In this document: in pieces, positions 1 to 64,000 of the stretch
Numbering within the stretch: the first letter of the stretch is position 1
Layout: every line of letters starts with the position of its first letter
Sequence record: PP488543.1
DNA: 64,000 nucleotides
Source: Escherichia phage BP9
Strand: one strand, 5' to 3'
Program-made: the position numbers and the translations under genes
The notes under the pieces: model-generated
Seen by the model: only the letters and a program-made list of their open reading frames with translations
The model's database searches: none
What the model was told of the DNA's origin: nothing

Positions 1-119
1 AGATGATTAAAGACGAGGAAGGGATTGCCTGGTTTATCTCCCATCTGGCAAACGGTGAGTATCATATCTACGGAACCACCCTGCTTGCCAAGTTTGTAGC
101 TGTTGAAGAGGGCCTATGA
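1..119 (+). CDS. hypothetical protein (3' fragment or 38-aa ORF starting at ATG 3)
   Basis: In-frame ORF reaching window edge; stop TGA (117-119) overlaps next ATG (ATGA). Confidence 0.25.
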   Translation, partial: MIKDEEGIAWFISHLANGEYHIYGTTLLAKFVAVEEGL

Positions 120-310
120 AAGTAAAGTATCTGGCTGAGGGTATGAGTAGGTATTTCACCCTTGGTGAAGAATATTGGCCCTTTACAAGCAACGGCGATG
201 TCTACGTGAAAGATAATTTCGGCACGCCGTGGTTTCTGCACTCTAATGGGCTGGGATACTCCATTTACTGCGGTGCAGTGAACAACACAACCCTTGCAGA
301 GTTCGTTTAG
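116..310 (+). CDS. hypothetical protein (64 aa)
   Basis: ORF with ATGA stop/start coupling to upstream ORF; co-directional gene block. Confidence 0.5.
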   Translation: MKVKYLAEGMSRYFTLGEEYWPFTSNGDVYVKDNFGTPWFLHSNGLGYSIYCGAVNNTTLAEFV

Positions 311-320
311 AGGAGGTAGG

Positions 321-692
321 ATGTTAGTAAAAGGTACCCACACAGTCAAACAACGTATTGAAGTTGAGATTGATGATTGTGAGTTGAAGCATATTCTACG
401 GTCATGTTCTAACGTTTTGCTCCTTAGTATTCTCCAAGAGCGAGCGGAGAACGAGTTCTTAAATGCATTGGCAGGCCGTCCCGGTGACTTCTGTGTGCGT
501 AAGCGTGGTGACAACAAGTCATGGCTGTGGGAAATCGATGCCGACTGGGATTACCACAAAAATGAGGGTATAGATGAGCCTATTCGTGAACTGACGGACA
601 AAGAGATTCAGATGTACAATGAAGTTTGTCATTGGGCAACACGCCAACAAATTTACCTCGACCCTGTGTGGCTGATTGAAAATAGCCATTGA
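321..692 (+). CDS. hypothetical protein (123 aa)
   Basis: ATG at 321 follows AGGAGG (311-316); track start 294 is TTG inside the previous gene. Confidence 0.55.
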   Translation: MLVKGTHTVKQRIEVEIDDCELKHILRSCSNVLLLSILQERAENEFLNALAGRPGDFCVRKRGDNKSWLWEIDADWDYHKNEGIDEPIRELTDKEIQMYNEVCHWATRQQIYLDPVWLIENSH

Positions 693-717
693 CAAGAAGT
701 AAGATTAGATATAAGAT
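689..717 (+). promoter_or_regulatory. sigma70-like promoter (TTGACA-17-TAAGAT)
   Basis: TTGACA 689-694, 17-bp spacer, TAAGAT 712-717, upstream of 769 gene. Confidence 0.4.
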
Positions 718-768
718 GCTTCACACAAACAGATCGGTGATTTTTAAATAACTAAGGAGACTGCCAAG

Positions 769-1023
769 ATGAAAATTACTTTGAAGCCAGAATGCGTTGC
801 AAATGACCGAGCTTTTAAAGATTGCACAGTAGGTGCAATTTATGAAGCAGAGTTTTGTGAGAACCCTCTGGTAAAAGCCCTTCTGGAAGAAGGGGCCCCT
901 TTATCACAAGAAGAGATTGATGAGCTGGAAAACTCAGCACAGTGCCTTACCTTTAAAGATGATGAAGGAGACTCTGTCTGGTGCACTGTTAATGAAGTAG
1001 TTTTTGTAAAACCTGAACATTAA
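769..1023 (+). CDS. hypothetical protein (84 aa), paralog of 1087..1359
   Basis: RBS TAAGGAG upstream; shares KP(E/D)..(R/S)AF(K/R)DCT..(A/K)(I/V)Y with the next gene. Confidence 0.6.
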   Translation: MKITLKPECVANDRAFKDCTVGAIYEAEFCENPLVKALLEEGAPLSQEEIDELENSAQCLTFKDDEGDSVWCTVNEVVFVKPEH

Positions 1024-1026
1024 TAC

Positions 1027-1055
1027 TTGACAACAGTGATGGGGCCTAATATAAT
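1027..1055 (+). promoter_or_regulatory. sigma70-like promoter (TTGACA-17-TATAAT)
   Basis: TTGACA 1027-1032 and TATAAT 1050-1055; the track ORF start at 1027 is the -35 TTG. Confidence 0.45.
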
Positions 1056-1086
1056 GGCCCTATCAAAACGAAAGGGGACAACAGCA

Positions 1087-1359
1087 ATGACCAAACAATA
1101 TCAACGAATTAAAGCCAAGGTTAAGCCAGACTATCTGGAAAAGGACTCTGCTTTTCGGGACTGCACGGCTGACAAAGTTTACACAGGGGCCGTCCTGTTG
1201 AACGATGAATTTGAAGTAGATGTTCTGGGTAAAGAGGCCACTATTAAGGACGACCAAGGCGATTATGTTTGCTGCACCACACGCGAGCTAGAAATCTTAG
1301 AATACTTCGGTGAAATCTTCACCTCTCTTGATGATTACTTAGATGACGAGGCAGAGTGA
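1087..1359 (+). CDS. hypothetical protein (90 aa), paralog of 769..1023
   Basis: ATG 1087 after AAAGGGGA; in frame with track ORF 1027..1359; paralog motif FRDCTADKVY. Confidence 0.6.
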   Translation: MTKQYQRIKAKVKPDYLEKDSAFRDCTADKVYTGAVLLNDEFEVDVLGKEATIKDDQGDYVCCTTRELEILEYFGEIFTSLDDYLDDEAE

Positions 1360-1760
1360 TGAAAAACATTTGGGATATTAATATCTTTGAAGCCTCTGAG
1401 CTTGACGGTGCCGATGGGGTTATTATAGTTTCTGATGGAAAGGCAACATTGACATCTGGACTGACCTATGAGGACACTACCTACGCACTGGGAGATCTTG
1501 CCTTGTTGAAATCGACAGGTGACTCTCTGGAAGAACGTCTGCAAGGATTTGCCTTTAAAGAAGGAACAAACACCACGCTGATGTGCACTACCCGCACTGT
1601 TCAGTTGGGCAACGGTGTCTATATGATCATTGCTGTGTGTCCTAAATTCAGCAACGTCAACAAAGATGATGCTGACGCTGTCAACGATGTGGTTGTTCTC
1701 TTCGTGGGTGACGCTATGGCGGATCTGATGAATGCAGGAGAAGCAGCAAATGAAGACTGA
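1356..1760 (+). CDS. hypothetical protein (134 aa)
   Basis: ORF; ATGA overlap with upstream stop. Confidence 0.55.
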   Translation: MMKNIWDINIFEASELDGADGVIIVSDGKATLTSGLTYEDTTYALGDLALLKSTGDSLEERLQGFAFKEGTNTTLMCTTRTVQLGNGVYMIIAVCPKFSNVNKDDADAVNDVVVLFVGDAMADLMNAGEAANED

Positions 1761-2052
1761 AAACATTACCCCAGAAGGATTCCTGAAAGTATACCGTGAA
1801 CTATTGTATACCACAGAGGATAGTGTTCTAGAGTACCCAGAATATCTTTTGCTGTATAAGTATCTGCAGGAAGCTGGTGAAAATATTCCAATTAGCGCAG
1901 AAGGTGGTCCGAACTGGGTATACAGCGCATGGAGAAAGGTTGACATTCTCCCAGATCCAGGTAAAGATATGGTAGTTTGGCAGCTTATCAACAACATCGG
2001 GATTCCAATCTTTGATGAGGCTGTTAAAATCTATTTTGAACTTGACGATTAA
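1750..2052 (+). CDS. hypothetical protein (100 aa)
   Basis: ATG 1750 preceded by AGGAG at 9 nt; overlaps upstream stop by 11 nt. Confidence 0.5.
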   Translation: MKTENITPEGFLKVYRELLYTTEDSVLEYPEYLLLYKYLQEAGENIPISAEGGPNWVYSAWRKVDILPDPGKDMVVWQLINNIGIPIFDEAVKIYFELDD

Positions 2053-2069
2053 TATCAGGAGACCTTAAG

Positions 2070-2315
2070 ATGACTGAAGTAGTTGCTCGCGCAGGACAGA
2101 AAGTACGTTGTGTTGAAGTAGGTTTTGGTGGCAAAGGGTGTCAAAACTTGACTCAAGGTAAGGAATACGCTGTTATCTCTGGTGGTGGCGACGAAAGTAT
2201 TGTGTTCGAGGGCCACATCCTGGATGCTGAAAACTTTGAAATCTTTGACGACGATGGGGATCCGATCACCTGCCTGCTGGACGGGAATTGGGGAACTTTC
2301 GAAGTGATTGGCTAA
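2070..2315 (+). CDS. hypothetical protein (81 aa)
   Basis: RBS CAGGAG upstream of ATG. Confidence 0.55.
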   Translation: MTEVVARAGQKVRCVEVGFGGKGCQNLTQGKEYAVISGGGDESIVFEGHILDAENFEIFDDDGDPITCLLDGNWGTFEVIG

Positions 2316-2398
2316 CAAATACCTATTGTAATTTACAGAAGGGGATGCTAAAATAGTGTCTCCTTCTATGTTGTTCAAATAAAATCGGAGATTCCATA

Positions 2399-2764
2399 AT
2401 GGAACAAATGAACGATCAAGAGTCGGTTGCGATGAACGAGCAAGAACAACCTCAAGAATTTTTCTTAGGGTTAAGTAAAGATCAAGTGTCTCTTTTGCTA
2501 GTGCTTTCTTCTTTCATGGGAAGACTTCAGGAGCTCACACAACAACCGGAGGCTGAACAATTATTTCAGGCTCTGCGTGAAGAAGAAAAATATCGTCGTT
2601 TGGACTATGCCTTAGGTTGGGTAGCTCAACAACGAGATATGCTGATGGCCCTCTCTGGGACCACAAGTTTTGCAATGGGCCTGTTGGCTCAAGTTCAGGA
2701 CAAATTAATTCAAGCAGGGTTTGCACACACGGCAAACACTAACGAAGAACAAGGAGACAAATAA
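2399..2764 (+). CDS. hypothetical protein (121 aa)
   Basis: ORF with GGAG-like RBS; stop overlaps next start. Confidence 0.5.
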   Translation: MEQMNDQESVAMNEQEQPQEFFLGLSKDQVSLLLVLSSFMGRLQELTQQPEAEQLFQALREEEKYRRLDYALGWVAQQRDMLMALSGTTSFAMGLLAQVQDKLIQAGFAHTANTNEEQGDK

Positions 2765-3990
2765 TGAGCGTTATTCAACAATTCGCTAACCCGATGAATC
2801 CGCGTGAAACTGTTTTACTGGCTCACGGCATGATCAAGCGTGTTAGCATTAAACCTATTAAAGGGGCTGATCCTGCAACAGGTATTAAAACCACCGTGTG
2901 GCAAGGTAAGAAAATTGAATCCAGCCACACTATCTCTTTACTGATTTCTGAACTGGATTCCTCTGATAACCTGCTTCAAGGCGGTGAAGAAGTCTGGATC
3001 AGCATGGGTGATAAGCTGCTTAAACCGGGGCATCAAGACTCTGTCTCTGTTAAGATTGATGACAAGTGGGAAACCGTAACGCCAGGATGGATCGTAAATA
3101 TTCCTTTGAAGGCAAACGAGCATAACGGTAAGACCTATTACAAAGGCTCACTGGCTAAGATGGTTAAGCTGGGTGTAGGAGAGGCTCCAGCAGCGACTCA
3201 GCAGCAAAAACAGCAACAAGGTGCACAATCACAAGGCCAGAAGCAGAAACCTCAGCAGAATGCCAATCAGGACGTTTTACGCATCTATGGTGATGTGACT
3301 CAGATTGTTGGCAACGTGGTTACTGTCAATGACCACAAGATTGGCGAAGGTGCTATGGTTGTCACCGATGAGCAGCTTAAAGATCTGGTGGTAGGTGGTC
3401 GTGTTGCAGCCATTGTTGACAAAGACACCGGAAACATTATCAGTGGTTTCAAAGCCTATCCCCCTAAGGCAGAGAACGGCACTCAAGGCTCCGGTGGCAA
3501 GCGTAAATCCTCTTACGACCCTATCGGTGTGGAAACGGGGCATAGCATCAATGCGTTGCAGATCATCCTGGATCGCGGGTTTAAGGTAGACGACCCACTG
3601 GGCGTGGCTAAAACACTGCACGTAGTCACCATTGAGCTTAAGAAAGAGTATGCTCAGGCCACCAACCGAACTGAAGATGAAGTAGGTGCCAGTGTCGGTA
3701 ATGCGGTGTTGAACGCTTGTCGCCGTATTGACAAGAAAACGAAAGTTGAGGATTTTGCAGCGGCAATTACTGCAGAAGCAAAAGATGTCTTGACTAATCT
3801 GGCTGAGCCGTTGTACGATTGGATCAAGAACGGTGCTGGGTCAACTGACCATCAAGAACCTCAGGCTACCAAACAGGAAGCAGCTCCACAGCAAAACACT
3901 GTAGACGCTCCTCCTGTAAATGATGAGGAAGATGACCCAATGGATCAGAATCCAGCACAGTACTCCTTTGATGATGACATCCCTTTTTAA
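2764..3990 (+). CDS. protein with bacterial SSB-like acidic C-terminal tip (408 aa)
   Basis: C-terminus ...AQYSFDDDIPF matches E. coli SSB tip DFDDDIPF; Q-rich linker QQQKQQQGAQSQGQKQKPQQ; N-terminal domain unassigned. Confidence 0.55.
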   Translation: MSVIQQFANPMNPRETVLLAHGMIKRVSIKPIKGADPATGIKTTVWQGKKIESSHTISLLISELDSSDNLLQGGEEVWISMGDKLLKPGHQDSVSVKIDDKWETVTPGWIVNIPLKANEHNGKTYYKGSLAKMVKLGVGEAPAATQQQKQQQGAQSQGQKQKPQQNANQDVLRIYGDVTQIVGNVVTVNDHKIGEGAMVVTDEQLKDLVVGGRVAAIVDKDTGNIISGFKAYPPKAENGTQGSGGKRKSSYDPIGVETGHSINALQIILDRGFKVDDPLGVAKTLHVVTIELKKEYAQATNRTEDEVGASVGNAVLNACRRIDKKTKVEDFAAAITAEAKDVLTNLAEPLYDWIKNGAGSTDHQEPQATKQEAAPQQNTVDAPPVNDEEDDPMDQNPAQYSFDDDIPF

Positions 3991-4005
3991 CAATTAGTTA
4001 ACATA

Positions 4006-4034
4006 GCCCTGCCCGAAAGGGTGGGGCATTTTTG
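4006..4034 (+). terminator. intrinsic terminator
   Basis: GCCCTGCCC-GAAA-GGGTGGGGC hairpin followed by TTTTT. Confidence 0.55.
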
Positions 4035-4052
4035 TATAAGGAGATCTGAAAA

Positions 4053-4469
4053 ATGACATTAGAAGATATCATTGTTAAACCTGAGAACTATGACCAATAC
4101 AACCTGTCAACTCAATCTGTAGACCTTGGATGCGCCACGGTCAGTGCGTGGCTGGTTAACGGAAAAGAGCTAGATAAATGCTTAGAAGCTCACATGTCTA
4201 TTAACAAGTTTCTGGATGAAAATACTCACTGGCTTGAGGGTGCAGGAGTATATGCTTCATGGTTGGAGAGTATGGGATTTGACTACCAATCTGAAGAAGG
4301 GTGGTGGAGCTATTTAGCTATCTGCCCAGAGACGCTGCAATGCTTCATGAAATATTCTGAAGATTTGGAGTACCGGGCGGTGGTTGATAGTGCTATTGCC
4401 CGTTATAGCCGTAAACCTTTTTCCCACGACATTAAAACTGTGGAAGAATTTGTTGAAGTTTTCTGTTGA
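4053..4469 (+). CDS. hypothetical protein (138 aa)
   Basis: RBS AAGGAG upstream of ATG. Confidence 0.55.
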   Translation: MTLEDIIVKPENYDQYNLSTQSVDLGCATVSAWLVNGKELDKCLEAHMSINKFLDENTHWLEGAGVYASWLESMGFDYQSEEGWWSYLAICPETLQCFMKYSEDLEYRAVVDSAIARYSRKPFSHDIKTVEEFVEVFC

Positions 4470-4565
4470 CACAGGTTGAAAGGTGTGCAATTATAACTTC
4501 ATATAACGGGAGGACGCGATGAACGAAGAAAACTGGGATGTATAACTAACAGGAGGCCACTGCCC

Positions 4566-4763
4566 ATGATTTATCGAATCCGTGTAAGAGAAGATGCACC
4601 AGGCTGTTACTTTGACTGGCGTGGGTGGTGGTTTCTCCACCCAATGGATGGACTCACAGATAGAATGCTGGATGCTGCCCTTTATACAGATACTGACATA
4701 GAGTATAATCTTTACTTGAAGGATGGTATCGATAACGGCCTGTTTGAAGCAATTCCTGTGTAA
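4566..4763 (+). CDS. hypothetical protein (65 aa)
   Basis: RBS AGGAGG upstream; preceded by TTGACA promoter-like site and an 8-codon leader ORF. Confidence 0.5.
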   Translation: MIYRIRVREDAPGCYFDWRGWWFLHPMDGLTDRMLDAALYTDTDIEYNLYLKDGIDNGLFEAIPV

Positions 4764-4831
4764 GAGACTATGATAGCCATGTTTTATGATCTTCCTGTAG
4801 CACCACCACCTGTTGAACCCGGAGAACTAAG

Positions 4832-5257
4832 ATGATCTATGAAATGCCAAAACTGATTCGTGACGATGCCCAAAACGCTCACACCATTATTATGGGCAAA
4901 CGCATGGATATTATTTGTCATAAAGATTTCTGGGAAGGAAGTTACTTCACAGAATATTTTGGTAAACTAGACAATGGTCTGCTGATCCAGTTCTACACCG
5001 ATGCGGAAAACAACATTCACTGGGAGTTCGAAACTGAAGATATTCATAAACTTTTCACCTTCCTCGGTATTAAGGTTGAGGCCAAGTTTGAAGAAGGCGA
5101 GTGCGACGATTGTGGATTCTACGAGGTAACAGATTTCTATCTCCCAAGTGGTGAGAACCTTTACTATGAAAGCCACTTCGGCAACTCAAATATGCCACAA
5201 GGTTGGGATGAGTTTTTTGAAATTGCGGAAGAGGAGCTGGCATACCGTGATTATTGA
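4832..5257 (+). CDS. hypothetical protein (141 aa)
   Basis: RBS GGAG upstream of ATG. Confidence 0.55.
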   Translation: MIYEMPKLIRDDAQNAHTIIMGKRMDIICHKDFWEGSYFTEYFGKLDNGLLIQFYTDAENNIHWEFETEDIHKLFTFLGIKVEAKFEEGECDDCGFYEVTDFYLPSGENLYYESHFGNSNMPQGWDEFFEIAEEELAYRDY

Positions 5258-5705
5258 TACTGTAGAGGGAGATTTAATCTCCCTTTTTAAGAGCGGTGCT
5301 GGTCACCTGATCCACGGTTGTAACTGCTTCCACACAATGGGCAAGGGGATAGCAAAACAGATTGCCCGTGAGTTCCCTCAAGCATTGGCAGCTGACAAAG
5401 AGACCAGACACGGTTGCCTAAGTAAACTGGGTGCGTTCTCCCGATGGGAGCACTTATCTCCGAGAGGTATTGTCTACGGAATCAATCTGTATACTCAGTT
5501 CTACCCAGGACCTAATGCTGAATATTTCTCAATCCTGAAAGGCTTTGAGCTAGTCAATGAGGTATTCAGTGGATCGACTTTACCATTCTACATCCCTAAG
5601 ATCGGGTGCGGCATAGGCGGTTTGAAGTGGGAGCACGTAGAGGACGTTATTAACCTTGCCACTTTTGATATGAATATTATCGTGGTGGAGTACAAAAAGT
5701 GTTGA
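5247..5705 (+). CDS. macro-domain protein (ADP-ribose binding/processing fold)
   Basis: VEGDL..LIHGCNCFHTMGKGIAKQI and YIPKIGCGIGG resemble macro-domain NAAN/GGGV and GxYG loops; GTG start 10 nt after GAGGAG. Confidence 0.5.
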   Translation: MIIDTVEGDLISLFKSGAGHLIHGCNCFHTMGKGIAKQIAREFPQALAADKETRHGCLSKLGAFSRWEHLSPRGIVYGINLYTQFYPGPNAEYFSILKGFELVNEVFSGSTLPFYIPKIGCGIGGLKWEHVEDVINLATFDMNIIVVEYKKC

Positions 5706-5758
5706 CAGCGGGTTTTTGAGATGGTATAGTCACCACAACGATTGAGAGAGGGAGCACT

Positions 5759-5929
5759 ATGGAGACTAAAATCTTAATTCTGGCTGTGATAGATACAACT
5801 GAAGGGGCTGTGTTCGAATCTGCAGGAGGGTATTTCTACCTACCCTACGGAAAAAGAACTGCTGAACCAGGTAAAGATTCAATCATCAAAGTGTTCCCGT
5901 GTGCTTTCTGGCTGGAGATTTTGGTATAA
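5759..5929 (+). CDS. hypothetical small protein (56 aa)
   Basis: ATG after GAGAGAGGGAG; TTGACA-17-TATAGT promoter-like site at 5702-5730; not in track (<60 aa). Confidence 0.3.
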   Translation: METKILILAVIDTTEGAVFESAGGYFYLPYGKRTAEPGKDSIIKVFPCAFWLEILV

Positions 5930-5955
5930 GATTGCAGAGGATTTGGGAGAGAATT

Positions 5956-6150
5956 ATGAGAAACAAGAGAGAGCTTTACTCTGGCGAGTGGATAAACGAT
6001 CAACAGGTTGGAGAGGTAACCTGCTTCCGGTGTTTTACTCGGTACAATCTTAAAACTGCACCAAAAAGTGTTCCAAAGACTGATGGTTATTACATAAAAG
6101 AGCCTCATTGCCCGAAATGTAAATGCCGAGTATACTGGAGTAACCTGTAA
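5956..6150 (+). CDS. zinc-ribbon protein (64 aa)
   Basis: ATG 5956 after GGGAGAG; CxxC...CxKC cysteine pairs. Confidence 0.45.
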   Translation: MRNKRELYSGEWINDQQVGEVTCFRCFTRYNLKTAPKSVPKTDGYYIKEPHCPKCKCRVYWSNL

Positions 6151-6154
6151 AAGA

Positions 6155-6182
6155 TTGACATCTGAAAACTACAGTGTATAAT
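6155..6182 (+). promoter_or_regulatory. sigma70-like promoter (TTGACA-16-TATAAT)
   Basis: TTGACA 6155-6160, TATAAT 6177-6182. Confidence 0.45.
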
Positions 6183-6213
6183 ATACGCACAGACTAACAG
6201 AGAGCGACGTATT

Positions 6214-6405
6214 ATGGTAATTTTTAACCGGGATGGCATCATAGTTAGACAGCACCCCTTCCTTGAATACTATCAAATTGAGCAATGGTGCTACGGAGAT
6301 TGCAGTCACTCCTATGGGCAAAGTTGGGGATATCGCACAGTTTTTGAATCAACAGACCTTGACAAAGTAAGACAGAAAGTTTTAGAAATTATTAACAACA
6401 AGTGA
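6214..6405 (+). CDS. hypothetical protein (63 aa)
   Basis: ORF downstream of promoter 6155. Confidence 0.45.
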   Translation: MVIFNRDGIIVRQHPFLEYYQIEQWCYGDCSHSYGQSWGYRTVFESTDLDKVRQKVLEIINNK

Positions 6406-6415
6406 GTATCGTGCC

Positions 6416-6748
6416 ATGGTAACATTGGAAAGACGTAAAGCTATCGCCGCCACACTGGCAGACATCTTTTGGGATTGCAACTTAAAAGATACCCGAAATT
6501 GTGGCGCATCTGTAGATGTATTATTCCCACGGCCCACCATTGTTGCAATGGGAAACCTGTTAAACGTAGTGTACGGAGCATGGGACAAAGAAGGTGGATT
6601 CTATATCTGGCAACCTGACTACGGAGCCTGGAAAGAGGTAAGGGGTGCGGATGACTTTGGGCCTACAGTTGCTAAGATGGATGGCTGGGAAATTTATGTT
6701 GGAAACGACATGAAGCTGAAAGGCGAGATTGTTTACTGGTTACCTTAA
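6416..6748 (+). CDS. hypothetical protein (110 aa)
   Basis: ORF in co-directional block. Confidence 0.5.
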   Translation: MVTLERRKAIAATLADIFWDCNLKDTRNCGASVDVLFPRPTIVAMGNLLNVVYGAWDKEGGFYIWQPDYGAWKEVRGADDFGPTVAKMDGWEIYVGNDMKLKGEIVYWLP

Positions 6749-6768
6749 GAAAGTGCAGGAGATAAAGT

Positions 6769-7014
6769 ATGAACAAAGGGTGGACATTTGTAGACGGCGT
6801 TAAAAACATGCCTCTAGGAAAGTATATCGTAGCCATGGCTGATGAGGATGGCAATGTAGATTTCGGAGCTTGCGAGGTTGTTCTTGCAGGATCTGGTAAC
6901 TATGTGAGTAAAACCGGGATAATTAACGGTCAGTTCTACTTTGATCACAACCCTGTTGTAGCGTATATGGCTATGCCAGAGTTCAAGTTCCCAAAGGAGG
7001 GTGCAGATGTTTAA
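6769..7014 (+). CDS. hypothetical protein (81 aa)
   Basis: RBS CAGGAG upstream. Confidence 0.5.
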   Translation: MNKGWTFVDGVKNMPLGKYIVAMADEDGNVDFGACEVVLAGSGNYVSKTGIINGQFYFDHNPVVAYMAMPEFKFPKEGADV

Positions 7015-7204
7015 GCTTAAATCTGCATGGAACATCGCTGTGGGTGACGAGATCCGCATCCCAGGTGGTAAAACTATTATGAAGATATCTCGTATCGAGT
7101 ACGAAGGTGACCGTGTATTCCACATCTTCGCAGAAGATGGTCGAGAAATTTATATACAGGCAGGTTCTCACATCTATATCCGTAAGAAAGGGGACGACAA
7201 ATGA
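7001..7204 (+). CDS. hypothetical protein (67 aa)
   Basis: RBS AAGGAGG upstream. Confidence 0.5.
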   Translation: MQMFKLKSAWNIAVGDEIRIPGGKTIMKISRIEYEGDRVFHIFAEDGREIYIQAGSHIYIRKKGDDK

Positions 7205-7530
7205 CAGAGATCATCATTTCAACTGCAGGGTATGTGTTCCTGACAATCATTGCACTGACTATTTTGGTGACAGTGTATGGGTTTGTTATCCTTCCTATCC
7301 TTGAGACATTTAGTTTGTGTCGGTGTTGGAGAAAAGCTTACGGTCCACAACCATGGAAGGACTGGCCCCACCTGGTGCGCTTAGCGTTCTCTTATGCTTA
7401 CGATCACTCCAGTAGTGCATGCATAACCGGATACCACGCCCACAACTGGAGCTGGGAAGGGTTGAGGAAATGGAATGTTACAAAGACCATACCTCTGCGC
7501 ATGTACAAACCTAAAAACAAAGACAACTGA
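7201..7530 (+). CDS. membrane protein (109 aa)
   Basis: ATGA coupling; hydrophobic N-terminal segment YVFLTIIALTILVTVYGFVILPIL. Confidence 0.5.
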   Translation: MTEIIISTAGYVFLTIIALTILVTVYGFVILPILETFSLCRCWRKAYGPQPWKDWPHLVRLAFSYAYDHSSSACITGYHAHNWSWEGLRKWNVTKTIPLRMYKPKNKDN

Positions 7531-7539
7531 TACTTGAAA

Positions 7540-8450
7540 ATTCCTGGCATATCAAGTATAAGGGGGATTTCTAAAATGGATTTCCTCCTTTTGATATTTC
7601 ACCGGACTGGATATTTTAAAATCCTTAGAAAATCAGAAAATAGATCGAAAACTAAAATGGATTTTTCAGAGTAGGCGCGACAAGCTGAATCACTCATCCT
7701 ATCGTTTGCACCATATTCCAGACCACCATTACAGATTTCCCGCACATGCTCACATCCTTCTACTAGAACTTCCCCCACTTAACATTGACCTTTTATGGTA
7801 ATAATATAACCACTATCTTGAAGTTGCGGTGCAGCTTTCCATGTACTCGATCTGTTTTTCGTTTCAAAGATTGAATTTTCTGAAAATTTTTCTCGATAAA
7901 TTTCCCAGTACTCGATCTGTTTTTCGTTTTCTGAATCGGATTTTCTGGAAATCGTTCCAGCTCTCGACCTGAAATTTTTGGGGACGAAATCGATTTTTCG
8001 TTTTCAGAAATGGATTTTTAAAATTTCTATATGGGAATATTTTATGGGATACTGTTTTATAGGAAATTGTTACGGAGGGTAATTAGCATGCTAATTAAAT
8101 TTATTAAATGCGAGGAGTTCTCATTTAGAATTTTGAATGATAATCATTCTCGTTTGCAGAATAACGGGCACCCCCGGTGATTGTCTCCCGGCCCCTACTG
8201 CCCCGGCTTGTTATTATAGTATCACACAGGACAAAGAAAGCAAGAAGTTTTTGCATAAATTTTTAGACGATAATGATAATCGTTCTCATTTCATGCAGCG
8301 CCCATCCCCGGTGGTTGTCTCCCCCGTCACCGGTGCCTGCCGTCCTTTCGATATGTATATTGTGCCACCTGGCGGGGCCGCTGTCAACACTTTTCAAAAA
8401 AAAATTCTAACCTGATGCGCTAACCGCTGCAACCTGGCGGGGCCAGCCTG
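7540..8450. repeat. repeat-rich noncoding boundary region
   Basis: Direct repeats TACTCGATCTGTTTTTCGTTTT (x2), AAAATGGATTT (x3) and GC-rich CCCCGGTG(A/G)TTGTCTCCC (x2); no convincing ORF. Confidence 0.5.
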
Positions 8451-8498
8451 GTGGGCCTATGCTATAGGATAGGTAACAATTGGAGAGGAGGTACAAAA

Positions 8499-8675
8499 AT
8501 GAAAGGTAATAGGATCCCCCTGGAAAATGTAGCTATTAATGACGCTGAGGCTATCACCCTGGTTGAAAAGGCTATGGCGGGAGCGTTGGAACATAAAGAA
8601 GAGTACGAAAAAATGATGGTTAACCTGTCAGGGGCGGCGGCTGGAGAATTCTACCCAAAAAATAATTTTAACTGA
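8499..8675 (+). CDS. hypothetical protein (58 aa)
   Basis: ATG after GGAGAGGAGG. Confidence 0.4.
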   Translation: MKGNRIPLENVAINDAEAITLVEKAMAGALEHKEEYEKMMVNLSGAAAGEFYPKNNFN

Positions 8676-8759
8676 TGGTTGACAGCTCGTACAGTTATTG
8701 TTATTCTTATCCTCGCAAGGTGAACAACACCACACCAATTAACAGAGAGGATAAAAATC

Positions 8760-8957
8760 ATGAACGCCTACGGAATCAAAGTACGTCGCAACACTCGCCA
8801 GGTGGTCACCAATCAAGTGATTTGCCGGGCGGATGTAACCATCAACAACGGGCAAGGCCTTTATAAATTTCGTCGCGGTCATAGTTATACCCTGCAACAG
8901 CTTAATCGTTGCGCCCTGACAAAAGGCCAGATCAACCACTGGTTTAATAAAAAATAA
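8760..8957 (+). CDS. hypothetical protein (65 aa)
   Basis: ATG after GAGAGGATAAAAATC. Confidence 0.45.
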   Translation: MNAYGIKVRRNTRQVVTNQVICRADVTINNGQGLYKFRRGHSYTLQQLNRCALTKGQINHWFNKK

Positions 8958-8960
8958 GTA

Positions 8961-8989
8961 TTGACATATAGCCTGACACAAAATACACT
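8961..8989 (+). promoter_or_regulatory. sigma70-like promoter (TTGACA-17-TACACT)
   Basis: Consensus -35, 17-bp spacer. Confidence 0.4.
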
Positions 8990-9021
8990 AAAAGCACAAA
9001 AGACACTAAGAGGATAAAATC

Positions 9022-9420
9022 ATGAAAACCACTACCTTTAATTTTGACAATGCGGACTTTTCTTTTTCTGATGTCAAGAACTGCCGCCGTGATCGTGGAT
9101 TTTATAAGGCTTATAATCTGGTGGGCCTGGACGATGACAATAATTTGCACGAAGTAGCTGAGATCCGGTATTATGCCGCCGCCAGTGGGAACACTCACTA
9201 CTGCGTTTTTTGGATACACGACAACAAGAACAATAAGTACGGCTATACTGGCGGCAAGGCGAGCGGTCACGGTTATGATAAAGCTAACGCAGCACTTGAG
9301 AGCGCATTAAATGCTATGGGGATCACTGCCGACGGCTGGATCTACGAAGAAGAGTTTTTGTCGGCACTTGCTGACCGCCTGGGATATAAAAAGCACATTG
9401 TAACATGTGCCCACGAATAA
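9022..9420 (+). CDS. hypothetical protein (132 aa)
   Basis: ATG after AAGAGGATAAAATC. Confidence 0.55.
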   Translation: MKTTTFNFDNADFSFSDVKNCRRDRGFYKAYNLVGLDDDNNLHEVAEIRYYAAASGNTHYCVFWIHDNKNNKYGYTGGKASGHGYDKANAALESALNAMGITADGWIYEEEFLSALADRLGYKKHIVTCAHE

Positions 9421-9428
9421 AAAAATTA

Positions 9429-9456
9429 TTGACACGCTGCAAAATTCAAGTAAACT
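9429..9456 (+). promoter_or_regulatory. sigma70-like promoter
   Basis: TTGACA 9429-9434, TAAACT 9451-9456; followed by leader hairpin GGCGGGAA-TGT-TTCCCGCC (9467-9485). Confidence 0.4.
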
Positions 9457-9505
9457 ATACACAAAAGGCGGGAATGTTTCCCGCCAACACAAAGGAAAAA
9501 AGATC

Positions 9506-9901
9506 ATGAATAAGAACGTACGCCGCATCATGAACGAACTGGCAAACGATGAAAAAATTATTGATATGCATTTGGTCAACATTTGCCGCCGTTGTGTAAC
9601 ATACAACAACCGCGCCGCGAAAGCGCGTGAGATGAACGCAAAAGGCACCTTAAAGCCCTTTCAGGTGGTTGTAAAATCTATAACTAGCGCAGCAGGCCAG
9701 GCGCATGACCACAACAACGAGAGCGCTAATATTGATCCGTCTTACGTAATGAAACGGATCCGGACTTGCAAGAATAAAGAGCAGGTGTATAACGTCATAG
9801 ATTGGCTGGACTCCCTGGGCGATGTGGTTTACAATAGGTTTTCTGCAGCTATTGAGATTCAGTTAGACAGGTTGGACGGGAAAGTACTGAAAACTTACTG
9901 A
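9506..9901 (+). CDS. hypothetical protein (131 aa)
   Basis: ATG 9506 after GGAAAAAAGATC; in frame with track ORF 9407. Confidence 0.55.
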   Translation: MNKNVRRIMNELANDEKIIDMHLVNICRRCVTYNNRAAKAREMNAKGTLKPFQVVVKSITSAAGQAHDHNNESANIDPSYVMKRIRTCKNKEQVYNVIDWLDSLGDVVYNRFSAAIEIQLDRLDGKVLKTY

Positions 9902-9912
9902 GTTTATTTTTA

Positions 9913-9936
9913 GATGGCCTTGACTCCAGGGCCATC
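9913..9936. promoter_or_regulatory. palindromic element GATGGCC-N10-GGCCATC (copy 1)
   Basis: 7-bp inverted repeat; loop TTGACTCCAG carries a -35-like TTGACT; TAAACT about 18 bp downstream. Confidence 0.45.
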
Positions 9937-10098
9937 AATAAAGTAAACTAACCACAGTTGAGCGGAAAGGGGCTTAAAGATGAGTACTACACGCCAGCAC
10001 ACAAAGGTAACTATTATCGTTTGCATCATTGGTTACATCCTGGCGCAAATGTTGATGGGTAGCGCCAACGGTGTAGCAAAATTTTTCTTAAACTTTTA

Positions 10099-10126
10099 AT
10101 TGACAAGCTAACTTAAATCAGTATAC
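10099..10126 (+). promoter_or_regulatory. sigma70-like promoter (TTGACA-16-TATACT)
   Basis: Followed by leader hairpin GGGAA-AAC-TTCCC (10140-10152). Confidence 0.45.
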
Positions 10127-10178
10127 TTAAACACGTAAACGGGAAAACTTCCCAAAGCACACAAAAGGAGAAAACACT

Positions 10179-10520
10179 ATGACTACTATGACCGCCACAG
10201 AAAAAGCTATGCAGATCGCCGCGCTGAAAAAACAGATCGCAGACCTTGAGAACAAGATCGATAATTTTGAAATCGACGAGGACAAGTACGACGAAAACTA
10301 TGATGAATGGTTAGACGAGATCTATGGCGAAATTATGATCGGAAACATTTCTTTTCTTCCGTCGCGTATCCTCAAGGAGTTAGATCCTATCGCTTACCGC
10401 TGCGGATTTAGCGACTACATCGACAGCCTGGATATTGAGGACGATGAAGAATACCAGGAATTGCAAACAGAGCTTGAAGAAGTGAAAGAAGAGCTTGCAG
10501 AACTGGAAGAAAACGAGTAA
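10179..10520 (+). CDS. highly acidic coiled-coil protein (113 aa)
   Basis: RBS AAAAGGAG; very D/E-rich sequence (DEDKYDENYDEWLDEIYGE...EDDEEYQELQTELEE). Confidence 0.55.
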   Translation: MTTMTATEKAMQIAALKKQIADLENKIDNFEIDEDKYDENYDEWLDEIYGEIMIGNISFLPSRILKELDPIAYRCGFSDYIDSLDIEDDEEYQELQTELEEVKEELAELEENE

Positions 10521-10531
10521 ATTTATTTTTA

Positions 10532-10555
10532 GATGGCCTTGACTCCAGGGCCATC
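10532..10555. promoter_or_regulatory. palindromic element GATGGCC-N10-GGCCATC (copy 2)
   Basis: Identical to copy 1, directly after stop of 10179..10520. Confidence 0.45.
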
Positions 10556-10609
10556 AATAAAGTAAACTTTACACTGTTAACACTGAACTAATACAGAGGA
10601 GTTAAAACA

Positions 10610-10855
10610 ATGGCCGCACTAATTACCAAGTATTATGCCCCTACCAACACCAAAAGCGCCCGTATCATGGTAAAAGGCTTCGGACGTAAAAAGGTTTACA
10701 CCTGGGATTATGCCTTAGACACGGAAGACAACTACACCAACGCGATGACCGATTTTATTAATGATCTGAACACGCGGATCTTGACAAATTATCAAATTAC
10801 CGATATCGCCTATATAGGGGAAGGCGGAATCTGTTTTGTCGGTATCGTCAAATAA
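10610..10855 (+). CDS. hypothetical protein (81 aa)
   Basis: RBS AGAGGAG upstream. Confidence 0.5.
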   Translation: MAALITKYYAPTNTKSARIMVKGFGRKKVYTWDYALDTEDNYTNAMTDFINDLNTRILTNYQITDIAYIGEGGICFVGIVK

Positions 10856-10866
10856 GCTGGTTTTTC

Positions 10867-10890
10867 GGTGGCCCTGGTAGCAGGGCCATC
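10867..10890. promoter_or_regulatory. palindromic element, variant (GGCCCTG-N4-CAGGGCC)
   Basis: Related inverted repeat after stop of 10610..10855. Confidence 0.35.
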
Positions 10891-10930
10891 TATAAAGATA
10901 GTTTATCAACACAATGAAAGGAGAAAGTAC

Positions 10931-11278
10931 ATGATCAGCGGGGCTAGTTTTATTATTGGCGCTATTGCTACGGCTTTAATTGTAAACAAGATCCAGGATA
11001 AAAAGGAAAGTACCGCCCTTGCAGAATATCCATTTTGGACATTCAACGATAATGAAGATTATATTATAAAGTATAAAAATAAAGAAGGTGACCAAGTAAC
11101 ACCGCGACCGATCCCGGCTTACAAAATGCAGGAAACACTGTACCGCCTGGAAGCTGGGGGCGCAAAAATTGTAGACTTTTGGGGATACGATCACACAGAT
11201 CAGGAAGTTATAAAGCGCCGTATCCGGGCTATTCAGGCCAATATTGAAGTTAGCAAGGGGGGAATATATGAAGATTAA
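10931..11278 (+). CDS. membrane protein (115 aa)
   Basis: ATG 10931 after GAAAGGAGAAAG; N-terminal hydrophobic helix. Confidence 0.5.
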   Translation: MISGASFIIGAIATALIVNKIQDKKESTALAEYPFWTFNDNEDYIIKYKNKEGDQVTPRPIPAYKMQETLYRLEAGGAKIVDFWGYDHTDQEVIKRRIRAIQANIEVSKGGIYED

Positions 11279-11465
11279 TTTTGAAAAGATTTTAAAGCGA
11301 TCTCATGATTCCGAAGAGCTGCCGGAACGCCGCCAGCGGAACAATAAACTGAATAAGCCAAAAAGATTTGGGAAGATCTGGCGGAATCATTATGATCGTA
11401 AATTGCCGGGCCTACTTTTGGAACGTGAACGACAAGCGGAACGATACCGCCACAAAGACAAATAG
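11268..11465 (+). CDS. basic hypothetical protein (65 aa)
   Basis: ATG after AAGGGGGGAATAT; R/K-rich. Confidence 0.4.
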   Translation: MKINFEKILKRSHDSEELPERRQRNNKLNKPKRFGKIWRNHYDRKLPGLLLERERQAERYRHKDK

Positions 11466-11473
11466 CAACCAAC

Positions 11474-11499
11474 GCCCCGCCATTGTGCGGGGCTTTTTA
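11474..11499 (+). terminator. intrinsic terminator
   Basis: GCCCCGC-CATTGT-GCGGGGC followed by TTTTTATTT. Confidence 0.6.
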
Positions 11500-11709
11500 T
11501 TTCTATCCCGCCGATAGCGCCCCTGGTTGGCCCTACAAGCGCCATAAAGGCCCCTACCTATGCAATCCCCTTTATTAACCTGAAAACATCGCCCAGGGCC
11601 GTTTTATGGTGTTAAAATATTATTGACAGTGATTTTATTTAAAGCTTGACACCTTGGAATAGTCCGGATATACTAACCACATCAAAGCAAGAAGGAAGGA
11701 GTAAACACT

Positions 11710-11970
11710 ATGCGTAAATTAAAAAATTTTGATAAAGTTGATATTGTCCTGAATAATTTTTACTACTGCAATAACAAGGCCGTTTGGTGGCGCGATAGTT
11801 CCACCGATAAAGTCAAGGCGCGCTTTCTCCAAGGGCACTGGCAAGGCCGCCCAGTGATTAAAATCACGGGGCAATTGGTAGCGTTTAAAAATTGCCGCCG
11901 TGTTGATGACGTTGAAGAGATTTTAAACATTTTGCGCCACAATAATTTAAAAAATAGTGTTGACAAGTAA
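11710..11970 (+). CDS. hypothetical protein (86 aa)
   Basis: RBS GGAAGGAG; TTGACA-17-TATACT upstream. Confidence 0.5.
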   Translation: MRKLKNFDKVDIVLNNFYYCNNKAVWWRDSSTDKVKARFLQGHWQGRPVIKITGQLVAFKNCRRVDDVEEILNILRHNNLKNSVDK

Positions 11971-11987
11971 ATCTCAATAAGTATAAT
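11960..11987 (+). promoter_or_regulatory. sigma70-like promoter (TTGACA-16-TATAAT)
   Basis: Followed by leader hairpin GGCGGGAA-AAC-TTCCCGCC (11998-12016). Confidence 0.5.
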
Positions 11988-12044
11988 TAAATACACAGGC
12001 GGGAAAACTTCCCGCCACTAACAAAGAAAACAGGAGAAAATATC

Positions 12045-12668
12045 ATGACCACCGTTAACATTACCACAGGTTACAATTTATCTTTCGACGTGCTGACCGA
12101 CGAACAAAAAGAAAAAGCCGTTGAAATGGTCCGCGAAAGAGAAGAACACAGCGGGGATAACTTTTTTCCAGAAAGTGTAATTGAAGACTATAAAGAATAT
12201 GTCTTTCCAGAGTATGGCCTTGAAGATACCGAAGTACATTGGTCCGGCTTTTGGTGCCAGGGTGATGGCGCGTCAATCAGTGCTGAAAACGTGGATTTAG
12301 AAAAATTCTTGCGTAAGGTCAAGTCTTTGACTAAATTCCGCTCAATTCGTCACTTGTTCGGCACAATGCACGATGGCGAGCTATCCGCAAGCGTTGAGCG
12401 TGATCCATATAGCCGCTATAGTCACGAAAACACTGTAAGCGGGTACATCGATACTACATGGCTAGACCTGACAGCCAAGCAAGAAAGTAAGGTTGAAGAG
12501 CTGGAAGAGCTGATCACCGAGACGGTACGGGAGCTATCCCGCAAGGTTTACGTAGACCTGGAGCAAGCTTATCTTGAACAATTTACTACCGAAAACCTGA
12601 TCGGCCTTATCGAGGCCAATGATTGGCGGTTTGATGTGGATGAATATGGCGAGATGACTTTTTCATAA
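12045..12668 (+). CDS. hypothetical acidic protein (207 aa)
   Basis: RBS CAGGAG upstream. Confidence 0.55.
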   Translation: MTTVNITTGYNLSFDVLTDEQKEKAVEMVREREEHSGDNFFPESVIEDYKEYVFPEYGLEDTEVHWSGFWCQGDGASISAENVDLEKFLRKVKSLTKFRSIRHLFGTMHDGELSASVERDPYSRYSHENTVSGYIDTTWLDLTAKQESKVEELEELITETVRELSRKVYVDLEQAYLEQFTTENLIGLIEANDWRFDVDEYGEMTFS

Positions 12669-12757
12669 ATAAAGTGTTGCAATAACCTAAAAACCTGCTA
12701 TATTAAAACTCAAGGGGCAAGACGTTTGCCCCCACACAAAACAAAGAGGAAAACATC

Positions 12758-13138
12758 ATGAAAAACACCACTAAAGCTATTGACACCGTTATGTTTAACC
12801 TGGTTACCTTTCGCGAGGATATGAAAGATCTTCCGCGTGAAACAGTGTGCGACCATATCGAAAACTATCGCAAACTAATCAAAGAGTTGCCTTTAAAACG
12901 TGATCAGTATGCGGCTAACGCCATGCTTAATGCCATGATCAAAAAGATGATCCAGTGTGATTTAACTCTGGCCTATGACTATGCGGGTGGTCGTTTTGCA
13001 GTATACAATCAGCCCGTGCCAGGTATGGGCACCACCGAAGAATTGCACGCGCTCAATCTAAAACAAGACGTGTGGGATAGTATGCCTCGCGTGGTGGTAT
13101 GGGTAGAAAGCGGAAAGATTTACGGCGATAATTTTTAA
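12758..13138 (+). CDS. hypothetical protein (126 aa)
   Basis: TTGCAA-17-TATATT promoter-like, leader hairpin GGGGCAAG-ACG-TTTGCCCC, RBS AAGAGGA. Confidence 0.55.
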   Translation: MKNTTKAIDTVMFNLVTFREDMKDLPRETVCDHIENYRKLIKELPLKRDQYAANAMLNAMIKKMIQCDLTLAYDYAGGRFAVYNQPVPGMGTTEELHALNLKQDVWDSMPRVVVWVESGKIYGDNF

Positions 13139-13148
13139 TCAGGTAACA

Positions 13149-13174
13149 GGCGGCATATTTGCCGCCTTATTGTT
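13149..13174 (+). terminator. intrinsic terminator
   Basis: GGCGGC-ATATTT-GCCGCC followed by TTATTGTT. Confidence 0.5.
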
Positions 13175-13202
13175 AATCAGAACTGTAAAAGAGGTACATA
13201 GA

Positions 13203-13574
13203 ATGGAATTTATTATTTTGGCTGTACTGGTTGCCTTGTTTAACGCCTGGATCGCTGGCAAGATGGGAAGATCCGCCTTTTTATGGTTTATTATATCTAT
13301 TTTCCTGGGGGTGGTTGCAACTATTGTATTGGTTATCCTTGCAATTGTTGACAAGGGGAATAATAGAAAGGGTAAAGTATTTTCAGACCTGTACGACGCT
13401 CAAACGTTTGTCAACGCCTATTATAGTGATCTTCCGGTCTCCTTGCGTTGCAGCCTTGCACAACAAGTTTTCGATGAAGCTAAAACCAGAGATCAAGCCC
13501 ATGAGATATGTTTAACTGAGGCGGATCGCCTATTTGAGAGGAATAGAAAATATGTGGGCCAACCGTTTAAATAA
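13203..13574 (+). CDS. membrane protein (123 aa)
   Basis: ATG 13203 after AAAGAGG; two hydrophobic helices. Confidence 0.5.
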   Translation: MEFIILAVLVALFNAWIAGKMGRSAFLWFIISIFLGVVATIVLVILAIVDKGNNRKGKVFSDLYDAQTFVNAYYSDLPVSLRCSLAQQVFDEAKTRDQAHEICLTEADRLFERNRKYVGQPFK

Positions 13575-13797
13575 TGCCACGTTAATTAATCCCTTTGGTG
13601 AAGATTTGAAGCCAGCCGCCTGGCGTGACGGATTCAATAACGAACGCTTTATTTTCAGGCCTGATCTTGAGGAATTTTATAACAATGGATCGAACAACAG
13701 CGGAGATAATTTTTCTTGTAATGTGCGTGGTGATGGTACTCCTGGGTGCCATTGTAAACCACGTCACTACTACCAGAAGGGAAGGGGGAGACGATGA
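13552..13797 (+). CDS. hypothetical protein (81 aa)
   Basis: ATG after GAGAGGA; overlaps previous gene end; frame choice uncertain (alternative 13625..13810). Confidence 0.3.
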   Translation: MWANRLNNATLINPFGEDLKPAAWRDGFNNERFIFRPDLEEFYNNGSNNSGDNFSCNVRGDGTPGCHCKPRHYYQKGRGRR

Positions 13798-13913
13798 CAC
13801 CCAAGGATAAGCCCCGCACCGATAAGGTGCGCCGCGTTATGGTATGGCTTGAGATTATCGCCCTTGAAATATTGCTAGGCGTAGGGATGTACTTTATCGC
13901 TGTAAGTAACTAA
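13794..13913 (+). CDS. small membrane peptide (39 aa)
   Basis: ATGA coupling, RBS GGGAGGGGGAG, single hydrophobic helix; not in track. Confidence 0.3.
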   Translation: MTPKDKPRTDKVRRVMVWLEIIALEILLGVGMYFIAVSN

Positions 13914-13917
13914 GAAC

Positions 13918-13944
13918 GGCCCCCGATCATGGGGGCCTATCTTT
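13918..13944 (+). terminator. intrinsic terminator
   Basis: GGCCCCC-GATCAT-GGGGGCC followed by TATCTTT. Confidence 0.5.
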
Positions 13945-14053
13945 AAAAAAAAAAATTCTTCCGTGGTGTTGCAATCCGGTCCGGAATGTGGATAATAACA
14001 ATCAACGGGGGAGCTAATCCCCACCACCACAAAAACCAGAAAGGAGAAACAAA

Positions 14054-14254
14054 ATGAGCAACAATATCCGCGTTATTAACTTCAAAAAAGAAGAAAAAAT
14101 TGCCGTGCTGATTGACGGTCAAGAAATCTTCAAGGGCGACTATGAAGATCATCAAACGGCGATTAGTATCACTCGCGTAATTGGTTATCATAATTTCTAC
14201 CCCCAAGGTGCTGAGGCAGCAGTTAAACGAATCAAAGAGATTGTAGGCCTGTAA
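14054..14254 (+). CDS. hypothetical protein (66 aa)
   Basis: Promoter-like TTGCAA..ATAATA, leader hairpin GGGGGAGCTAATCCCC, RBS AAAGGAG. Confidence 0.5.
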   Translation: MSNNIRVINFKKEEKIAVLIDGQEIFKGDYEDHQTAISITRVIGYHNFYPQGAEAAVKRIKEIVGL

Positions 14255-14266
14255 AATTTATTTTTA

Positions 14267-14290
14267 GATGGCCTTGACTTCAGGGCCATC
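14267..14290. promoter_or_regulatory. palindromic element GATGGCC-N10-GGCCATC (copy 3)
   Basis: One loop mismatch (TTGACTTCAG); directly after stop of 14054..14254. Confidence 0.45.
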
Positions 14291-14345
14291 AATAAAGTAA
14301 ATTTAAACCCTGTTAAAATAATCAGTGCAAAAAGGAGTAATGATC

Positions 14346-14645
14346 ATGTTTATACCCGCCAATAATCTTTATTTCTTTGATGGTCAGATCGTAGACGGTG
14401 TGGAAGTGGAGATCACTGGGTGCCCTGGTGGTCAGGCTATGACTTTTCGGAATAATGCCTTTGATGATTCTCATATCGTTATGAGAATGGAAGTTACAAA
14501 GCTGGACGACAAGAAAACGCTCATTGACTATTCCGTGAAAGATCATCCAGACTACCACATGATCTATGGTGATTTGTGCATTGTTGACCGTGACAAGGTG
14601 GGCGGCATTGTGATCGCTATTGTGAACGATGTTTTCTCTGTATAG
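14346..14645 (+). CDS. hypothetical protein (99 aa)
   Basis: ATG 14346 lies 8 nt after AAAGGAG; track start 14325 is GTG. Confidence 0.5.
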   Translation: MFIPANNLYFFDGQIVDGVEVEITGCPGGQAMTFRNNAFDDSHIVMRMEVTKLDDKKTLIDYSVKDHPDYHMIYGDLCIVDRDKVGGIVIAIVNDVFSV

Positions 14646-14868
14646 TTCCGGCAAATGATGCAAAATAAGGCCCCTAGCAGGGCCTGCAGCGATATAATCA
14701 CATAAAGGCTATGCGGTTGCATGGCCTTTATTATTTTGGCGTTACAGCGGTCCCCAAGGCGCTTAAAAAATTTTAAAGAAGTACTTGCATCAAGCCCTAC
14801 AATATGGATAATAGTACGTGTCAGGGGGGCGGCCCCAATCATTAACCGGATAGATAGGAGTTAAAATC

Positions 14869-15153
14869 ATGGCTATTGTTACCGTTGGCGATGTAGTGGA
14901 AATGGAAGCAAAATACTTAAAAGCGGGTATGCATATCCTTCGGAACGATCAAGAAATGTTATTGACTATGGTTGACTATAATCCGGGGCAGGATTATCCT
15001 AGCGTTGACTACTTTTTCCAGTATGTTGATGAAGAATTAAAAGAGGATGAGGCTTATCAGGGTGAATTTTGTAATTTCTTTTGCCCTGACGAGGTTGTAA
15101 AAGTTATCTATCAACCTGGCGTACCTTTCCCGCTACACGCTATCAATAAATAA
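14869..15153 (+). CDS. hypothetical protein (94 aa)
   Basis: RBS TAGGAG upstream. Confidence 0.5.
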   Translation: MAIVTVGDVVEMEAKYLKAGMHILRNDQEMLLTMVDYNPGQDYPSVDYFFQYVDEELKEDEAYQGEFCNFFCPDEVVKVIYQPGVPFPLHAINK

Positions 15154-15212
15154 ATAAACCTGGCGGGGCCGAAAAGGCCCCCAATTATGAAAATAAAGAG
15201 AGGCAAATCATC

Positions 15213-15446
15213 ATGATGGAACAAATTAAACGCGCTGAGGCTATTAATGGCAATGTGATCTATTTTGTCAGCAAAAACGAAAAAGGCGTACCCTATGCGG
15301 CGGTAATAGTACAGCCTGACGGAGATTATTGGTGCACTGTGTACGGCGCTTATTCTTTTGGGCGTCCAGTGCATGATAAAATTTTGAAAGTAGCGAACCC
15401 TACCGGGAAAAATATCACAGCAGAAAAATTTTTTGAAAAGTGTTGA
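15213..15446 (+). CDS. hypothetical protein (77 aa)
   Basis: RBS AGAGAGG upstream. Confidence 0.5.
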   Translation: MMEQIKRAEAINGNVIYFVSKNEKGVPYAAVIVQPDGDYWCTVYGAYSFGRPVHDKILKVANPTGKNITAEKFFEKC

Positions 15447-15521
15447 CATGACCATATAAGACTGTAGTATATAAATCAAAGGGGGCAACAAGCCCCACCA
15501 ACCACAAAGAGGATAAAAATC

Positions 15522-15701
15522 ATGGCTATTATTGCAAAAACTGAGATCGTAGGCTTAGATTCTATTCTCCTCGCATATGAGGAAGCTATAGAAATGTATG
15601 TTGTTTCCTATGGTGAGTATATCCGTGAATATAAATCTATTGATCTGGCTTTTGAATGTTATATTCGCCAGGTAAATAAAGCATATGATGATTATCGTTA
15701 A
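15522..15701 (+). CDS. hypothetical protein (59 aa)
   Basis: Promoter-like TTGACA, leader hairpin GGGGCAACAAGCCCC, RBS AAGAGGA; not in track (<60 aa). Confidence 0.45.
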   Translation: MAIIAKTEIVGLDSILLAYEEAIEMYVVSYGEYIREYKSIDLAFECYIRQVNKAYDDYR

Positions 15702-15775
15702 AATAGTTTGACAACAATTACAAATCGGGTAGAATGTATTTCGTAGGGCGGCAATGATGCCGCCAACATGACAGA

Positions 15776-16039
15776 ATGAAAAACATCATCTACAGATTGA
15801 CAAAACGCAACATTATGATCGCCACCGTGATCGCTTGCCTTTTCGCTTTCGTGAGTAACGCAACGTTTAACGCCGTGGGCGGGGTGGTGTTTAATGCTGG
15901 CAGCGTTTCAACAGCTAACACAATGATCGATTGTTTGCAACTTTTCTTTTATGTTGCCTTTCGTTTAAAAATAGCTTGCAAGTTAGACCGTTTTGATTTA
16001 CCTTTTATTTGTGGCGGCGTGATCGCTATCGTATGCTAA
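15776..16039 (+). CDS. membrane protein (87 aa)
   Basis: TTGACA-17-TAGAAT promoter-like, leader hairpin GGGCGGCAATGATGCCGCC; hydrophobic. Confidence 0.4.
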   Translation: MKNIIYRLTKRNIMIATVIACLFAFVSNATFNAVGGVVFNAGSVSTANTMIDCLQLFFYVAFRLKIACKLDRFDLPFICGGVIAIVC

Positions 16040-16150
16040 CAGAGGATCAGAAGATGGTTAAAAATAATTGTTGACACCAGGCGCGGATCTGGTAAAGTGT
16101 ACGACATAGGGCGGGGCAATAAGGCAACGCCCATTAATGAGGGTGGAATC

Positions 16151-16255
16151 ATGTTAGAAAAAATTTTCACGGTTGTAGTAGTTGGCATGGCATTATCGGT
16201 TGGAGTGGTTGCAACTATGGCTAACATGATCCTATCTTCCCACGGTATCGGATAA
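16151..16255 (+). CDS. small membrane peptide (34 aa)
   Basis: Promoter-like TTGACA at 16072, leader hairpin, RBS GAGGGTGG; antisense track ORF 16036..16227 judged spurious. Confidence 0.25.
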   Translation: MLEKIFTVVVVGMALSVGVVATMANMILSSHGIG

Positions 16256-16265
16256 GGTGAAACAA

Positions 16266-16481
16266 ATGATCACGAACAAAACAGGCAAAACGGAATTTTT
16301 ACGCGGCTTGCAAATAGGTAAGCCTGAGATCTGGTATTGCACTAAAACACCACGTGACGAAATGAAAGATTTTACCGCCACGCTGAAGCGGGTAAAGATA
16401 TCTATCACGCAGAAAAAAGCCTTGATAGTGGTGGAAGGTGAGATCCCTAAAGCCGTTGTTATAGTTGAGCGTACAGCATAG
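16266..16481 (+). CDS. hypothetical protein (71 aa)
   Basis: ATG 16266 after AAGGTGA. Confidence 0.45.
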   Translation: MITNKTGKTEFLRGLQIGKPEIWYCTKTPRDEMKDFTATLKRVKISITQKKALIVVEGEIPKAVVIVERTA

Positions 16482-16570
16482 TTTAATTTATACCGTACGC
16501 CCCATTAACTAACAAAGCATAAACAGGCGGCGGTAACCGCCTTAAACGCAGCAGAAAGAGGATAGACAGC

Positions 16571-16855
16571 ATGAAAAAGATGATCGCAGTGGTTGCCCTG
16601 GTTGTTGGACTTAATGCGCCTGTAATGGCTAAAGAGATGGCAAAAGAGGTAGATCTAACTGATATCCATGCCGTCAATCAAATCGGTGTTACTTATCGCT
16701 TATGCCTTGCCGCTAAAACTTTTAAGGACGGCACGACAGAGTACTACGGATTCGAGGGCATCCGGTGCGGTGAGCTTGCTCGCGACCTTAAAGAAGATCC
16801 AGACCTGGAGGATCTGCCGATAACCGTAAACGGGAAAACTTACGTGAACCGTTAA
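16571..16855 (+). CDS. secreted/periplasmic protein (94 aa)
   Basis: RBS AAGAGGA; N-terminal signal peptide MKKMIAVVALVVGLNAPVMA; two Cys. Confidence 0.55.
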   Translation: MKKMIAVVALVVGLNAPVMAKEMAKEVDLTDIHAVNQIGVTYRLCLAAKTFKDGTTEYYGFEGIRCGELARDLKEDPDLEDLPITVNGKTYVNR

Positions 16856-16857
16856 CC

Positions 16858-16992
16858 ATGAGAAAGATAATTATTACCATGGGGATCGTGGCGGCAATGT
16901 TGGCGATCTTTCCCTTTATGGTTAGGTATGTGCTGATCAGTGTTGTCCTGATAGTCAGTGATCTATTGGAAACGGTTGGCACCTTGTTTTAA
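16858..16992 (+). CDS. small membrane peptide (44 aa)
   Basis: Starts 3 nt after previous stop; two hydrophobic segments; not in track. Confidence 0.25.
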   Translation: MRKIIITMGIVAAMLAIFPFMVRYVLISVVLIVSDLLETVGTLF

Positions 16993-17005
16993 AGAGCGAT
17001 AAAAA

Positions 17006-17197
17006 ATGAATATCGAACAAGTTAGAAAGGTATTAGCGGTACTGCGTTATCATAATCATAGAAAGGTCATAGACGATCCTGATTATGTTGATTCAAGCCT
17101 GGAAGGGGATACACTACAAGCCATAAGTAACATGCAAGAATTGCTTAAACGTATGACAGAGAAGAACAGATCAGATTATATTGGCGATAAGATTTAA
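17006..17197 (+). CDS. hypothetical protein (63 aa)
   Basis: ORF in co-directional block; weak RBS. Confidence 0.4.
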   Translation: MNIEQVRKVLAVLRYHNHRKVIDDPDYVDSSLEGDTLQAISNMQELLKRMTEKNRSDYIGDKI

Positions 17198-17281
17198 AAT
17201 AGCTTGCATGATGTGCCGGATAGTGTAAGATGTGTTTTGTAGGGCGGCAATGGTGCCGCTCACCACTGGAAGGAAAACACC

Positions 17282-17485
17282 ATGACTACAGCTAACCGCC
17301 TGATCGCCGTCCTGAACAAAGCAAAGGCTAACCGCCTGGATGTTCAAATCAAAGAGCAAGCAAATGGCGAGATCCTTGCTACGGTGTCCGATGGCGGTTA
17401 TGTGTCGGAATCATTTTTATCAGGGAGCTTAGATCATCTTGTTTGGAAATTAGAAATTATCGTGGAGGATATGCAGATCATCTAA
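17282..17485 (+). CDS. hypothetical protein (67 aa)
   Basis: TTGCAT..TAAGAT promoter-like, leader hairpin GGGCGGCAATGGTGCCGC, RBS GGAAGGA. Confidence 0.5.
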   Translation: MTTANRLIAVLNKAKANRLDVQIKEQANGEILATVSDGGYVSESFLSGSLDHLVWKLEIIVEDMQII

Positions 17486-17689
17486 TCTTTACAAAACAGG
17501 GCTTGTTTTTGTCCTGTTTTTTGTTATACTTATTCCACGGCAGGCACCTGGCGACGGGGGGAGACAACCACCGGGCCTGCCTGTCATATAAGAACTATAA
17601 AAACCGTTGACATCTGCCAGGGGGTGGGGTAACATTTATCTTGAAGGGGCAAAAGTGCCCACACAACAACCAGAAGAGAGGAAAACATT

Positions 17690-17962
17690 ATGTCAAGCTG
17701 GATTAATCAAGAAGTCGAATCACGTTTCAATGCTATTTGGGATCTCATCGAAAAAGAAGACGGCACATCAAGCCCCTACCTCAACAATTTGGAATTCCAT
17801 TTTGTGGAAGCGATGAACGCAGAACATGATCACGAAGGTGGCGCGGATGATTTCGCTAAAGGTTATGGCTTTAACAATGCCAACGAAATGATCGAGGCGG
17901 TCGTACTCCAGGCTGAGGAAGATTATCAATTAAAAACGCTTGAATTCTGCCGCCATAAGTAA
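17690..17962 (+). CDS. hypothetical acidic protein (90 aa)
   Basis: TTGACA-17-TAACAT, leader hairpin GGGGCAAAAGTGCCC, RBS AGAGAGGA. Confidence 0.5.
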   Translation: MSSWINQEVESRFNAIWDLIEKEDGTSSPYLNNLEFHFVEAMNAEHDHEGGADDFAKGYGFNNANEMIEAVVLQAEEDYQLKTLEFCRHK

Positions 17963-18022
17963 TAAGATAATGACACGGGCCAAAAGGCCCACTAATCAGA
18001 ACCGCATAAAGAGGTAAACATC

Positions 18023-18286
18023 ATGAAACGTCTTGATCAGCTCAAACTAGTTCAGTACATGGCCTACAAAGTTCTTGAAGTCCAAAAAGGTAGCAAAAAA
18101 GAGGTTTGCGAGAAAGCATATAAGATCTTTACCCGTAAAAAAGATGATTGGATGTTACGCCAGACCAAAAAAGCCGATATCCTGGGGTACCTGGAAGAAG
18201 AGATCCGACTTGAAGAGCAAGAAGAGATCCGCCGCAGTGAAGCAGATTATCAGGCAGCTTGGGAAAACTGGATGAGTAACAAATAA
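18023..18286 (+). CDS. hypothetical protein (87 aa)
   Basis: RBS AAAGAGG upstream. Confidence 0.5.
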   Translation: MKRLDQLKLVQYMAYKVLEVQKGSKKEVCEKAYKIFTRKKDDWMLRQTKKADILGYLEEEIRLEEQEEIRRSEADYQAAWENWMSNK

Positions 18287-18431
18287 TACAACAAGTTGCA
18301 CGATCAGGGGGGCAATAAAGCCCCTTGATCACATAAAAATTATGCTATCCTTATTGACAAGGATCGGCAGTTTTGCTATATTCTTTTTTGAAGGGAAGTT
18401 GTAAGAAAATTAACTAAGAGGTAAAAACACC

Positions 18432-18851
18432 ATGAACATTAAATCTAATAATCCGGCATATAGCTTTGATAACGCTTTTTGTCACGGCCCGGCGGCGAAA
18501 GGATTCGAAATCGATGGTAAACTAATTATTGTCAATGTTGACGGGGAAGAGGTTGCAGTATATCCGGTGGCAGACGTAAAAAGCCGTTTACAATGCCGCA
18601 TGGATGTTACCGCCTATCAGCTTGATCCGGTCCGCATAGTTGCCCTGGTCCTGGAAGAAGAAATTAAAGCAATGCACCACAGCAACAAGTTTATTGGTGA
18701 CGCTCAAGATAATATGAAGGTATGCCGCCATAAAGTTAATGAAGTGCTTAAAGAATATGGCTTTAAAGATCTGATGATCAAACGTGAGGAAAAATTCCGC
18801 TACCGTAACGACCTGGCAAATCGGATTTTTGAAATATACGAATCATTATAA
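18432..18851 (+). CDS. hypothetical protein (139 aa)
   Basis: TTGACA-17-TATATT promoter-like; RBS TAAGAGG. Confidence 0.55.
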   Translation: MNIKSNNPAYSFDNAFCHGPAAKGFEIDGKLIIVNVDGEEVAVYPVADVKSRLQCRMDVTAYQLDPVRIVALVLEEEIKAMHHSNKFIGDAQDNMKVCRHKVNEVLKEYGFKDLMIKREEKFRYRNDLANRIFEIYESL

Positions 18852-18870
18852 TTTTTTAACTGAATTATCA

Positions 18871-18895
18871 AGGGGCTTAGGCCCCTTTCTTTTTG
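18871..18895 (+). terminator. intrinsic terminator ending the plus-strand early block
   Basis: AGGGGC-TTAG-GCCCCT followed by TTCTTTTT. Confidence 0.6.
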
Positions 18896-19547
18896 TCTGC
18901 TCTTCCCCCCTACCACAAACGGCCCAGCCTGGCAAGTGGAATAATTGACTAGCCATCAATCCCACACACTGTACAAACATACATATAAAATAACTATTGC
19001 ATAATTTTTCATTGTGTGGTAGCAGGGCCATTTTTACACGTTTTTCCTTCCAAAATTGCACGTAATGCAGCATTTGCACAAAATTTAACCTTATGCATAT
19101 CTTCAATAGCTTGTCAACAACTAAAAATCTTTATAAGTCATACACTTACATAACCACAAAAGCGTGTCCTACGTGAAAAATCGGGTGTAACTATAGCCGC
19201 CAGATCTCAGAATTTACGTACGCTCGCCATTCTATAGCCTGCTAAGCATTTATTCCAACCATAGAATAACGGAATAGTCAATACCTGCATAAAATAATTA
19301 TTCGTGTAAACTGCATAACATAAATCAGCTCAGGTGTCAACATTTTTCGTAAACAGTCTGAAATTGTCACGATAGGTTATCATAAACAGAGAAATCTTTA
19401 GTCGTCTAATGTTTACTGTACGTTACTATACTAACTGGAATCATTAGATGACTAATAGAAAGATAAGAAATAATTAACAATACAATTATTTTATCTGTAA
19501 CAATAAGGCAACTATGCAAACGAATGGCATGGCGCGACGGAGTCGCG

Positions 19548-19697
19548 ACATAATATAAAAGCAGTAACCATCACCCCCGTGATAGTTTGTCTGCAAACTA
19601 TTAATCAGATCATAGTTGCCTTATATTTAGTTAATCATGACATAACAAGCAAGGCAACTATAGATCTTCTAATAGTTGCCCTGCTTTTATATTATGT
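19548..19697. repeat. 16-bp inverted repeat pair flanking a ~120-bp core
   Basis: CATAATATAAAAGCAG (19548-19563) and its reverse complement CTGCTTTTATATTATG (19682-19697); flanked by direct repeats ATGCAAACGAATGG(C/T)ATGGC. Confidence 0.5.
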
Positions 19698-19791
19698 CAT
19701 AGATTATTAACTTGCTAATAGTTATCATGCAAACGAATGGTATGGCTTATCATTTCCATGTAAATAGTTAGCTATGTAAACTATTGGTCAT

Positions 19792-19861
19792 GTAAACAGT
19801 AAAGGGCGTGAACAGTAAGCAGGTGAATGGTAATAGCGTGAATAGTGACAGCGTAAACAGT
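19792..19861. repeat. iteron array: 5 x GT(A/G)AA(C/T)(A/G)GT at 15-16-bp period
   Basis: GTAAACAGT 19792, GTGAACAGT 19808, GTGAATGGT 19823, GTGAATAGT 19838, GTAAACAGT 19853. Confidence 0.55.
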
Positions 19862-19865
19862 CAGG

Positions 19866-19962
19866 CATGTCAATTATGTCAATCGTGTTTAATGTTCCCA
19901 GTATGTCAAAGGTGTCATGTTATGTCACTATTGTGTCATATTGTGTCAGTTATGTCAGACAA
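19866..19962. repeat. iteron array: ~10 x (A/T)TGTCA at ~10-bp period
   Basis: catgtcaattatgtcaatcgtg...gtatgtcaaaggtgtcatgttatgtcactattgtgtcatattgtgtcagttatgtcag. Confidence 0.55.
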
Positions 19963-21372
19963 GTTTTTCTCCTCTTTGTCAAGTGCTGCATAAAAATTTA
20001 CAAGCTTGTATGGTAGCATTTTTGCGGCCCTGTTTACATTCAGGAGTGTATGTATAACCCTTGTTGTGTGGGCGTTTAGACGTCTAGACGGTTGGAAGTC
20101 TACAGGTCAATATCTAATCTATTGGCTGCTAACTATATCCCACACAAATAGTAAGAAATATAATTGTTATATGCGTAAACAGTAACCTATGTTATCAATC
20201 CATGTATGTATCGCCAGTGGTGCGCATAATGGGTATTATGTTAAATTGCCCGTAATGATAACTATTCTCACAATGATAGGTATTCTCATTCACCCCGCAA
20301 GATAGGTTGCAAATGTTGTGTCACTGTGTGAACGGCCTCGCCTATTAATTTGCCTCACTGCCTTGATATTTGAGAATTGTTATAAGAATGAGAAGTATTC
20401 CCATTTCGTCCGCCTGGCAGCACTCCAGTCGCTACGGCTCATAACAGGGCAGAACCAGTCCTATTCAGATATTTCTGGCTGGCTCTTCAGGTCTGTGTGG
20501 GAAAAGCCAACCCCTCCGGCGGCGGGGAGGGGGTCAATTAAAAAATTTACGTGGTGTATGAAGCGCTCTTCAGGTAAGGCATGTATTATGGGATGAAATC
20601 CTCTTCAGACAATGATATTTGTTGGTGTGATATTTGCTGGAAAGCCAGATATGACGGGACTCCCGGCGGGGCAGGGGTAGTACAGACAGGGAAAATATGG
20701 GGGATGTAGTTGGGGAAATTGATCAGGTAGGTAGAGTATGGAATATGTTACAGGTATGTTAAATAGGGAGGCTGAATATCTGTAAGATTTGTGTGTAAAA
20801 TCAAAGACTTAAGTGGTGTTGTGGTATTTTCTATAAATAATTCAGGTTTAATAGGTAATATTTGTTTCAATCCACTTTGTGTGGTAAACAGATTCAGATG
20901 AAATTGGTTTACAAGTGTATACATAATATACAAATTAAAGATACAAGAAACCCCCCTCCCCCTTCGGCTACCATTCACCTTTTCCTCTGACTGGTACTTA
21001 AACACTTATTCAGACTCTTTAGGTTATCACCCATATATCATATGGCAGTGACTGGTGTCCTCCGGCCCCTCTTTCGTCACCCGTCCGCTTCGCCATGCTA
21101 ATGCCATAGCCAAATGTTCGGTTGTTCACCCTGTTCACTCAGGTGTATCTCCATACCCTTCAAACCGAAGAGAACAGAAAACCCGAATTACTCGGTAAAA
21201 GAAAAGAGAAGAACTTAATTTTATCAGGATAGGCAAGAATGTCAAGGCATGACTGCTCACTAAACAAGCAAACAGCCATGTGTGGGAGGTAAGTTATTGT
21301 GGTGGTGGGAAATTTAGTTGAAAGATGTGTTATAGGTGCTTCCAGCACTTTAGCTGGGCAGCTAATTGTGTG

Positions 21373-21588
21373 TCAGTCCAGCGGTTCATCCTCTACTTCA
21401 CTGAAATCAATGTTCATGGTCTCCTCCCAACCATCGATCTCAGCACAAGAGTGGAGTTCTTTAGGGTTTACTCCCAAAGCCTCAGCAACAGAGTCTATAT
21501 TTAACACCTCTGGCAGGTATGATTCATCGAATTCAAGGTAAATCAGGCCACGAGTGTTGTCAGCTCCACCAAATATTTCTATCTTCAT
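21373..21588 (-). CDS. hypothetical acidic protein (71 aa)
   Basis: ATG 21588 after AGAGGAG; last gene of minus-strand block. Confidence 0.4.
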   Translation of the reverse strand: MKIEIFGGADNTRGLIYLEFDESYLPEVLNIDSVAEALGVNPKELHSCAEIDGWEETMNIDFSEVEDEPLD

Positions 21589-21708
21589 AAAATCTCCTCT
21601 GGAAATGAGAATGTGAACTGGGTTTATACGTTCCAATGCACAGGAATTATGCACGTTTGCCTCTTCAGGCCATGCTTTAGCATGAGGAACCTGTGTGGGC
21701 TCGGTGCT

Positions 21709-22122
21709 TCATAGTCTACCACCCCTGAACTCTTCGTGCTCAGGCATAATAGAGAACCAGATATCTACGATGTCTTCCCACGTTAGGTCATCAGCCTCAG
21801 GATCTACCTGGAGCGAAGATGGGGAGTCTTTAGAATCGAAGTTTTCCTCTTTAACTGGCTCAGTCAAGGGACATATAGTCACTCCTTTGGATGTCTCTTC
21901 AGATGCATGTGTGTTTATCATGTTCCACCCGTGAGTATTCCGGCAACAGCCGCTATGGACGTAATGATCATCAGGATCACCACCAAAACCTCTGACAATG
22001 TTTTCATTGTGTATCCCATATTCTCCAAACGATGTGTGGATACTATCACTGGAGCGGCAATGTGTCAACAGAAACGCCGCGAGGGTTTGGTTAAAATCCG
22101 AGCGTATGGTGATTTGGGTCAA
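21709..22122 (-). CDS. hypothetical protein (start uncertain, TTG in track)
   Basis: Longest minus ORF in a region with overlapping ORFs on both strands; weak support. Confidence 0.25.
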   Translation of the reverse strand: MTQITIRSDFNQTLAAFLLTHCRSSDSIHTSFGEYGIHNENIVRGFGGDPDDHYVHSGCCRNTHGWNMINTHASEETSKGVTICPLTEPVKEENFDSKDSPSSLQVDPEADDLTWEDIVDIWFSIMPEHEEFRGGRL

Positions 22123-22281
22123 AACGGACGTGCGTTCTCGCTACGCTCGAAAGATAGATTTGTTTGTAGGAAGCTCTTAAACGCTCTGTAATGAGATTAT
22201 CTGTCCAAGGTATGCAATCGTGCACCAGATAAAGAAAAGGACGCCACAGAGCGTCCTAGGTGTCTTAAATTTGATATTTTG

Positions 22282-22581
22282 CTATACCCATGAGGGCTTA
22301 TCAAGGTTGGAGTAGCTGAAAGGTGTCAAAAGGTGATTGTCAAAATCTCTCAAACTATCCAGATCTTTTTCCTCGTCCTGACACCATCTGTGCCTACATT
22401 TATTGTTGTAGTGCATAGAATGCATAGCGTTCTGCAACTTAACAGGCACAAGTGATTCGGGAGTAGATAGTATTGTTGGGTATGCCAGAACCACTTCAAA
22501 CAGTGGAAACACATCGAAACTAAAGTCTACCTCTGCAGAGGTTGATGGCATATAGGAGTATTTAGCCGCCTTTGTAGACAT
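22282..22581 (-). CDS. hypothetical protein (99 aa)
   Basis: ATG 22581 after GAGGTGG; directly follows upstream stop. Confidence 0.45.
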   Translation of the reverse strand: MSTKAAKYSYMPSTSAEVDFSFDVFPLFEVVLAYPTILSTPESLVPVKLQNAMHSMHYNNKCRHRWCQDEEKDLDSLRDFDNHLLTPFSYSNLDKPSWV

Positions 22582-22589
22582 AATCCACC

Positions 22590-22916
22590 TCACACAGGTT
22601 TGATAATACCTTCACCGAATAGCTCTTCGTATCTAATCTTATCCGGATCCCACTCCTGGATAATTTCGAAGACAATATCCAACCCAGGAATAATCACTTC
22701 TCCAGTGTCAAGTTTGGCAAGAACAAAACCAGAAGGCTGAATGGTTTCCCAGTTGCGACGATTGGAATAGAAGACCTCGAAAATATCACCGACCTTGATC
22801 TGTTGATCAAGATGTTCAAGATTCTCTTTCATATAGACGCAGCGGATTTTTCGTGCAGGCCATAGACCGCCTGCATCACGTTCATTCAATTCTTTTACAG
22901 TAATCGGTACACCCAT
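22590..22916 (-). CDS. hypothetical protein (108 aa)
   Basis: RBS AAGGAG upstream of ATG. Confidence 0.5.
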   Translation of the reverse strand: MGVPITVKELNERDAGGLWPARKIRCVYMKENLEHLDQQIKVGDIFEVFYSNRRNWETIQPSGFVLAKLDTGEVIIPGLDIVFEIIQEWDPDKIRYEELFGEGIIKPV

Positions 22917-22969
22917 CTCAAATCTCCTTCATAGATAGTAAAAAGAGGGGCCCAAGCCCCTCTTTGCCA

Positions 22970-23275
22970 TTATTCTACAGAGCGTTTGAAAAGAATGTCT
23001 GCCTCAGACATGTGCTCAACCTCTTCTTCGATTTTAGCTCGACGTTTTTCAGCCTCATATCGAATATCGAACTCGGTAGCCACCAGAGATTTGATGAATT
23101 TAGGAGAATACAGATGATCCTGCTTCTCAACAAGAATGATATCCTTGATGGCATCTTTCAGATCTTTAATCTGAAGTTGGAGTTCCACCAGTTCTTCGAT
23201 TGTTTTGCGAAGGCGATCACGCTCTGCAGTGTCAGAAGGAAGAGAGGTGAACAGTTCAACTTTAGATTTAGCCAT
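22970..23275 (-). CDS. coiled-coil protein (101 aa)
   Basis: RBS AAGGAG; heptad-rich E/K sequence. Confidence 0.5.
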   Translation of the reverse strand: MAKSKVELFTSLPSDTAERDRLRKTIEELVELQLQIKDLKDAIKDIILVEKQDHLYSPKFIKSLVATEFDIRYEAEKRRAKIEEEVEHMSEADILFKRSVE

Positions 23276-23303
23276 AGTAAGAGTCTCCTTATGTTGTTTT
23301 AAA

Positions 23304-23555
23304 TTAACGTTCTACAAAAATACCGTTCAGTTCGATGACCAGGAATTTCTGGTCTTCACTATCGTCTCGTGCCAGCACCTCACAGACGTATCGGTCATCC
23401 CCATCATCATCGCAGTCAAATACAAGGCTGAGGACTTTATCATGATAAATCTTCGACACTACTGCCTCGTAAGTATTGCCGATTGTGAATCCAAGATAAT
23501 CCCCGATGCATTTGACAACAACATGGTCGCCAGCGCTTAAGTCAATCTTCGTCAT
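23304..23555 (-). CDS. hypothetical protein (83 aa)
   Basis: ATG 23555 after AAGGAG; track start 23621 lies upstream. Confidence 0.5.
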   Translation of the reverse strand: MTKIDLSAGDHVVVKCIGDYLGFTIGNTYEAVVSKIYHDKVLSLVFDCDDDGDDRYVCEVLARDDSEDQKFLVIELNGIFVER

Positions 23556-23710
23556 TACTGTGCTCCTTGGGTGATAATATGGTATGTAAAACTTTAACCA
23601 GAGATGTGAATAACGCCCCAAAACACACAGATAGCGCTAAAACGGATAAGGCCATCATTAAAGCTTCAGTAAAATCAGTCATTCCTCACCTCTTGTTAGT
23701 AACTATACTA

Positions 23711-23974
23711 TCATTTATCTTCGCCGTCAAGAACTTTTTTAAATCTCTCAGGAATATCTCCTGTTCTTAGATAGCTCATGACCTCCCAAGGTTTCCACTT
23801 GAACTTCTTGCACAGTAAGGCAGCCGAGATCGTCTCATTGCGAAAAGAAAGGATATTAATATCCCACTCTGAGAACCCCAATTTCCGAAGAGTGGCTATA
23901 GAAATCCTCACAGCAACCCAACAAGAGAGGCACGCAACAAACGCCACTGCCACAACCCACATCAGGATGTTCAT
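23711..23974 (-). CDS. membrane protein (87 aa)
   Basis: RBS AAGGGGG; N-terminal hydrophobic helix. Confidence 0.5.
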   Translation of the reverse strand: MNILMWVVAVAFVACLSCWVAVRISIATLRKLGFSEWDINILSFRNETISAALLCKKFKWKPWEVMSYLRTGDIPERFKKVLDGEDK

Positions 23975-24063
23975 ACAGCCCCCTTAATGAAATACAAGAC
24001 ATAGTGTTAAGGTCACTATCCAGCAAATAATTAACAGTGCCGTTGCAACCTTGGCAAGATTTA

Positions 24064-24351
24064 TCATAGTGTCTCTAAAATTTCATACCCTTCGGGTCGG
24101 AATACAAGCCACTCCGTGGCCCCGTTTGGTCGATACGCTTTATACAGAACAACCTGATCTCGGCACATGCACATAGCTACATAGTTTTCATCCACACCTG
24201 CAGCCTGCATTGCAGCTTCTTCTCCGGCAACTGCTTTGCTTACAACCTCCTTGGTAGGCAGGTGTGCGATCAGCTCGTCACCATCATTAATTCCAAAATG
24301 GCTGAGTTCTCCATTGGTATCTTTAATCTTAATCTTAACCAGATCTTTCAT
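24064..24351 (-). CDS. small acidic protein (95 aa), MK(I/V)K-family array
   Basis: ORF in tight tandem array; N-terminal MKDLVKIKIKD. Confidence 0.5.
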   Translation of the reverse strand: MKDLVKIKIKDTNGELSHFGINDGDELIAHLPTKEVVSKAVAGEEAAMQAAGVDENYVAMCMCRDQVVLYKAYRPNGATEWLVFRPEGYEILETL

Positions 24352-24680
24352 TAGTCTTCCTCTAGGTTCAAAGGCCCTAAGATTTCATATGCCAGATTAG
24401 AAGTTACCAGAGGGTCTTCTGCATCTTTAGTATTATACCATCCGTGAATAACCAGAGTCCCACTTTGCTTCATGTCTAACTGGAACTGTTCTGCCGTTTC
24501 CTCATCCATCTCCAAGATCTCCATGAGGTATTTGATGTTAGGAAGGTATGCAGCTGTTACAGTCCCCTCTACCAGGCCTTCAGGCCAACCTACATCCGGA
24601 TGACAAGTAGGGACCAGAGAGGTCAGCTTGATAGTGTATGCTTTTTCTGCACGAGCCTTCAGTAACGGATCAATTTTCAT
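24351..24680 (-). CDS. small acidic protein (109 aa), array member
   Basis: Stop/start abutting neighbours. Confidence 0.5.
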   Translation of the reverse strand: MKIDPLLKARAEKAYTIKLTSLVPTCHPDVGWPEGLVEGTVTAAYLPNIKYLMEILEMDEETAEQFQLDMKQSGTLVIHGWYNTKDAEDPLVTSNLAYEILGPLNLEED

Positions 24681-25030
24681 TATTCTTCCTCCTCTTCGGT
24701 GCCTGCTTCCAGTAGTAAGTTAAGAACATCTTCAGCAGAAGGTTCGTAGAACTCTTGGCCTTCATTATCAATGATTCGGTAGTCATCTCCACGAATAATC
24801 AGAGGATCACTCTCAAAATTATCGAGGCCTTTAACAACGACAACACGATCGATTGCCATCATTGTAAGAACTTTATCGACATCTTCCTCTGCTACACCAT
24901 ACTGCAGCAGAATGTCTTTGGTAGGAGGAACAGCATCCACCACAACGCCGTTACCAAAACCTTCTGGAAGTTTAGCTAAAATATCTTCCGGAACCACATT
25001 CACATCAAAACCGGTAATTTCTACTTTCAT
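24680..25030 (-). CDS. small acidic protein (116 aa), array member
   Basis: N-terminal MKVEITG, C-terminal EEEEE. Confidence 0.5.
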   Translation of the reverse strand: MKVEITGFDVNVVPEDILAKLPEGFGNGVVVDAVPPTKDILLQYGVAEEDVDKVLTMMAIDRVVVVKGLDNFESDPLIIRGDDYRIIDNEGQEFYEPSAEDVLNLLLEAGTEEEEE

Positions 25031-25291
25031 TTACAGCACCTCTTCGTCAACTACTTCATAAAAATGGCTTGGGATTGCAATGGCGTTCTCGCCTTCACCT
25101 AAGAACACTGTCCCACTAACGATTAACATTAGAAGAACGTCTGCGATACCTTCCTCGGGGACGTTGCCAAAACCTTTAATCAGCTCGTAGGTTGGAAGAT
25201 TTACCTCTAAGATGTCACCATCTTTAGAACGGAAATCAACACCGTCCTGAATCTCTGCCGTTTCAAGGTTTTTCAATTTAATCTTCATCAA
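25031..25291 (-). CDS. small acidic protein (86 aa), array member
   Basis: N-terminal MMKIKLKNLE, C-terminal FYEVVDEEVL (compare 26456..26725). Confidence 0.5.
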   Translation of the reverse strand: MMKIKLKNLETAEIQDGVDFRSKDGDILEVNLPTYELIKGFGNVPEEGIADVLLMLIVSGTVFLGEGENAIAIPSHFYEVVDEEVL

Positions 25292-25367
25292 TCAGTCTCC
25301 TGTCTTGTTAAGATGAAGGTATTATTGCACACAGGGTTGGTGTTGTCAACACCTGTGTGGTATAAAA

Positions 25368-25763
25368 TTACTGAAACAGTGCAGATAAATTACCTTCTGG
25401 TGGAAACTTATCTGCCAAGAACGGGGTCAGAACAGTAGCCTTCTGAAGATCTGGGGTCCACTCGTTGTTCAGAACATCCCAGTAGTACGCAATGTTGCTG
25501 TGTGGGTGCCGCATTACGAACTTTTTCCCTTCGTAGTCATCTGAAACCTCTACAGAAGAAATAACAACAGAATCTTCAAGGGTTTCTTCATAGAAAGATC
25601 CGCCTTCAAATTTCCAACGAGATGCAAGAGCCCCTGCCTTGAACGCTGCAGATAACGGACTGTCGGCAAGAACATACATTTCTTGCACTCTGTCGCTGCG
25701 ATCTTTGCTTCTTACGTTGTACACAGTATCTGAACTATACTCAACACGGTATAGGCTTACCAT
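25368..25763 (-). CDS. hypothetical protein (131 aa), paralog of 27576..27974
   Basis: Shared motif FV(M/I)(R/V)HP(H/D)S..YW.....(E/T)WTP. Confidence 0.5.
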   Translation of the reverse strand: MVSLYRVEYSSDTVYNVRSKDRSDRVQEMYVLADSPLSAAFKAGALASRWKFEGGSFYEETLEDSVVISSVEVSDDYEGKKFVMRHPHSNIAYYWDVLNNEWTPDLQKATVLTPFLADKFPPEGNLSALFQ

Positions 25764-26095
25764 TACCGCACCTCCTCAATAACTTCCACATCTGAACCAA
25801 CCACAAATGCAAAAGGACAGGTTTCATGAAAGACATCCGGATCGCCGCCAAGCTTGCTAACAATTTCTCCACCGCTGATAAACACAAGCTCACCGATATT
25901 CATCAGATTGCTGAAATAGTATCCATAATGATTAAAGAATGCAGCAGGGTCGGGCAGACTAGTAGCCTCAAGCACTACATCGGTTGAGGTTACTTTCTTA
26001 TCATAACCTCTCGCCTTTTGAGATGCAAGATCTGCAGAATCCTCAGGCGACCGGAGATGCACAGGAATTGTTTCACCAATAAAGCGTACTTTCAT
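25763..26095 (-). CDS. small acidic protein (110 aa), array member
   Basis: ATG 26095 (MKVRFIG...) after upstream stop; track TTG start 26122 overlaps neighbour; C-terminal GSDVEVIEE. Confidence 0.45.
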   Translation of the reverse strand: MKVRFIGETIPVHLRSPEDSADLASQKARGYDKKVTSTDVVLEATSLPDPAAFFNHYGYYFSNLMNIGELVFISGGEIVSKLGGDPDVFHETCPFAFVVGSDVEVIEEVR

Positions 26096-26099
26096 ATTA

Positions 26100-26363
26100 T
26101 CACCCAACAACCATAGCTTCAAAAGGAGTCATGAACGAATAAACGGCATCATCATCTGCTTCAGGGAATGCTCCCAAAGACTTCATGTCTGAGCCCTTAA
26201 CAAATACAAGGTTTTGATCAAAAGCTTCTTGGGGATCAATCCGATACATATCCCGTATGATATCACTTACCTCATCATCGAGAGGCGAGTATGCTGTGCA
26301 CGTTTTTCCAATCAAGCTTTGAGAATCAGGGTATCCACCTGAAGTTTTAAAATAAACAATCAT
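26100..26363 (-). CDS. small acidic protein (87 aa)
   Basis: ORF in array. Confidence 0.5.
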   Translation of the reverse strand: MIVYFKTSGGYPDSQSLIGKTCTAYSPLDDEVSDIIRDMYRIDPQEAFDQNLVFVKGSDMKSLGAFPEADDDAVYSFMTPFEAMVVG

Positions 26364-26455
26364 ATAGTCTCACCTCTGGTAAGAGATGGGGATTCCTTCC
26401 CCACAAATAGTTACAAACCTTTCTTGTCGAGGAAAGTATGCTAACCTAAGCAGGA

Positions 26456-26725
26456 TTACTCTTCTACAACCTCATACACATCAGGAGTTACAATCAACTC
26501 TTCTCCGTTACCCGGTGCAACAAACACCACCAGACCTTCAGGTGTGTGCTTTTTAGCCATCTCGATGACATCTTCTCGCAGAGCTGGCTCCATCAGATCA
26601 AAACCTTCACCCAAGGCATCACGAACCACCTTCATGTAGTCCACTGGTTGTGCTTCAACAATCATGCCTTCAACCAGTCCACAGTTTTTGTCTGCCAGCT
26701 CAGTTTTGAATAATTTAATTTTCAT
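26456..26725 (-). CDS. small acidic protein (89 aa), array member
   Basis: N-terminal MKIKLFKTEL, C-terminal VYEVVEE. Confidence 0.5.
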   Translation of the reverse strand: MKIKLFKTELADKNCGLVEGMIVEAQPVDYMKVVRDALGEGFDLMEPALREDVIEMAKKHTPEGLVVFVAPGNGEELIVTPDVYEVVEE

Positions 26726-26862
26726 TTAGAGGTCTCCTCAATTATTTGATATCAATAGCCGTAACCTAACACATTAACTACAACTGCGATTGCAAACATA
26801 ATTTCAAAGCATGCAATCTCTACATTTGGGACTAATTTCTTAATCACGCCCATTGTAGCACC

Positions 26863-27180
26863 TCATTCTCCAAAGTCAATTTTTACTTTGCCTTTCCCCT
26901 TACCTTTCTTTCCACCACATTTAGCCAGCTGACGTGCTGCAACATCTACCATACGGTCAGTTGCCTCGTAAGCATCACTGCCTTTAGCTTTGGCAATAAC
27001 TTCTTTTCCAGAAGTGTCAAAAATGAACGCCATAACTTCCTGGTGATCATTTTCAACTTTTACACTTACACGTGCATGATTTACAGAAGGATGTAGACGC
27101 TCCAGTTTTGACATTTTGTGGGAAATGAAAGACACCATACCTTCGGTGATTTCTACGTTGCCAGTGATCTCAATTTGCAT
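26863..27180 (-). CDS. hpf: ribosome hibernation promoting factor (HPF/YfiA) homolog
   Basis: MQIEITGNVEITEGM..KLERL..ARVSVKVE....GSDAYEATDRMVDVAARQL resembles E. coli HPF (MQLNITGNNVEITEAL..KLEQY..VYVVLKVE..GQDMYAAIDGLIDKLARQL); RBS GAGGAG. Confidence 0.75.
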   Translation of the reverse strand: MQIEITGNVEITEGMVSFISHKMSKLERLHPSVNHARVSVKVENDHQEVMAFIFDTSGKEVIAKAKGSDAYEATDRMVDVAARQLAKCGGKKGKGKGKVKIDFGE

Positions 27181-27267
27181 AACGTGCTCCTCTCAAGGAA
27201 GGGAGAATAACAACCATCTCTCTTTGAAAACAATAATACTATAGCTGAAGCGTTGTGTCAACAGTTT

Positions 27268-27558
27268 TTACAGCTTGTTGTCGATAGTATCTAAAATATC
27301 TACAGCAAGATCTGCCATTTTTCGAACATACTCTGCAAACTCAACAGGATCCTTGATCAAAGAATTCACAGGGTCGTACCCTAGAGCGTTCAAAATGGCT
27401 GCAGCATCTACAACCTTTTCATCATTTGCAAAGATCTCTCCGTCAAACTTATAGGTCCATTTTGAGTCAATCTTGGCAGGGCATGGTTGGTCCATGCTTG
27501 TTACACCATCGTCTTTAACCTCTCCTGCGTTATCAATATTCAGAACTAAATCCATCAT
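27268..27558 (-). CDS. hypothetical acidic protein (96 aa)
   Basis: ORF in array. Confidence 0.5.
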   Translation of the reverse strand: MMDLVLNIDNAGEVKDDGVTSMDQPCPAKIDSKWTYKFDGEIFANDEKVVDAAAILNALGYDPVNSLIKDPVEFAEYVRKMADLAVDILDTIDNKL

Positions 27559-27575
27559 AGTGGCACCTCACTGTT

Positions 27576-27974
27576 TCAGTTTAGCTTTTCTTCAACAACC
27601 CCATAGCTCGGGGCAGAGTCAAGAGCTTTTTGGTTTAAAAGTGGTGTAGCAGAATCTGCAAACGGTGTCCAAGTTTTTGTTCTGGCATTCCAGTAATGCT
27701 TCACTCTGGAATCAGGATGAACTATAACAAAAACTTTTTCGCTTGTCAACACATTGATTTCTTCTACACCCTTGCTGATAATTTCTCCGTCATAACCCCC
27801 AGTCTGGTATCCTTCGTACCAGGTTCTTGCATAGGCATAGCCAGCCTGCCAGCATGCAGCCTCCTCCGAGGTGGAGACTACGTAGAAGTCTTTCTCAAAT
27901 TCCGGAATACGCCCTTGCTTTACGCTCCAAGCTCCGCGAATTTTCATTGTAACTTTAAACAGTTTATTTTTCAC
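27576..27974 (-). CDS. hypothetical protein (132 aa), paralog of 25368..25763
   Basis: Shared motif FVIVHPDSRVKHYWNARTKTWTP. Confidence 0.5.
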   Translation of the reverse strand: MKNKLFKVTMKIRGAWSVKQGRIPEFEKDFYVVSTSEEAACWQAGYAYARTWYEGYQTGGYDGEIISKGVEEINVLTSEKVFVIVHPDSRVKHYWNARTKTWTPFADSATPLLNQKALDSAPSYGVVEEKLN

Positions 27975-27986
27975 AACGGTTACCCA

Positions 27987-28241
27987 TCACAGCTCTACAA
28001 TATCCACATCTGACCCTACCCCAAAGGCATAATAGGACTCTTCCCCGAAATAATATTCAGGTGCACCAGCGGTGATCAGGTCTGATCCCAAGATAAACAC
28101 CACGTTGTGGCCTACATAACTGTGATGTTGCCGCACAGGATCATCCCACGGCAACCCTTCAAAGTATACCGCAGGAACGACCTTTCCCTTCAGGAAGGAT
28201 TGTCCCAAGTAGACGTTAGAATCAAGAATTTTAACCTTCAT
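27987..28241 (-). CDS. small acidic protein (84 aa), MKVK family
   Basis: MKVKILDSNVYLGQ...DLITAGA...GSDVDIVEL. Confidence 0.5.
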   Translation of the reverse strand: MKVKILDSNVYLGQSFLKGKVVPAVYFEGLPWDDPVRQHHSYVGHNVVFILGSDLITAGAPEYYFGEESYYAFGVGSDVDIVEL

Positions 28242-28458
28242 GATCGTCCTCCACTATCTCTACATCCTCACCTAGGGCAAAGTTGTAGGTCCACTGACTG
28301 TCAAAGCATTCCTGAGATGAACCAGCTGCAATAAGATCTGCCCCTTTTATTTTTAAAAGGTCAGGGTAATCTTCGTTAGGGACAGCAGTAAACACTTTCC
28401 CTACTAAAGGCTCCTGACCAATATAGAAGCTTGAATCTAAAACTTTAACTTTCATCAA
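28231..28458 (-). CDS. small acidic protein (75 aa), MKVK family
   Basis: MMKVKVLDSSFYIGQ...DLIAAGS...GEDVEIVED. Confidence 0.5.
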   Translation of the reverse strand: MMKVKVLDSSFYIGQEPLVGKVFTAVPNEDYPDLLKIKGADLIAAGSSQECFDSQWTYNFALGEDVEIVEDDHEG

Positions 28459-28739
28459 CGGTCTCCATCAGGTGGTTGTGGGACGTAAACACTGTTACGA
28501 ATCTCGTCAGCAGTGTAGTAACAAGTTTTCCCCTCTCTGTCTCTGGCAGCAATGTATTCAGCTATACCAATAAGTGCCATAGCCTTGGTTGCGTATCTCT
28601 TAAGCTCGTTAGCTCCCCAGCAAAATCTCTGCCAAAACGGTATGAAACCGAATAGGTACACTTTCTGTTTCACTATCCAATAAGTTCCTTTACAGATCAC
28701 TTTAAACTCTGCAGCACTATTGCTAACACTATTGCTCAT
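28455..28739 (-). CDS. hypothetical protein (94 aa)
   Basis: ORF with overlapping stop/start. Confidence 0.45.
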   Translation of the reverse strand: MSNSVSNSAAEFKVICKGTYWIVKQKVYLFGFIPFWQRFCWGANELKRYATKAMALIGIAEYIAARDREGKTCYYTADEIRNSVYVPQPPDGDR

Positions 28740-28751
28740 TATCTTCTCCTT

Positions 28752-29036
28752 TTATTTTTCTGGGTTTGGCAGATATTGCACATTAGCAGGAGGAACACCG
28801 GATAGCTCCCAAACAACCATAGTGCTGTACCCTGGCACACTTCTAACATTTAAAAGAGTAGGAGCACCAACACATTTAAACTTCCTTTTCCCAAATCCGT
28901 TCTCCATCATAACCCAGTATCCGGTATCCTGATCACCGGGAATTTGTGTTCCATCATCGTCCACCCAGCGGACGGTCCATTTCGATACAGCAACAGCCTG
29001 GTATTTAAACTTTTTAAACCACTCGAACAGTTTCAT
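28752..29036 (-). CDS. hypothetical protein (94 aa)
   Basis: ORF in array. Confidence 0.5.
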   Translation of the reverse strand: MKLFEWFKKFKYQAVAVSKWTVRWVDDDGTQIPGDQDTGYWVMMENGFGKRKFKCVGAPTLLNVRSVPGYSTMVVWELSGVPPANVQYLPNPEK

Positions 29037-29131
29037 AATTCAGCCTCGCATAGCCATAATAACTATAAACAGACAAATAATGAATCCGAATGCCACGCCA
29101 CCCATAAACGTTAATATTGATGCGATCATAA

Positions 29132-29317
29132 TCAATCAGCCTCGTTTGGCAGCTCTTCCATTTTGACATACCGGAAAGTGTTGCCGTAATAGTTGATCCA
29201 TGACATCAGCTCACTTTCTTGCTCTTCCTCTGGGATGGACTCTCGAACGCTGACAAGTTTTAAGAAAACCCAATCACAATCCACCCCCATCCTACCAGAC
29301 AGACAATAGTGCTTCAT
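29132..29317 (-). CDS. hypothetical protein (61 aa)
   Basis: ORF in array. Confidence 0.4.
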   Translation of the reverse strand: MKHYCLSGRMGVDCDWVFLKLVSVRESIPEEEQESELMSWINYYGNTFRYVKMEELPNEAD

Positions 29318-29335
29318 AAAACCCTCCCGCCTGGT

Positions 29336-29530
29336 TTAGAATATTGCTTCTTCCATTGCACCTGAGAGCAACAAGGAGGTAATCTGGCTAACATTCATCT
29401 CAGACTCCACTTCCTCTCCTTTGAAAGGTTCGCGGCAGAATAGGACTGTTTCAGGATTTTTACTTCGAACAATATAATACAAATCATTCAAAGTGTTGTA
29501 GTAATAAGTGTTAAAACGTAAGTTTTTCAT
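29336..29530 (-). CDS. hypothetical protein (64 aa)
   Basis: ORF in array. Confidence 0.4.
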   Translation of the reverse strand: MKNLRFNTYYYNTLNDLYYIVRSKNPETVLFCREPFKGEEVESEMNVSQITSLLLSGAMEEAIF

Positions 29531-29814
29531 TTTCTAGTCCCCTTTTTAGATTTTTGTGCAGAAACGCTTTCTGCAATACGAGACAGGCGTTCTTCTGAAG
29601 CTTTACCTACCCCAGGTTTCTTGAGCGGGTTATCTTTATGACCGCAATCCAATTGGATGCTAGATACATCCCCAACCTTGTAAGTCAATTCTAGCAAAAG
29701 GTTGTCGTCCTTGTCAAATGTTTTTACGATAAATTTTTTATCGTCCTCCTTAACTTCATATCTAGTACCTGCAGTATACAGCATGGTGCCATCAGCGTAG
29801 GATATCCAGATCAT
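29527..29814 (-). CDS. hypothetical protein (95 aa)
   Basis: Overlapping stop/start with neighbours. Confidence 0.5.
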   Translation of the reverse strand: MIWISYADGTMLYTAGTRYEVKEDDKKFIVKTFDKDDNLLLELTYKVGDVSSIQLDCGHKDNPLKKPGVGKASEERLSRIAESVSAQKSKKGTRK

Positions 29815-30158
29815 TGCACCTCCTTCTGCTGCAACAGCATCAACTCTTTGTTGGAAATCTTTACTGCTGTCTTTATTGTCCCATCTTCACGGAACCACGA
29901 CCAGAATTCTACAGTGTCACCACTATCAAGCAAGGCATGACCATGGTAAAAATCTTTGTCCTTAGACAGTTTCTCATCTATATCTGCATCAACACATTCG
30001 TGATCCATAGCATTTTGCCTGAACGCATCGGTTATGCCAATGCACGCCTTGCTCTCAAGGCTGGTATACCCAATATCTTTTAATTCAGTTTCCCAAGTCC
30101 AGTACCCTATAAAAGCCACAACAGCTACCCACATCAATATCGATTTAATCTTTGACAT
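29811..30158 (-). CDS. membrane-anchored protein (115 aa)
   Basis: N-terminal hydrophobic helix ILMWVAVVAFIGYW. Confidence 0.5.
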   Translation of the reverse strand: MSKIKSILMWVAVVAFIGYWTWETELKDIGYTSLESKACIGITDAFRQNAMDHECVDADIDEKLSKDKDFYHGHALLDSGDTVEFWSWFREDGTIKTAVKISNKELMLLQQKEVQ

Positions 30159-30218
30159 TCTCTCTACCTCTTTCTTAATTTGTTTAATTATGGCACATCC
30201 TTTGTGCCTTGTTACACA

Positions 30219-30680
30219 CTACTTAAACAACAGTTCAAAATAGTGCAAAATTAACAGAAGTTGAATTACGCCCAGCACAACGGCAAGTATGTTAATCTTA
30301 GAATCAAAAAACTTCTTAACTTTTACCCTAAAAGGTTCCTTAATGTCCTTTACGATCCTATCTATAGATGATCTCATATCTCTGATTACCATCCTGAACA
30401 TTAAAGACGGATGATCCCTCTCTGTAACGGAATCGAAAACATACTCTCTTTGATCATAAGGGCCGCCAGCTCTGCGTATTAACCTCTCCACAGAGACCTC
30501 GAACGTCACACCTGTAACGTAATCATCTATGACAAGTAGTGACGGGTCTTTACCATCAAGAGGCATCAAAGTTATCTTTCCAGATTTTGTTAAAATCTCT
30601 CCTTTTTCAAGTAAGGTGTACCAATGCTCTCTGCCAAGACTGTTGAGGCACGTTTTTACATATTTAACAAACATCGTCAC
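30219..30680 (-). CDS. hypothetical protein with C-terminal TM helix (153 aa)
   Basis: C-terminal ILAVVLGVIQLLLILHYF. Confidence 0.5.
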   Translation of the reverse strand: MTMFVKYVKTCLNSLGREHWYTLLEKGEILTKSGKITLMPLDGKDPSLLVIDDYVTGVTFEVSVERLIRRAGGPYDQREYVFDSVTERDHPSLMFRMVIRDMRSSIDRIVKDIKEPFRVKVKKFFDSKINILAVVLGVIQLLLILHYFELLFK

Positions 30681-30862
30681 CCCTCATCACACGTCTGATA
30701 TAACCACTCTATAAAATCTTGATACCATTCGCCCTCTGAGCGCTCCGTAGGCCAATAATCTTCACCCTCTCGTGCATTAAAATCTGAGTATTCAACTTTC
30801 CACTCCTTTACCAGCTCGTGGAGAAGGTTTTCAGCCTGCTCTAAAGATTTATTTTTTGCCAT
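30677..30862 (-). CDS. hypothetical protein (61 aa)
   Basis: ATG 30862 after AAGGAGAC; track start 30880 is TTG. Confidence 0.45.
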   Translation of the reverse strand: MAKNKSLEQAENLLHELVKEWKVEYSDFNAREGEDYWPTERSEGEWYQDFIEWLYQTCDEG

Positions 30863-31081
30863 TGCTGTCTCCTTTTTCAAGATATTTATACATCAGAACT
30901 GCACCACCTAAGATGGCTACCAGTAACAATACCCCAGATAGCATCTCAATAAACATGGCTTGAAACACTGGAAGGTCTCCCTAAATTAACGCACCACTTT
31001 AAATACATGCTCTTTTCCCATAAAGGTGCCTGGCTAAGATCTGCGTAGAACGCAATCTCTTTAAGAACAGTATAAACAGTT

Positions 31082-31318
31082 TTAGGTGCGGTCTCCATCC
31101 CTACTCCCCTTTTTCTCCTTACGGATATTCTTGTAGTAATCAACTAGGCACATTATTACGATGAAGATAACAATAGGCCAAAAAGGTGCAGCAGTGATGA
31201 TGGTGATAAAATCATCAAACTTCACCCTTCGTCTAGACACGATGCATACACCTGTCAAGAATACCGCTGTTATAACGGCTATTACCAGGTAACCTATTAG
31301 CACAACATTTATACTCAT
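31082..31318 (-). CDS. membrane protein (78 aa)
   Basis: RBS AAAGGGAGGG; two hydrophobic helices. Confidence 0.5.
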   Translation of the reverse strand: MSINVVLIGYLVIAVITAVFLTGVCIVSRRRVKFDDFITIITAAPFWPIVIFIVIMCLVDYYKNIRKEKKGSRDGDRT

Positions 31319-31348
31319 TAGCCCTCCCTTTGTAGGTTAAATTATATA

Positions 31349-31882
31349 CTACAGATGGTTGCTGATGGTGTCAAGAAAATTATCTCGTTCTTTCTCGGAG
31401 TTTTCACGGGTGTAGTTGAAAAACATATCTAGAATAACCTTATTGATATATTCCAGCTCCTCTGTGTTCAGGTACTTAGCAGGATCTACAATGACATCCC
31501 AAGTCTCATACAGACCGCACTCATGATACCCCCAACGCTGCTCAATTGTCAAGCTGAGTGGCAAATCTTTACCGTCACAAACAACCTTCCATCTACAAAT
31601 GCTGGTATCTGGTCGTATCTGTGCACGGTATACCTGTACAAAATCCAATTTGAATTTGAGGTACTCGTCATACAATTTAAGCACAAAGCTCTCGATTTGT
31701 GGAGACACTTTTGCAGCAAACTGTGCGTATTTATACTTGCACTGGATGATCTTTCTGCGTTTTGCAGTTAAATTTTTTGCAGCCAGTTGTTCTTCAGTGT
31801 ATCTCCATCTACGATCAACAAACGCAACAGGATCTTTGTCCCCATAGAGGTATTCCCAGTTAATCAGAAGCATACCTGTCAC
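31349..31882 (-). CDS. hypothetical protein (177 aa)
   Basis: ORF; no motif recognised. Confidence 0.5.
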   Translation of the reverse strand: MTGMLLINWEYLYGDKDPVAFVDRRWRYTEEQLAAKNLTAKRRKIIQCKYKYAQFAAKVSPQIESFVLKLYDEYLKFKLDFVQVYRAQIRPDTSICRWKVVCDGKDLPLSLTIEQRWGYHECGLYETWDVIVDPAKYLNTEELEYINKVILDMFFNYTRENSEKERDNFLDTISNHL

Positions 31883-32112
31883 TCCTCCACAACTTCAAGG
31901 CCTTTGCCGCCTCGTTCTGGTAGATTACTTAAAGACAGGTAATACGTATAGTCAGGAGAGATCCTGCCAGACTCTGCACCTGCAGCTAATAAATCTTTTC
32001 CCTTAACCATGACAACATTATCGTTTGCAGATAGCCGTTTTGCTTCCACAATTTTACCGATGCAGTCAACCAAGGAAGGGTATCCTAAATCTGTAAGAAA
32101 TTTAACTTTCAT
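31879..32112 (-). CDS. small acidic protein (77 aa), MKVK family
   Basis: MKVKFLTDLGYP...DLLAAGA...GLEVVEE. Confidence 0.5.
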   Translation of the reverse strand: MKVKFLTDLGYPSLVDCIGKIVEAKRLSANDNVVMVKGKDLLAAGAESGRISPDYTYYLSLSNLPERGGKGLEVVEE

Positions 32113-32151
32113 GCTACCTCCTACTTCTACCGTCCCTGGTAAGATAAATTA

Positions 32152-32550
32152 TTACTGAACAGAGCGCGGAGCTGGGAAGGATAACTCTTCTAAAGAGAAG
32201 ATTTCATTTCCCACAATCCATGTTGCCGGATCATCTTGGTTGACTGGATAGATAATCATCACCTCGTCCGTGTTACATACCCGCTTTTTACCTGTGGAGT
32301 TATCAGCAACCAGCATACGCGGTTCTTCAGAAATGCACAGGTAGCCTCCTCGGCCCACTGTTCCTTCCACAGGGTCTTGTCCTTTGATCACGATGATTAT
32401 CTTTTCACCTGCGGCAATATTACCTTGCACACTTACCGTTTGACCAACCTTAGAAGTACCAGTCTGGGTTACTTCAAACATTACATCCCGAATTACTGTT
32501 GCATAATCGCCAGAAACTTTCTTACCTTCTTTAGTGATCTCAATCTTCAT
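32152..32550 (-). CDS. hypothetical protein (132 aa)
   Basis: N-terminal MKIEITKEG. Confidence 0.5.
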   Translation of the reverse strand: MKIEITKEGKKVSGDYATVIRDVMFEVTQTGTSKVGQTVSVQGNIAAGEKIIIVIKGQDPVEGTVGRGGYLCISEEPRMLVADNSTGKKRVCNTDEVMIIYPVNQDDPATWIVGNEIFSLEELSFPAPRSVQ

Positions 32551-32786
32551 ACACTAGGCTCCTTAAATGAATCTATGTAATCAATTAAATCCCAAGCATC
32601 CCTATGACCTGTCAGAGGGTATACTTCTCCAAGAGGGATCATAGCAATAAGCCTATCAAAAACCCAGTCTGGACGCAACATTTTATGATGATATTCCCAC
32701 TCACCTTCTACAGATTTTTTCTGAGTGATCAGAATCTCTGTGTAGTGTTTCGCCTGTCTTGAGTAAATTGAAAATGACTTGTACAT
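32547..32786 (-). CDS. hypothetical protein (79 aa)
   Basis: ATG 32786 after AAGGGGGTC. Confidence 0.45.
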   Translation of the reverse strand: MYKSFSIYSRQAKHYTEILITQKKSVEGEWEYHHKMLRPDWVFDRLIAMIPLGEVYPLTGHRDAWDLIDYIDSFKEPSV

Positions 32787-32820
32787 AAATGACCCCCTTG
32801 TTGATAACAACAATACACAA

Positions 32821-33105
32821 CTACCAAGTTACTGTCAAGTAGGCAACCGTGTTATTTTTCTCTGGAGAGATGCCAACAACATCTACCTGCAGACCTCCTG
32901 CCCTCAAATCCCCAACAATATGCGGGAAGTAATCTGAGAGATGCGAGGGTAGATTTATCGAAAATCCGCATCCCAGAAAGCCTGCTAACGCTTTATTTTG
33001 TATCTCCCCTACAATCGCATCATAAATGGAGTTAAGCTCGTCAGGGAGCGTTACAGGACGTTTTAGCGCCAACTGGTGCAACTTGTCCTTAGCACTCATT
33101 TTCAT
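32821..33105 (-). CDS. hypothetical protein (94 aa)
   Basis: ATG directly after methyltransferase stop; start uncertain (33099/33105). Confidence 0.4.
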   Translation of the reverse strand: MKMSAKDKLHQLALKRPVTLPDELNSIYDAIVGEIQNKALAGFLGCGFSINLPSHLSDYFPHIVGDLRAGGLQVDVVGISPEKNNTVAYLTVTW

Positions 33106-33635
33106 TTCAAGTCTACCTCTGGTGGTGCCAACCACATAAATGGCGGCAAGTCTAGACGGTTTTTCTTGTCCCATACAAAATAGGCATATGCCTGCCCATC
33201 CGTTCTACCGTTGGATTGGAATGACGGACGCTTAGATATTGTGATCACAGTGGTAGGTGCATTATCAAGCCACCATTCAAATCTGGCCTTGCTTTCCAGA
33301 AAATTAAGACGCAAAAGCATAATAACTACGTCAGCATCTTTCAACGCCTTGTCTACGAACTCACGGGCCAGACTGTATGGTGGGTTGGTGATAATACAGT
33401 CAACATGGTTGTATTCTGTATTCAGATAGTCAACACCTTCTTGGATTTCTCCCCATGCAGATCCTAACGGCATACGGGAGTAGAACACACCTGAGGCACT
33501 ATTCCTGCAAGGCTCTAAGTAGGTCCAGTCCTCTGGGAACGGAATAAGGTCATACAGCCCTTCTGCACACCACTCCGGTGTCACATACTCATCGTATGCG
33601 TTACGTTGTTCATCAGGTTTTCTAGCACAAGTCAT
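33102..33635 (-). CDS. DNA methyltransferase (N6-adenine/N4-cytosine type, NPPY motif)
   Basis: CIITNPPYSLA catalytic motif; RBS GGAGA. Confidence 0.5.
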   Translation of the reverse strand: MTCARKPDEQRNAYDEYVTPEWCAEGLYDLIPFPEDWTYLEPCRNSASGVFYSRMPLGSAWGEIQEGVDYLNTEYNHVDCIITNPPYSLAREFVDKALKDADVVIMLLRLNFLESKARFEWWLDNAPTTVITISKRPSFQSNGRTDGQAYAYFVWDKKNRLDLPPFMWLAPPEVDLK

Positions 33636-33686
33636 GCAAATCTCCAGATCATAAAAGCCCTCCGAAGAGGGCTTTAGAATTAATGT

Positions 33687-34736
33687 TTAAGCTTCTTCGA
33701 CAATTCCTGCACCCAGGATTTTTTCATTGAGCTCTTTTGCTGTTTTAATAATATTGTCCACCAGACGCTTGCGAGTCTTATCTTTTACCTTAACCTCTTC
33801 ACCGCCGTTCAGAGTAGTCTTCAATTGAGACAGAATATCCTGAAGTTCGACGACAGAGAATCGCTGCAGATCTTCTGAAGTAATTTCACCCAGGGCGATC
33901 CGGACGGTCTCGCCACTTTCCATCTGCAGATTCAGGAACACAGTGTGAACATCATCTTTCATACCATTTGCTTTTGCAGACTCAACAGCATGAACCAGCT
34001 CGTCCAGAGATGTGCATTGGTGAATCTCTGGCAGGCCTGCTTCGCCTAGCACACCTTCTTCATCACTTTTTGCCAAAAGCTTTTTCGGTTTCTGTCCATT
34101 CTGAATGCGCTGAATGTTTTCATCGTCCAGAATGATAGCACCAGTTCTAGATGCCAGCTCTTCTCCATCTAACCACACTTCACCGCCAGCTGTGATGGAT
34201 GCGATCTCATCTTCTGTCAGCACCCCACCGTAGTATTTTTCGATCAGGCGTTCAAAACGTTTTTTCCAGTAGCTGACCTGAGTATTCATGTTCACACCGT
34301 TACCATAAGTGCCACCTTGATAGTAGTGGAACATAAATTCTGTGTCCGGAGCCACAGTTCGTTCTTTGCAGCCCAGCCATAAGATTGTTCCTGCCGAGCA
34401 GCACATCCCTTCAGCGTGTACAACAACGCTTGCCTGAGACTCGCGGAATGCCTGCAAATACGCCATAGCAATGTGAACGCAACCACCAGGACTGTTAATG
34501 ATCACCCGAATGCTTTCTTCCGGCTGAGCCATACGGATCGTCTGCAGACGAGACATATGATCTTGTAAGTCTTCCAAATCGTCGATATAAAGAACGTGGT
34601 CAACAACTGGTGTTGGGTAGCTGTATGTTTCCATAATACCACCCGGCATACCGAACATTTTATTACTCATAGGTTCGAAACCGTTCTGTTTTTCTTTCAT
34701 GCCGTGTACCATGGTGCTGCGAGGTGTTAAATTCAT
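33687..34736 (-). CDS. ClpP-like serine peptidase with C-terminal extension
   Basis: INSPGGCVHIAMAYLQAFRES...HAEGMCCSAGTILWL resembles ClpP (S14) fold; RBS AAGGA. Confidence 0.55.
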   Translation of the reverse strand: MNLTPRSTMVHGMKEKQNGFEPMSNKMFGMPGGIMETYSYPTPVVDHVLYIDDLEDLQDHMSRLQTIRMAQPEESIRVIINSPGGCVHIAMAYLQAFRESQASVVVHAEGMCCSAGTILWLGCKERTVAPDTEFMFHYYQGGTYGNGVNMNTQVSYWKKRFERLIEKYYGGVLTEDEIASITAGGEVWLDGEELASRTGAIILDDENIQRIQNGQKPKKLLAKSDEEGVLGEAGLPEIHQCTSLDELVHAVESAKANGMKDDVHTVFLNLQMESGETVRIALGEITSEDLQRFSVVELQDILSQLKTTLNGGEEVKVKDKTRKRLVDNIIKTAKELNEKILGAGIVEEA

Positions 34737-34796
34737 GAGAAATCCTTAATATTGGAAGTTGAAAGCTATTTATTTAAACCTGATTCACATTTACCT

Positions 34797-35108
34797 TTAT
34801 TTAGCAATCACTATAGAGTACTTACGATTGTCAGAAGCATCACAGCTCAGTGATTGCCAGTCTACCACATACCACGTATCATTGTCAACAATTACTTTAT
34901 CGCCTGTTCTGTAGCAGGTGCTGCTTTCAATAATCCGAGACTCGATAAAGAATCTGTGTCGGCGCTCACGTAGCAACGCTAAGTTGATTATATTACCACC
35001 ACTGTCCTTGATCCATACATTCTTGGATCCTTTATATGCCAGAATTGTCTCGCCGTTATAGACAAACAGGCAGTATATTTTATTCAGTTTCTCTTGTACT
35101 GTAGCCAT
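34797..35108 (-). CDS. hypothetical protein (103 aa)
   Basis: RBS AGGAGAAGGAG; TTGACA promoter-like upstream. Confidence 0.45.
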   Translation of the reverse strand: MATVQEKLNKIYCLFVYNGETILAYKGSKNVWIKDSGGNIINLALLRERRHRFFIESRIIESSTCYRTGDKVIVDNDTWYVVDWQSLSCDASDNRKYSIVIAK

Positions 35109-35206
35109 ACTATCTCCTTCTCCTTGTCCTATAATAATATCTAAAGCTTACCTGTTTGTCAAAAACTGTTTTAGATATCTAAGGGTGGAATAACCACCCT
35201 TCTGTG

Positions 35207-35995
35207 TTACTCGGAAACAGGGGTCCAAATATGATTTGCACGATCCTCAATAAGATTGAGTGCAATCTGACGACCCAATCCGGAACGAACGACATCGTCT
35301 GGACTATCAAAGCTGATCATTCCAACCTCAGGATCTGGATGACGAGTAAAGAAATCCGTCACCCATGCAAGGCCAGATTTACCAGGGATGTCACGTTGGC
35401 TATTATCGCCCATGATTACAAGGGTGGCCTGATCAGAGATCCTTGTGATAATTGACAACATTTCTTCCGGATTAGTTTGCTGTGCCTCGTCAATCAGGAC
35501 AAAGCATCGCTCATCGAAACTACGACCACGAATGCTTTCAACTTCACAAATCTCGATACGGCTGTTCTGACCATCTCCCAGCATTGCGGCAAAAGCACCT
35601 TTGCCAACACGACGACAAATCGTGTCCATCATGCTTCTAAGATAGGGCCATAGTTTCTGCATTGCATTTCCAGGTTTAAATCCTGAAGTCTTTCCTGTCT
35701 GAACGTAAGGACGTGCAACAATGATCTTATCAATCTCGTTCTTACGCAGAAGATCACCTGCATATGCAGATGCCATGAATGTCTTACCGGATCCAAACAC
35801 ACCGTTTACAATAATAATCTTACGTGACCCTAGATAATCAAGATACTTTTGCTGCTTCTTATTCATTGGTCGGAGAGCTGGAGCTGTGTGCTCTCGTTCG
35901 TCAGCAAATTTCTCAGCAGCCTTACGCAGGCGATCAGATTTGCGAGCCTCTCTAGCTTCATCACGCATGCGTTTTGTTTCTTTAGCTCGACCCAT
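35207..35995 (-). CDS. phoH: PhoH-like ATPase
   Basis: Walker A GVFGSGKT, Walker B VLIDEAQ; RBS AAGGAG. Confidence 0.8.
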   Translation of the reverse strand: MGRAKETKRMRDEAREARKSDRLRKAAEKFADEREHTAPALRPMNKKQQKYLDYLGSRKIIIVNGVFGSGKTFMASAYAGDLLRKNEIDKIIVARPYVQTGKTSGFKPGNAMQKLWPYLRSMMDTICRRVGKGAFAAMLGDGQNSRIEICEVESIRGRSFDERCFVLIDEAQQTNPEEMLSIITRISDQATLVIMGDNSQRDIPGKSGLAWVTDFFTRHPDPEVGMISFDSPDDVVRSGLGRQIALNLIEDRANHIWTPVSE

Positions 35996-36033
35996 GTTGG
36001 GACTCCTTTCAGATTGAGATGTGCCAAGTACGT

Positions 36034-36384
36034 TTACTGCAACAGTTTTTCAATAGCCGCTTCCATGCTGCTTGCAACAGCCTGAACTCGGATATTCATC
36101 TCTTCTTGGTGGATCAGCTCCTTAAGCTCTTTAATGGTAAATTCTTTAGAGAAACCTTCCACCATAATCTTGTGTAAGGCTTCTTGCGTGCCTACTTGCA
36201 AGAACTTTTCCAGTTTGTTGGCAGAGGCTTCTAAATCAGCCCGAATACGAGGGTCATCTGTGCGATTCAGCATTAGACGTAAGCCACCAAGATTAGTAGA
36301 AATAGCGTCTGCATGTTGAGTAACTAACCGTGGCAAAATGAGATCTACAAACTTATTAGCCAAATCGATACGTTCTTGTGTCAC
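36034..36384 (-). CDS. hypothetical protein (116 aa)
   Basis: GTG start overlapping upstream stop. Confidence 0.45.
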   Translation of the reverse strand: MTQERIDLANKFVDLILPRLVTQHADAISTNLGGLRLMLNRTDDPRIRADLEASANKLEKFLQVGTQEALHKIMVEGFSKEFTIKELKELIHQEEMNIRVQAVASSMEAAIEKLLQ

Positions 36385-36494
36385 TGTTGCACCCCCTCTT
36401 CATCCTCATGATGTTTCTTTTCACGCTTGTGTTTTTTCTTAAGCTCAAGCGCAATTTCTTTTTTGTACGCCTTCTTCAAGGCTTTTTTAGCCAT
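36381..36494 (-). CDS. small Lys-rich protein (37 aa)
   Basis: ATG 6 nt after GAGGAGG; MAKKALKKAYKKEIALELKKKHKREKKHHEDEEGVQQ; GTGA coupling to next gene; not in track. Confidence 0.4.
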   Translation of the reverse strand: MAKKALKKAYKKEIALELKKKHKREKKHHEDEEGVQQ

Positions 36495-36558
36495 TTGGCA
36501 CCTCCTCTGCTTTCATTTTACGATAATTATACCTATCTAAACAAAACTTTGTCAACAA

Positions 36559-37032
36559 CTAGTCTACCTGAACCCAACCGCCTGATACTTTTTTAAACAT
36601 TCTTTGGTTATCACTGCCTCGGAACGGTTTCTTGGTTGGTAAATCTTTTACATACTTACCGTCAATGATGATATCAGCCAGTTTAAGAACATCACTAGAG
36701 ATATGGTCAAATGTGAACCCAGTATATACAAGAATAGTTTTCTTGTCACCAAATTTTTCCTTAATTTTCTCCATCAGGCTAATAATATCTGGCTCATTAT
36801 AGTATGCTAATGGTTCTCCCCCCAGCAGAGAGATACCGCACACAGATGGGTTATCTAAATCTGACAAGATTTTTTGTAAATCTTCTTCAGTGAACTCTCT
36901 CCCCTTATCTTTTGACCAAAATGCCTGATTAAAGCAACCAGGGCAAGCGTGTGGGCACCCAGATACCCACAAGGCAGTTCTAATACCTGGCCCTTCGGTG
37001 TAAGATATTTCTGTGTATCCGGCAATGTTCAT
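36559..37032 (-). CDS. nrdG: anaerobic ribonucleotide reductase activating protein (radical SAM)
   Basis: CPHACPGCFN radical-SAM cysteine cluster; adjacent to nrdD. Confidence 0.8.
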   Translation of the reverse strand: MNIAGYTEISYTEGPGIRTALWVSGCPHACPGCFNQAFWSKDKGREFTEEDLQKILSDLDNPSVCGISLLGGEPLAYYNEPDIISLMEKIKEKFGDKKTILVYTGFTFDHISSDVLKLADIIIDGKYVKDLPTKKPFRGSDNQRMFKKVSGGWVQVD

Positions 37033-37050
37033 AGATACTCCGCATCACAT

Positions 37051-37146
37051 TTAGGGCAATGCCAAATAAAATCGTCCAGTGCCTTGCACCAACGAAGGTT
37101 GCAACGACAACCACACTTGCAAATTTTATAAATACCTGTAGACATA
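37051..37146 (-). CDS. small Cys-rich peptide (31 aa)
   Basis: ATG after AGGAGGTA; MSTGIYKICKCGCRCNLRWCK...; between nrdD and nrdG; not in track. Confidence 0.25.
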
Positions 37147-37208
37147 CTGTACCTCCTAGCTCACTGTGTGTCAATAATATGCCACATCCTTGTGGCTTTT
37201 GTCAAGTA

Positions 37209-39332
37209 TCAGCAACTACAACTTCCATAGTGCTTAACTCGCTCGATAACTTCCGCTTGCTTACCTTTATTGTAAGGACGGGAGTTAGGGCTGGAAAGGT
37301 ATCCGGACACACGTCGAATTACACTGATCGTTCCCTCTTCATGGTTTCCACACTCTGGGCATACAAAGCCTTTAGCTGTTGCACTGAACTCCCCAGAGAA
37401 ACCACACTTAAGACATTTATCCACAGGTTGGTTAATACCAAAATACATAATGTGTTTATACCCGAAGTCAACAAGAGCTTCTAAAGCATCTAAGTTGTTT
37501 TTCAGATTTGGTGTCTCTACATATCCGATGTTTCCACCAGAGGAGATCATAGCAAAACCTTCCTCATACTTCCACTTATCAAAAGGAGAGCTATTGATCC
37601 ATACTGGCTGATGGAAACTGTTGGTGAGATATTCATGCTCGTGCTTCAACACTTCAGGATATTCACGATCCAGACAGGTTGCAGCTTTATAGCATAGACT
37701 CTCAGAAGGGGTGCCGTACAAGCTAAACGCTAGTCTACTTTCCTTCTTGTATCGCTCACAAGCATCTCTCATGTGCTGAAGTATTCCAAGAGCTAAAGCC
37801 TTGTCACCCTCCCTGCCCAAAATCTGACAGGTTTCATACACACCAATATACCCAATACTGATGGAAGCGTACCCTTCATAGAAGAGTTTATCAATACTCT
37901 CTTCAGGATCCAGGCGAGCAAGAGCGCCTTCACACCACATGATAGGGTTCTGCCCTGCCTTTGTTCCTTTTAGACGGTTAACCCTTACAAGGTGAGCCTC
38001 GTATGCAAGACCCAGGTATTCGTCAAGAACTGCAAAGAAATCAACACCTTCCGTTTTAGCTTTTGCCGCAATCATTGGCAGGTTAAGGCTAACAACGCCT
38101 AAGTTAAATCTGCCAAGGTATTTCTCCTCGCCTGTTTCCAAATCATTGTATTTGCTAAGAAAACTCCGGCAACCCATGCTTGTTACTTTACCCTCTGTCG
38201 AGCCTGTCACTTTACGATTTAGTGGAACAGAAACAAAGTCAGGATAAATCCGCTCTGCAGAGCATTCCAGGGCCAATCTTTTCAAATCATAGTTAGGATC
38301 TCCAGGGTTCATGTTGACACCCTCTTCTAGGAAGAACAGCACTTTAGGGAACACAGGTGTGATACGTTCTTCACCAAGACCCATTTTGTGGACTTTCAAG
38401 TAATTTTTGGTAATCATTCTACCAAAGACCGAGGTATCCAGTCCTAAACTTAATGTGATGAATGGAGTTTGCCCGTTGACAGAAGTTAACGTATTGATTT
38501 GATAGAGTAAAGTCTGCATGCTGTCAAATACGTCTTTATCTGTCATTTGCATTGCAACAGTCTCAGCATCTGGCAACCAATGTTCCTGGCAAAATTTAAG
38601 GTTCTTCTCATAGGTCGCTTCAGCATACTGTGCCAGATAATGATCAATATGGCTCATAGTCTGACCTCCATATTGAGCACTAGCTACTGCACTAGAGATT
38701 TGGCTAAGGATTGTTGTTGCAACCCCTATTGACTTCGGCTTACTGACATGGGCGTTACCAATGTTGAATCCGTTTTCCAACATATCTGGATAATTTACCA
38801 AACAACAGTTTGTTAACGGACTGATCAAATAGTCAAGATCATGCACATGGATGAAGCCTTTATTGTGCTCTTCTGAGACACGGTCTGGCAGGATCTGTGT
38901 TGATGCAAGGTGTTTGCTAAGGATGCCTGCAAGCAGGTCACGATGAGTGTGTACATGATTGGTAGGCTTATTTGCGTTTTCTTTTGTAAATTCATCACAA
39001 GTGCGATCCAAGAAGCCACTAATATCTGCAAGCAGTTTTCCACCTGCCTCTCTGTTATTATCTCTTGTCTGCCTATACTGGATGTATTCTCTGGCTGCAC
39101 ATTTTAAACCCATATCCATAAGAGCGTCTTCAACAAGGATATGGATATTTTTTACAGAGATCGTGCACTGGTCGATTGGTAGATTGTTAGCAACAACTTC
39201 ATTAACCGCGCAGGCGATCCGGTAAGCTTCTTCTTCAGTATGTCCAGACTCAAGTAAGGCGGACTCTGCCGCCTTGATCACCTTAATTCCGTTATAGACC
39301 TCTTCTCTACCGTCCCGTTTTACAACTTTCAC
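37209..39332 (-). CDS. nrdD: anaerobic ribonucleoside-triphosphate reductase
   Basis: N-terminal ATP-cone (VVKRDGREEVY), C-terminal glycyl-radical RVSGY and Cys cluster; GTG start after GGAGAG. Confidence 0.85.
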   Translation of the reverse strand: MKVVKRDGREEVYNGIKVIKAAESALLESGHTEEEAYRIACAVNEVVANNLPIDQCTISVKNIHILVEDALMDMGLKCAAREYIQYRQTRDNNREAGGKLLADISGFLDRTCDEFTKENANKPTNHVHTHRDLLAGILSKHLASTQILPDRVSEEHNKGFIHVHDLDYLISPLTNCCLVNYPDMLENGFNIGNAHVSKPKSIGVATTILSQISSAVASAQYGGQTMSHIDHYLAQYAEATYEKNLKFCQEHWLPDAETVAMQMTDKDVFDSMQTLLYQINTLTSVNGQTPFITLSLGLDTSVFGRMITKNYLKVHKMGLGEERITPVFPKVLFFLEEGVNMNPGDPNYDLKRLALECSAERIYPDFVSVPLNRKVTGSTEGKVTSMGCRSFLSKYNDLETGEEKYLGRFNLGVVSLNLPMIAAKAKTEGVDFFAVLDEYLGLAYEAHLVRVNRLKGTKAGQNPIMWCEGALARLDPEESIDKLFYEGYASISIGYIGVYETCQILGREGDKALALGILQHMRDACERYKKESRLAFSLYGTPSESLCYKAATCLDREYPEVLKHEHEYLTNSFHQPVWINSSPFDKWKYEEGFAMISSGGNIGYVETPNLKNNLDALEALVDFGYKHIMYFGINQPVDKCLKCGFSGEFSATAKGFVCPECGNHEEGTISVIRRVSGYLSSPNSRPYNKGKQAEVIERVKHYGSCSC

Positions 39333-39607
39333 TTTTTCTCTCCAAAACCATTCTTAACAAAAGAGATGAAATCATCGGCACCGCCTATATGGGCACTTTC
39401 AAGATTACTTTCTAAGAAGATCTGCGGCAACGTTCTGGGTACGATTGGACTGCACTTCTCAATAAGCTCTTCTTTTGTGTAACCCTCGCCAAGTGTCTTA
39501 TATACAAAAGGCAGACCTTTACTGACTGCAAATTCTTTTGCTCTTACACAATGTGGGCAGTTATCTTTACCGTAAATAATAAAGAAAAAAGATTTTTCAC
39601 AGCTCAT
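39329..39607 (-). CDS. glutaredoxin-like protein
   Basis: CPHC active-site motif; 92 aa; between nrdB and nrdD. Confidence 0.7.
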   Translation of the reverse strand: MSCEKSFFFIIYGKDNCPHCVRAKEFAVSKGLPFVYKTLGEGYTKEELIEKCSPIVPRTLPQIFLESNLESAHIGGADDFISFVKNGFGEKK

Positions 39608-39610
39608 GTA

Positions 39611-40699
39611 TTAAAACTCCCAAATTTCTTCTTCAGCGTCGTTAACAGTTGTGTTGACTCGGTAGTCAGTGTTCGACATTTCTTGGTTCGCCGTCTGTTG
39701 CAATGAAGGTTTCATCCACACCTGCATAAACGGTAGCGGGTCCTTTGTTGGCGGCACAAAGTCTTTGTCGATATCGTAGTAATCATAAATCGGTGAGCAG
39801 TTATAGTCAACCCATTCTTTAAGCAACGGTGAGTTAAGGCCTATAATCGCTCTTCCTTCGCTGAAAATATAGTCGCTCCAACCGTACTCCTTGGTTCGTA
39901 CTTCATCAAGAATCTCTTTTAACTCCCCTTTTATCTCCAGGAAGCTTTTCTCCCATGCTGGATCGTTAAGCAGGATATCAATGATGGCAAAATCACCTTT
40001 CGAATGTAGCATTTCGTCAAGCATGATTTTTTGAACAAGCTGTGCCACCTGAACAAAAATACCCTGTTCAGCTACTGCGAAAGTGCATGCAAAACTTGCA
40101 ATAAACTCAATACTTTCCAGAGCTAAAAGTGCAAAAAGCGCTCTAAGAATGCATTTCCGCACAATATCTTCTTCAACACTAGAAGGATCCAGTCGGTATT
40201 TTGCACCAATAACCTCAAGCTCTTGCATGTATTTGACAATAACGCCAGATCTGCTCAGAACGTTTTGGTTTTCCTGAATCTCTTCTATAATCTCACGGGC
40301 ATTGGGGAGGCATTGTCTAACAATCTCTGAGTAAGTTAGTGCGTGAAGAACTTCAATCTCTGACTGTTTCATCAATAGAGTGAAAAGCTCACTATTAGTG
40401 ATGAATGGTGAAAAGAGGCAGATGATCGATCTTGCCGCAACGCTATCAGCCTCCCATTGCCACATCAAGGTCTGCACCATTACATCATAAGTTGACTTGG
40501 AGCATGTTACAAAATCTGAAATAGATTGTGACAAATCCACTTCATCCTCTGCCCAGTCTTGTTCTTTTTGTTTTTTGTACAGTTCGAACAGTTGCGGATA
40601 TTTTTTGTTGATAGAGTCGTACATACCCATTTGCTGTCCCAGAAACAGCGGATAGTCACCAGTTTTATGAGCGGTGTTCTCAGCATTAAATACAGCCAT
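39611..40699 (-). CDS. nrdB: ribonucleotide reductase class Ia beta subunit
   Basis: R2-like iron-binding helices; ATG 40699 after AGAGGTAG; track ORF extends into nrdA. Confidence 0.8.
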   Translation of the reverse strand: MAVFNAENTAHKTGDYPLFLGQQMGMYDSINKKYPQLFELYKKQKEQDWAEDEVDLSQSISDFVTCSKSTYDVMVQTLMWQWEADSVAARSIICLFSPFITNSELFTLLMKQSEIEVLHALTYSEIVRQCLPNAREIIEEIQENQNVLSRSGVIVKYMQELEVIGAKYRLDPSSVEEDIVRKCILRALFALLALESIEFIASFACTFAVAEQGIFVQVAQLVQKIMLDEMLHSKGDFAIIDILLNDPAWEKSFLEIKGELKEILDEVRTKEYGWSDYIFSEGRAIIGLNSPLLKEWVDYNCSPIYDYYDIDKDFVPPTKDPLPFMQVWMKPSLQQTANQEMSNTDYRVNTTVNDAEEEIWEF

Positions 40700-40716
40700 T
40701 ATTCTACCTCTAAAAT

Positions 40717-40730
40717 GGGGCCGAAGCCCC
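40717..40730 (-). promoter_or_regulatory. intercistronic hairpin between nrdA and nrdB
   Basis: GGGGC-TTCG-GCCCC between nrdA stop and nrdB RBS. Confidence 0.35.
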
Positions 40731-40737
40731 TTTAAAA

Positions 40738-43053
40738 TTATAGTGCACAGCTTTCGCAATACGGATCTTCAACTGAACTATCTGCAATCAAAGGATAGTT
40801 CTTTCTGGTTTCATCTTCAGCCTGTTTCTTGGCATGAAGTTCCTCTGCCAAGGAGTCACCAGCACCAACCCTAGAGTTTAAATAATACCATGTCTTCATT
40901 CCGAATTTAGTGGCACGGATAAGGTACCCTAGCTGCTCCTTCATTGAAATTTTACCATCTTTCAACTTGGTGTAGTCTATGTATAAATCCGCGCTGATTG
41001 CCTGACCTGTGAATTTTTGAATCACAGCATACATATCGATCATGTCGTTAGTATCAACGTCCCAAGCCGAAGTGTAATACTCTTTCAACTCATCATAGTC
41101 AGGAACGATAAACAGCACCTGCCCTTGTGGCGACTTTTTAAAGATAATGTGCTCACGGACAGGATAAACCCCGTTAGTGGTGTTTGTTGCCAGCGAAGAG
41201 CTTTCATTAGGCATATATGCTTCAAGAACGCTATTACGTAGCCCACCATTTTCAACGATTTCTTTACGTAACCCTTCCCAATCCTGTTTAAGAGAAGGAT
41301 CTTTCACCACGCTATCGACCTCTTTGTTATAGGTGTCGATTGGTAACCAACCTTCTGGATATTTTGTTTTATGCATCCACTCGCAGACACCACGCTCTTT
41401 TGCCAACCGTAAACTTGCCTTATGCAAGCTGTAGCTGTGAAGTTCTGCAAGATCGTGAACGAGCTGTTTACTTTCAGGAGATCCGTAAGTAACCTTGTGG
41501 CTGGCAATAAAATGTGCAACATTGGTAAGGCCAACCCCGATGGATCTGCGTTTTTTAACTGTGCTTTCCATATTTTCATACGGATATGTCATGATTTCCA
41601 TAACATTGTCAATCATAAGCACCGTATAGTATGCAACATCCTCATACTCCTCTGGAGTAACCCTCCCAGCTACAAGAGATGACAGAAAGCACAATGCAAC
41701 CTCTCCATCATCAGCATCGTACTTGAAGATATTACGCATATCTGAATAGCCTTTTGTCGGGAGGGCTATTTCTGCACACAGGTTACTTGAATAGATCACA
41801 TCTTTAAAAGGTGTATGTCTATTCATCTCATCTGTCCAGTATACATACAGCCTTCCCACCTCAGTACGCTGCGTGATCAGTTCAACAGCAAGATCTCTGG
41901 CCCGGATCCATGTTTTAGGAATACTGTCATCTTTAGCAATACGATCAACCTCTGCATCAAACTCCTCCATAGACATGGTGAAGATACCCTCATGCAGTTG
42001 AGGCGCGTGCTTATAAGAAACAAGCATCCAATCCAAATTCTTAGCCACACGGTTGATAAACGACCTATTAATACCGATGGAGTAGTCCATGGTGTTGATT
42101 CTTTTTGAAGCAACAGTCATAGGGTTTCTCAAACGGATTAGCTCATCAATCTGCGGGTCCAGTGCAAGGAATGATACTGTTGCAGAACCGCCACGTGATT
42201 GTTGTCTGTTCTCCTTAACACCAGCATCAATACCTCGATAATATGGAATCTTACCCATATGTTTAATAGTGTTACCACGAACACCATCGCCTGCAGATCT
42301 TGAGGATAAGTAGTAGCCGATACCTGCCTGGTTAACCGTCATTGTGTACGCAACTTCACGTGCCACACCAATAGATTTTGCTGTATCGTCAGCTTTTATT
42401 ACACAACAAGATGCATACCCTGTCTTACCTGTGCGCAGCCCGTTTAAGTACGGTGTCGGGGCATTGATCTTTAAGTCGGACAGATAAGTGTATAATTTTA
42501 CAACATCGTTGATACGACGTTCTTTCGGCATATTCTTCATTACAGCCATTGCTATCCCCATAAACATCATCTGGGGAGATTCAAACAAGGTGTCTTTAAG
42601 AGTATCCTTGATCCCGTATTTGTCGCGAAACTGTTTAAGGACTGCATAGCCATAACCGAGATCTTTACTGTGATCAATAACAGTGCCTAAAGTGTTTAAC
42701 TCGGTAAAGCTATAACCCATATCCTCCCAATACCCTTTCTCAACCATGTCGTTGTAAAATGATGGTAAGGAAGGGATCTTTGTAAACCCTCCAAAAGCCT
42801 CTTTATAAATCTGACCAATAAGAACACGACCAGCCATACGGGAATGTGCTTCGTCTTTACGGCTAACACAGGAGTCTATAATAGCTTGGTTAACTTCTTT
42901 GGTTGTACATCCATCATACAGTCGTTTGTATGCATCCAGTGCAATATGTGACCAATTGCCGTTACCGTCGTCACCGAAAATAGCTGCCTTATTTAAACGT
43001 TCTGGATCGAATGCCACTTCACATCCGTTACTTTTAATTACCTTGGTGATCAA
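40738..43053 (-). CDS. nrdA: ribonucleotide reductase class Ia alpha subunit
   Basis: N-terminal ATP-cone (VIKSNGCEVAFDPERL), 771 aa; TTG start preceded by GGAGG, overlapping upstream stop. Confidence 0.85.
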   Translation of the reverse strand: MITKVIKSNGCEVAFDPERLNKAAIFGDDGNGNWSHIALDAYKRLYDGCTTKEVNQAIIDSCVSRKDEAHSRMAGRVLIGQIYKEAFGGFTKIPSLPSFYNDMVEKGYWEDMGYSFTELNTLGTVIDHSKDLGYGYAVLKQFRDKYGIKDTLKDTLFESPQMMFMGIAMAVMKNMPKERRINDVVKLYTYLSDLKINAPTPYLNGLRTGKTGYASCCVIKADDTAKSIGVAREVAYTMTVNQAGIGYYLSSRSAGDGVRGNTIKHMGKIPYYRGIDAGVKENRQQSRGGSATVSFLALDPQIDELIRLRNPMTVASKRINTMDYSIGINRSFINRVAKNLDWMLVSYKHAPQLHEGIFTMSMEEFDAEVDRIAKDDSIPKTWIRARDLAVELITQRTEVGRLYVYWTDEMNRHTPFKDVIYSSNLCAEIALPTKGYSDMRNIFKYDADDGEVALCFLSSLVAGRVTPEEYEDVAYYTVLMIDNVMEIMTYPYENMESTVKKRRSIGVGLTNVAHFIASHKVTYGSPESKQLVHDLAELHSYSLHKASLRLAKERGVCEWMHKTKYPEGWLPIDTYNKEVDSVVKDPSLKQDWEGLRKEIVENGGLRNSVLEAYMPNESSSLATNTTNGVYPVREHIIFKKSPQGQVLFIVPDYDELKEYYTSAWDVDTNDMIDMYAVIQKFTGQAISADLYIDYTKLKDGKISMKEQLGYLIRATKFGMKTWYYLNSRVGAGDSLAEELHAKKQAEDETRKNYPLIADSSVEDPYCESCAL

Positions 43054-43280
43054 TTTGCTTCCTCCACTTCATTAACGTATTTATCAAGGCAGGTATCAGT
43101 ATCTTGCTGGATAAAGGTATCCTCTTCTACAGAGATATTTATAATTTTACCTGTATACTCGTCATAATAAACATCATCATACATTTTAATATCGTTTGTC
43201 AGACCGTTGAACCAAAGCCAACCAACATATTCTGCCCGACTTGCAAAACCAAGATCCTTCCACTTGGAGTTATGACTCAT
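43050..43280 (-). CDS. hypothetical protein (76 aa)
   Basis: ATG 43280 after AAGGTGG. Confidence 0.45.
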   Translation of the reverse strand: MSHNSKWKDLGFASRAEYVGWLWFNGLTNDIKMYDDVYYDEYTGKIINISVEEDTFIQQDTDTCLDKYVNEVEEAN

Positions 43281-43290
43281 CTTCACCACC

Positions 43291-43791
43291 TTAGCTTTCA
43301 ATACCGAATAATTTTTCCAGGCGATGCAGATCTTCAAAATTGAAAGGTTCATCAACAATATGAATATCTTCAGCCTTTTCAGATTGTTTTGTATACTTTC
43401 TTACATTAACACGATCCTCTACAGGGATATCATACGGAAGATCTTGAACAAGCATTGCCTCACCGGGTGCTTTATCTACATCTAAAATATCTACACCGTT
43501 ATACATTTGTGGGTATCTAAAGTCTGCACGCATGACACCAGCAAATACATCTGCCTTTCGATAATGTGTTGGCTTATTTTTGCATCGAACGTTTTTTCCA
43601 CGAAGAACATCGATATTTTTTAAATCAAACCCCACGGCAAAGAGTGCAGCTCGGAGACCGTTTCGTGTGCGAACGTTAAACCCAGGGACGGTAGATAGGA
43701 AATCCAAAGTAACTGAAATAAATGTCTTTTTAGGAATCATAACATTACTCATATCTGTCTCCATTTCTGGCTCACCAACAAAGTGAGCCAT
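43291..43791 (-). CDS. hypothetical protein (166 aa)
   Basis: ORF between thyX-like and nrdA; no DHFR/dUTPase motifs. Confidence 0.45.
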   Translation of the reverse strand: MAHFVGEPEMETDMSNVMIPKKTFISVTLDFLSTVPGFNVRTRNGLRAALFAVGFDLKNIDVLRGKNVRCKNKPTHYRKADVFAGVMRADFRYPQMYNGVDILDVDKAPGEAMLVQDLPYDIPVEDRVNVRKYTKQSEKAEDIHIVDEPFNFEDLHRLEKLFGIES

Positions 43792-43850
43792 TATTATAGA
43801 TTATCTGATACTATTAGTCAACACAAAAGTTACCTATCGCTGTGATAGGA

Positions 43851-44834
43851 TTAACCTTTCACGAAGTGGTTATTAAGCAGTTGTCTGTGCTGAACCCACC
43901 CACAAAAGTTGGCAGACCAGAATTTACCATCACGGTCTTGATGGGTTACACCTTCCTGCCAAACACAGCTGTCTTGTGTGATTTCACATGAAGATAGATA
44001 GTAGTTTAAACGTTCCATTGCGTTATCGTGATCCATAGGTGTTGCCTGGTGCTCGTAAGGGCTTGCATGAATACGATCCCCACCAATCAATTTCTTAGCC
44101 ACACTGTCTGCCTTTTCAAACGTGCTGTCAATATTTCGATAAGATACTTGTGCACAGCAACTGGCACTGATAGACAGAGCTTCTTTAGTATCGAGGATGC
44201 AGAGCTTTCCTTCTGTGTCACGTACAGCGTAGTTAAACTCTCCGTCCAAATAAACGTGCTCTACATATGGGGTGTGCCATTGACCCGGTTTAAGGATCTC
44301 AGGGGTGCTATTCACAAGAGCTTCCCACATGCAATTAGCCAACATCTGAATCGTAGGATCCGCATCGTGCCAGCAACGGAGGTGGAAAAAATTATTCCAC
44401 TCGGTGCTTGTTACAACTGTTTTCATGCGTTGAAAAGGCTCCACTAAGCGGTTACATACTTGCTTATGGTAACCAGCAAGGGCGAACTTCTCTGCATGCC
44501 AAGCGGCGTTTTTTGCAGCTTCTTTCCAAAATTCTTCAGGAGTTAACTCCATGTCAGTGTACTCTACACGGATCTTTTGATCGTGTTCCCCACCATCTTC
44601 CATCCCTCGCTTATTTGCACCGAAGCGAACTGGCATTGCAGGATTCTCCACAATCTGTTGCAGCATCTTGCCGACAGGAACTGCACGGGAAGACATGGCG
44701 TTTCGGCTGAATACTCGATGCGTCATAAGCTCTGAGTGAATAATTCGAGGATACTCTAGCTCAAAAGTGGTGATTCGCTTACCTTTCTCGGAAATGCTGT
44801 CAGCAATGATCTTTGCAGTGCACAGTTTTAGCAT
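43851..44834 (-). CDS. thyX: flavin-dependent thymidylate synthase ThyX-like
   Basis: THRVFSRNAMSSRA resembles ThyX signature RHRxxSxNExSxR (first Arg replaced by Thr); RBS AAGGAGAG. Confidence 0.55.
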   Translation of the reverse strand: MLKLCTAKIIADSISEKGKRITTFELEYPRIIHSELMTHRVFSRNAMSSRAVPVGKMLQQIVENPAMPVRFGANKRGMEDGGEHDQKIRVEYTDMELTPEEFWKEAAKNAAWHAEKFALAGYHKQVCNRLVEPFQRMKTVVTSTEWNNFFHLRCWHDADPTIQMLANCMWEALVNSTPEILKPGQWHTPYVEHVYLDGEFNYAVRDTEGKLCILDTKEALSISASCCAQVSYRNIDSTFEKADSVAKKLIGGDRIHASPYEHQATPMDHDNAMERLNYYLSSCEITQDSCVWQEGVTHQDRDGKFWSANFCGWVQHRQLLNNHFVKG

Positions 44835-45034
44835 TATTTAGCTCTCCTTGTTTTAATTTTGGAAATTTCGTCTGGGTTTATGTTGGCCTTAAATGCAAGG
44901 TATCTGTTGAACATATCGGAGCACATGTCTTGGGTGATCCTGGAGGCATACACCAGCTTACCTCCCAGATCATACACCTCTAGCCAGTCACCGTATCTGA
45001 CTACAGGATCGCCACCTTTAGAACATCTGCCCAT
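44834..45034 (-). CDS. hypothetical protein (66 aa)
   Basis: TAATG stop/start coupling with thyX. Confidence 0.45.
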   Translation of the reverse strand: MGRCSKGGDPVVRYGDWLEVYDLGGKLVYASRITQDMCSDMFNRYLAFKANINPDEISKIKTRRAK

Positions 45035-45035
45035 T

Positions 45036-45629
45036 TCAAATACCTTCTAAAAACTTTCCTATTTTATACCAGCTATTAGCGGTATAGTCAACACTGACCT
45101 TTAACTCCTCGAATTGCTCATAAGGCGTATCTTTTAGGATTTTAATAACTTCAGGTCGTGAAGCGAATTGGTTCAGGTATTCATGCCTGTCGTCAATTAT
45201 AACATCTACAGCCACATTTCCTTTGAAATGTGTGGCGTAGAAGCCGTGACCCTGGGTGTGATCGTCCAGATCCATAAAATCACTGGTCCAACGCTTTAAG
45301 AACCTTGATTTAGATGCAAGGTGACCTTTCTTGCATACCGAGATAAATGCAAGCTTGTGACCACGAGCCACCAAATCTTTCATAACCTCTATAGCCCCCT
45401 CTTCAGGCTTAAGAAAGTCGTAGAGGAACGGATCACTCCAGAAATCAAAAGGTCCTATGATGTTTTCTTTGGGGCGATCAGGCCAATACTTTGACAGATC
45501 GTAATACATCAGACCATTAGAAGGTTTAGCGACTGTCTTACTGGCTGGACCATACAAACGCTCCAACCACTCCCACCATGCTGTTCCTGAATCTACCAGT
45601 GTCAAATCTACATCAATTCCGATTAACAT
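45036..45629 (-). CDS. HAD-family phosphatase (5'(3')-deoxyribonucleotidase-like)
   Basis: N-terminal GIDVDLTLVD (DxDxT HAD motif I). Confidence 0.55.
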   Translation of the reverse strand: MLIGIDVDLTLVDSGTAWWEWLERLYGPASKTVAKPSNGLMYYDLSKYWPDRPKENIIGPFDFWSDPFLYDFLKPEEGAIEVMKDLVARGHKLAFISVCKKGHLASKSRFLKRWTSDFMDLDDHTQGHGFYATHFKGNVAVDVIIDDRHEYLNQFASRPEVIKILKDTPYEQFEELKVSVDYTANSWYKIGKFLEGI

Positions 45630-46240
45630 TCTTCTTTGGCCTCTTTAGCATCAATATACTTGCACACAATCTCCGATGCACATTCCCAAGGTGCACCTTC
45701 AGGGTTTACAACATCAAACTCAATCCCTTTTATTCCGTTCTTTTCCAGACTTAGGTAGGTTCTGGAATCATTTCCCCAGTCATATCCGACACGGTGAATA
45801 CGGAACAACAACAGATCTCCACCTGTGCTGTAGGCGTACTCGCTAAGGCATGCCAGCTCCTCTTTGAAGCCGCCATCGGAGTAAACAACAACCCCTTTAC
45901 CTTTAGGGAAATCTTTCTTCAAAGATTTGACTGTGGCTTTACCGAAAGCATCCTCACCAAAAATAGGTTTAATCAGATTTTCACTACAATGGATCATCCA
46001 TTCTCGCGGAGAGACATGCTTGCCGTCTATCATTAAGAAAGGGCAAGGATCTTCTTTGTAGTGGCGGTCATAAAGTGCATTCCAAAGTTGAGGAGTTACA
46101 CCAGCTGCCTTAATTGCCACACTAAAGAGCATCTCCTTAACCTCACGGTGGTGTGAGTTAGGAATAGCTTCCAACAAGAGATCTGCAATGTGATCCTTGC
46201 CGCTGCTAGGTGGGGCGTTAAGAACAATAATATCCATCAA
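45623..46240 (-). CDS. deoxynucleoside monophosphate kinase-like P-loop protein
   Basis: IVLNAPPSSGKD resembles T4 gp1 P-loop (SGVKRSGKDT). Confidence 0.55.
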   Translation of the reverse strand: MMDIIVLNAPPSSGKDHIADLLLEAIPNSHHREVKEMLFSVAIKAAGVTPQLWNALYDRHYKEDPCPFLMIDGKHVSPREWMIHCSENLIKPIFGEDAFGKATVKSLKKDFPKGKGVVVYSDGGFKEELACLSEYAYSTGGDLLLFRIHRVGYDWGNDSRTYLSLEKNGIKGIEFDVVNPEGAPWECASEIVCKYIDAKEAKEEC

Positions 46241-46440
46241 AAACCTCCGTGGTATTCTTCAACTGCATCAATAATACTTTTACACTTATCTACCAGCTCG
46301 TTAGCCACTACAGCATCATCTTCCCAAACAGCTTCCTCAATCTGATCAAGCAATGATCGCATCTTACCCATCATTTCTGGGATAAAGTTTTCTGAAAAGC
46401 TGTCTGGAATTGTTAACTTTAGTGTCATTGCGGTCTCCAA
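46237..46440 (-). CDS. hypothetical protein (67 aa)
   Basis: ORF overlapping neighbours by 4 nt. Confidence 0.45.
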   Translation of the reverse strand: METAMTLKLTIPDSFSENFIPEMMGKMRSLLDQIEEAVWEDDAVVANELVDKCKSIIDAVEEYHGGF

Positions 46441-46455
46441 TCATACTATGCGTTA

Positions 46456-46914
46456 TTAGAAGTTTGTTTTTACACGTCCCTTTTCATCAACTTCGTTGTT
46501 AGCTAAAAGCGTTACAAAGTCTGTGAAACGGACATGAAGAACTCTTTTATTATCAAGGTATCCTAAAGCCACCCCTGAGAAATTTAGCATCAAAGGGGCT
46601 AAAGAAGCTTTAGCACTGAAATGCTGTTGTTCTACCCTTCCAACACCCTTAGTATAGGATGGGTTGAGATTGTAAGTTCTGAATCCAAGTTTTGTTGGGG
46701 CTTTAGAATTAAAAACAACTTTGTAGCGTTTCTTACTCAACTTATGCTCCAGGATAAGCATTCCCTTATCGCCCTTGATAAGTTGAAAATCTGTAAAGTG
46801 CTCTTTTAAGACGAAAGGTAGTGCCAGTCCCATCGCCTGCCCCCTTTGTACCGCTGTCTCACCAAAAGCTTTCGCATCAGTGAGTTCTTTGGTCAAGTCT
46901 ATGCTTTTGATCAT
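46456..46914 (-). CDS. hypothetical protein (152 aa)
   Basis: ORF; no motif recognised. Confidence 0.45.
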   Translation of the reverse strand: MIKSIDLTKELTDAKAFGETAVQRGQAMGLALPFVLKEHFTDFQLIKGDKGMLILEHKLSKKRYKVVFNSKAPTKLGFRTYNLNPSYTKGVGRVEQQHFSAKASLAPLMLNFSGVALGYLDNKRVLHVRFTDFVTLLANNEVDEKGRVKTNF

Positions 46915-47695
46915 ACCTGGTCTCCAAAATGTATTGTAGTTCTTTCTTACCTATACTCTTCATTCCAGCAGTCTTACCTGCTTCTTCTTGAAAAGAAGAA
47001 TAGCATTCAGCAAACACTCTGTCAACACCGTCAACTAAAGATTTTATGAAATATGTCGATTCTTCAGATTTTGGGTCATCATCCCCCAATACTTTTCCAG
47101 CATTATACCCAACACGTCTTACACAGAAGTCGTAGTCATCTGGAGTGCTAAAAGAAAATAACTTATTCTCTCCAATCTCTACAGGATCCCTATTACACGC
47201 CTTTTTCTCCCAAATTTGGAAAACACATGGCACGTCGTAAGGTTTGCCATTAAGTAAAAACGAATTCTTAGGGCACCTTTCGCTGTAGACAAGGTGCATC
47301 GACATGTCCAGTTTGTTTGCAAAAAATATTTTTTCAAATGTCCGTGGCAAGATGAAGGCTATAGCCCCTCCAAGCTCTAGCAATGATGCACAATGGTTGA
47401 AGAATTTGCAAGCTAAAGATGAATTCTTGCCAAATGGTGGGTTACCTATGAAGACATCTGCCTTGGGATGAACCTCCAAGAAGTTTGCCTGAATGCACGG
47501 TGTTGGTCCTTCAAATTCAGGATCTGGTACTAAATCGTACGACAGTATCTCTGAAAATAGTTTTGAAAAAGAACCCCTTCCAGCAGAAGGCTCAACGTAT
47601 GCACAATTCCCATACTTATCTTTTACTTTACCAACAAGATATTCTGCATACTCAGGGTTTGTGTAATATTTGTCGTTGGACTCTTTCTTACTCAA
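46877..47695 (-). CDS. DNA N6-adenine methyltransferase-like (NPPF motif)
   Basis: AdoMet motif VEPSAGRGSF and catalytic FIGNPPFG. Confidence 0.6.
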   Translation of the reverse strand: MSKKESNDKYYTNPEYAEYLVGKVKDKYGNCAYVEPSAGRGSFSKLFSEILSYDLVPDPEFEGPTPCIQANFLEVHPKADVFIGNPPFGKNSSLACKFFNHCASLLELGGAIAFILPRTFEKIFFANKLDMSMHLVYSERCPKNSFLLNGKPYDVPCVFQIWEKKACNRDPVEIGENKLFSFSTPDDYDFCVRRVGYNAGKVLGDDDPKSEESTYFIKSLVDGVDRVFAECYSSFQEEAGKTAGMKSIGKKELQYILETRYDQKHRLDQRTH

Positions 47696-47739
47696 AGTGC
47701 CTCCAAAAGGAAAGGGAGGCTTGCGCCTCCCTATACTTG

Positions 47740-48723
47740 TTAGATTATCTGAATCAGAGTGTTTTTCATCTCTTCTCGGGTACGGATGTTGTTACGATCA
47801 CGAACAACAGATCCACAACCTTCGCAGCGGTATGTTTTAAATGCACTCAGCTGAGTATATGCCAAAGCTTCTTCCTCGTGAAGGTGTTCTCCACCACAGC
47901 GTGGGCAACGAACCTTTGGCTCCTCGTCCTGGTAGTACAATGACATGTTTGGGTGCTGCTTAGCAAACGGGCGAGCCAGTAAATACAGTCCTTCCAGAGA
48001 TAGGATATCACCAACATTGTACTCCCGCATCTGTTTAAACGCCTCAAGATCGCCGTGAACACACTTGATCCACATTTCAAATGTGTGGTCAATCAGTTTC
48101 TGTCTGGCAAGTTGGAAGTATTTGCATGCATACTCCAAAGTGTTTGCATTCAAACGGAATGCCTTCTTGATCATTTTGAGGGTGTCAACCTCTTTGTATG
48201 GGCTTGTTGGCGGCAACCCGTGAAATGCAAATCGTTGGTTGGCCCACCCACAGTCAAAACCTGAATTGTGGGCTACTGCGACATCACATTTATCCAGATA
48301 ATACCACAAATCCTGAATCAATTCGAGATCATTGTGAATATCTTCGCCCCACATTTTATAATCAGGAAGAGCACAGTCAACCACACTAGGACTGTCTAAC
48401 CACTTACCTGCGAAAGTTAGCATATAGGGCATAACTTCAATACCACAGGTTTGAATGTTGGTCTTATAGTGCCCAAAGAACCAGCCGTTTGTTGGGGATG
48501 TCTCTGTATCATACACCCAAACTTTAGCACCTTTGTGCTCTTCAAGGAAGCGCTCCGTTGCTTCTCCTACAATCTCTGACATATTCTCTTGTGCACGTTT
48601 AAGCTGTAGTCGGATCCAGCTCTCACGTGACTCACGGCCTAAAAATTCACGAGCAATTTGTCTATTAGTGTATCCCTGTTGCTTTAGTGTTAAAATTTGC
48701 TCAAGAGTTAACTTTGTCATCAT
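47740..48723 (-). CDS. DEDD-family 3'-5' exonuclease with HTH and C-terminal zinc ribbon
   Basis: Exo I VYDTETS, Exo II AHNSGFDCGW, Exo III YNVGDILSLE; CPRCGG...CEGCG. Confidence 0.6.
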   Translation of the reverse strand: MMTKLTLEQILTLKQQGYTNRQIAREFLGRESRESWIRLQLKRAQENMSEIVGEATERFLEEHKGAKVWVYDTETSPTNGWFFGHYKTNIQTCGIEVMPYMLTFAGKWLDSPSVVDCALPDYKMWGEDIHNDLELIQDLWYYLDKCDVAVAHNSGFDCGWANQRFAFHGLPPTSPYKEVDTLKMIKKAFRLNANTLEYACKYFQLARQKLIDHTFEMWIKCVHGDLEAFKQMREYNVGDILSLEGLYLLARPFAKQHPNMSLYYQDEEPKVRCPRCGGEHLHEEEALAYTQLSAFKTYRCEGCGSVVRDRNNIRTREEMKNTLIQII

Positions 48724-48735
48724 CGTTAAGATTCC

Positions 48736-48957
48736 TTAGTAAAACTGAAGAATGTCTTTTAAAGCGAAGTCACGATATTCGCCCTTGTCTACATCGAAGG
48801 CACGCATCAACCACTGCTCTTCTTTATGATACTCTGTAGAGCCAAACCATAAATTAGGCTCAGTAACGCAGCGATCTGCAACAACACCTTTCCAGTTACG
48901 GTATTTCATCCTGATCAGGACTGAGTCGCAAGGATTGAATACCTTTTTCATCCCCAT
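48736..48957 (-). CDS. hypothetical protein (73 aa)
   Basis: ORF; overlaps 3' end of EndoVII gene in another frame. Confidence 0.4.
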   Translation of the reverse strand: MGMKKVFNPCDSVLIRMKYRNWKGVVADRCVTEPNLWFGSTEYHKEEQWLMRAFDVDKGEYRDFALKDILQFY

Positions 48958-49501
48958 AGAAATCTCTCTCCTCAGTTTTCTTTATAAACTCCTGCATGTA
49001 GAACTCAATAGCCTCATGCTTGGTGCACTCCGGATTAATGACAAGATTGAGATCTGATTCTGCTCGTGCAATAATCGTAGCTTTAGAGCATCTCCTCAAG
49101 AACTTTGTCATATCATCTCTGTAGTTTTTGTGGAGCGGGAAGTCGCTGTAGTCTTTCTCCAAATAGTCAGCCATCCGGCGCAACGCCTCTGATAAACTGC
49201 AATCTGTATACTCGTTACAGTATTTCATCCAGTATTTAAGCACATACCCCTCAAAGGTATTAGTGCATTGAGACAAAACACCCCTGCAACGACCAGTCAG
49301 ATGATCATGATCTAAACAAGGCTTACGAAGTGGCTCGCACAAGATCGGATCAAGACCATCCTGCTCCTCTGACAATTCTTTTCGAAAGTTGGCTATGTCC
49401 TTAGAATCTTTTAACCACCCGTTATGAACTGGGGCTTTGACAGCTTTCTTTCTTATTTTACGCTTTGCGATAATCCCTCCAGATGAGCCCTGCCTATCCA
49501 A
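48896..49501 (-). CDS. recombination endonuclease VII-like (Holliday junction resolvase)
   Basis: CEPLRKPCLDHDHLTGRCRGVLSQCTN resembles T4 gp49 CQRE..HLDHDHE..GKVRGLLCNLCN. Confidence 0.6.
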   Translation of the reverse strand: MDRQGSSGGIIAKRKIRKKAVKAPVHNGWLKDSKDIANFRKELSEEQDGLDPILCEPLRKPCLDHDHLTGRCRGVLSQCTNTFEGYVLKYWMKYCNEYTDCSLSEALRRMADYLEKDYSDFPLHKNYRDDMTKFLRRCSKATIIARAESDLNLVINPECTKHEAIEFYMQEFIKKTEERDFYGDEKGIQSLRLSPDQDEIP

Positions 49502-50082
49502 TAAGCATCTGCGAGATCGGCCTTACCTTGTACCAAATTGATTCCGTCTAGGAACCCAGGTTCAGATACTTCGCAGGCCTTAACCATCAACTTTTTATCC
49601 ATTGTAACAGGTTTCTTCACAGTATGCTCTTTACCTGTCTTTTTGTCAAGCTTTTTCTTCTCCTCAAAAGCAAGTTCTTCAGGAAGATGACTGCGAGCAA
49701 ACTTTTTGGCGGTTGTTGGTGTCACTGTGTGGACCTTAAACAGGCCGTCATTTGCACAATCAGCTAAGGCATCCCAAAGCATAATTTCAAGACCGTAAAA
49801 CAACCCGGCCAGTTCACGTGTGGCATCCCCGCGTGATCCAAAGGAAAGCCCTTCCATAACCACGGTGTCCACTCCGTGCGTGTGGATATAATATCTGACC
49901 TGTTTGCAGATCCAGTCAATACGCTCAGCAGCTGTTGCAAAAGAAACCGTCCCTGGTTTCTTCTCTTTTGCAGATGAGCTTTGAGTTCGTAACACAACCT
50001 TATGAACAGGCTTTCCATCGTCCCATACAACGCAAGCTGTGTGTGTCAACGACTGGTCTATGGATAATAGACGCTCTCTCAT
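49453..50082 (-). CDS. RuvC-like resolvase / RNase H-fold nuclease
   Basis: LSIDQSLTHTACVVW (Asp), VVMEGLSFG (Glu), ADAYWIGRAHL (Asp) in RuvC-like order. Confidence 0.45.
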   Translation of the reverse strand: MRERLLSIDQSLTHTACVVWDDGKPVHKVVLRTQSSSAKEKKPGTVSFATAAERIDWICKQVRYYIHTHGVDTVVMEGLSFGSRGDATRELAGLFYGLEIMLWDALADCANDGLFKVHTVTPTTAKKFARSHLPEELAFEEKKKLDKKTGKEHTVKKPVTMDKKLMVKACEVSEPGFLDGINLVQGKADLADAYWIGRAHLEGLSQSVK

Positions 50083-50414
50083 ACCCCCTCATCCTCCTCT
50101 CCTTCATCAGGAGCATAAGCCTTATCTTTGAACAAGACGAGAGAGCAAAGCTTAACATCTGTTTCCACACTGGTGAACATGCATAACCGCTCGCCCTCAA
50201 TCAGTTCACAATCCTCTTTTAAAACAGCAGACCATACACGGTCATCTGCGTAATCATCAGTGTACAGGATGTATGAAATGGTGTCATCTTCATACAACCG
50301 CCACATACCTGTGGCAACAACGAATGTATTTTTTGTTTTAAGTGTCCCTGTTGTATGATCATCCTCAAAAACAGCTTCCATAATTGCACTATCTACAGAA
50401 TTTTTAGTCATCAA
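50079..50414 (-). CDS. hypothetical acidic protein (111 aa)
   Basis: ORF with 4-nt overlaps. Confidence 0.45.
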   Translation of the reverse strand: MMTKNSVDSAIMEAVFEDDHTTGTLKTKNTFVVATGMWRLYEDDTISYILYTDDYADDRVWSAVLKEDCELIEGERLCMFTSVETDVKLCSLVLFKDKAYAPDEGEEDEGV

Positions 50415-51550
50415 ATTGCTCCAACATTTCTAAGAACGTTAACAAGTTTTGTTTGATCATTGAATGTCCGCTTCATATACAAACAGTCAAAAATTATACT
50501 CATCCATTGACCTACGGAAATTCTACGATCAATACCATTGAAGTCAGTATACTTAACAACACCTTTCGGGAACCACTTCTTGTACTGATCAATAATAGCC
50601 ACCCACATCTCCTTTGGAGTGCTGCACTGAGACAGTAGGTAGAATGCTGAGGCATCTCCGAACTTACCCTTACCGATAAGTCCTTGATACGGCTTAATGT
50701 TGTCAGCAGAGTCACCACACAGCATTTGGTATCCGAAGAACAGCATTCCGTAACCACCAACCTCTCCATTAGGCTTCATGAAGATGTTCCCCATACCGTT
50801 ATCGATCAGCATAGGGGTTTCCCTTACAAAATCACCCTTATCGTTTCGCATGGGATCGAACACAAGCCCAGGTAGTGTTCTTTGGTCCTTATCAATAGAG
50901 ATAATAAACTTGTTGAACTTACCTGTTTTTTGGTAGTGGTTCCAACCTTCAAATTGCTGAATAGCTAACCAGTCGTCAGCCTCGATACCGTTGATCACTT
51001 GAGCATTATACTGCTTTTGGAGATACTGTCTTGCATCTCCAAGCAGCAGTGGTCGAAGAGTATTGTTACGGTTGGCTTTATATCTTTCCGGCATGGGAAG
51101 ATCTAGTCTGAAATTACCTGTGCCTCCAAGTACCCCCACGCACCGATCTTCCGGAATACCGAGATAATTAAGGACTGCATTAGCTTTACACTTAATTGTG
51201 TGCAAGCAGTTCTCTACAGGATCAGGGGTTTGGATATCCAAGACATCGAAATCTTCTCGTGTCCACGGAATAAACTCCTTGCCAGCCTTTTTACATGCAG
51301 CTTCACGGTTGGTATTCTCAGCTTTTAACCAACCACCAACGGTGTTCTTCTGCCGCCCCCAGAACTCTGTTCGTGTTTTAAACATCTTCTTACGTCCGGA
51401 GGCTTTGTGTGTTACCTCAATTGTCCTTTTTTCACAACTTGCTGCAGCTTGATATGCAACCTGATCGAAGTCATAATAAACTATAGCGTCAGGTTCAAGA
51501 AGATCAGCCAGACAATCTATGGACTCAATAAGTGGATATTCTCTACTCAA
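50411..51550 (-). CDS. FEN-family 5'-3' exonuclease (T7 gp6-like)
   Basis: YKANR, GIEADDWLA and ISIDKDQRTLP resemble 5'-3' exonuclease motifs. Confidence 0.5.
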   Translation of the reverse strand: MSREYPLIESIDCLADLLEPDAIVYYDFDQVAYQAAASCEKRTIEVTHKASGRKKMFKTRTEFWGRQKNTVGGWLKAENTNREAACKKAGKEFIPWTREDFDVLDIQTPDPVENCLHTIKCKANAVLNYLGIPEDRCVGVLGGTGNFRLDLPMPERYKANRNNTLRPLLLGDARQYLQKQYNAQVINGIEADDWLAIQQFEGWNHYQKTGKFNKFIISIDKDQRTLPGLVFDPMRNDKGDFVRETPMLIDNGMGNIFMKPNGEVGGYGMLFFGYQMLCGDSADNIKPYQGLIGKGKFGDASAFYLLSQCSTPKEMWVAIIDQYKKWFPKGVVKYTDFNGIDRRISVGQWMSIIFDCLYMKRTFNDQTKLVNVLRNVGAI

Positions 51551-51851
51551 AGACCCTCCTGTTAGTTATTCTGCAAGATGGTTGGATGCTGTAATGGAAT
51601 GCATCATCACTCTCTGCAATAAGTGACTCAACATCCCAATACTTTTCAAAAAGGAACGGATTAGACCCCCAGTGGTGGGTTATTTTCATCAAGGAGTCTG
51701 GTATCATATAACCACAGATCTTAATTACATCGCCAGGTTGAATTGTGTTTTCATGAAGGTTGCTTGCCTTCTTCAGAATCATACCCTTGTGATTCTCGTT
51801 TGCATACAACTGGACGATATCTTTATCTTCAACAATAAAAATTTTAAGCAT
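51543..51851 (-). CDS. hypothetical protein (102 aa)
   Basis: ORF in block. Confidence 0.45.
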   Translation of the reverse strand: MLKIFIVEDKDIVQLYANENHKGMILKKASNLHENTIQPGDVIKICGYMIPDSLMKITHHWGSNPFLFEKYWDVESLIAESDDAFHYSIQPSCRITNRRVFE

Positions 51852-51903
51852 ACCTAGTTCTCCTAGTTAATAAATAGTTAACTGATAATATCAGATCAGA
51901 GAC

Positions 51904-52203
51904 TCATTTGTCAAGACTTTTAGTCTTTCTTGGAGAGCTTTTTGTTGATCTTTTTCTTTTGTGGTAAATTCCAAGTGCAGCATTTTCTTGGGCACACGTT
52001 TTAACGGTTTTTAGATCAGAGCTTTCAGCTTTAGGTAGGTTAAGCTCCCACCAACCCAACCAGTAAAGCTCTGATTCCGACAGCTGCTCAGATTCAGACT
52101 TCCGATACAAGGCTTGCATACCTCTGATGATATCGTCCAAAGGTGTATCGAATACAAAAGCTGTCTTATCAAATTTCTCTTTTACAGGTTTCTTAGCCAT
52201 CAA
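51904..52203 (-). CDS. hypothetical basic protein (99 aa)
   Basis: ORF in block. Confidence 0.45.
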   Translation of the reverse strand: MMAKKPVKEKFDKTAFVFDTPLDDIIRGMQALYRKSESEQLSESELYWLGWWELNLPKAESSDLKTVKTCAQENAALGIYHKRKRSTKSSPRKTKSLDK

Positions 52204-52657
52204 GGTAACCCTCTATCCACGAAAAGTCAGTTTTCCATTCTGGAACTTTACTAAGCTCACGCCACTCTGCAAAGCAGTCTCGGTAATACGCCTCTGCCAT
52301 ACCCTTGGTGATCTTATTCACCTTAGCCAACTGATTAACTGCCTGAGCATACTTTCCACGGATATTTGCTAACCCAGGATGCACCGATGTGTGACAATCT
52401 GGGCACAACGCTATCAGTCCGACAAGCCGGATCACTCCTTCTTCGAAAGTGTAAAGTTCATGACACTCCACTGGATGTTTGCTGCCTTTACCTCCGCACA
52501 CCTCGCAAGTGTAGTTGGCTTCTCTGTAGCACTTCTTACGGATCTTATCCCACTCACTCTTCTTCACAGCGTTTCGGAGGTTATTATACCAAGCTGTTTC
52601 TGGGATCAGTTGCACAATAAGCCTGCGTTCAGACTTCATTAAACGTCCGTCTTCCAC
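52193..52657 (-). CDS. HNH-like zinc-finger endonuclease
   Basis: YTCEVCGG...H...CPDCH pattern; GTG start 5 nt after GAGGAG. Confidence 0.4.
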   Translation of the reverse strand: MEDGRLMKSERRLIVQLIPETAWYNNLRNAVKKSEWDKIRKKCYREANYTCEVCGGKGSKHPVECHELYTFEEGVIRLVGLIALCPDCHTSVHPGLANIRGKYAQAVNQLAKVNKITKGMAEAYYRDCFAEWRELSKVPEWKTDFSWIEGYLDG

Positions 52658-52666
52658 GTATTCTCC

Positions 52667-52873
52667 TCATTCAAAGAAATGGGTGCGAGGACAAGATCCA
52701 GCCTCGCCTTGTTTCACAAGCTCGTAGAGCTCACCTTGACTTGTCTCATAAAGGCAAATACGTTTACCATTGTCCCGATATACATCGACAAGATACGCTG
52801 TTTCACCTGCAAACACGACACCACAGGCCAGACATGCTGCCATGAACAAAATTGCCAACAGAAAATCTTTCAT
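52667..52873 (-). CDS. small signal-peptide/lipoprotein-like protein (68 aa)
   Basis: N-terminal MKDFLLAILFMAACLACG; RBS AGGAGGT; adjacent to lysozyme. Confidence 0.45.
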   Translation of the reverse strand: MKDFLLAILFMAACLACGVVFAGETAYLVDVYRDNGKRICLYETSQGELYELVKQGEAGSCPRTHFFE

Positions 52874-52936
52874 GGTTAAGACCTCCTAAACATTTTATGA
52901 GGTAACAATACCACGTCCGTGTGGTTATGTCAATGA

Positions 52937-53407
52937 TCAATCAAGGACAACACCGCCTGCTTTTTTAAACACCTCGATCAACTTCTCGATCTTCTGTTCA
53001 TGCTGACCATATCCAGCACCAGGTAACGAAGCCCAGCGGGAACGGCATTTATGGATAGCCTGGTGAATACGACCTTCATCAATATCATCGAGCGCCTTAC
53101 ACTCACGGATCAGTTGCAACGCAATCTTGTCCTGGCTGGCAGGTCCAAAATCTGGTAATCCTAGCTGTTTCATATAGTGTTTAGCAAACTTCTCCAAAAT
53201 CTGGTAACGCCCAGCAGCAGAAGAGGTAAGTTTAGCATTTAGCTTAACGTAAACACCTGGATGCTTGCTGTAATCGCTGAACAGATTGCCACCGACTATG
53301 ACATCGTATCCACGATCCTTGGTAGGTTGTCTACCATTATCTGTGCCTTCTGAATATGCGATCATATCCAAGAAAGCTTTTCGTTGAACATTTTTATCAA
53401 GTTTCAT
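52937..53407 (-). CDS. lysozyme (lambda R-like lytic transglycosylase)
   Basis: NVQRKAFLDMIAYSEGTDNGRQPTKDRGYDVIVGG closely matches lambda R N-terminus (NQRKAFLDMLAWSEGTDNGRQ). Confidence 0.8.
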   Translation of the reverse strand: MKLDKNVQRKAFLDMIAYSEGTDNGRQPTKDRGYDVIVGGNLFSDYSKHPGVYVKLNAKLTSSAAGRYQILEKFAKHYMKQLGLPDFGPASQDKIALQLIRECKALDDIDEGRIHQAIHKCRSRWASLPGAGYGQHEQKIEKLIEVFKKAGGVVLD

Positions 53408-53530
53408 TTTTCATACTCTCCAGTTTACTCATAACTAACCCGATCAACAACACTACACAGTGTGGTTATGTAGGTGCCGATTGAAAACCATCATTCAATT
53501 GGCTACCGTTACCTACTGAACCTTCCTACA

Positions 53531-54814
53531 TCATTCAAGCACCTCCCAAGTATCTGGGTTAACATTTCGGACGCAGATACCGACAGGGAATTGGTAGTTG
53601 TTGTCTTCTGTCCTTGCTTGGTATTTGAAGGTGACAAACTTGCCGATCATTTCCTGCATCCTGTCATAGCTACGCTCCTCGTGCGTGCCTTTCATCTTCA
53701 TTTTAACAACAATACCTTCCTTGTCAACGCAGATAAGAACACCTTCATCATTCTTATCTTTCTCAACGTCAATAACTTTCACCTCTGCGTCGTTGAACTT
53801 TTTCCATTTCAATGCTTCAGATGTTCGCTGACCGTACTCGTATTTACCGCAGAAATTACGCATGATAGTACCTTCATATCCTTCGGACATGAATATACCA
53901 ACAGATTCTTCGCAATGATCAACTGTGTACGCAAGCTCTGCGTCAACAACCTTGATATGGTCAAGCATCAGAGTGGTAACGGTATCCTCTGCATCCATAA
54001 GATCCTTGCAGCGTCCAGACTCTGTTTCTGGATCCCACCACACCTTGTCGCTAGGAATATCAAAAATGTGATACTCCAGATCGTAGCTACAGTACCCACC
54101 GTAACGCAAATCATCACGAACAGGCTCAACATCGACAGGAATATCTATCTTGTTGAAGTTTTTGTATGTTGATAAGCCTGCCTTAATTGCTGCATGACGG
54201 CGTTTTTTATCTGCCTCATAGTCTTTATCGATCTCGGCCTGAATCTCTTCCTGTGTGCGCCACCGTTTTGCAAGAGACACTATTTTCTGCAAAGGAAGAC
54301 CATGAATGTATAGTTCCCCATCAAGTTGTTTAATCCCAGTGGTGGAATGGAAAGAACGAAGTTGCTCTAAAAGCTTTCCTTGAATAGGGTAGGACTTATT
54401 ACCACGGGAAATAAATTTAGGCTCACCATTTTGGAAAACAACAAGCAGACGAAGGCCATCTAACTTACGCAAGATCCAGCAAGGTAATTTAAGTGCCTTG
54501 CCACGCTTCAGGTAGTCATGCACCAGCATTGGTAAAAGGTCAACACCCTGCTCGCAATCTTCCATGTTTTCAACATACCCCAGACGGACTTGTTTTTCCC
54601 ACTTACTGATCGCTTCCAGCTCGGCCTGTTGCTCAGCTGTAGTTTCATTGGCACGACCCACGTTCTTAGGTGTGCAGATCGTCTCTTTGTATTGCAGTTT
54701 ACCATCAAGCTTACCAAACTCTACGATAACCTTATCACCATCCGTGAATACTTTCCACTGTTGGTAGCTGCCATCTTTATTCAGTGCGTACAGTGTTGTT
54801 TTGATCTGATGCAT
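53531..54814 (-). CDS. DNA ligase (covalent nucleotidyltransferase; ATP vs NAD type unresolved)
   Basis: Motif I KLDGLR, motif III DGELYI, motif IV EGTIMR, motif V KWKK. Confidence 0.65.
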   Translation of the reverse strand: MHQIKTTLYALNKDGSYQQWKVFTDGDKVIVEFGKLDGKLQYKETICTPKNVGRANETTAEQQAELEAISKWEKQVRLGYVENMEDCEQGVDLLPMLVHDYLKRGKALKLPCWILRKLDGLRLLVVFQNGEPKFISRGNKSYPIQGKLLEQLRSFHSTTGIKQLDGELYIHGLPLQKIVSLAKRWRTQEEIQAEIDKDYEADKKRRHAAIKAGLSTYKNFNKIDIPVDVEPVRDDLRYGGYCSYDLEYHIFDIPSDKVWWDPETESGRCKDLMDAEDTVTTLMLDHIKVVDAELAYTVDHCEESVGIFMSEGYEGTIMRNFCGKYEYGQRTSEALKWKKFNDAEVKVIDVEKDKNDEGVLICVDKEGIVVKMKMKGTHEERSYDRMQEMIGKFVTFKYQARTEDNNYQFPVGICVRNVNPDTWEVLE

Positions 54815-55083
54815 TACTCGGCCTCTTCCTTAAAAATTTTAAACATCTCTTCTTTACTCATTACCAACCAGTCTCCCATAAAGTCAACTAGCCAATCTCC
54901 CTGGTACAAGACAAGGTTACCAAACGGCTCTACAAGCTCACACATGCGACGAAGATCTCTGGTCCGAACAGGTGACGATGTAAACACACCTGTATCAATC
55001 CACCGTTGCAGATCAGATACTGATGAAGAGCTTCCGTCAAACTGGTGGGCTTCTACAGGTTTAGCAAGATTAAATAACGGCAT
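54814..55083 (-). CDS. hypothetical protein (89 aa)
   Basis: ORF abutting ligase gene. Confidence 0.45.
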   Translation of the reverse strand: MPLFNLAKPVEAHQFDGSSSSVSDLQRWIDTGVFTSSPVRTRDLRRMCELVEPFGNLVLYQGDWLVDFMGDWLVMSKEEMFKIFKEEAE

Positions 55084-55378
55084 TGCAGTCCTCCTTCTGT
55101 AGTAGGTCTTTTATAGGATAAACAAGTAAGTGTGGATCGGAATAACGTATAGTCCTATTCTGCCACACTATGAACTTTATTACAACCAAATTTACAATAT
55201 CTTTATCACCATGCAGCCCAACACACACATTTGTCCATATTTTGTGGTTGAAGATCTTGCTATCGATGTAGATTTTAGTGTCAAACTTATCTTCCATTCT
55301 ACCTATAAGTTTGATCAGCTCCTTCATCTGGTCGCCAAACACAGCATCTTTTTCAAGATCTCTGGAATGCTTGTACAT
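55070..55378 (-). CDS. hypothetical protein (102 aa)
   Basis: ORF in block. Confidence 0.45.
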   Translation of the reverse strand: MYKHSRDLEKDAVFGDQMKELIKLIGRMEDKFDTKIYIDSKIFNHKIWTNVCVGLHGDKDIVNLVVIKFIVWQNRTIRYSDPHLLVYPIKDLLQKEDCNAVI

Positions 55379-55440
55379 AACTAACTACCTCACTGCATAC
55401 TTTCCATAATAAGTAAAGCCGGGTAATCCCGGCTATGTTG

Positions 55441-56154
55441 TTAAATATACTCTGTTACATCCTTGAAGCTCGAAGGCTTCATGATCTTACCTTTGCTGTC
55501 AAGGAATATAATAACTTTATTGCCGTTGTAGAACTCCTCTTTAGCAACGAAACCTTCGTAGCGACCACCAAAACGACGCTCAAGATCTTTAATCTCCAAC
55601 TCGATGAGTTGTTCAGCAGGCATATCTGCACTGGCACCGTGTGAATACCGTAGATGGTTGATCCGTGCAAACTTACTGTCATTAGATTTGAGAACCTTCC
55701 GCATCATCCCACACACATCGCCGCGAAGCTGGAACAGCAAAGCTGTTGACAACTCCGCTAAGCGGTAAGCTGACGCTCTTTGCTTGGATGTGTTTTTCGC
55801 AGCGATCAGTGTATCATAGAACTCACCGATCTTGAACTTAAGACCTCGTGGATTATCAAACAGGTTTGACCACTTTTCGTGATTGTCATTAACAAGATAA
55901 GCTGCATAACTTGTGACAACGTGAAGATCGCAGGCCTCTTTTAGCAGGTGATCTCCACCATCACCTTTCTCCAGCTCTTCCAAAACCTCATTGAACTCTT
56001 CCTCAATGAAGCTAAGCTGTAATTCGAATGGTGTGTATGATTTTTTCACTTTAGCTGCCACACGGTTCCAGTTTTCCACCCAGTTGGCAGACCAAAGGTA
56101 GTTTTCAGGCTGGGACAGTTTTTCAAGGTTGTCGATTAATTTGGTGTTCAGCAT
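55441..56154 (-). CDS. all-alpha NTP pyrophosphohydrolase-like (MazG / dimeric dUTPase-like)
   Basis: Acidic helix FIEEEFNEVLEELEKGD followed by KEACDLHVV; weak assignment. Confidence 0.35.
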   Translation of the reverse strand: MLNTKLIDNLEKLSQPENYLWSANWVENWNRVAAKVKKSYTPFELQLSFIEEEFNEVLEELEKGDGGDHLLKEACDLHVVTSYAAYLVNDNHEKWSNLFDNPRGLKFKIGEFYDTLIAAKNTSKQRASAYRLAELSTALLFQLRGDVCGMMRKVLKSNDSKFARINHLRYSHGASADMPAEQLIELEIKDLERRFGGRYEGFVAKEEFYNGNKVIIFLDSKGKIMKPSSFKDVTEYI

Positions 56155-56167
56155 TAAAGGTCTCCTT

Positions 56168-56929
56168 TTAAAGTTCCATAAAGTTTTCTACAGTTTCAAT
56201 AAATGCTTTATCAGAGAAAGCGTCAACAGCACCGTTAAACCATACAGGGATCCCGCGATCCTCATATTGATAAAGGTCGCTACGTGAAATGCCACTTCCA
56301 TCTGCACTCTGCGAATCATACTTGTTTACAATCAGCAGCTTTGTGCCTTTACAAGTAGCAGGAAACAATTCCCAGTTAAAATTAATAACTGTGTTAGAAC
56401 AACCTACCAGGATCACCATATCATTGCTTGTGAGAGATGTCAACAGGTCATACATGTCTGTATACTTAGGAGCAACCTCACCGAAGAACACTACATTGGG
56501 CTTAACCCAGGTATACTTGCCTGTATCTACCTCCGTGTATCCGATATTTTTAATTACATCATTACCTTCATCATCTTCGTAGGTGATTTCAGGCAAATAC
56601 CCGTGGACATGTAAAATATCTTCATGTTTTACACCAGCACGCTCCAGCAAATCATCTACATTGGTGGTAAGGTTGATCACACGACCAGACCAGCGGGAAT
56701 ACCACTCAGCGATCCGAAGATGTGCAAGGTTAGGATCAACACTGCCCAGAGCTACACGACGTGCATTGTAAAAATCATGCACCTTATAGTAGTTCTTGGC
56801 AAAGGTGTGGATGTTGCACACCTCATCGATGCTGAAATTCTCCCACATTGCAGTGCTACCAGATCGGAAAGTGGGAATACCAGATTCAGCGCTCAAACCC
56901 GCACCGGATATAATAATCAGTCGTCGCAT
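56168..56929 (-). CDS. Sir2-family (sirtuin) protein lacking Zn-ribbon cysteines
   Basis: GAGLSAESGIPTFRSGS, TNVDDL, HG and NVVFFGE sirtuin motifs; no CxxC pairs between HG and VFFGE. Confidence 0.7.
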   Translation of the reverse strand: MRRLIIISGAGLSAESGIPTFRSGSTAMWENFSIDEVCNIHTFAKNYYKVHDFYNARRVALGSVDPNLAHLRIAEWYSRWSGRVINLTTNVDDLLERAGVKHEDILHVHGYLPEITYEDDEGNDVIKNIGYTEVDTGKYTWVKPNVVFFGEVAPKYTDMYDLLTSLTSNDMVILVGCSNTVINFNWELFPATCKGTKLLIVNKYDSQSADGSGISRSDLYQYEDRGIPVWFNGAVDAFSDKAFIETVENFMEL

Positions 56930-56937
56930 AAGTGCCC

Positions 56938-57288
56938 TCAGTAGATGTTTTGTTTAATCTCTATTCCAAACTTTTTAAACGAGTCAGCTGCAAGCATGAA
57001 TTTACGAGCCGCTGATGGATTAGAAGTATGCACGAAAATCTTCACGTTGTCAACTACAGGAGGCTTACCAAATACAAATTTTTCCTCCAACATAGATAGG
57101 CAATCGTACCCTTCGAATACCTCTCCAAGGTCGTTGTCCATATGCCACTCAGAAACGCGTCTGTAGAGCTTTTTATTATCGTTAATAAAATCCATAAACT
57201 CGGAGGAATTCTTTAGCCAAATAGCGTCTGGGAGCCCATAATTTGAAGGATCTCTCAGATCATCCAGCCACACAATCAACTTCTTCAT
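56938..57288 (-). CDS. hypothetical protein (116 aa)
   Basis: ATGA coupling to the RNA ligase-like gene; MKKLIVWLDDLRDP...VHTSNP. Confidence 0.45.
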   Translation of the reverse strand: MKKLIVWLDDLRDPSNYGLPDAIWLKNSSEFMDFINDNKKLYRRVSEWHMDNDLGEVFEGYDCLSMLEEKFVFGKPPVVDNVKIFVHTSNPSAARKFMLAADSFKKFGIEIKQNIY

Positions 57289-58220
57289 TGCATATAGTCC
57301 TCGTTGTGGAAATAGTGGTCAAGTATCTCACGGCGTTCCTGCTCCAGGAGGCAGTTCCACACATCTTCTGTGTAATTGCTACGAATGAAGTTTACCATGC
57401 CGTAAAACTCTTCATCAACACGTTTAAAGATATCATCATCCCAAATCTTCCAAGCTTTACCCCTCATTACGGCCTTCCGTGCCAGATAGTATGGAGACTT
57501 GATCTTCAGCTGCAGGTCGTAAGGGTAGTAAGGCTTACGGATCATATACCCTTCACCTCTTGTTTCTGCAGCTAATTCTTTTGCATAGCTGAACGGAATT
57601 TCACGCACAGTGTGAGGACGTTTTGCACCAAGGTATTTGGCAATCCCATCTAAAGCTGCTTCTGGTAGCATTATTCCAGAATCATTATATCTGCAACCTA
57701 TCAAATATGCGCCATGATCTTCTTGAACAATATGCGGATCTGAAGGGTGACAAATTTCAAACATGAATGTCATGTTTTCATTGCCCATAACCTTCTTGAT
57801 AAGATCTAAATTACCACATTGCTCCTGGATGGTTTCCTTTGCGAGGTTACAATATGGAGAATCAAGAGATCCGGTTGTTGAGAACAATAGTTCACCTTTA
57901 TGAGATGATACCACACCGAGGAATCCGTTCTTTTTCTCTACCGCAGTCACAAGTTTACTGTCCGGTAGGTTGGTGGAGTTTTCTCCCAAGTTAAACACTT
58001 TTGTGAAGGGCCATGCCACAACATTTCCTTCATTCCCGACAACAATGCCTCGGCACTCCAGTAAACGAGGGGACAAATGCCATAAATTGTTGTAAAATAC
58101 TTTTCTAGCATATTTATAGATCTTTAACCCGAGATCTGGGTAATATCTGCTGGTTACAAGACCTTTGTCAACTAGGTCGTCTGCATTAAAATACTTCATC
58201 ATACGTTCCTCATTTGTCAT
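57285..58220 (-). CDS. RNA ligase-like nucleotidyltransferase
   Basis: K-x-N-G (VEKKNGFLG), F-E (MTFMFEICH), EG motif (GEGYMIRKP), K-x-K (LKIKSP); distinct from the DNA ligase at 53531. Confidence 0.5.
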   Translation of the reverse strand: MTNEERMMKYFNADDLVDKGLVTSRYYPDLGLKIYKYARKVFYNNLWHLSPRLLECRGIVVGNEGNVVAWPFTKVFNLGENSTNLPDSKLVTAVEKKNGFLGVVSSHKGELLFSTTGSLDSPYCNLAKETIQEQCGNLDLIKKVMGNENMTFMFEICHPSDPHIVQEDHGAYLIGCRYNDSGIMLPEAALDGIAKYLGAKRPHTVREIPFSYAKELAAETRGEGYMIRKPYYPYDLQLKIKSPYYLARKAVMRGKAWKIWDDDIFKRVDEEFYGMVNFIRSNYTEDVWNCLLEQERREILDHYFHNEDYMQ

Positions 58221-58263
58221 TTTGTCAGTCTATCCTGCCACACAAATAACCTAGTGTCAACAC

Positions 58264-58292
58264 TTGAAATTAACAAAACAGTTAGGTATACT
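58264..58292 (+). promoter_or_regulatory. sigma70-like promoter (TTGAAA-17-TATACT) in divergent region
   Basis: Track ORF start at 58264 is the -35 TTG; real start at 58321. Confidence 0.45.
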
Positions 58293-58320
58293 ATCGTTGA
58301 AATTAAAACGGAGGGTCACT

Positions 58321-58728
58321 ATGTCTAAAATGCTATATATCGTGCGTGGTCTACCAGGGTCTGGCAAATCAACACTGGCAAATGCGCTATCTTTAGAGGG
58401 TCTGTATCCACATTTTGAGAACGACATGTTCTGGTACGACGATGATGGAAATTACAACTGGGATGCAAGTAAAGTCACACTTGCAGCAAAATGGTGCAAA
58501 GATAACGTAGAAGATATGATGCGTATGGGATACGACCGTATCGTGGTAAGTAATACGTTTACAAAAGAAAAATATGTGCAAAAATATATTGACATGGCAA
58601 TCAGTTATGGGTATAGTTATACCGTAATCGTGGTTGAAAACCGCCACGGTAATAAAAGCATTCATGCTTCAGACGAGGTTGTGGATCGTATGGAACGCCA
58701 ACTTAAAAACTGCATTAAACTTAAATGA
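58321..58728 (+). CDS. P-loop polynucleotide kinase-like protein
   Basis: ATG after GGAGGG; Walker A GLPGSGKST; 135 aa. Confidence 0.55.
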   Translation: MSKMLYIVRGLPGSGKSTLANALSLEGLYPHFENDMFWYDDDGNYNWDASKVTLAAKWCKDNVEDMMRMGYDRIVVSNTFTKEKYVQKYIDMAISYGYSYTVIVVENRHGNKSIHASDEVVDRMERQLKNCIKLK

Positions 58729-58735
58729 GGAATGT

Positions 58736-59290
58736 ATGAAATACTTTGTAACAAGCGACACACACTTTCTCCACCAGCGGGTCATGGAGTTTGATTCATG
58801 TCAAAAACACAGATCTCAGTATGATCACAATCTTGACAGTATGAATGCGGGAATCATCGCCGAGTGGAACTCTGTTGTGTCACCTGCAGACACTGTGTTC
58901 CACTTGGGGGATATTGCGTGCACTAATGATAAGAATATCAACAACTTACTTCCAGATATTCTAAATATGTTGAACGGACATATTATTCTTGTTCGTGGCA
59001 ACCATGACACAAGGACGACTGTCAGAATTATGAAAGAGTTCTATCATGAGGTTGTAGATTATTACGAGCTTCGCCACAACAAGAATTTGATCTGTATGAG
59101 CCATTACCAATTTGCAAAGTGGAACAGAAAGCATCACGGATCAGTCCAACTGTTCGGTCATGCTCACGGAACCACACAACAGTTGTTTGGCAGGCAGCTT
59201 GATGTCGGTTGGGATGTGTGGGGGAGACTCTTACCATTAGAAGAGGCATACCGTATTGCAATGAGTTTTGCTATTGACAGCGGGGAGTAA
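58736..59290 (+). CDS. calcineurin-type metallophosphoesterase
   Basis: SDTHF, HLGDIA, VRGNHD, GHAHG metallophosphatase motifs. Confidence 0.65.
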   Translation: MKYFVTSDTHFLHQRVMEFDSCQKHRSQYDHNLDSMNAGIIAEWNSVVSPADTVFHLGDIACTNDKNINNLLPDILNMLNGHIILVRGNHDTRTTVRIMKEFYHEVVDYYELRHNKNLICMSHYQFAKWNRKHHGSVQLFGHAHGTTQQLFGRQLDVGWDVWGRLLPLEEAYRIAMSFAIDSGE

Positions 59291-59337
59291 TCCCTGCTAT
59301 TTTAAAGAAAATTGCCACACAAGGAGAATCAGGAGAT

Positions 59338-59688
59338 ATGAAAGATGGGGATAAGCTGCTATATCTTAAAGTCCCCCTTGAAATACTGTCTATGTCAAAA
59401 GTTTTGAATGACACAACTGGAGAGGTTGTTGTTCTTGACTTGTATGACAAGATTGTATACTGCTACCTGCACAACTGGTATAAGCTTGGAGGAAATTCAC
59501 GCTTCACACCCAGCACAAGGAAAATTGCAGCAGATGTTGGGATAAAGAAAACAAAAGCAGCAGCGTGCGTTAAAACTTTAGAGTGTGCAGGGGTGGTTGA
59601 AACATCCACACAAGGGAGAGGTAAAAGATGCACATTTTCCAAAGTTTTGCCGCCAGAAGAAGTTATTCGAATGTCAACAACTGGTTAG
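59338..59688 (+). CDS. putative HTH DNA-binding protein (116 aa)
   Basis: RBS AAGGAG; helix-turn-helix-like TRKIAADVGIKKTKAAACVKTLE. Confidence 0.45.
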   Translation: MKDGDKLLYLKVPLEILSMSKVLNDTTGEVVVLDLYDKIVYCYLHNWYKLGGNSRFTPSTRKIAADVGIKKTKAAACVKTLECAGVVETSTQGRGKRCTFSKVLPPEEVIRMSTTG

Positions 59689-59763
59689 ACCAGTAAAAAC
59701 TTAAATATCTGTACTATAAGGATTTGTATGTTTTATGTTCACCATGGAACAGAAACTATTAAC

Positions 59764-59823
59764 TGTCCGTCACGCGGACACATCTGTCCGTAATACGGAC
59801 ACTAACTGTCCGTGATACGGACA
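59764..59823. promoter_or_regulatory. three tandem palindromic operator-like sites TGTCCGT-N3/5-ACGGACA
   Basis: 59764-59780, 59785-59801, 59807-59823; centres 21-22 bp apart. Confidence 0.5.
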
Positions 59824-59960
59824 CATAAAGAATATAACTAAAATAACTAAATAATAAAAAATAAAAGATCTAGTACTTATGGTACTAAGTACATATACTT
59901 AACTTATGTAGAATATACTAGATCCTAAGTACCATGTTTTAAATTTATTACTTTCTATAG

Positions 59961-60180
59961 GTAGTGTCGGCCCTTCATTGGCACTCGCCTACGAGGGGCG
60001 AGATGCCGGGCCTCTATAGTGCACACAATAACAGAAGTGCATACATGCAGGACTGTTAACATGTGTGGGAGCGAAGCGATAGCGCAGGCCAAAGGCCGAG
60101 CACTAATGTGGACCACCGACGAAAGCTTGCCAGCGCCGGAAGGAGTCGGTTGAGAGCCTCCCGCGCGAGTTCGGATAAAG
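59961..60180 (+). ncRNA. GC-rich stem-rich segment: candidate structured RNA (class unknown)
   Basis: About 60% GC island in AT-rich DNA; multiple nested complementary segments; no ORF; strand not determined. Confidence 0.3.
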
Positions 60181-60327
60181 TTTATGTGTGGAAACTGACA
60201 AGAAGGTCCCTAAATCGCTCCACAGCTATATAAACTATACCAAGTAAGGCAATCGCACCAGTTTGATAGAAAAGCTCGTTACAAAGCGATACAGTGAGTT
60301 TTTCTATAACTTGAAGAGGAGGCTGCT

Positions 60328-60906
60328 ATGAGTTCACGCAAAGATGCCCGTGAAAAGATTGCAAAACGTTATCAGGATGAAGAACAGATGGAGAAAACTT
60401 TCAAGTGGAAGCCAGGTTTCCAGCGTAATCATTCTAACGCTCGTGATCGTAAGCATCCGGATAAGTGGTTAACACCGCCAAATGATGGCATGCAAGTCGG
60501 TGATGAGAAAGAGCTATCGCCTGGAAAAGATGGCAACTACATTCGCACTAAGGAAGCAGGTCCAAAGGATGACAGCTATCTTGTAGATAAGGTTCTTGAT
60601 GGTATTGATGTAGATGTTGACACTGCACGAAACCTTTTTCTTGGTTGGTATCGTACAGGGTTTTTCGACATCAAGGCTATTCGTCGTGTTTGTGATATTA
60701 AAAAGTCTGCCTATGATGATGACTCTCTACATCGCACTCTGAGACAATACTCAGAGAGATATGGTCATCCAGTTATCACTCTTGACGATATTAACGAAGT
60801 GCTGTATCATGCAGAGGTTGTTGCAGGTAGATTCGGTGATGCATATCTCGGTATTCTTTCTGCAAAAGATGAGGTAATGTTAAATAAAATTTACTATGAA
60901 CGCTGA
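60328..60906 (+). CDS. hypothetical protein (192 aa)
   Basis: RBS GAGGAGG upstream of ATG. Confidence 0.55.
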   Translation: MSSRKDAREKIAKRYQDEEQMEKTFKWKPGFQRNHSNARDRKHPDKWLTPPNDGMQVGDEKELSPGKDGNYIRTKEAGPKDDSYLVDKVLDGIDVDVDTARNLFLGWYRTGFFDIKAIRRVCDIKKSAYDDDSLHRTLRQYSERYGHPVITLDDINEVLYHAEVVAGRFGDAYLGILSAKDEVMLNKIYYER

Positions 60907-61105
60907 GGAGCGCTTAATGAACAACCCGGTAGCAAAGAACTGTAATAAGTTCAACAAGTCTGCAATTCACACTGACAGGAAAAAGGGATGGTCCCCTGAT
61001 ATTGACGAGGAGCTTGAGGATTACTTTGAAGGTCTTGCCATCAACGCGGAGGAGATTGCGATTAAAGAATACGCAGACAGGAAGGATAAGGCCGGAATCT
61101 GTTGA
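60896..61105 (+). CDS. hypothetical protein (69 aa)
   Basis: Overlaps previous gene end; RBS GAGGAG. Confidence 0.4.
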   Translation: MNAEERLMNNPVAKNCNKFNKSAIHTDRKKGWSPDIDEELEDYFEGLAINAEEIAIKEYADRKDKAGIC

Positions 61106-61181
61106 CAAAAACAGTGTTACCTGATAAGATCTGCAATATGATGTGATGCAATTTTAACTTACGAGGTCTACAGGTAATGCT

Positions 61182-61424
61182 ATGTTTAAGGTTAAGCTCG
61201 TTTTTCGTTCCATGAATGAGGATTATTTAGAAGATGAAGGTGAATTTCGTGCACTGGATGATGCAATAGATTTTGCCAACGACTTAGCTTGTATGAATAC
61301 TGGTTATGGGTTATGCTGTTGGGATGGTGGTGTTCAGATCGGTGATAGCAAGATCTTCTACTTCTACCCTGAGCCTGATAACAAACAAATTAAGTATGTT
61401 TTATTTATTTGTGCTTTACAATGA
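61182..61424 (+). CDS. hypothetical acidic protein (80 aa)
   Basis: TTGACA-17-TAAGAT promoter-like upstream. Confidence 0.5.
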   Translation: MFKVKLVFRSMNEDYLEDEGEFRALDDAIDFANDLACMNTGYGLCCWDGGVQIGDSKIFYFYPEPDNKQIKYVLFICALQ

Positions 61425-61479
61425 GGTTGTTTTCGTGTATCATGATGAATATCCAATTTAAAGATGAATTTGATGGCTT

Positions 61480-61712
61480 TATCTCCGGATGCTTTGAAAC
61501 AGGGTTCGGAGAAGACTGAGTTCCCCTTAGAGGGCTTGATAGTGCACCACACTTAAAATGGTAGGGGGCAGCCAGCACATGACGATGTGACCCCAGCCAA
61601 CCTGTAACAAGGTCGAGCCGAAGCGCGGGTAATAGGCCTCTGGTAACCCACTTGTTGGGTCTTGCTGGTCCAGGACGCTGGACAAGTCGCAGGGAATATC
61701 TCCCTGCGGCGA
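61480..61712 (+). ncRNA. GC-rich stem-rich segment: candidate structured RNA or complex terminator
   Basis: Hairpins CGCAGGGA-ATAT-CTCCCTGCG, CCAG-GACG-CTGG, ACCCA-CTTGT-TGGGT; no ORF; lies upstream of the promoter at 61705. Confidence 0.3.
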
Positions 61713-61733
61713 ACTTGACAATCAGTACTTGCT
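61705..61733 (+). promoter_or_regulatory. sigma70-like promoter (TTGACA-17-TAAAAT)
   Basis: Upstream of 61772 gene. Confidence 0.45.
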
Positions 61734-61771
61734 ATGATAAAATCCACCTATCACGTGATAATGGAGGAAAC

Positions 61772-62110
61772 ATGGCGGATACAACTAAAAAGCGTCGCCG
61801 TAGAGGCAGACCTCTGAAAGAGGAGTCCAACGCCATTCAGCTAGAGAAGAACATCCTTGATATGAAGGAATCTTTTATAGCGATGGTTCCAGAAGCTCAC
61901 AAAGTTTTAAGAGAGCTGATGTTGGACCCGAAAACCAAACAAAATATTCGTCAAAGCATTGCAGAGTATGTTCTTGATAAGGCAGACCGAATGCAGGAAG
62001 AATATGATGAGATGTTTGGTGAAGAGGAAGAGGTGGTAGTGGAAGAGGCTGAAAAACCAGCACCTTTTATGCCATTTACTACAGAAATACAGCCTGTTAG
62101 CAATAGCTAA
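61772..62110 (+). CDS. basic DNA-binding-like protein (112 aa)
   Basis: ATG after GGAGGA; N-terminal KKRRRRGRP (AT-hook-like), acidic C-terminus. Confidence 0.5.
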   Translation: MADTTKKRRRRGRPLKEESNAIQLEKNILDMKESFIAMVPEAHKVLRELMLDPKTKQNIRQSIAEYVLDKADRMQEEYDEMFGEEEEVVVEEAEKPAPFMPFTTEIQPVSNS

Positions 62111-62119
62111 AATATTTTC

Positions 62120-62148
62120 TTGACAAACTTTGCTTAACAGTGTAATAT
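62120..62148 (+). promoter_or_regulatory. sigma70-like promoter (TTGACA-17-TAATAT) ahead of tRNA cluster
   Basis: TTGACA 62120-62125, TAATAT 62143-62148. Confidence 0.5.
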
Positions 62149-62206
62149 TGTAAACATGGTCTCCCACCTTTTCTGGCGGCTCAGGTGTAAAAGAAAGCCA
62201 CCCAGT

Positions 62207-62281
62207 GCCCTGTTAGCTTAGTGGATAAAGCAGCGGCCTTCTAAGCCGTTGACACTGGTTCGAGTCCAGTACGGGGTGCCA
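62207..62281 (+). tRNA. tRNA-Arg (anticodon TCT)
   Basis: Hand-folded cloverleaf: acceptor GCCCTGT/ACGGGGT, D-stem GCTT/AAGC, anticodon loop CTTCTAA, T-loop TTCGAGT, encoded CCA. Confidence 0.7.
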
Positions 62282-62411
62282 AGTTCTTTTTAATGTAGCT
62301 TACTTTAGCAGAGTAAATCTTCGGCAAGTGGCGGTAACCACTTTACCGATACCTCATAGTTAGTGGTTAGAACACTAGCTATTTTAAAAAGAATTTAAAT
62401 ATTAGTATTTA

Positions 62412-62499
62412 GGTGAGTTAATTCCGTAGGGGTAGCGGGGCAGACTGTAAATCTGTTATCATTGCGATTCGGGTGGTTCGACTCCATCACTCACCACCA
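62412..62499 (+). tRNA. tRNA-Tyr (anticodon GTA), long variable arm
   Basis: Acceptor GGTGAGT/ACTCACC, anticodon loop CTGTAAA, T-loop TTCGACT, CCA encoded; D-arm irregular in hand fold. Confidence 0.55.
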
Positions 62500-62613
62500 A
62501 ATTTATATTTTTAGATGCATAAATCATACAGATAATGGCATTGATATTTATCGTCGTTTATACTAGTCACTAACTGCTCGAAAATCAGTGTCATTATCAG
62601 TATAATTTATAAA

Positions 62614-62704
62614 GGAGGGTAGGGAGCAATGGTGCTCAAGCGGTCTTGAAAACCGTCCCATTGAGGATGACTCGATGATGGTTCGATTCCATTACTCTCC
62701 GCCA
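62614..62704 (+). tRNA. tRNA-Ser (anticodon TGA), long variable arm
   Basis: Acceptor GGAGGGT/ACTCTCC, anticodon loop CTTGAAA, ~20-nt variable arm, T-loop TTCGATT, CCA encoded. Confidence 0.6.
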
Positions 62705-62802
62705 CATTGTTGACCTTGTAATTAAGCGAAAGCCGGAAGCAGAACCGGATTATCAAATGTTACAGTCGTCATCGCCGACTAGCAACATGGTCAACATACT
62801 GA

Positions 62803-62901
62803 GCTAGGTAAGCCCTTTGGCAAGGGCGAGGATTTTTAATCCTGAAAATAGACGAGGTAGTCGTTGAATACATAGGTGGTTCGATTCCACCGCCTAGCAC
62901 C
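62803..62901 (+). tRNA. aberrant tRNA-like element (99 nt; anticodon-loop TTT, oversized variable region)
   Basis: Acceptor GCTAGGT/GCCTAGC, D-arm GCCC/GGGC, loop TTTTTAA, T-arm GGTGG-TTCGATT-CCACC, but ~30 nt between anticodon stem and T-arm. Confidence 0.3.
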
Positions 62902-62906
62902 TTTTT

Positions 62907-62982
62907 GCTGATGTAGCACAATTGGTAGTGCAATTGATTTGTAATCAATAGGTTGCAGGTTCAAGTCCTGCCATCAGCACCA
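62907..62982 (+). tRNA. tRNA-Thr (anticodon TGT)
   Basis: Acceptor GCTGATG/CATCAGC, D-stem GCAC/GTGC, anticodon loop TTTGTAA, T-loop TTCAAGT, CCA encoded. Confidence 0.75.
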
Positions 62983-62983
62983 A

Positions 62984-63058
62984 GGCCCTGTAGCTGGAAG
63001 GTTCAAGCAAGCGACTCATAATCGCCAGACGGTGGTTCAATTCCACCCAGGGCCACCA
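62984..63058 (+). tRNA. tRNA-Met (anticodon CAT; Ile2 not excluded)
   Basis: Acceptor GGCCCTG/CAGGGCC, anticodon loop CTCATAA, T-loop TTCAATT, CCA encoded. Confidence 0.7.
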
Positions 63059-63069
63059 AATAGTAAATA

Positions 63070-63146
63070 CTCCGCGTAGCTCAGCTTGGTAGAGCGCCTG
63101 ATTTGGGATCAGGAGGTCGAGTGTTCGAATCACTCCGTGGAGACCA
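63070..63146 (+). tRNA. tRNA-Pro (anticodon TGG)
   Basis: Acceptor CTCCGCG/CGTGGAG, D-stem GCTC/GAGC, anticodon loop TTTGGGA, T-loop TTCGAAT, CCA encoded. Confidence 0.75.
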
Positions 63147-63192
63147 CTTTCAGTTATACTTTAAACATATACAAACAAAAGGAACCTTTAAA

Positions 63193-63462
63193 ATGTATAC
63201 ACTTAAAATTGTAGAGCGTGTGAATCCAACCCATACCGTAGATTTTCGTGACGATTTCAATCCTCTGGCTGTAAATCTTCGAGAGTCATATCATGAACTC
63301 AGCTGCGATGCAGTGGTGGTCTTTTTTGAAGACAACTCTGAAGGGGCGGTAGCTTGTGTTGTTGATAGTGAGCAGAAGTTTTATATTTACAGAGATGTAG
63401 ATGCATACTTGATGAATGAAAATGCAGTTACTGTTAGAATCATCCACCGAGTGCCTCGATAA
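63193..63462 (+). CDS. hypothetical protein (89 aa)
   Basis: ATG 63193; upstream part of track ORF overlaps tRNA-Pro. Confidence 0.45.
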   Translation: MYTLKIVERVNPTHTVDFRDDFNPLAVNLRESYHELSCDAVVVFFEDNSEGAVACVVDSEQKFYIYRDVDAYLMNENAVTVRIIHRVPR

Positions 63463-63514
63463 GTATTAGTCTCCTTTTAGTTAGTTTCGATCTATTTAGG
63501 TTACTCAATTTTAA

Positions 63515-63549
63515 CCCGCCCCGTTAGCTGTATAGCTGCGGGGTTTTTT
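63515..63549 (+). terminator. intrinsic terminator
   Basis: CCCGCCCCG...CTGCGGGG stem followed by TTTTTT. Confidence 0.55.
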
Positions 63550-63567
63550 CGTTTCTGGAGCCTTAAA

Positions 63568-63966
63568 ATGATTTCAGGTTTAACATGGCTGAGTAGGTAT
63601 AGAGGGATCATAAAAGGTTTAGTTTTTGCAGCGGCTATAGGTACAGCTTATCTTGGGGCCGTGTATTGGTTTAACTCTAAGCTTAATGAAGCCTACCAAG
63701 AAGGTGTGTTAGCAACAGAGTTGAAGTGGGAACGGATCCTTGATCAGCAACAAAAGCAGGCCGACAAAATTAAAATGGGCCACGCAGAGGAGGTTAAAAA
63801 CCTTGAAAAATCCCTTTCTGATCTGCAGGATAAATTAAATATAGCTGAGAGGGCAGGTAGAGAAAAGCAGATTATCTACCTCCAATCACCTGAAGGTAAG
63901 AAGTCAACACTTCCTGATCAGCTTATAGATATTTATAATGAGAGTATCAATCAGGAGGATCGATGA
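63568..63966 (+). CDS. membrane-anchored coiled-coil protein (i-spanin-like)
   Basis: N-terminal TM helix GLVFAAAIGTAYLGAVYWF then coiled-coil; ATGA coupling to next ORF. Confidence 0.4.
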   Translation: MISGLTWLSRYRGIIKGLVFAAAIGTAYLGAVYWFNSKLNEAYQEGVLATELKWERILDQQQKQADKIKMGHAEEVKNLEKSLSDLQDKLNIAERAGREKQIIYLQSPEGKKSTLPDQLIDIYNESINQEDR

Positions 63967-64000
63967 GAGTTGCCACACTGTTTATTGCGTGCTTGTTATT
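63963..64000 (+). CDS. lipoprotein-like ORF, 5' fragment (o-spanin-like)
   Basis: MRVATLFIACLL... signal with Cys; runs off window. Confidence 0.3.
   Translation, partial: MRVATLFIACLL

Follow-up and report, generated by a model that had tools for sequence, protein, structure and literature searches.

A conserved five-armed tRNA-like RNA in the tRNA cluster of an rV5-like coliphage and its relatives across the Vequintavirinae

The window analysed here, a stretch of 64,000 nucleotides, belongs to a Vequintavirus, an rV5-like coliphage, and is a 100% match to phage vB_EcoM_YN3. Inside its tRNA cluster lies a 99-nt tRNA-like gene (62803-62901, + strand) which combines a tRNA frame with an extra arm (Table 1). 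The promoter of the cluster coincides with the site annotated P(tRNA) in the rV5 record, and tRNA-Thr(UGU) begins 5 nt downstream of the element; in Seunavirus and Mydovirus the element itself follows the CCA of an upstream tRNA after only 2 nt. The six genuine tRNAs of the window all encode CCA and most members of the family outside the rV5 clade encode T-CCA (U73), whereas the CCA of the window copy is imperfect because its CC is followed by T. A TTTTT run comes after the T-arm and acceptor in the rV5 clade, an arrangement that a consensus scan marks as terminator-like, and this T-run is missing outside the clade.

ARAGORN gives the boundaries 62803-62901 with the label 'tRNA-???' and a four-base anticodon, atcc, and the Rfam tRNA model (RF00005, gathering score 29) aligns to 62803-62899 with 31.0 bits (E=6.6e-4) and a 26-nt insertion in the variable region. 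Both programs agree with the boundaries of the original prediction, which was made from the sequence before this analysis, and neither finds a normal tRNA with different ones. The minimum-free-energy fold is a five-arm cloverleaf of -37 kcal/mol (z=-3.8 against dinucleotide shuffles). The acceptor, D-arm, extra hairpin and T-arm proposed originally are all found at the positions listed in Table 1, and the estimate of about 30 nt between the anticodon-like stem and the T-arm becomes 31 nt on counting (62844-74), with the hairpin lying within. Variable regions span 4-5 nt in class I tRNAs and up to about 24 nt in class II, so the claim that this one is longer than any class II arm holds in the window and also in Seunavirus and Mydovirus, where the extra region reaches 39-40 nt (31-40 nt across the family).

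Table 1. Parts of the tRNA-like element, and the promoter of its cluster, with their positions in the window
Feature	Coordinates	Strand	Remarks
Sigma-70-like promoter of the tRNA cluster, TTGACA-17-TAATAT	62120..62148	+	Consensus scan
Acceptor stem, 5′ strand GCTAGGT	62803..62809	+	Pairs with 62892-62898
D-arm, stem GCCC/GGGC, loop TTTGGCAA	62812..62827	+	3/4 stem pairs compensatory
Invariant G between D-arm and short arm	62828	+	23/23 sequences
Short 'anticodon-like' arm, stem AGGAT/ATCCT, 5-nt loop TTTTA (62834-38)	62829..62843	+	3/5 pairs compensatory
A-rich 5′ junction strand GAAAATA	62844..62850	+	GAAAA(A)TA in 18/18 first-set sequences
Extra (variable) arm, hairpin GACGA-GGTAG-TCGTT	62851..62865	+	Hairpin here in 18/18 first-set sequences
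3′ junction strand GAATACATA	62866..62874	+	ATACATA then GG invariant in 22/22 core members
T-arm GGTGG-TTCGATT-CCACC	62875..62891	+	100% paired
Acceptor 3′ strand GCCTAGC, discriminator A (62899) and CC (62900-01)	62892..62901	+	Next base T

Homologs of the element occur throughout the Vequintavirinae, in phages of E. coli, Salmonella, Klebsiella, Cronobacter, Enterobacter, Raoultella and Erwinia, and further homologs are present in metagenomes. A signature built from the 3′ junction and T-arm had 0 matches in 185,579 bacterial and archaeal species genomes, and a bacterial or archaeal origin was set aside on this count; within the reach of these searches, the family is phage-specific and confined to the Vequintavirinae. 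Among a first set of 18 distinct homologs from four genera, every one of 396 pair cells is paired (396/396), as against at most 43% with slid partners; compensatory changes are seen at 9 of the 22 pairs, counting the tertiary elbow pair 19:56 (G:C in 10 sequences, U:A in 8). The D-loop is invariant save for position 19, where G is replaced by U alongside a C to A change at T-loop position 56 in 8/18 sequences; the position-19 equivalent in the window is the second G of the D-loop (62820, column 18 of alignment A1). With 23 distinct sequences the cloverleaf is 99% paired and 14 of its 21 pairs are compensatory, which none of 500 shuffles matched. The seven acceptor pairs are 100% paired in this larger set, with compensatory changes in six of them, and T-arm pair 50:64 appears as G-C, G.U and A-U inside the rV5 clade alone. 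RNAalifold predicted the same arms independently, and the recurrent G.U pairs are consistent with the + strand only. Homologs from other phage genera preserve this architecture through compensatory changes, which excludes a chance resemblance to tRNA. As judged from these alignments, compensatory evolution, seen in every helix, maintains the cloverleaf with its 7-bp acceptor stacked on a 5-bp T-stem and its 19:56 elbow.

It is also very improbable that the element is a pseudogene, as the original prediction had allowed, namely a decaying tRNA gene with an acquired insertion. Marginal tRNA-predictor scores, the imperfect CCA of the rV5 clade and the loss of the element from one relative, phage JES2013, might be taken as signs of decay. 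Yet the architecture is retained in at least four named genera as well as in Erwinia-phage and metagenomic relatives, and the sole substitutions seen in the element within the rV5 clade are pair-preserving. Identity across genera is 81.5% for the element without its extra arm, 76.7% for tRNA-Thr and about 62% for the spacers; being conserved as strongly as the neighbouring tRNA-Thr, and more so than spacers, the element is not a pseudogene, and we reject this reading. Moreover, the most conserved nucleotides sit in the supposed insertion itself. JES2013, a viable isolate, lacks tRNA-Tyr and tRNA-Ser along with the element, which is therefore dispensable under at least some conditions.

The extra region of the family consists of two conserved A-rich single strands, 7-9 nt long, on either side of an extra hairpin. 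Within the first set this hairpin ranges from 3 to 10 bp and its stem sequences are unrelated (GACGG/CCGTT, CCCTCC/GGGAGG, TCCCCC/GGGGGA and GCTCGC/GCGGGT among them), and divergent members carry the 5′ junction variants GAAAACTG, GTAAAACG, GAAAAAGG and GAAAACG. The comparison indicates that the molecule had its 31-40 extra nucleotides ancestrally and has conserved them, and that they are no recent insertion. An antisense role for the junction strands was considered and dropped: outside the element itself the 64-kb window holds no site complementary to them, which is what chance would give.

The short arm had been predicted to end in an anticodon-like loop, TTTTTAA. A T-rich loop is indeed present at 62833-39, but positions 62833 and 62839 form a pair that covaries across the family (C-G in 16 and U-A in 4 of the 23 sequences), and the arm is for this reason best drawn with 5 bp and a 5-nt loop, TTTTA; a 7-nt loop is obtained in the window only if the stem is cut to 4 bp. 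The preceding invariant G would be position 26, or 27 if it is taken as a G.G mismatch with 62844. Family-wide, the arm has a stem of 4-5 bp and a loop of 5-7 nt (mostly 5-6) whose sequence varies: UUUUA is restricted to the rV5 clade, and elsewhere we find UUAUA, CAUCCA, CUUCCA, CAGCCA, CCACCA, CCUCCA, CCUCAA, CAUCA, AUCAA, CAUCAAA, AAUCAAG and GUGAUA. U33 is present in the rV5 and Av-05 clades and otherwise in L120 (CUUCCA) only. These loops do not conserve the tRNA standard, in which a 5-bp stem carries a 7-nt anticodon loop having U33 and a purine at 37, and the viral and metagenome scans returned no relative with a canonical anticodon loop. On this evidence the family is without a conserved anticodon, and the element is most likely a tRNA mimic rather than a codon reader. 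A kissing contact between the loops of the short and extra arms was rejected, since it involves 4 nt only and is no better than shuffled loops (fractions 0.1-0.6). Seunavirus could pair UCCA with UGGA and 4MG GCCA with UGGC, an apparently compensatory change; the Mydovirus and Erwinia-phage members have no such complementarity, and in the rV5 clade, judged by eye, at most 3 pairs can be drawn.

Within the rV5 clade itself, we consider it unlikely but worth weighing that the element is an odd working tRNA-Lys(UUU) which has an oversized variable region and an anticodon stem of 4 bp, reads AAA/AAG and perhaps replaces tRNA-Lys in a form unseen by nucleases that cleave it (PARIS, PrrC). Opening the U-A closing pair gives the loop U32-U33-UUU-A37-A38, and the pattern GA-YUUUUAA-UC matches the E. 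coli tRNA-Lys arm. UUU and A73 make up the LysRS identity set; the UUU loop and A73 are both confined to the rV5 clade and lacking in other genera, where the members have U73. The clade has no other tRNA-Lys, the adjoining tRNA-Thr(UGU) is another PARIS target, and some annotation pipelines do assign tRNA-Lys. Against this, the orthologs lack UUU, have loops of mostly 5-6 nt and mostly lack U33, the closing pair that must be opened covaries as a Watson-Crick pair, and either the anticodon stem would lack a pair or there would be no nucleotide 26. The 3′ end reads A-CC-T where all six genuine tRNAs of the window encode CCA, the strongest conservation falls in junction strands for which a tRNA-Lys has no need, and Mydovirus-type and L070 relatives hold a normal tRNA-Lys(ttt) beside the element. 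The suggestion of a tRNA-Lys(UUU)-like gene with an insertion thus finds no support at the level of the family, in which the UUUUA loop is peculiar to one clade and the extra nucleotides are ancestral; within the rV5 clade, the UUU loop and A73 may nonetheless amount to a mimicry of tRNA-Lys. A crude comparison of the shared arms points to no clear parent tRNA, with tRNA-Cys marginally first and no affinity to tRNA-Gly or tRNA-Lys.

A more doubtful alternative is that the RNA is aminoacylated but works off the ribosome, where it would carry an amino acid or bind a synthetase and have, in most genera, a glycine-like identity. Staphylococci are known to have tRNA-Gly species that serve outside the ribosome. 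Many loops have the form N-C-C-A (UCC, GCC, ACC), G1:C72 and C2:G71 are nearly invariant and most members have U73 and an encoded CCA, a combination that resembles the glycine identity set (for the identity rules see the review PMC9976931). However, G3:C70 is missing, the 3:70 pair being C:G, A:U or U:A, CC is absent from the loops of the rV5, Av-05, Erwinia-phage and L170 members, and comparison with the tRNA-Gly that these phages encode shows no affinity in sequence. We also know of no candidate acceptor pathway in these phages.

Least probable of all are a frameshift tRNA that reads a quadruplet, an ochre suppressor and a self-cleaving ribozyme of hammerhead-like type (CUGA...GAA). The first derives from the ARAGORN output and the second from the label 'tRNA-TERM' in two records. 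The TTA and atcc registers of the loop are not conserved, and the ARAGORN arm, with stem ATTTT/AAAAT, was discarded as this stem is missing in other genera. The hammerhead idea draws on CCUGAAAA...GAA, which flanks a helix. A hammerhead has the core CUGANGA ... GAAA with three helices; here the sequence is CUGAAAA, with A in the place of G8 in all members, and CUGA becomes CCGA or CCGU in L070-72, which led us to reject it. No Rfam ribozyme family matches the element at E≤10.

We described the family by a covariance model, R1, comprising a 7-bp acceptor, a D-arm G-NNN-UUUG(G/U)CAA-NNN-C, a G, a short capped arm of 15-16 nt, a G(A/U)AAA junction, the extra hairpin, an AUACAUA junction, a T-arm GGYGG-UU(C/A)GAUU-CCRYC and usually U73-CCA. 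In a scan that covered pattern-selected loci, family members score 79-124 bits, the window copy 103.9 bits (E about 3e-26) and members left out of training (L070-72, L083, L133 and L170) 79-104 bits, whereas ordinary tRNAs, class II included, reach at most 26 bits in about 860 kb. In Rfam it is only the window copy that passes the tRNA threshold, the other members falling below every tRNA-clan threshold. The best Rfam match of non-rV5 members is tRNA-Sec (RF01852, 23-39 bits against a threshold of 47), and L070 has no Rfam match at E≤1. We found no description of the element in the papers searched, and the one on the rV5 genome counts just six tRNAs. By these comparisons, the element represents, in the rV5 clade, a five-armed, tRNA-derived RNA family that had not been described before.

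Several known RNA classes share part of this design. Class II tRNAs (Ser, Leu, Tyr) and tRNA-Sec also have a five-arm cloverleaf with the extra arm between the anticodon and T arms, and the D-arm of the family can be drawn with a 6-bp stem and 4-nt loop, again a likeness to tRNA-Sec and class II. They differ in that the family has a variable region of 31-40 nt with conserved flanking strands and no conserved 7-nt anticodon loop. The marks of tRNA-Sec are a 13-bp acceptor/T branch (8/5 in bacteria), a UCA anticodon and G73; the family has 7/5 bp and a discriminator U or A, and UCA occurs in a few members only, without U33. With sub-threshold scores in addition, a tRNA-Sec identity was rejected. 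The genuine tRNA-Ser of the window behaves alike, with a sub-threshold tRNA-Sec score of 41 bits, and matches to this model therefore mostly reflect the long extra arm. The bacterial Y RNA YrlA likewise contains a non-decoding module that mimics the acceptor/T/D part of tRNA and is reportedly handled by tRNA enzymes. It continues into a Ro60-binding stem and is linked to rsr, whereas the element has ordinary tRNA ends and, with tRNA-Thr starting 5 nt on, no Ro60-type stem; the Rfam YrlA model (RF02553) gives it 16.6 bits against a threshold of 69. The species 1 and species 2 RNAs of phage T4 (rnaC and rnaD) are small stable non-tRNA RNAs that are likewise encoded within a phage tRNA cluster, and rnaC has a tRNA-type T-arm (CCGGGUUCGAAUCCCGG) and a terminal stem. 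They differ in length (119-139 nt), lack a five-arm cloverleaf with D-arm and elbow pair and come from another phage family, and R1 detects no homology (6.9 bits, E about 0.7, for rnaC and no match for rnaD); their function was still called unknown in 2022 (PMC9697503). As far as its description goes, the tRNA-Other of Bacillus cereus is tRNA-shaped and non-translational, yet has a phenotype (PMC3399842); it is set apart by a chromosomal location, an ordinary cloverleaf size and an unrelated sequence.

Taken together, our data are best explained if the element is a processed, non-decoding tRNA mimic, a reading based on sequence comparison to which we assign a probability of about 0.5. It is very probably transcribed with the tRNA operon, since tRNA-Thr starts 5 nt after it, and, as it retains the features recognised by RNase P and by the enzymes of 3′ trimming or CCA repair, it should be excised by them in the way its neighbours are; the text of the rV5 genome paper mentions no RNA-repair or tRNA-handling proteins. 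The product should accumulate as a stable tRNA-shaped RNA unable to decode normally. One alternative would deny it any function of its own as free RNA and make it a cis-acting structural or processing part of the operon, for example a spacer directing the cuts of RNase P or RNase E in neighbouring tRNAs, or else a partial terminator in the case of the rV5 clade. The element always abuts other tRNAs, at the short spacings given above, and the terminator-like T-run lies in a suitable place. On the other hand, this T-run is limited to one clade, processing sites are already provided by the adjacent genuine tRNAs, and a spacer needs neither an invariant A-rich junction nor a covarying elbow, discriminator and CCA; we hold this alternative to be about as unlikely as a working tRNA-Lys. 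For a tRNA mimic, it is plausible that the RNA acts in trans, the junction and extra arm forming the working surface while the tRNA body would supply processing, stability and recognition.

The most likely role for such a mimic may be, by analogy, to occupy or divert a factor that binds tRNAs through their shape, such as a defence nuclease with which the host cleaves tRNAs. The decoy suggested originally is compatible with all of our findings and is our preferred functional reading, although the role itself is proposed by analogy. tRNA-Lys(UUU) is a known target of tRNA-cleaving defence nucleases, E. coli PARIS cleaves tRNA-Lys, tRNA-Thr and tRNA-Asn, Septu and retron-Eco7 cleave the variable arm of tRNA-Tyr, and retron Eco2 is active against Vequintavirinae. 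Phage tRNAs are known to counter such defences, as with T5 tRNA-Lys/Thr/Asn against PARIS and T5 and T6 tRNA-Tyr against retron-Eco7 and Septu. Like the element, these are genes of phage tRNA clusters, their value lying in the conflict with a host tRNA-cleaving defence. The likeness to the T5 tRNAs extends to the tRNA-Lys-like features of the rV5 clade, whose short-arm cap GA-UUUUUAA-UC and A73 resemble tRNA-Lys(UUU), and to the adjoining tRNA-Thr(UGU). The published counter-defence cases, however, are functional nuclease-resistant tRNAs, canonical and decoding with a few cleavage-site substitutions, and no non-decoding mimics, whereas the element has no conserved anticodon and a conserved extra module. 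In a specific form of the proposal, which we offer tentatively and regard as possible rather than probable, the RNA alone would serve as a counter-defence decoy or inhibitor of a PARIS, Septu, retron, OLD or PrrC-type nuclease, with the A-rich junction and extra arm as bait and with the cap and discriminator retuned to tRNA-Lys in the rV5 clade. If so, anti-defence factors would gain their first demonstrated non-decoding tRNA mimic, and the T4 species 1 and 2 RNAs might be explained by analogy.

An RNA that is conserved like a genuine tRNA across a subfamily, and is non-decoding in most of its members, suggests that the tRNA fold is put to a use other than translation during phage infection. 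Since tRNA-cleaving defences and phage tRNA countermeasures are under active study, the element is a concrete and genetically tractable candidate, found in a subfamily of well-studied and therapeutically used phages (rV5, PVP-SE1, GAP31 and the Vequintavirinae of the BASEL collection) for which JES2013 provides a natural deletion strain. The family also offers a comparative route to a long-standing problem, the purpose of the non-tRNA RNAs that phage tRNA clusters encode; for T4 species 1 and 2, an explanation has been wanting since the 1970s. In well over a hundred phage genomes it is currently labelled tRNA-Lys, tRNA-OTHER (Asp|Gly), tRNA-???(atcc), tRNA-TERM or hypothetical protein, or carries no label. 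Such mislabelling distorts inferences about codon usage and anti-defence, for example where rV5-like phages are said to carry tRNA-Lys, and studies of tRNA content count the element as a tRNA, with EdH4 listed as having 7 tRNAs.

We classify the 99-nt element as a tRNA-like non-coding RNA of the phage tRNA cluster that occupies the final 2 kb of the window on the + strand. The original prediction had described a tRNA frame with an additional hairpin between the anticodon-like stem and the T-arm, and every feature it listed was found in place. A normal tRNA with other boundaries would have spoken against the observation, but the predictors gave none: ARAGORN placed a 'tRNA-???' with an anticodon of 4 bases on exactly this interval, and the Rfam tRNA model scored 31.0 bits over 62803-62899 (E=6.6e-4, gathering score 29), an alignment that lacks one position of the anticodon stem and inserts 26 nt into the variable region. 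The Rfam 15 families matching the element are generic tRNA-clan models only, and its minimum free energy fold is a five-arm cloverleaf (-37 kcal/mol, z=-3.8). A quadruplet decoder, suppressor or ribozyme is a very unlikely rival reading. Elsewhere in the window, ARAGORN misses the genuine class II tRNA-Tyr(GTA).

Features of the tRNA cluster in the window and of loci (L) from other phage genomes or metagenomes
Feature	Coordinates	Strand	Remark
sigma-70-like promoter TTGACA-17-TAATAT	62120-48		precedes cluster; annotated P(tRNA) in rV5
tRNA-Arg(tct)	62207-62281	+	
spacer	62282-62411	+	~130 nt; z=-4.3
tRNA-Tyr(gta), class II	62412-62499	+	Rfam tRNA 39 bits; annotated tRNA-Tyr in rV5 and others
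spacer	62500-62613	+	z=-4.2
promoter-like TCGAAA-17-TATAAT	62578-62606		in spacer 62500-62613; consensus scan
tRNA-Ser(tga)	62614-62704	+	
spacer	62705-62802	+	z=-2.6
tRNA-like element	62803-62901	+	
terminator-like sequence	62873-62906	+	consensus scan
tRNA-Thr(tgt)	62907-62982	+	
tRNA-Met/Ile(cat)	62984-63058	+	annotated Met in most records, Ile (ATA) in BASEL records
tRNA-Pro(tgg)	63070-63146	+	
sister type	L074 29-137; L125 2016-2122; L140 3631-3737		
~190-nt block	L006 1306-1500; L008 1239-1430; L061 510-700; L005 1301-1500		
JES2013 deletion	L010, about 1137-1232		
tRNA frame, unrelated phage contig	L084 215-318		
393-nt CDS, Raoultella phage Ro1	L063 3-395		

With the element as BLAST query, near-identical copies were found in Vequintavirus and divergent ones in Avunavirus (Av-05, 19-1-2) and Seunavirus (NINP13076, GE_vB_MG), and 4MG and Mydovirus were matched over the T-arm only; read directly, these divergent and T-arm-only loci hold full-length homologs, none of which ARAGORN calls. 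The Mydovirus version as query gave 60 full-length records among the matches listed, from phages of Klebsiella, Salmonella, Cronobacter, Enterobacter, Raoultella, Proteus and E. coli, and 0/60 carry a tRNA annotation. Pattern scans of IMG/VR and metagenomes, followed by a covariance-model filter, added the loci L070, L071, L072, L083, L133 and L170, the nearest isolates to L070 being only 64-68% identical. The family model, trained on 18 sequences, scores members (untrained ones among them) at 79-124 bits and ordinary tRNAs, class II included, at no more than 26 bits across ~860 kb of DNA from phages and metagenomes. A distant sister type from uncultured phages with no isolated relatives reaches 38-45 bits; it has a UUUGGCAA D-arm and a T-arm as in the family, a middle region of 55 nt, and an extra-arm loop bearing ACUAACAG, a motif that the Mydovirus DP group and L070-72 likewise keep in this loop. 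Family-model scans find one copy of the element per genome, and the 3' junction plus T-arm signature had no match in 185,579 bacterial and archaeal species (one genome each). Since exact patterns and BLAST were the only routes into the public collections, this phyletic range is a minimum.

Covariation supports the fold. When 18 distinct sequences were aligned with MAFFT, all 396 cells of the cloverleaf and the tertiary 19:56 pair were paired (100%), against at most 43% in slid-partner controls, and both-sided changes occurred in 9/22 pairs. The D-loop G19/T-loop C56 pair becomes U:A in 8/18 sequences, direct evidence for preservation of the tRNA elbow. These counts are per sequence rather than per evolutionary event, and as little as one event, or a few, may lie behind the 19:56 switch and behind each of several stem changes. 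RNAalifold independently gave the same arms. An alignment of 23 sequences, itself fitted to the covariance model, agrees with the MAFFT result: 99% of cells pair and 14/21 pairs are compensatory, values reached by none of the shuffles. Within the shallow rV5 clade the sole substitutions in the element fall in pair 50:64 (G-C to G.U to A-U) and pair 7:66 (U.G to U-A). The recurrent G.U pairs fit the + strand only.

The extra region, which the original prediction had considered a possible insertion into a tRNA-Lys-like gene, is, judged by its conservation, ancestral and selected rather than recently inserted, because its 31-40 nt hold the most conserved nucleotides of the molecule. These lie in a 5' junction strand, G(A/U)AAA..., and a 3' junction strand, ...AUACAUA, which is followed by the T-stem GG; the hairpin they flank keeps its pairing and is free in sequence and length. 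Across six genera-level lineages the element has a mean identity of 75% (81.5% minus the free-sequence extra arm), on a par with the adjacent tRNA-Thr(UGU) at 76.7% and above the neighbouring spacers at ~62%, and the suggestion of a decaying pseudogene can therefore be rejected.

By comparison, the 'anticodon' arm is a hairpin of 15-16 nt with a stem of 5 bp (4 bp in a few members), closed by C-G in 16 sequences and U-A in 4 of the 23-sequence alignment. Its loops of 5-7 nt are unrelated in sequence: UUUUA in the rV5 clade, UUAUA in Av-05, CAUCCA, CUUCCA, CAGCCA, CCACCA, CCUCCA, CCUCAA and CAUCA in Seunavirus and Mydovirus, and AUCAA, CAUCAAA, AAUCAAG and GUGAUA in other members. U occupies the U33 position in the rV5 and Av-05 clades and elsewhere only in the locus L120 (CUUCCA), so the UUU reading is peculiar to one clade. 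The proposed likeness to tRNA-Lys(UUU) is confined to the rV5 clade. LysRS recognises the UUU anticodon loop and A73; the rV5-clade short arm, GA-UUUUUAA-UC, corresponds to the E. coli tRNA-Lys arm, and the discriminator has changed to A73 in the same clade, so that there the RNA may mimic tRNA-Lys specifically or conceivably even function as one. Actual decoding seems unlikely, given that the family conserves neither loop sequence nor loop length and that relatives bear a normal tRNA-Lys(ttt) besides the element.

The tight spacing within the cluster (tRNA-Thr begins 5 nt past the element, and in other genera the element begins 2 nt past the CCA of the upstream tRNA) leads us to infer co-transcription with the neighbouring tRNAs. 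RNase P and the 3'-end enzymes recognise the 12-bp acceptor/T stack, the elbow and NCCA. All of these are present, the 3' end being U73-CCA in most members and A73-CC-U in the rV5 clade; CCA is encoded in 6/6 genuine tRNAs of the window. A TTTTT run that follows the T-arm and acceptor in the rV5 clade alone gives a terminator-like sequence, with tRNA-Thr directly after. An element acting only in cis, for processing, is an unlikely rival, as is a non-ribosomal aminoacyl carrier with glycine-like features. The best-supported interpretation is that of a putative tRNA mimic: the RNA would be processed, accumulate as a stable tRNA-shaped molecule and take no part in decoding, with the conserved junction and extra arm providing its specific surface. 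Defence by tRNA cleavage is a plausible arena for such action, by analogy with known systems. PARIS AriB cuts tRNA-Lys(UUU), Thr(UGU) and Asn(GUU), and T5 answers with resistant tRNAs (PMC11464382, PMC12409363); the tRNA-Tyr variable arm is cleaved by Septu and retron-Eco7, phage tRNA-Tyr serving as supplement or decoy (PMC13096335); and retron Eco2 is a tRNase defending against Vequintavirinae (PMC12916289).

The closest precedent is the pair of T4 species 1 and 2 RNAs (rnaC, rnaD), stable non-tRNA RNAs within a tRNA cluster, of which rnaC has a tRNA-type T-arm. The family model reaches only 6.9 bits on rnaC and has no hit on rnaD, and we therefore find no homology to them. Class II tRNAs and tRNA-Sec share five arms with the element but have defining features that it lacks. 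The tRNA-like module of YrlA is a non-decoding mimic, as proposed here, although the element differs in that its tRNA ends are free and Rfam gives the resemblance no support.

The cluster is 100% identical to that of Escherichia phage vB_EcoM_YN3 and 97-99% identical to those of many Vequintavirus (rV5-like) genomes. At least 18 UNVERIFIED 'Campylobacter phage' records (MG0656xx: C12, A147, D1 and others) are 97-99% identical to rV5-like coliphages across it, and their host labels look doubtful. The element is without annotation in the rV5 and YN3 records and is labelled 'tRNA-OTHER (Asp|Gly)' in Murica, 'tRNA-Lys (AAA)' in BASEL phages, 'tRNA-???(atcc)' in slur12/16 and 'tRNA-TERM' in JLBYU08 and SophiaRose. 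The rV5 genome paper gives a total of six tRNAs with no mention of the element (PMC3606486), whereas EdH4 is given 7 tRNAs in a table of a 2026 preprint, which implies that the element was counted there.

The spacer between tRNA-Arg and tRNA-Tyr, present in YN3, JES2013 and several others and only 4 nt long in rV5, explains BLAST rows with 89% coverage in two pieces; it folds into a closed multi-branch structure whose terminal stem has 11 bp, and it matches no Rfam family. The other two long spacers also fold better than shuffles, that preceding the element as a cloverleaf-like form with a terminal stem. JES2013 carries a natural deletion that fuses tRNA-Tyr, reduced to its 5' part, with the ~14 nt that end the element (...CACCTAGCACC) through their similar T-arms, with loss of the tRNA-Tyr 3' end, tRNA-Ser and nearly the whole element, and is thus a ready-made knockout strain. 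Directly 3' of the element, Seunavirus and Avunavirus have a second conserved non-coding block of ~190 nt, absent from the rV5 clade. Its fold is a tRNA-derived frame with an acceptor-like stem, a D-stem enclosing a ~110-nt structured insertion, an arm of 6 bp capped by a 5-nt loop and a T-like arm of 4 bp; 16/49 predicted pairs are compensatory among four sequences only, and neither ARAGORN (loci scanned) nor Rfam (L061, L064) recognised it. A tRNA frame in an unrelated 121 kb phage contig has ~48 nt between anticodon arm and T-arm and reaches just 18.9 bits with the family model, suggesting that variable regions of excessive size may be a recurrent trait of phage tRNA clusters. Finally, homing endonucleases seem to frequent the element locus: an annotated CDS separates tRNA-Thr from the element in Raoultella phage Ro1, the match in K18PH07C1 (OY978784) falls on a feature labelled HNH endonuclease, and an HNH endonuclease also lies within the cluster of 241Ecol014PP, T4 SegB being a comparable case.
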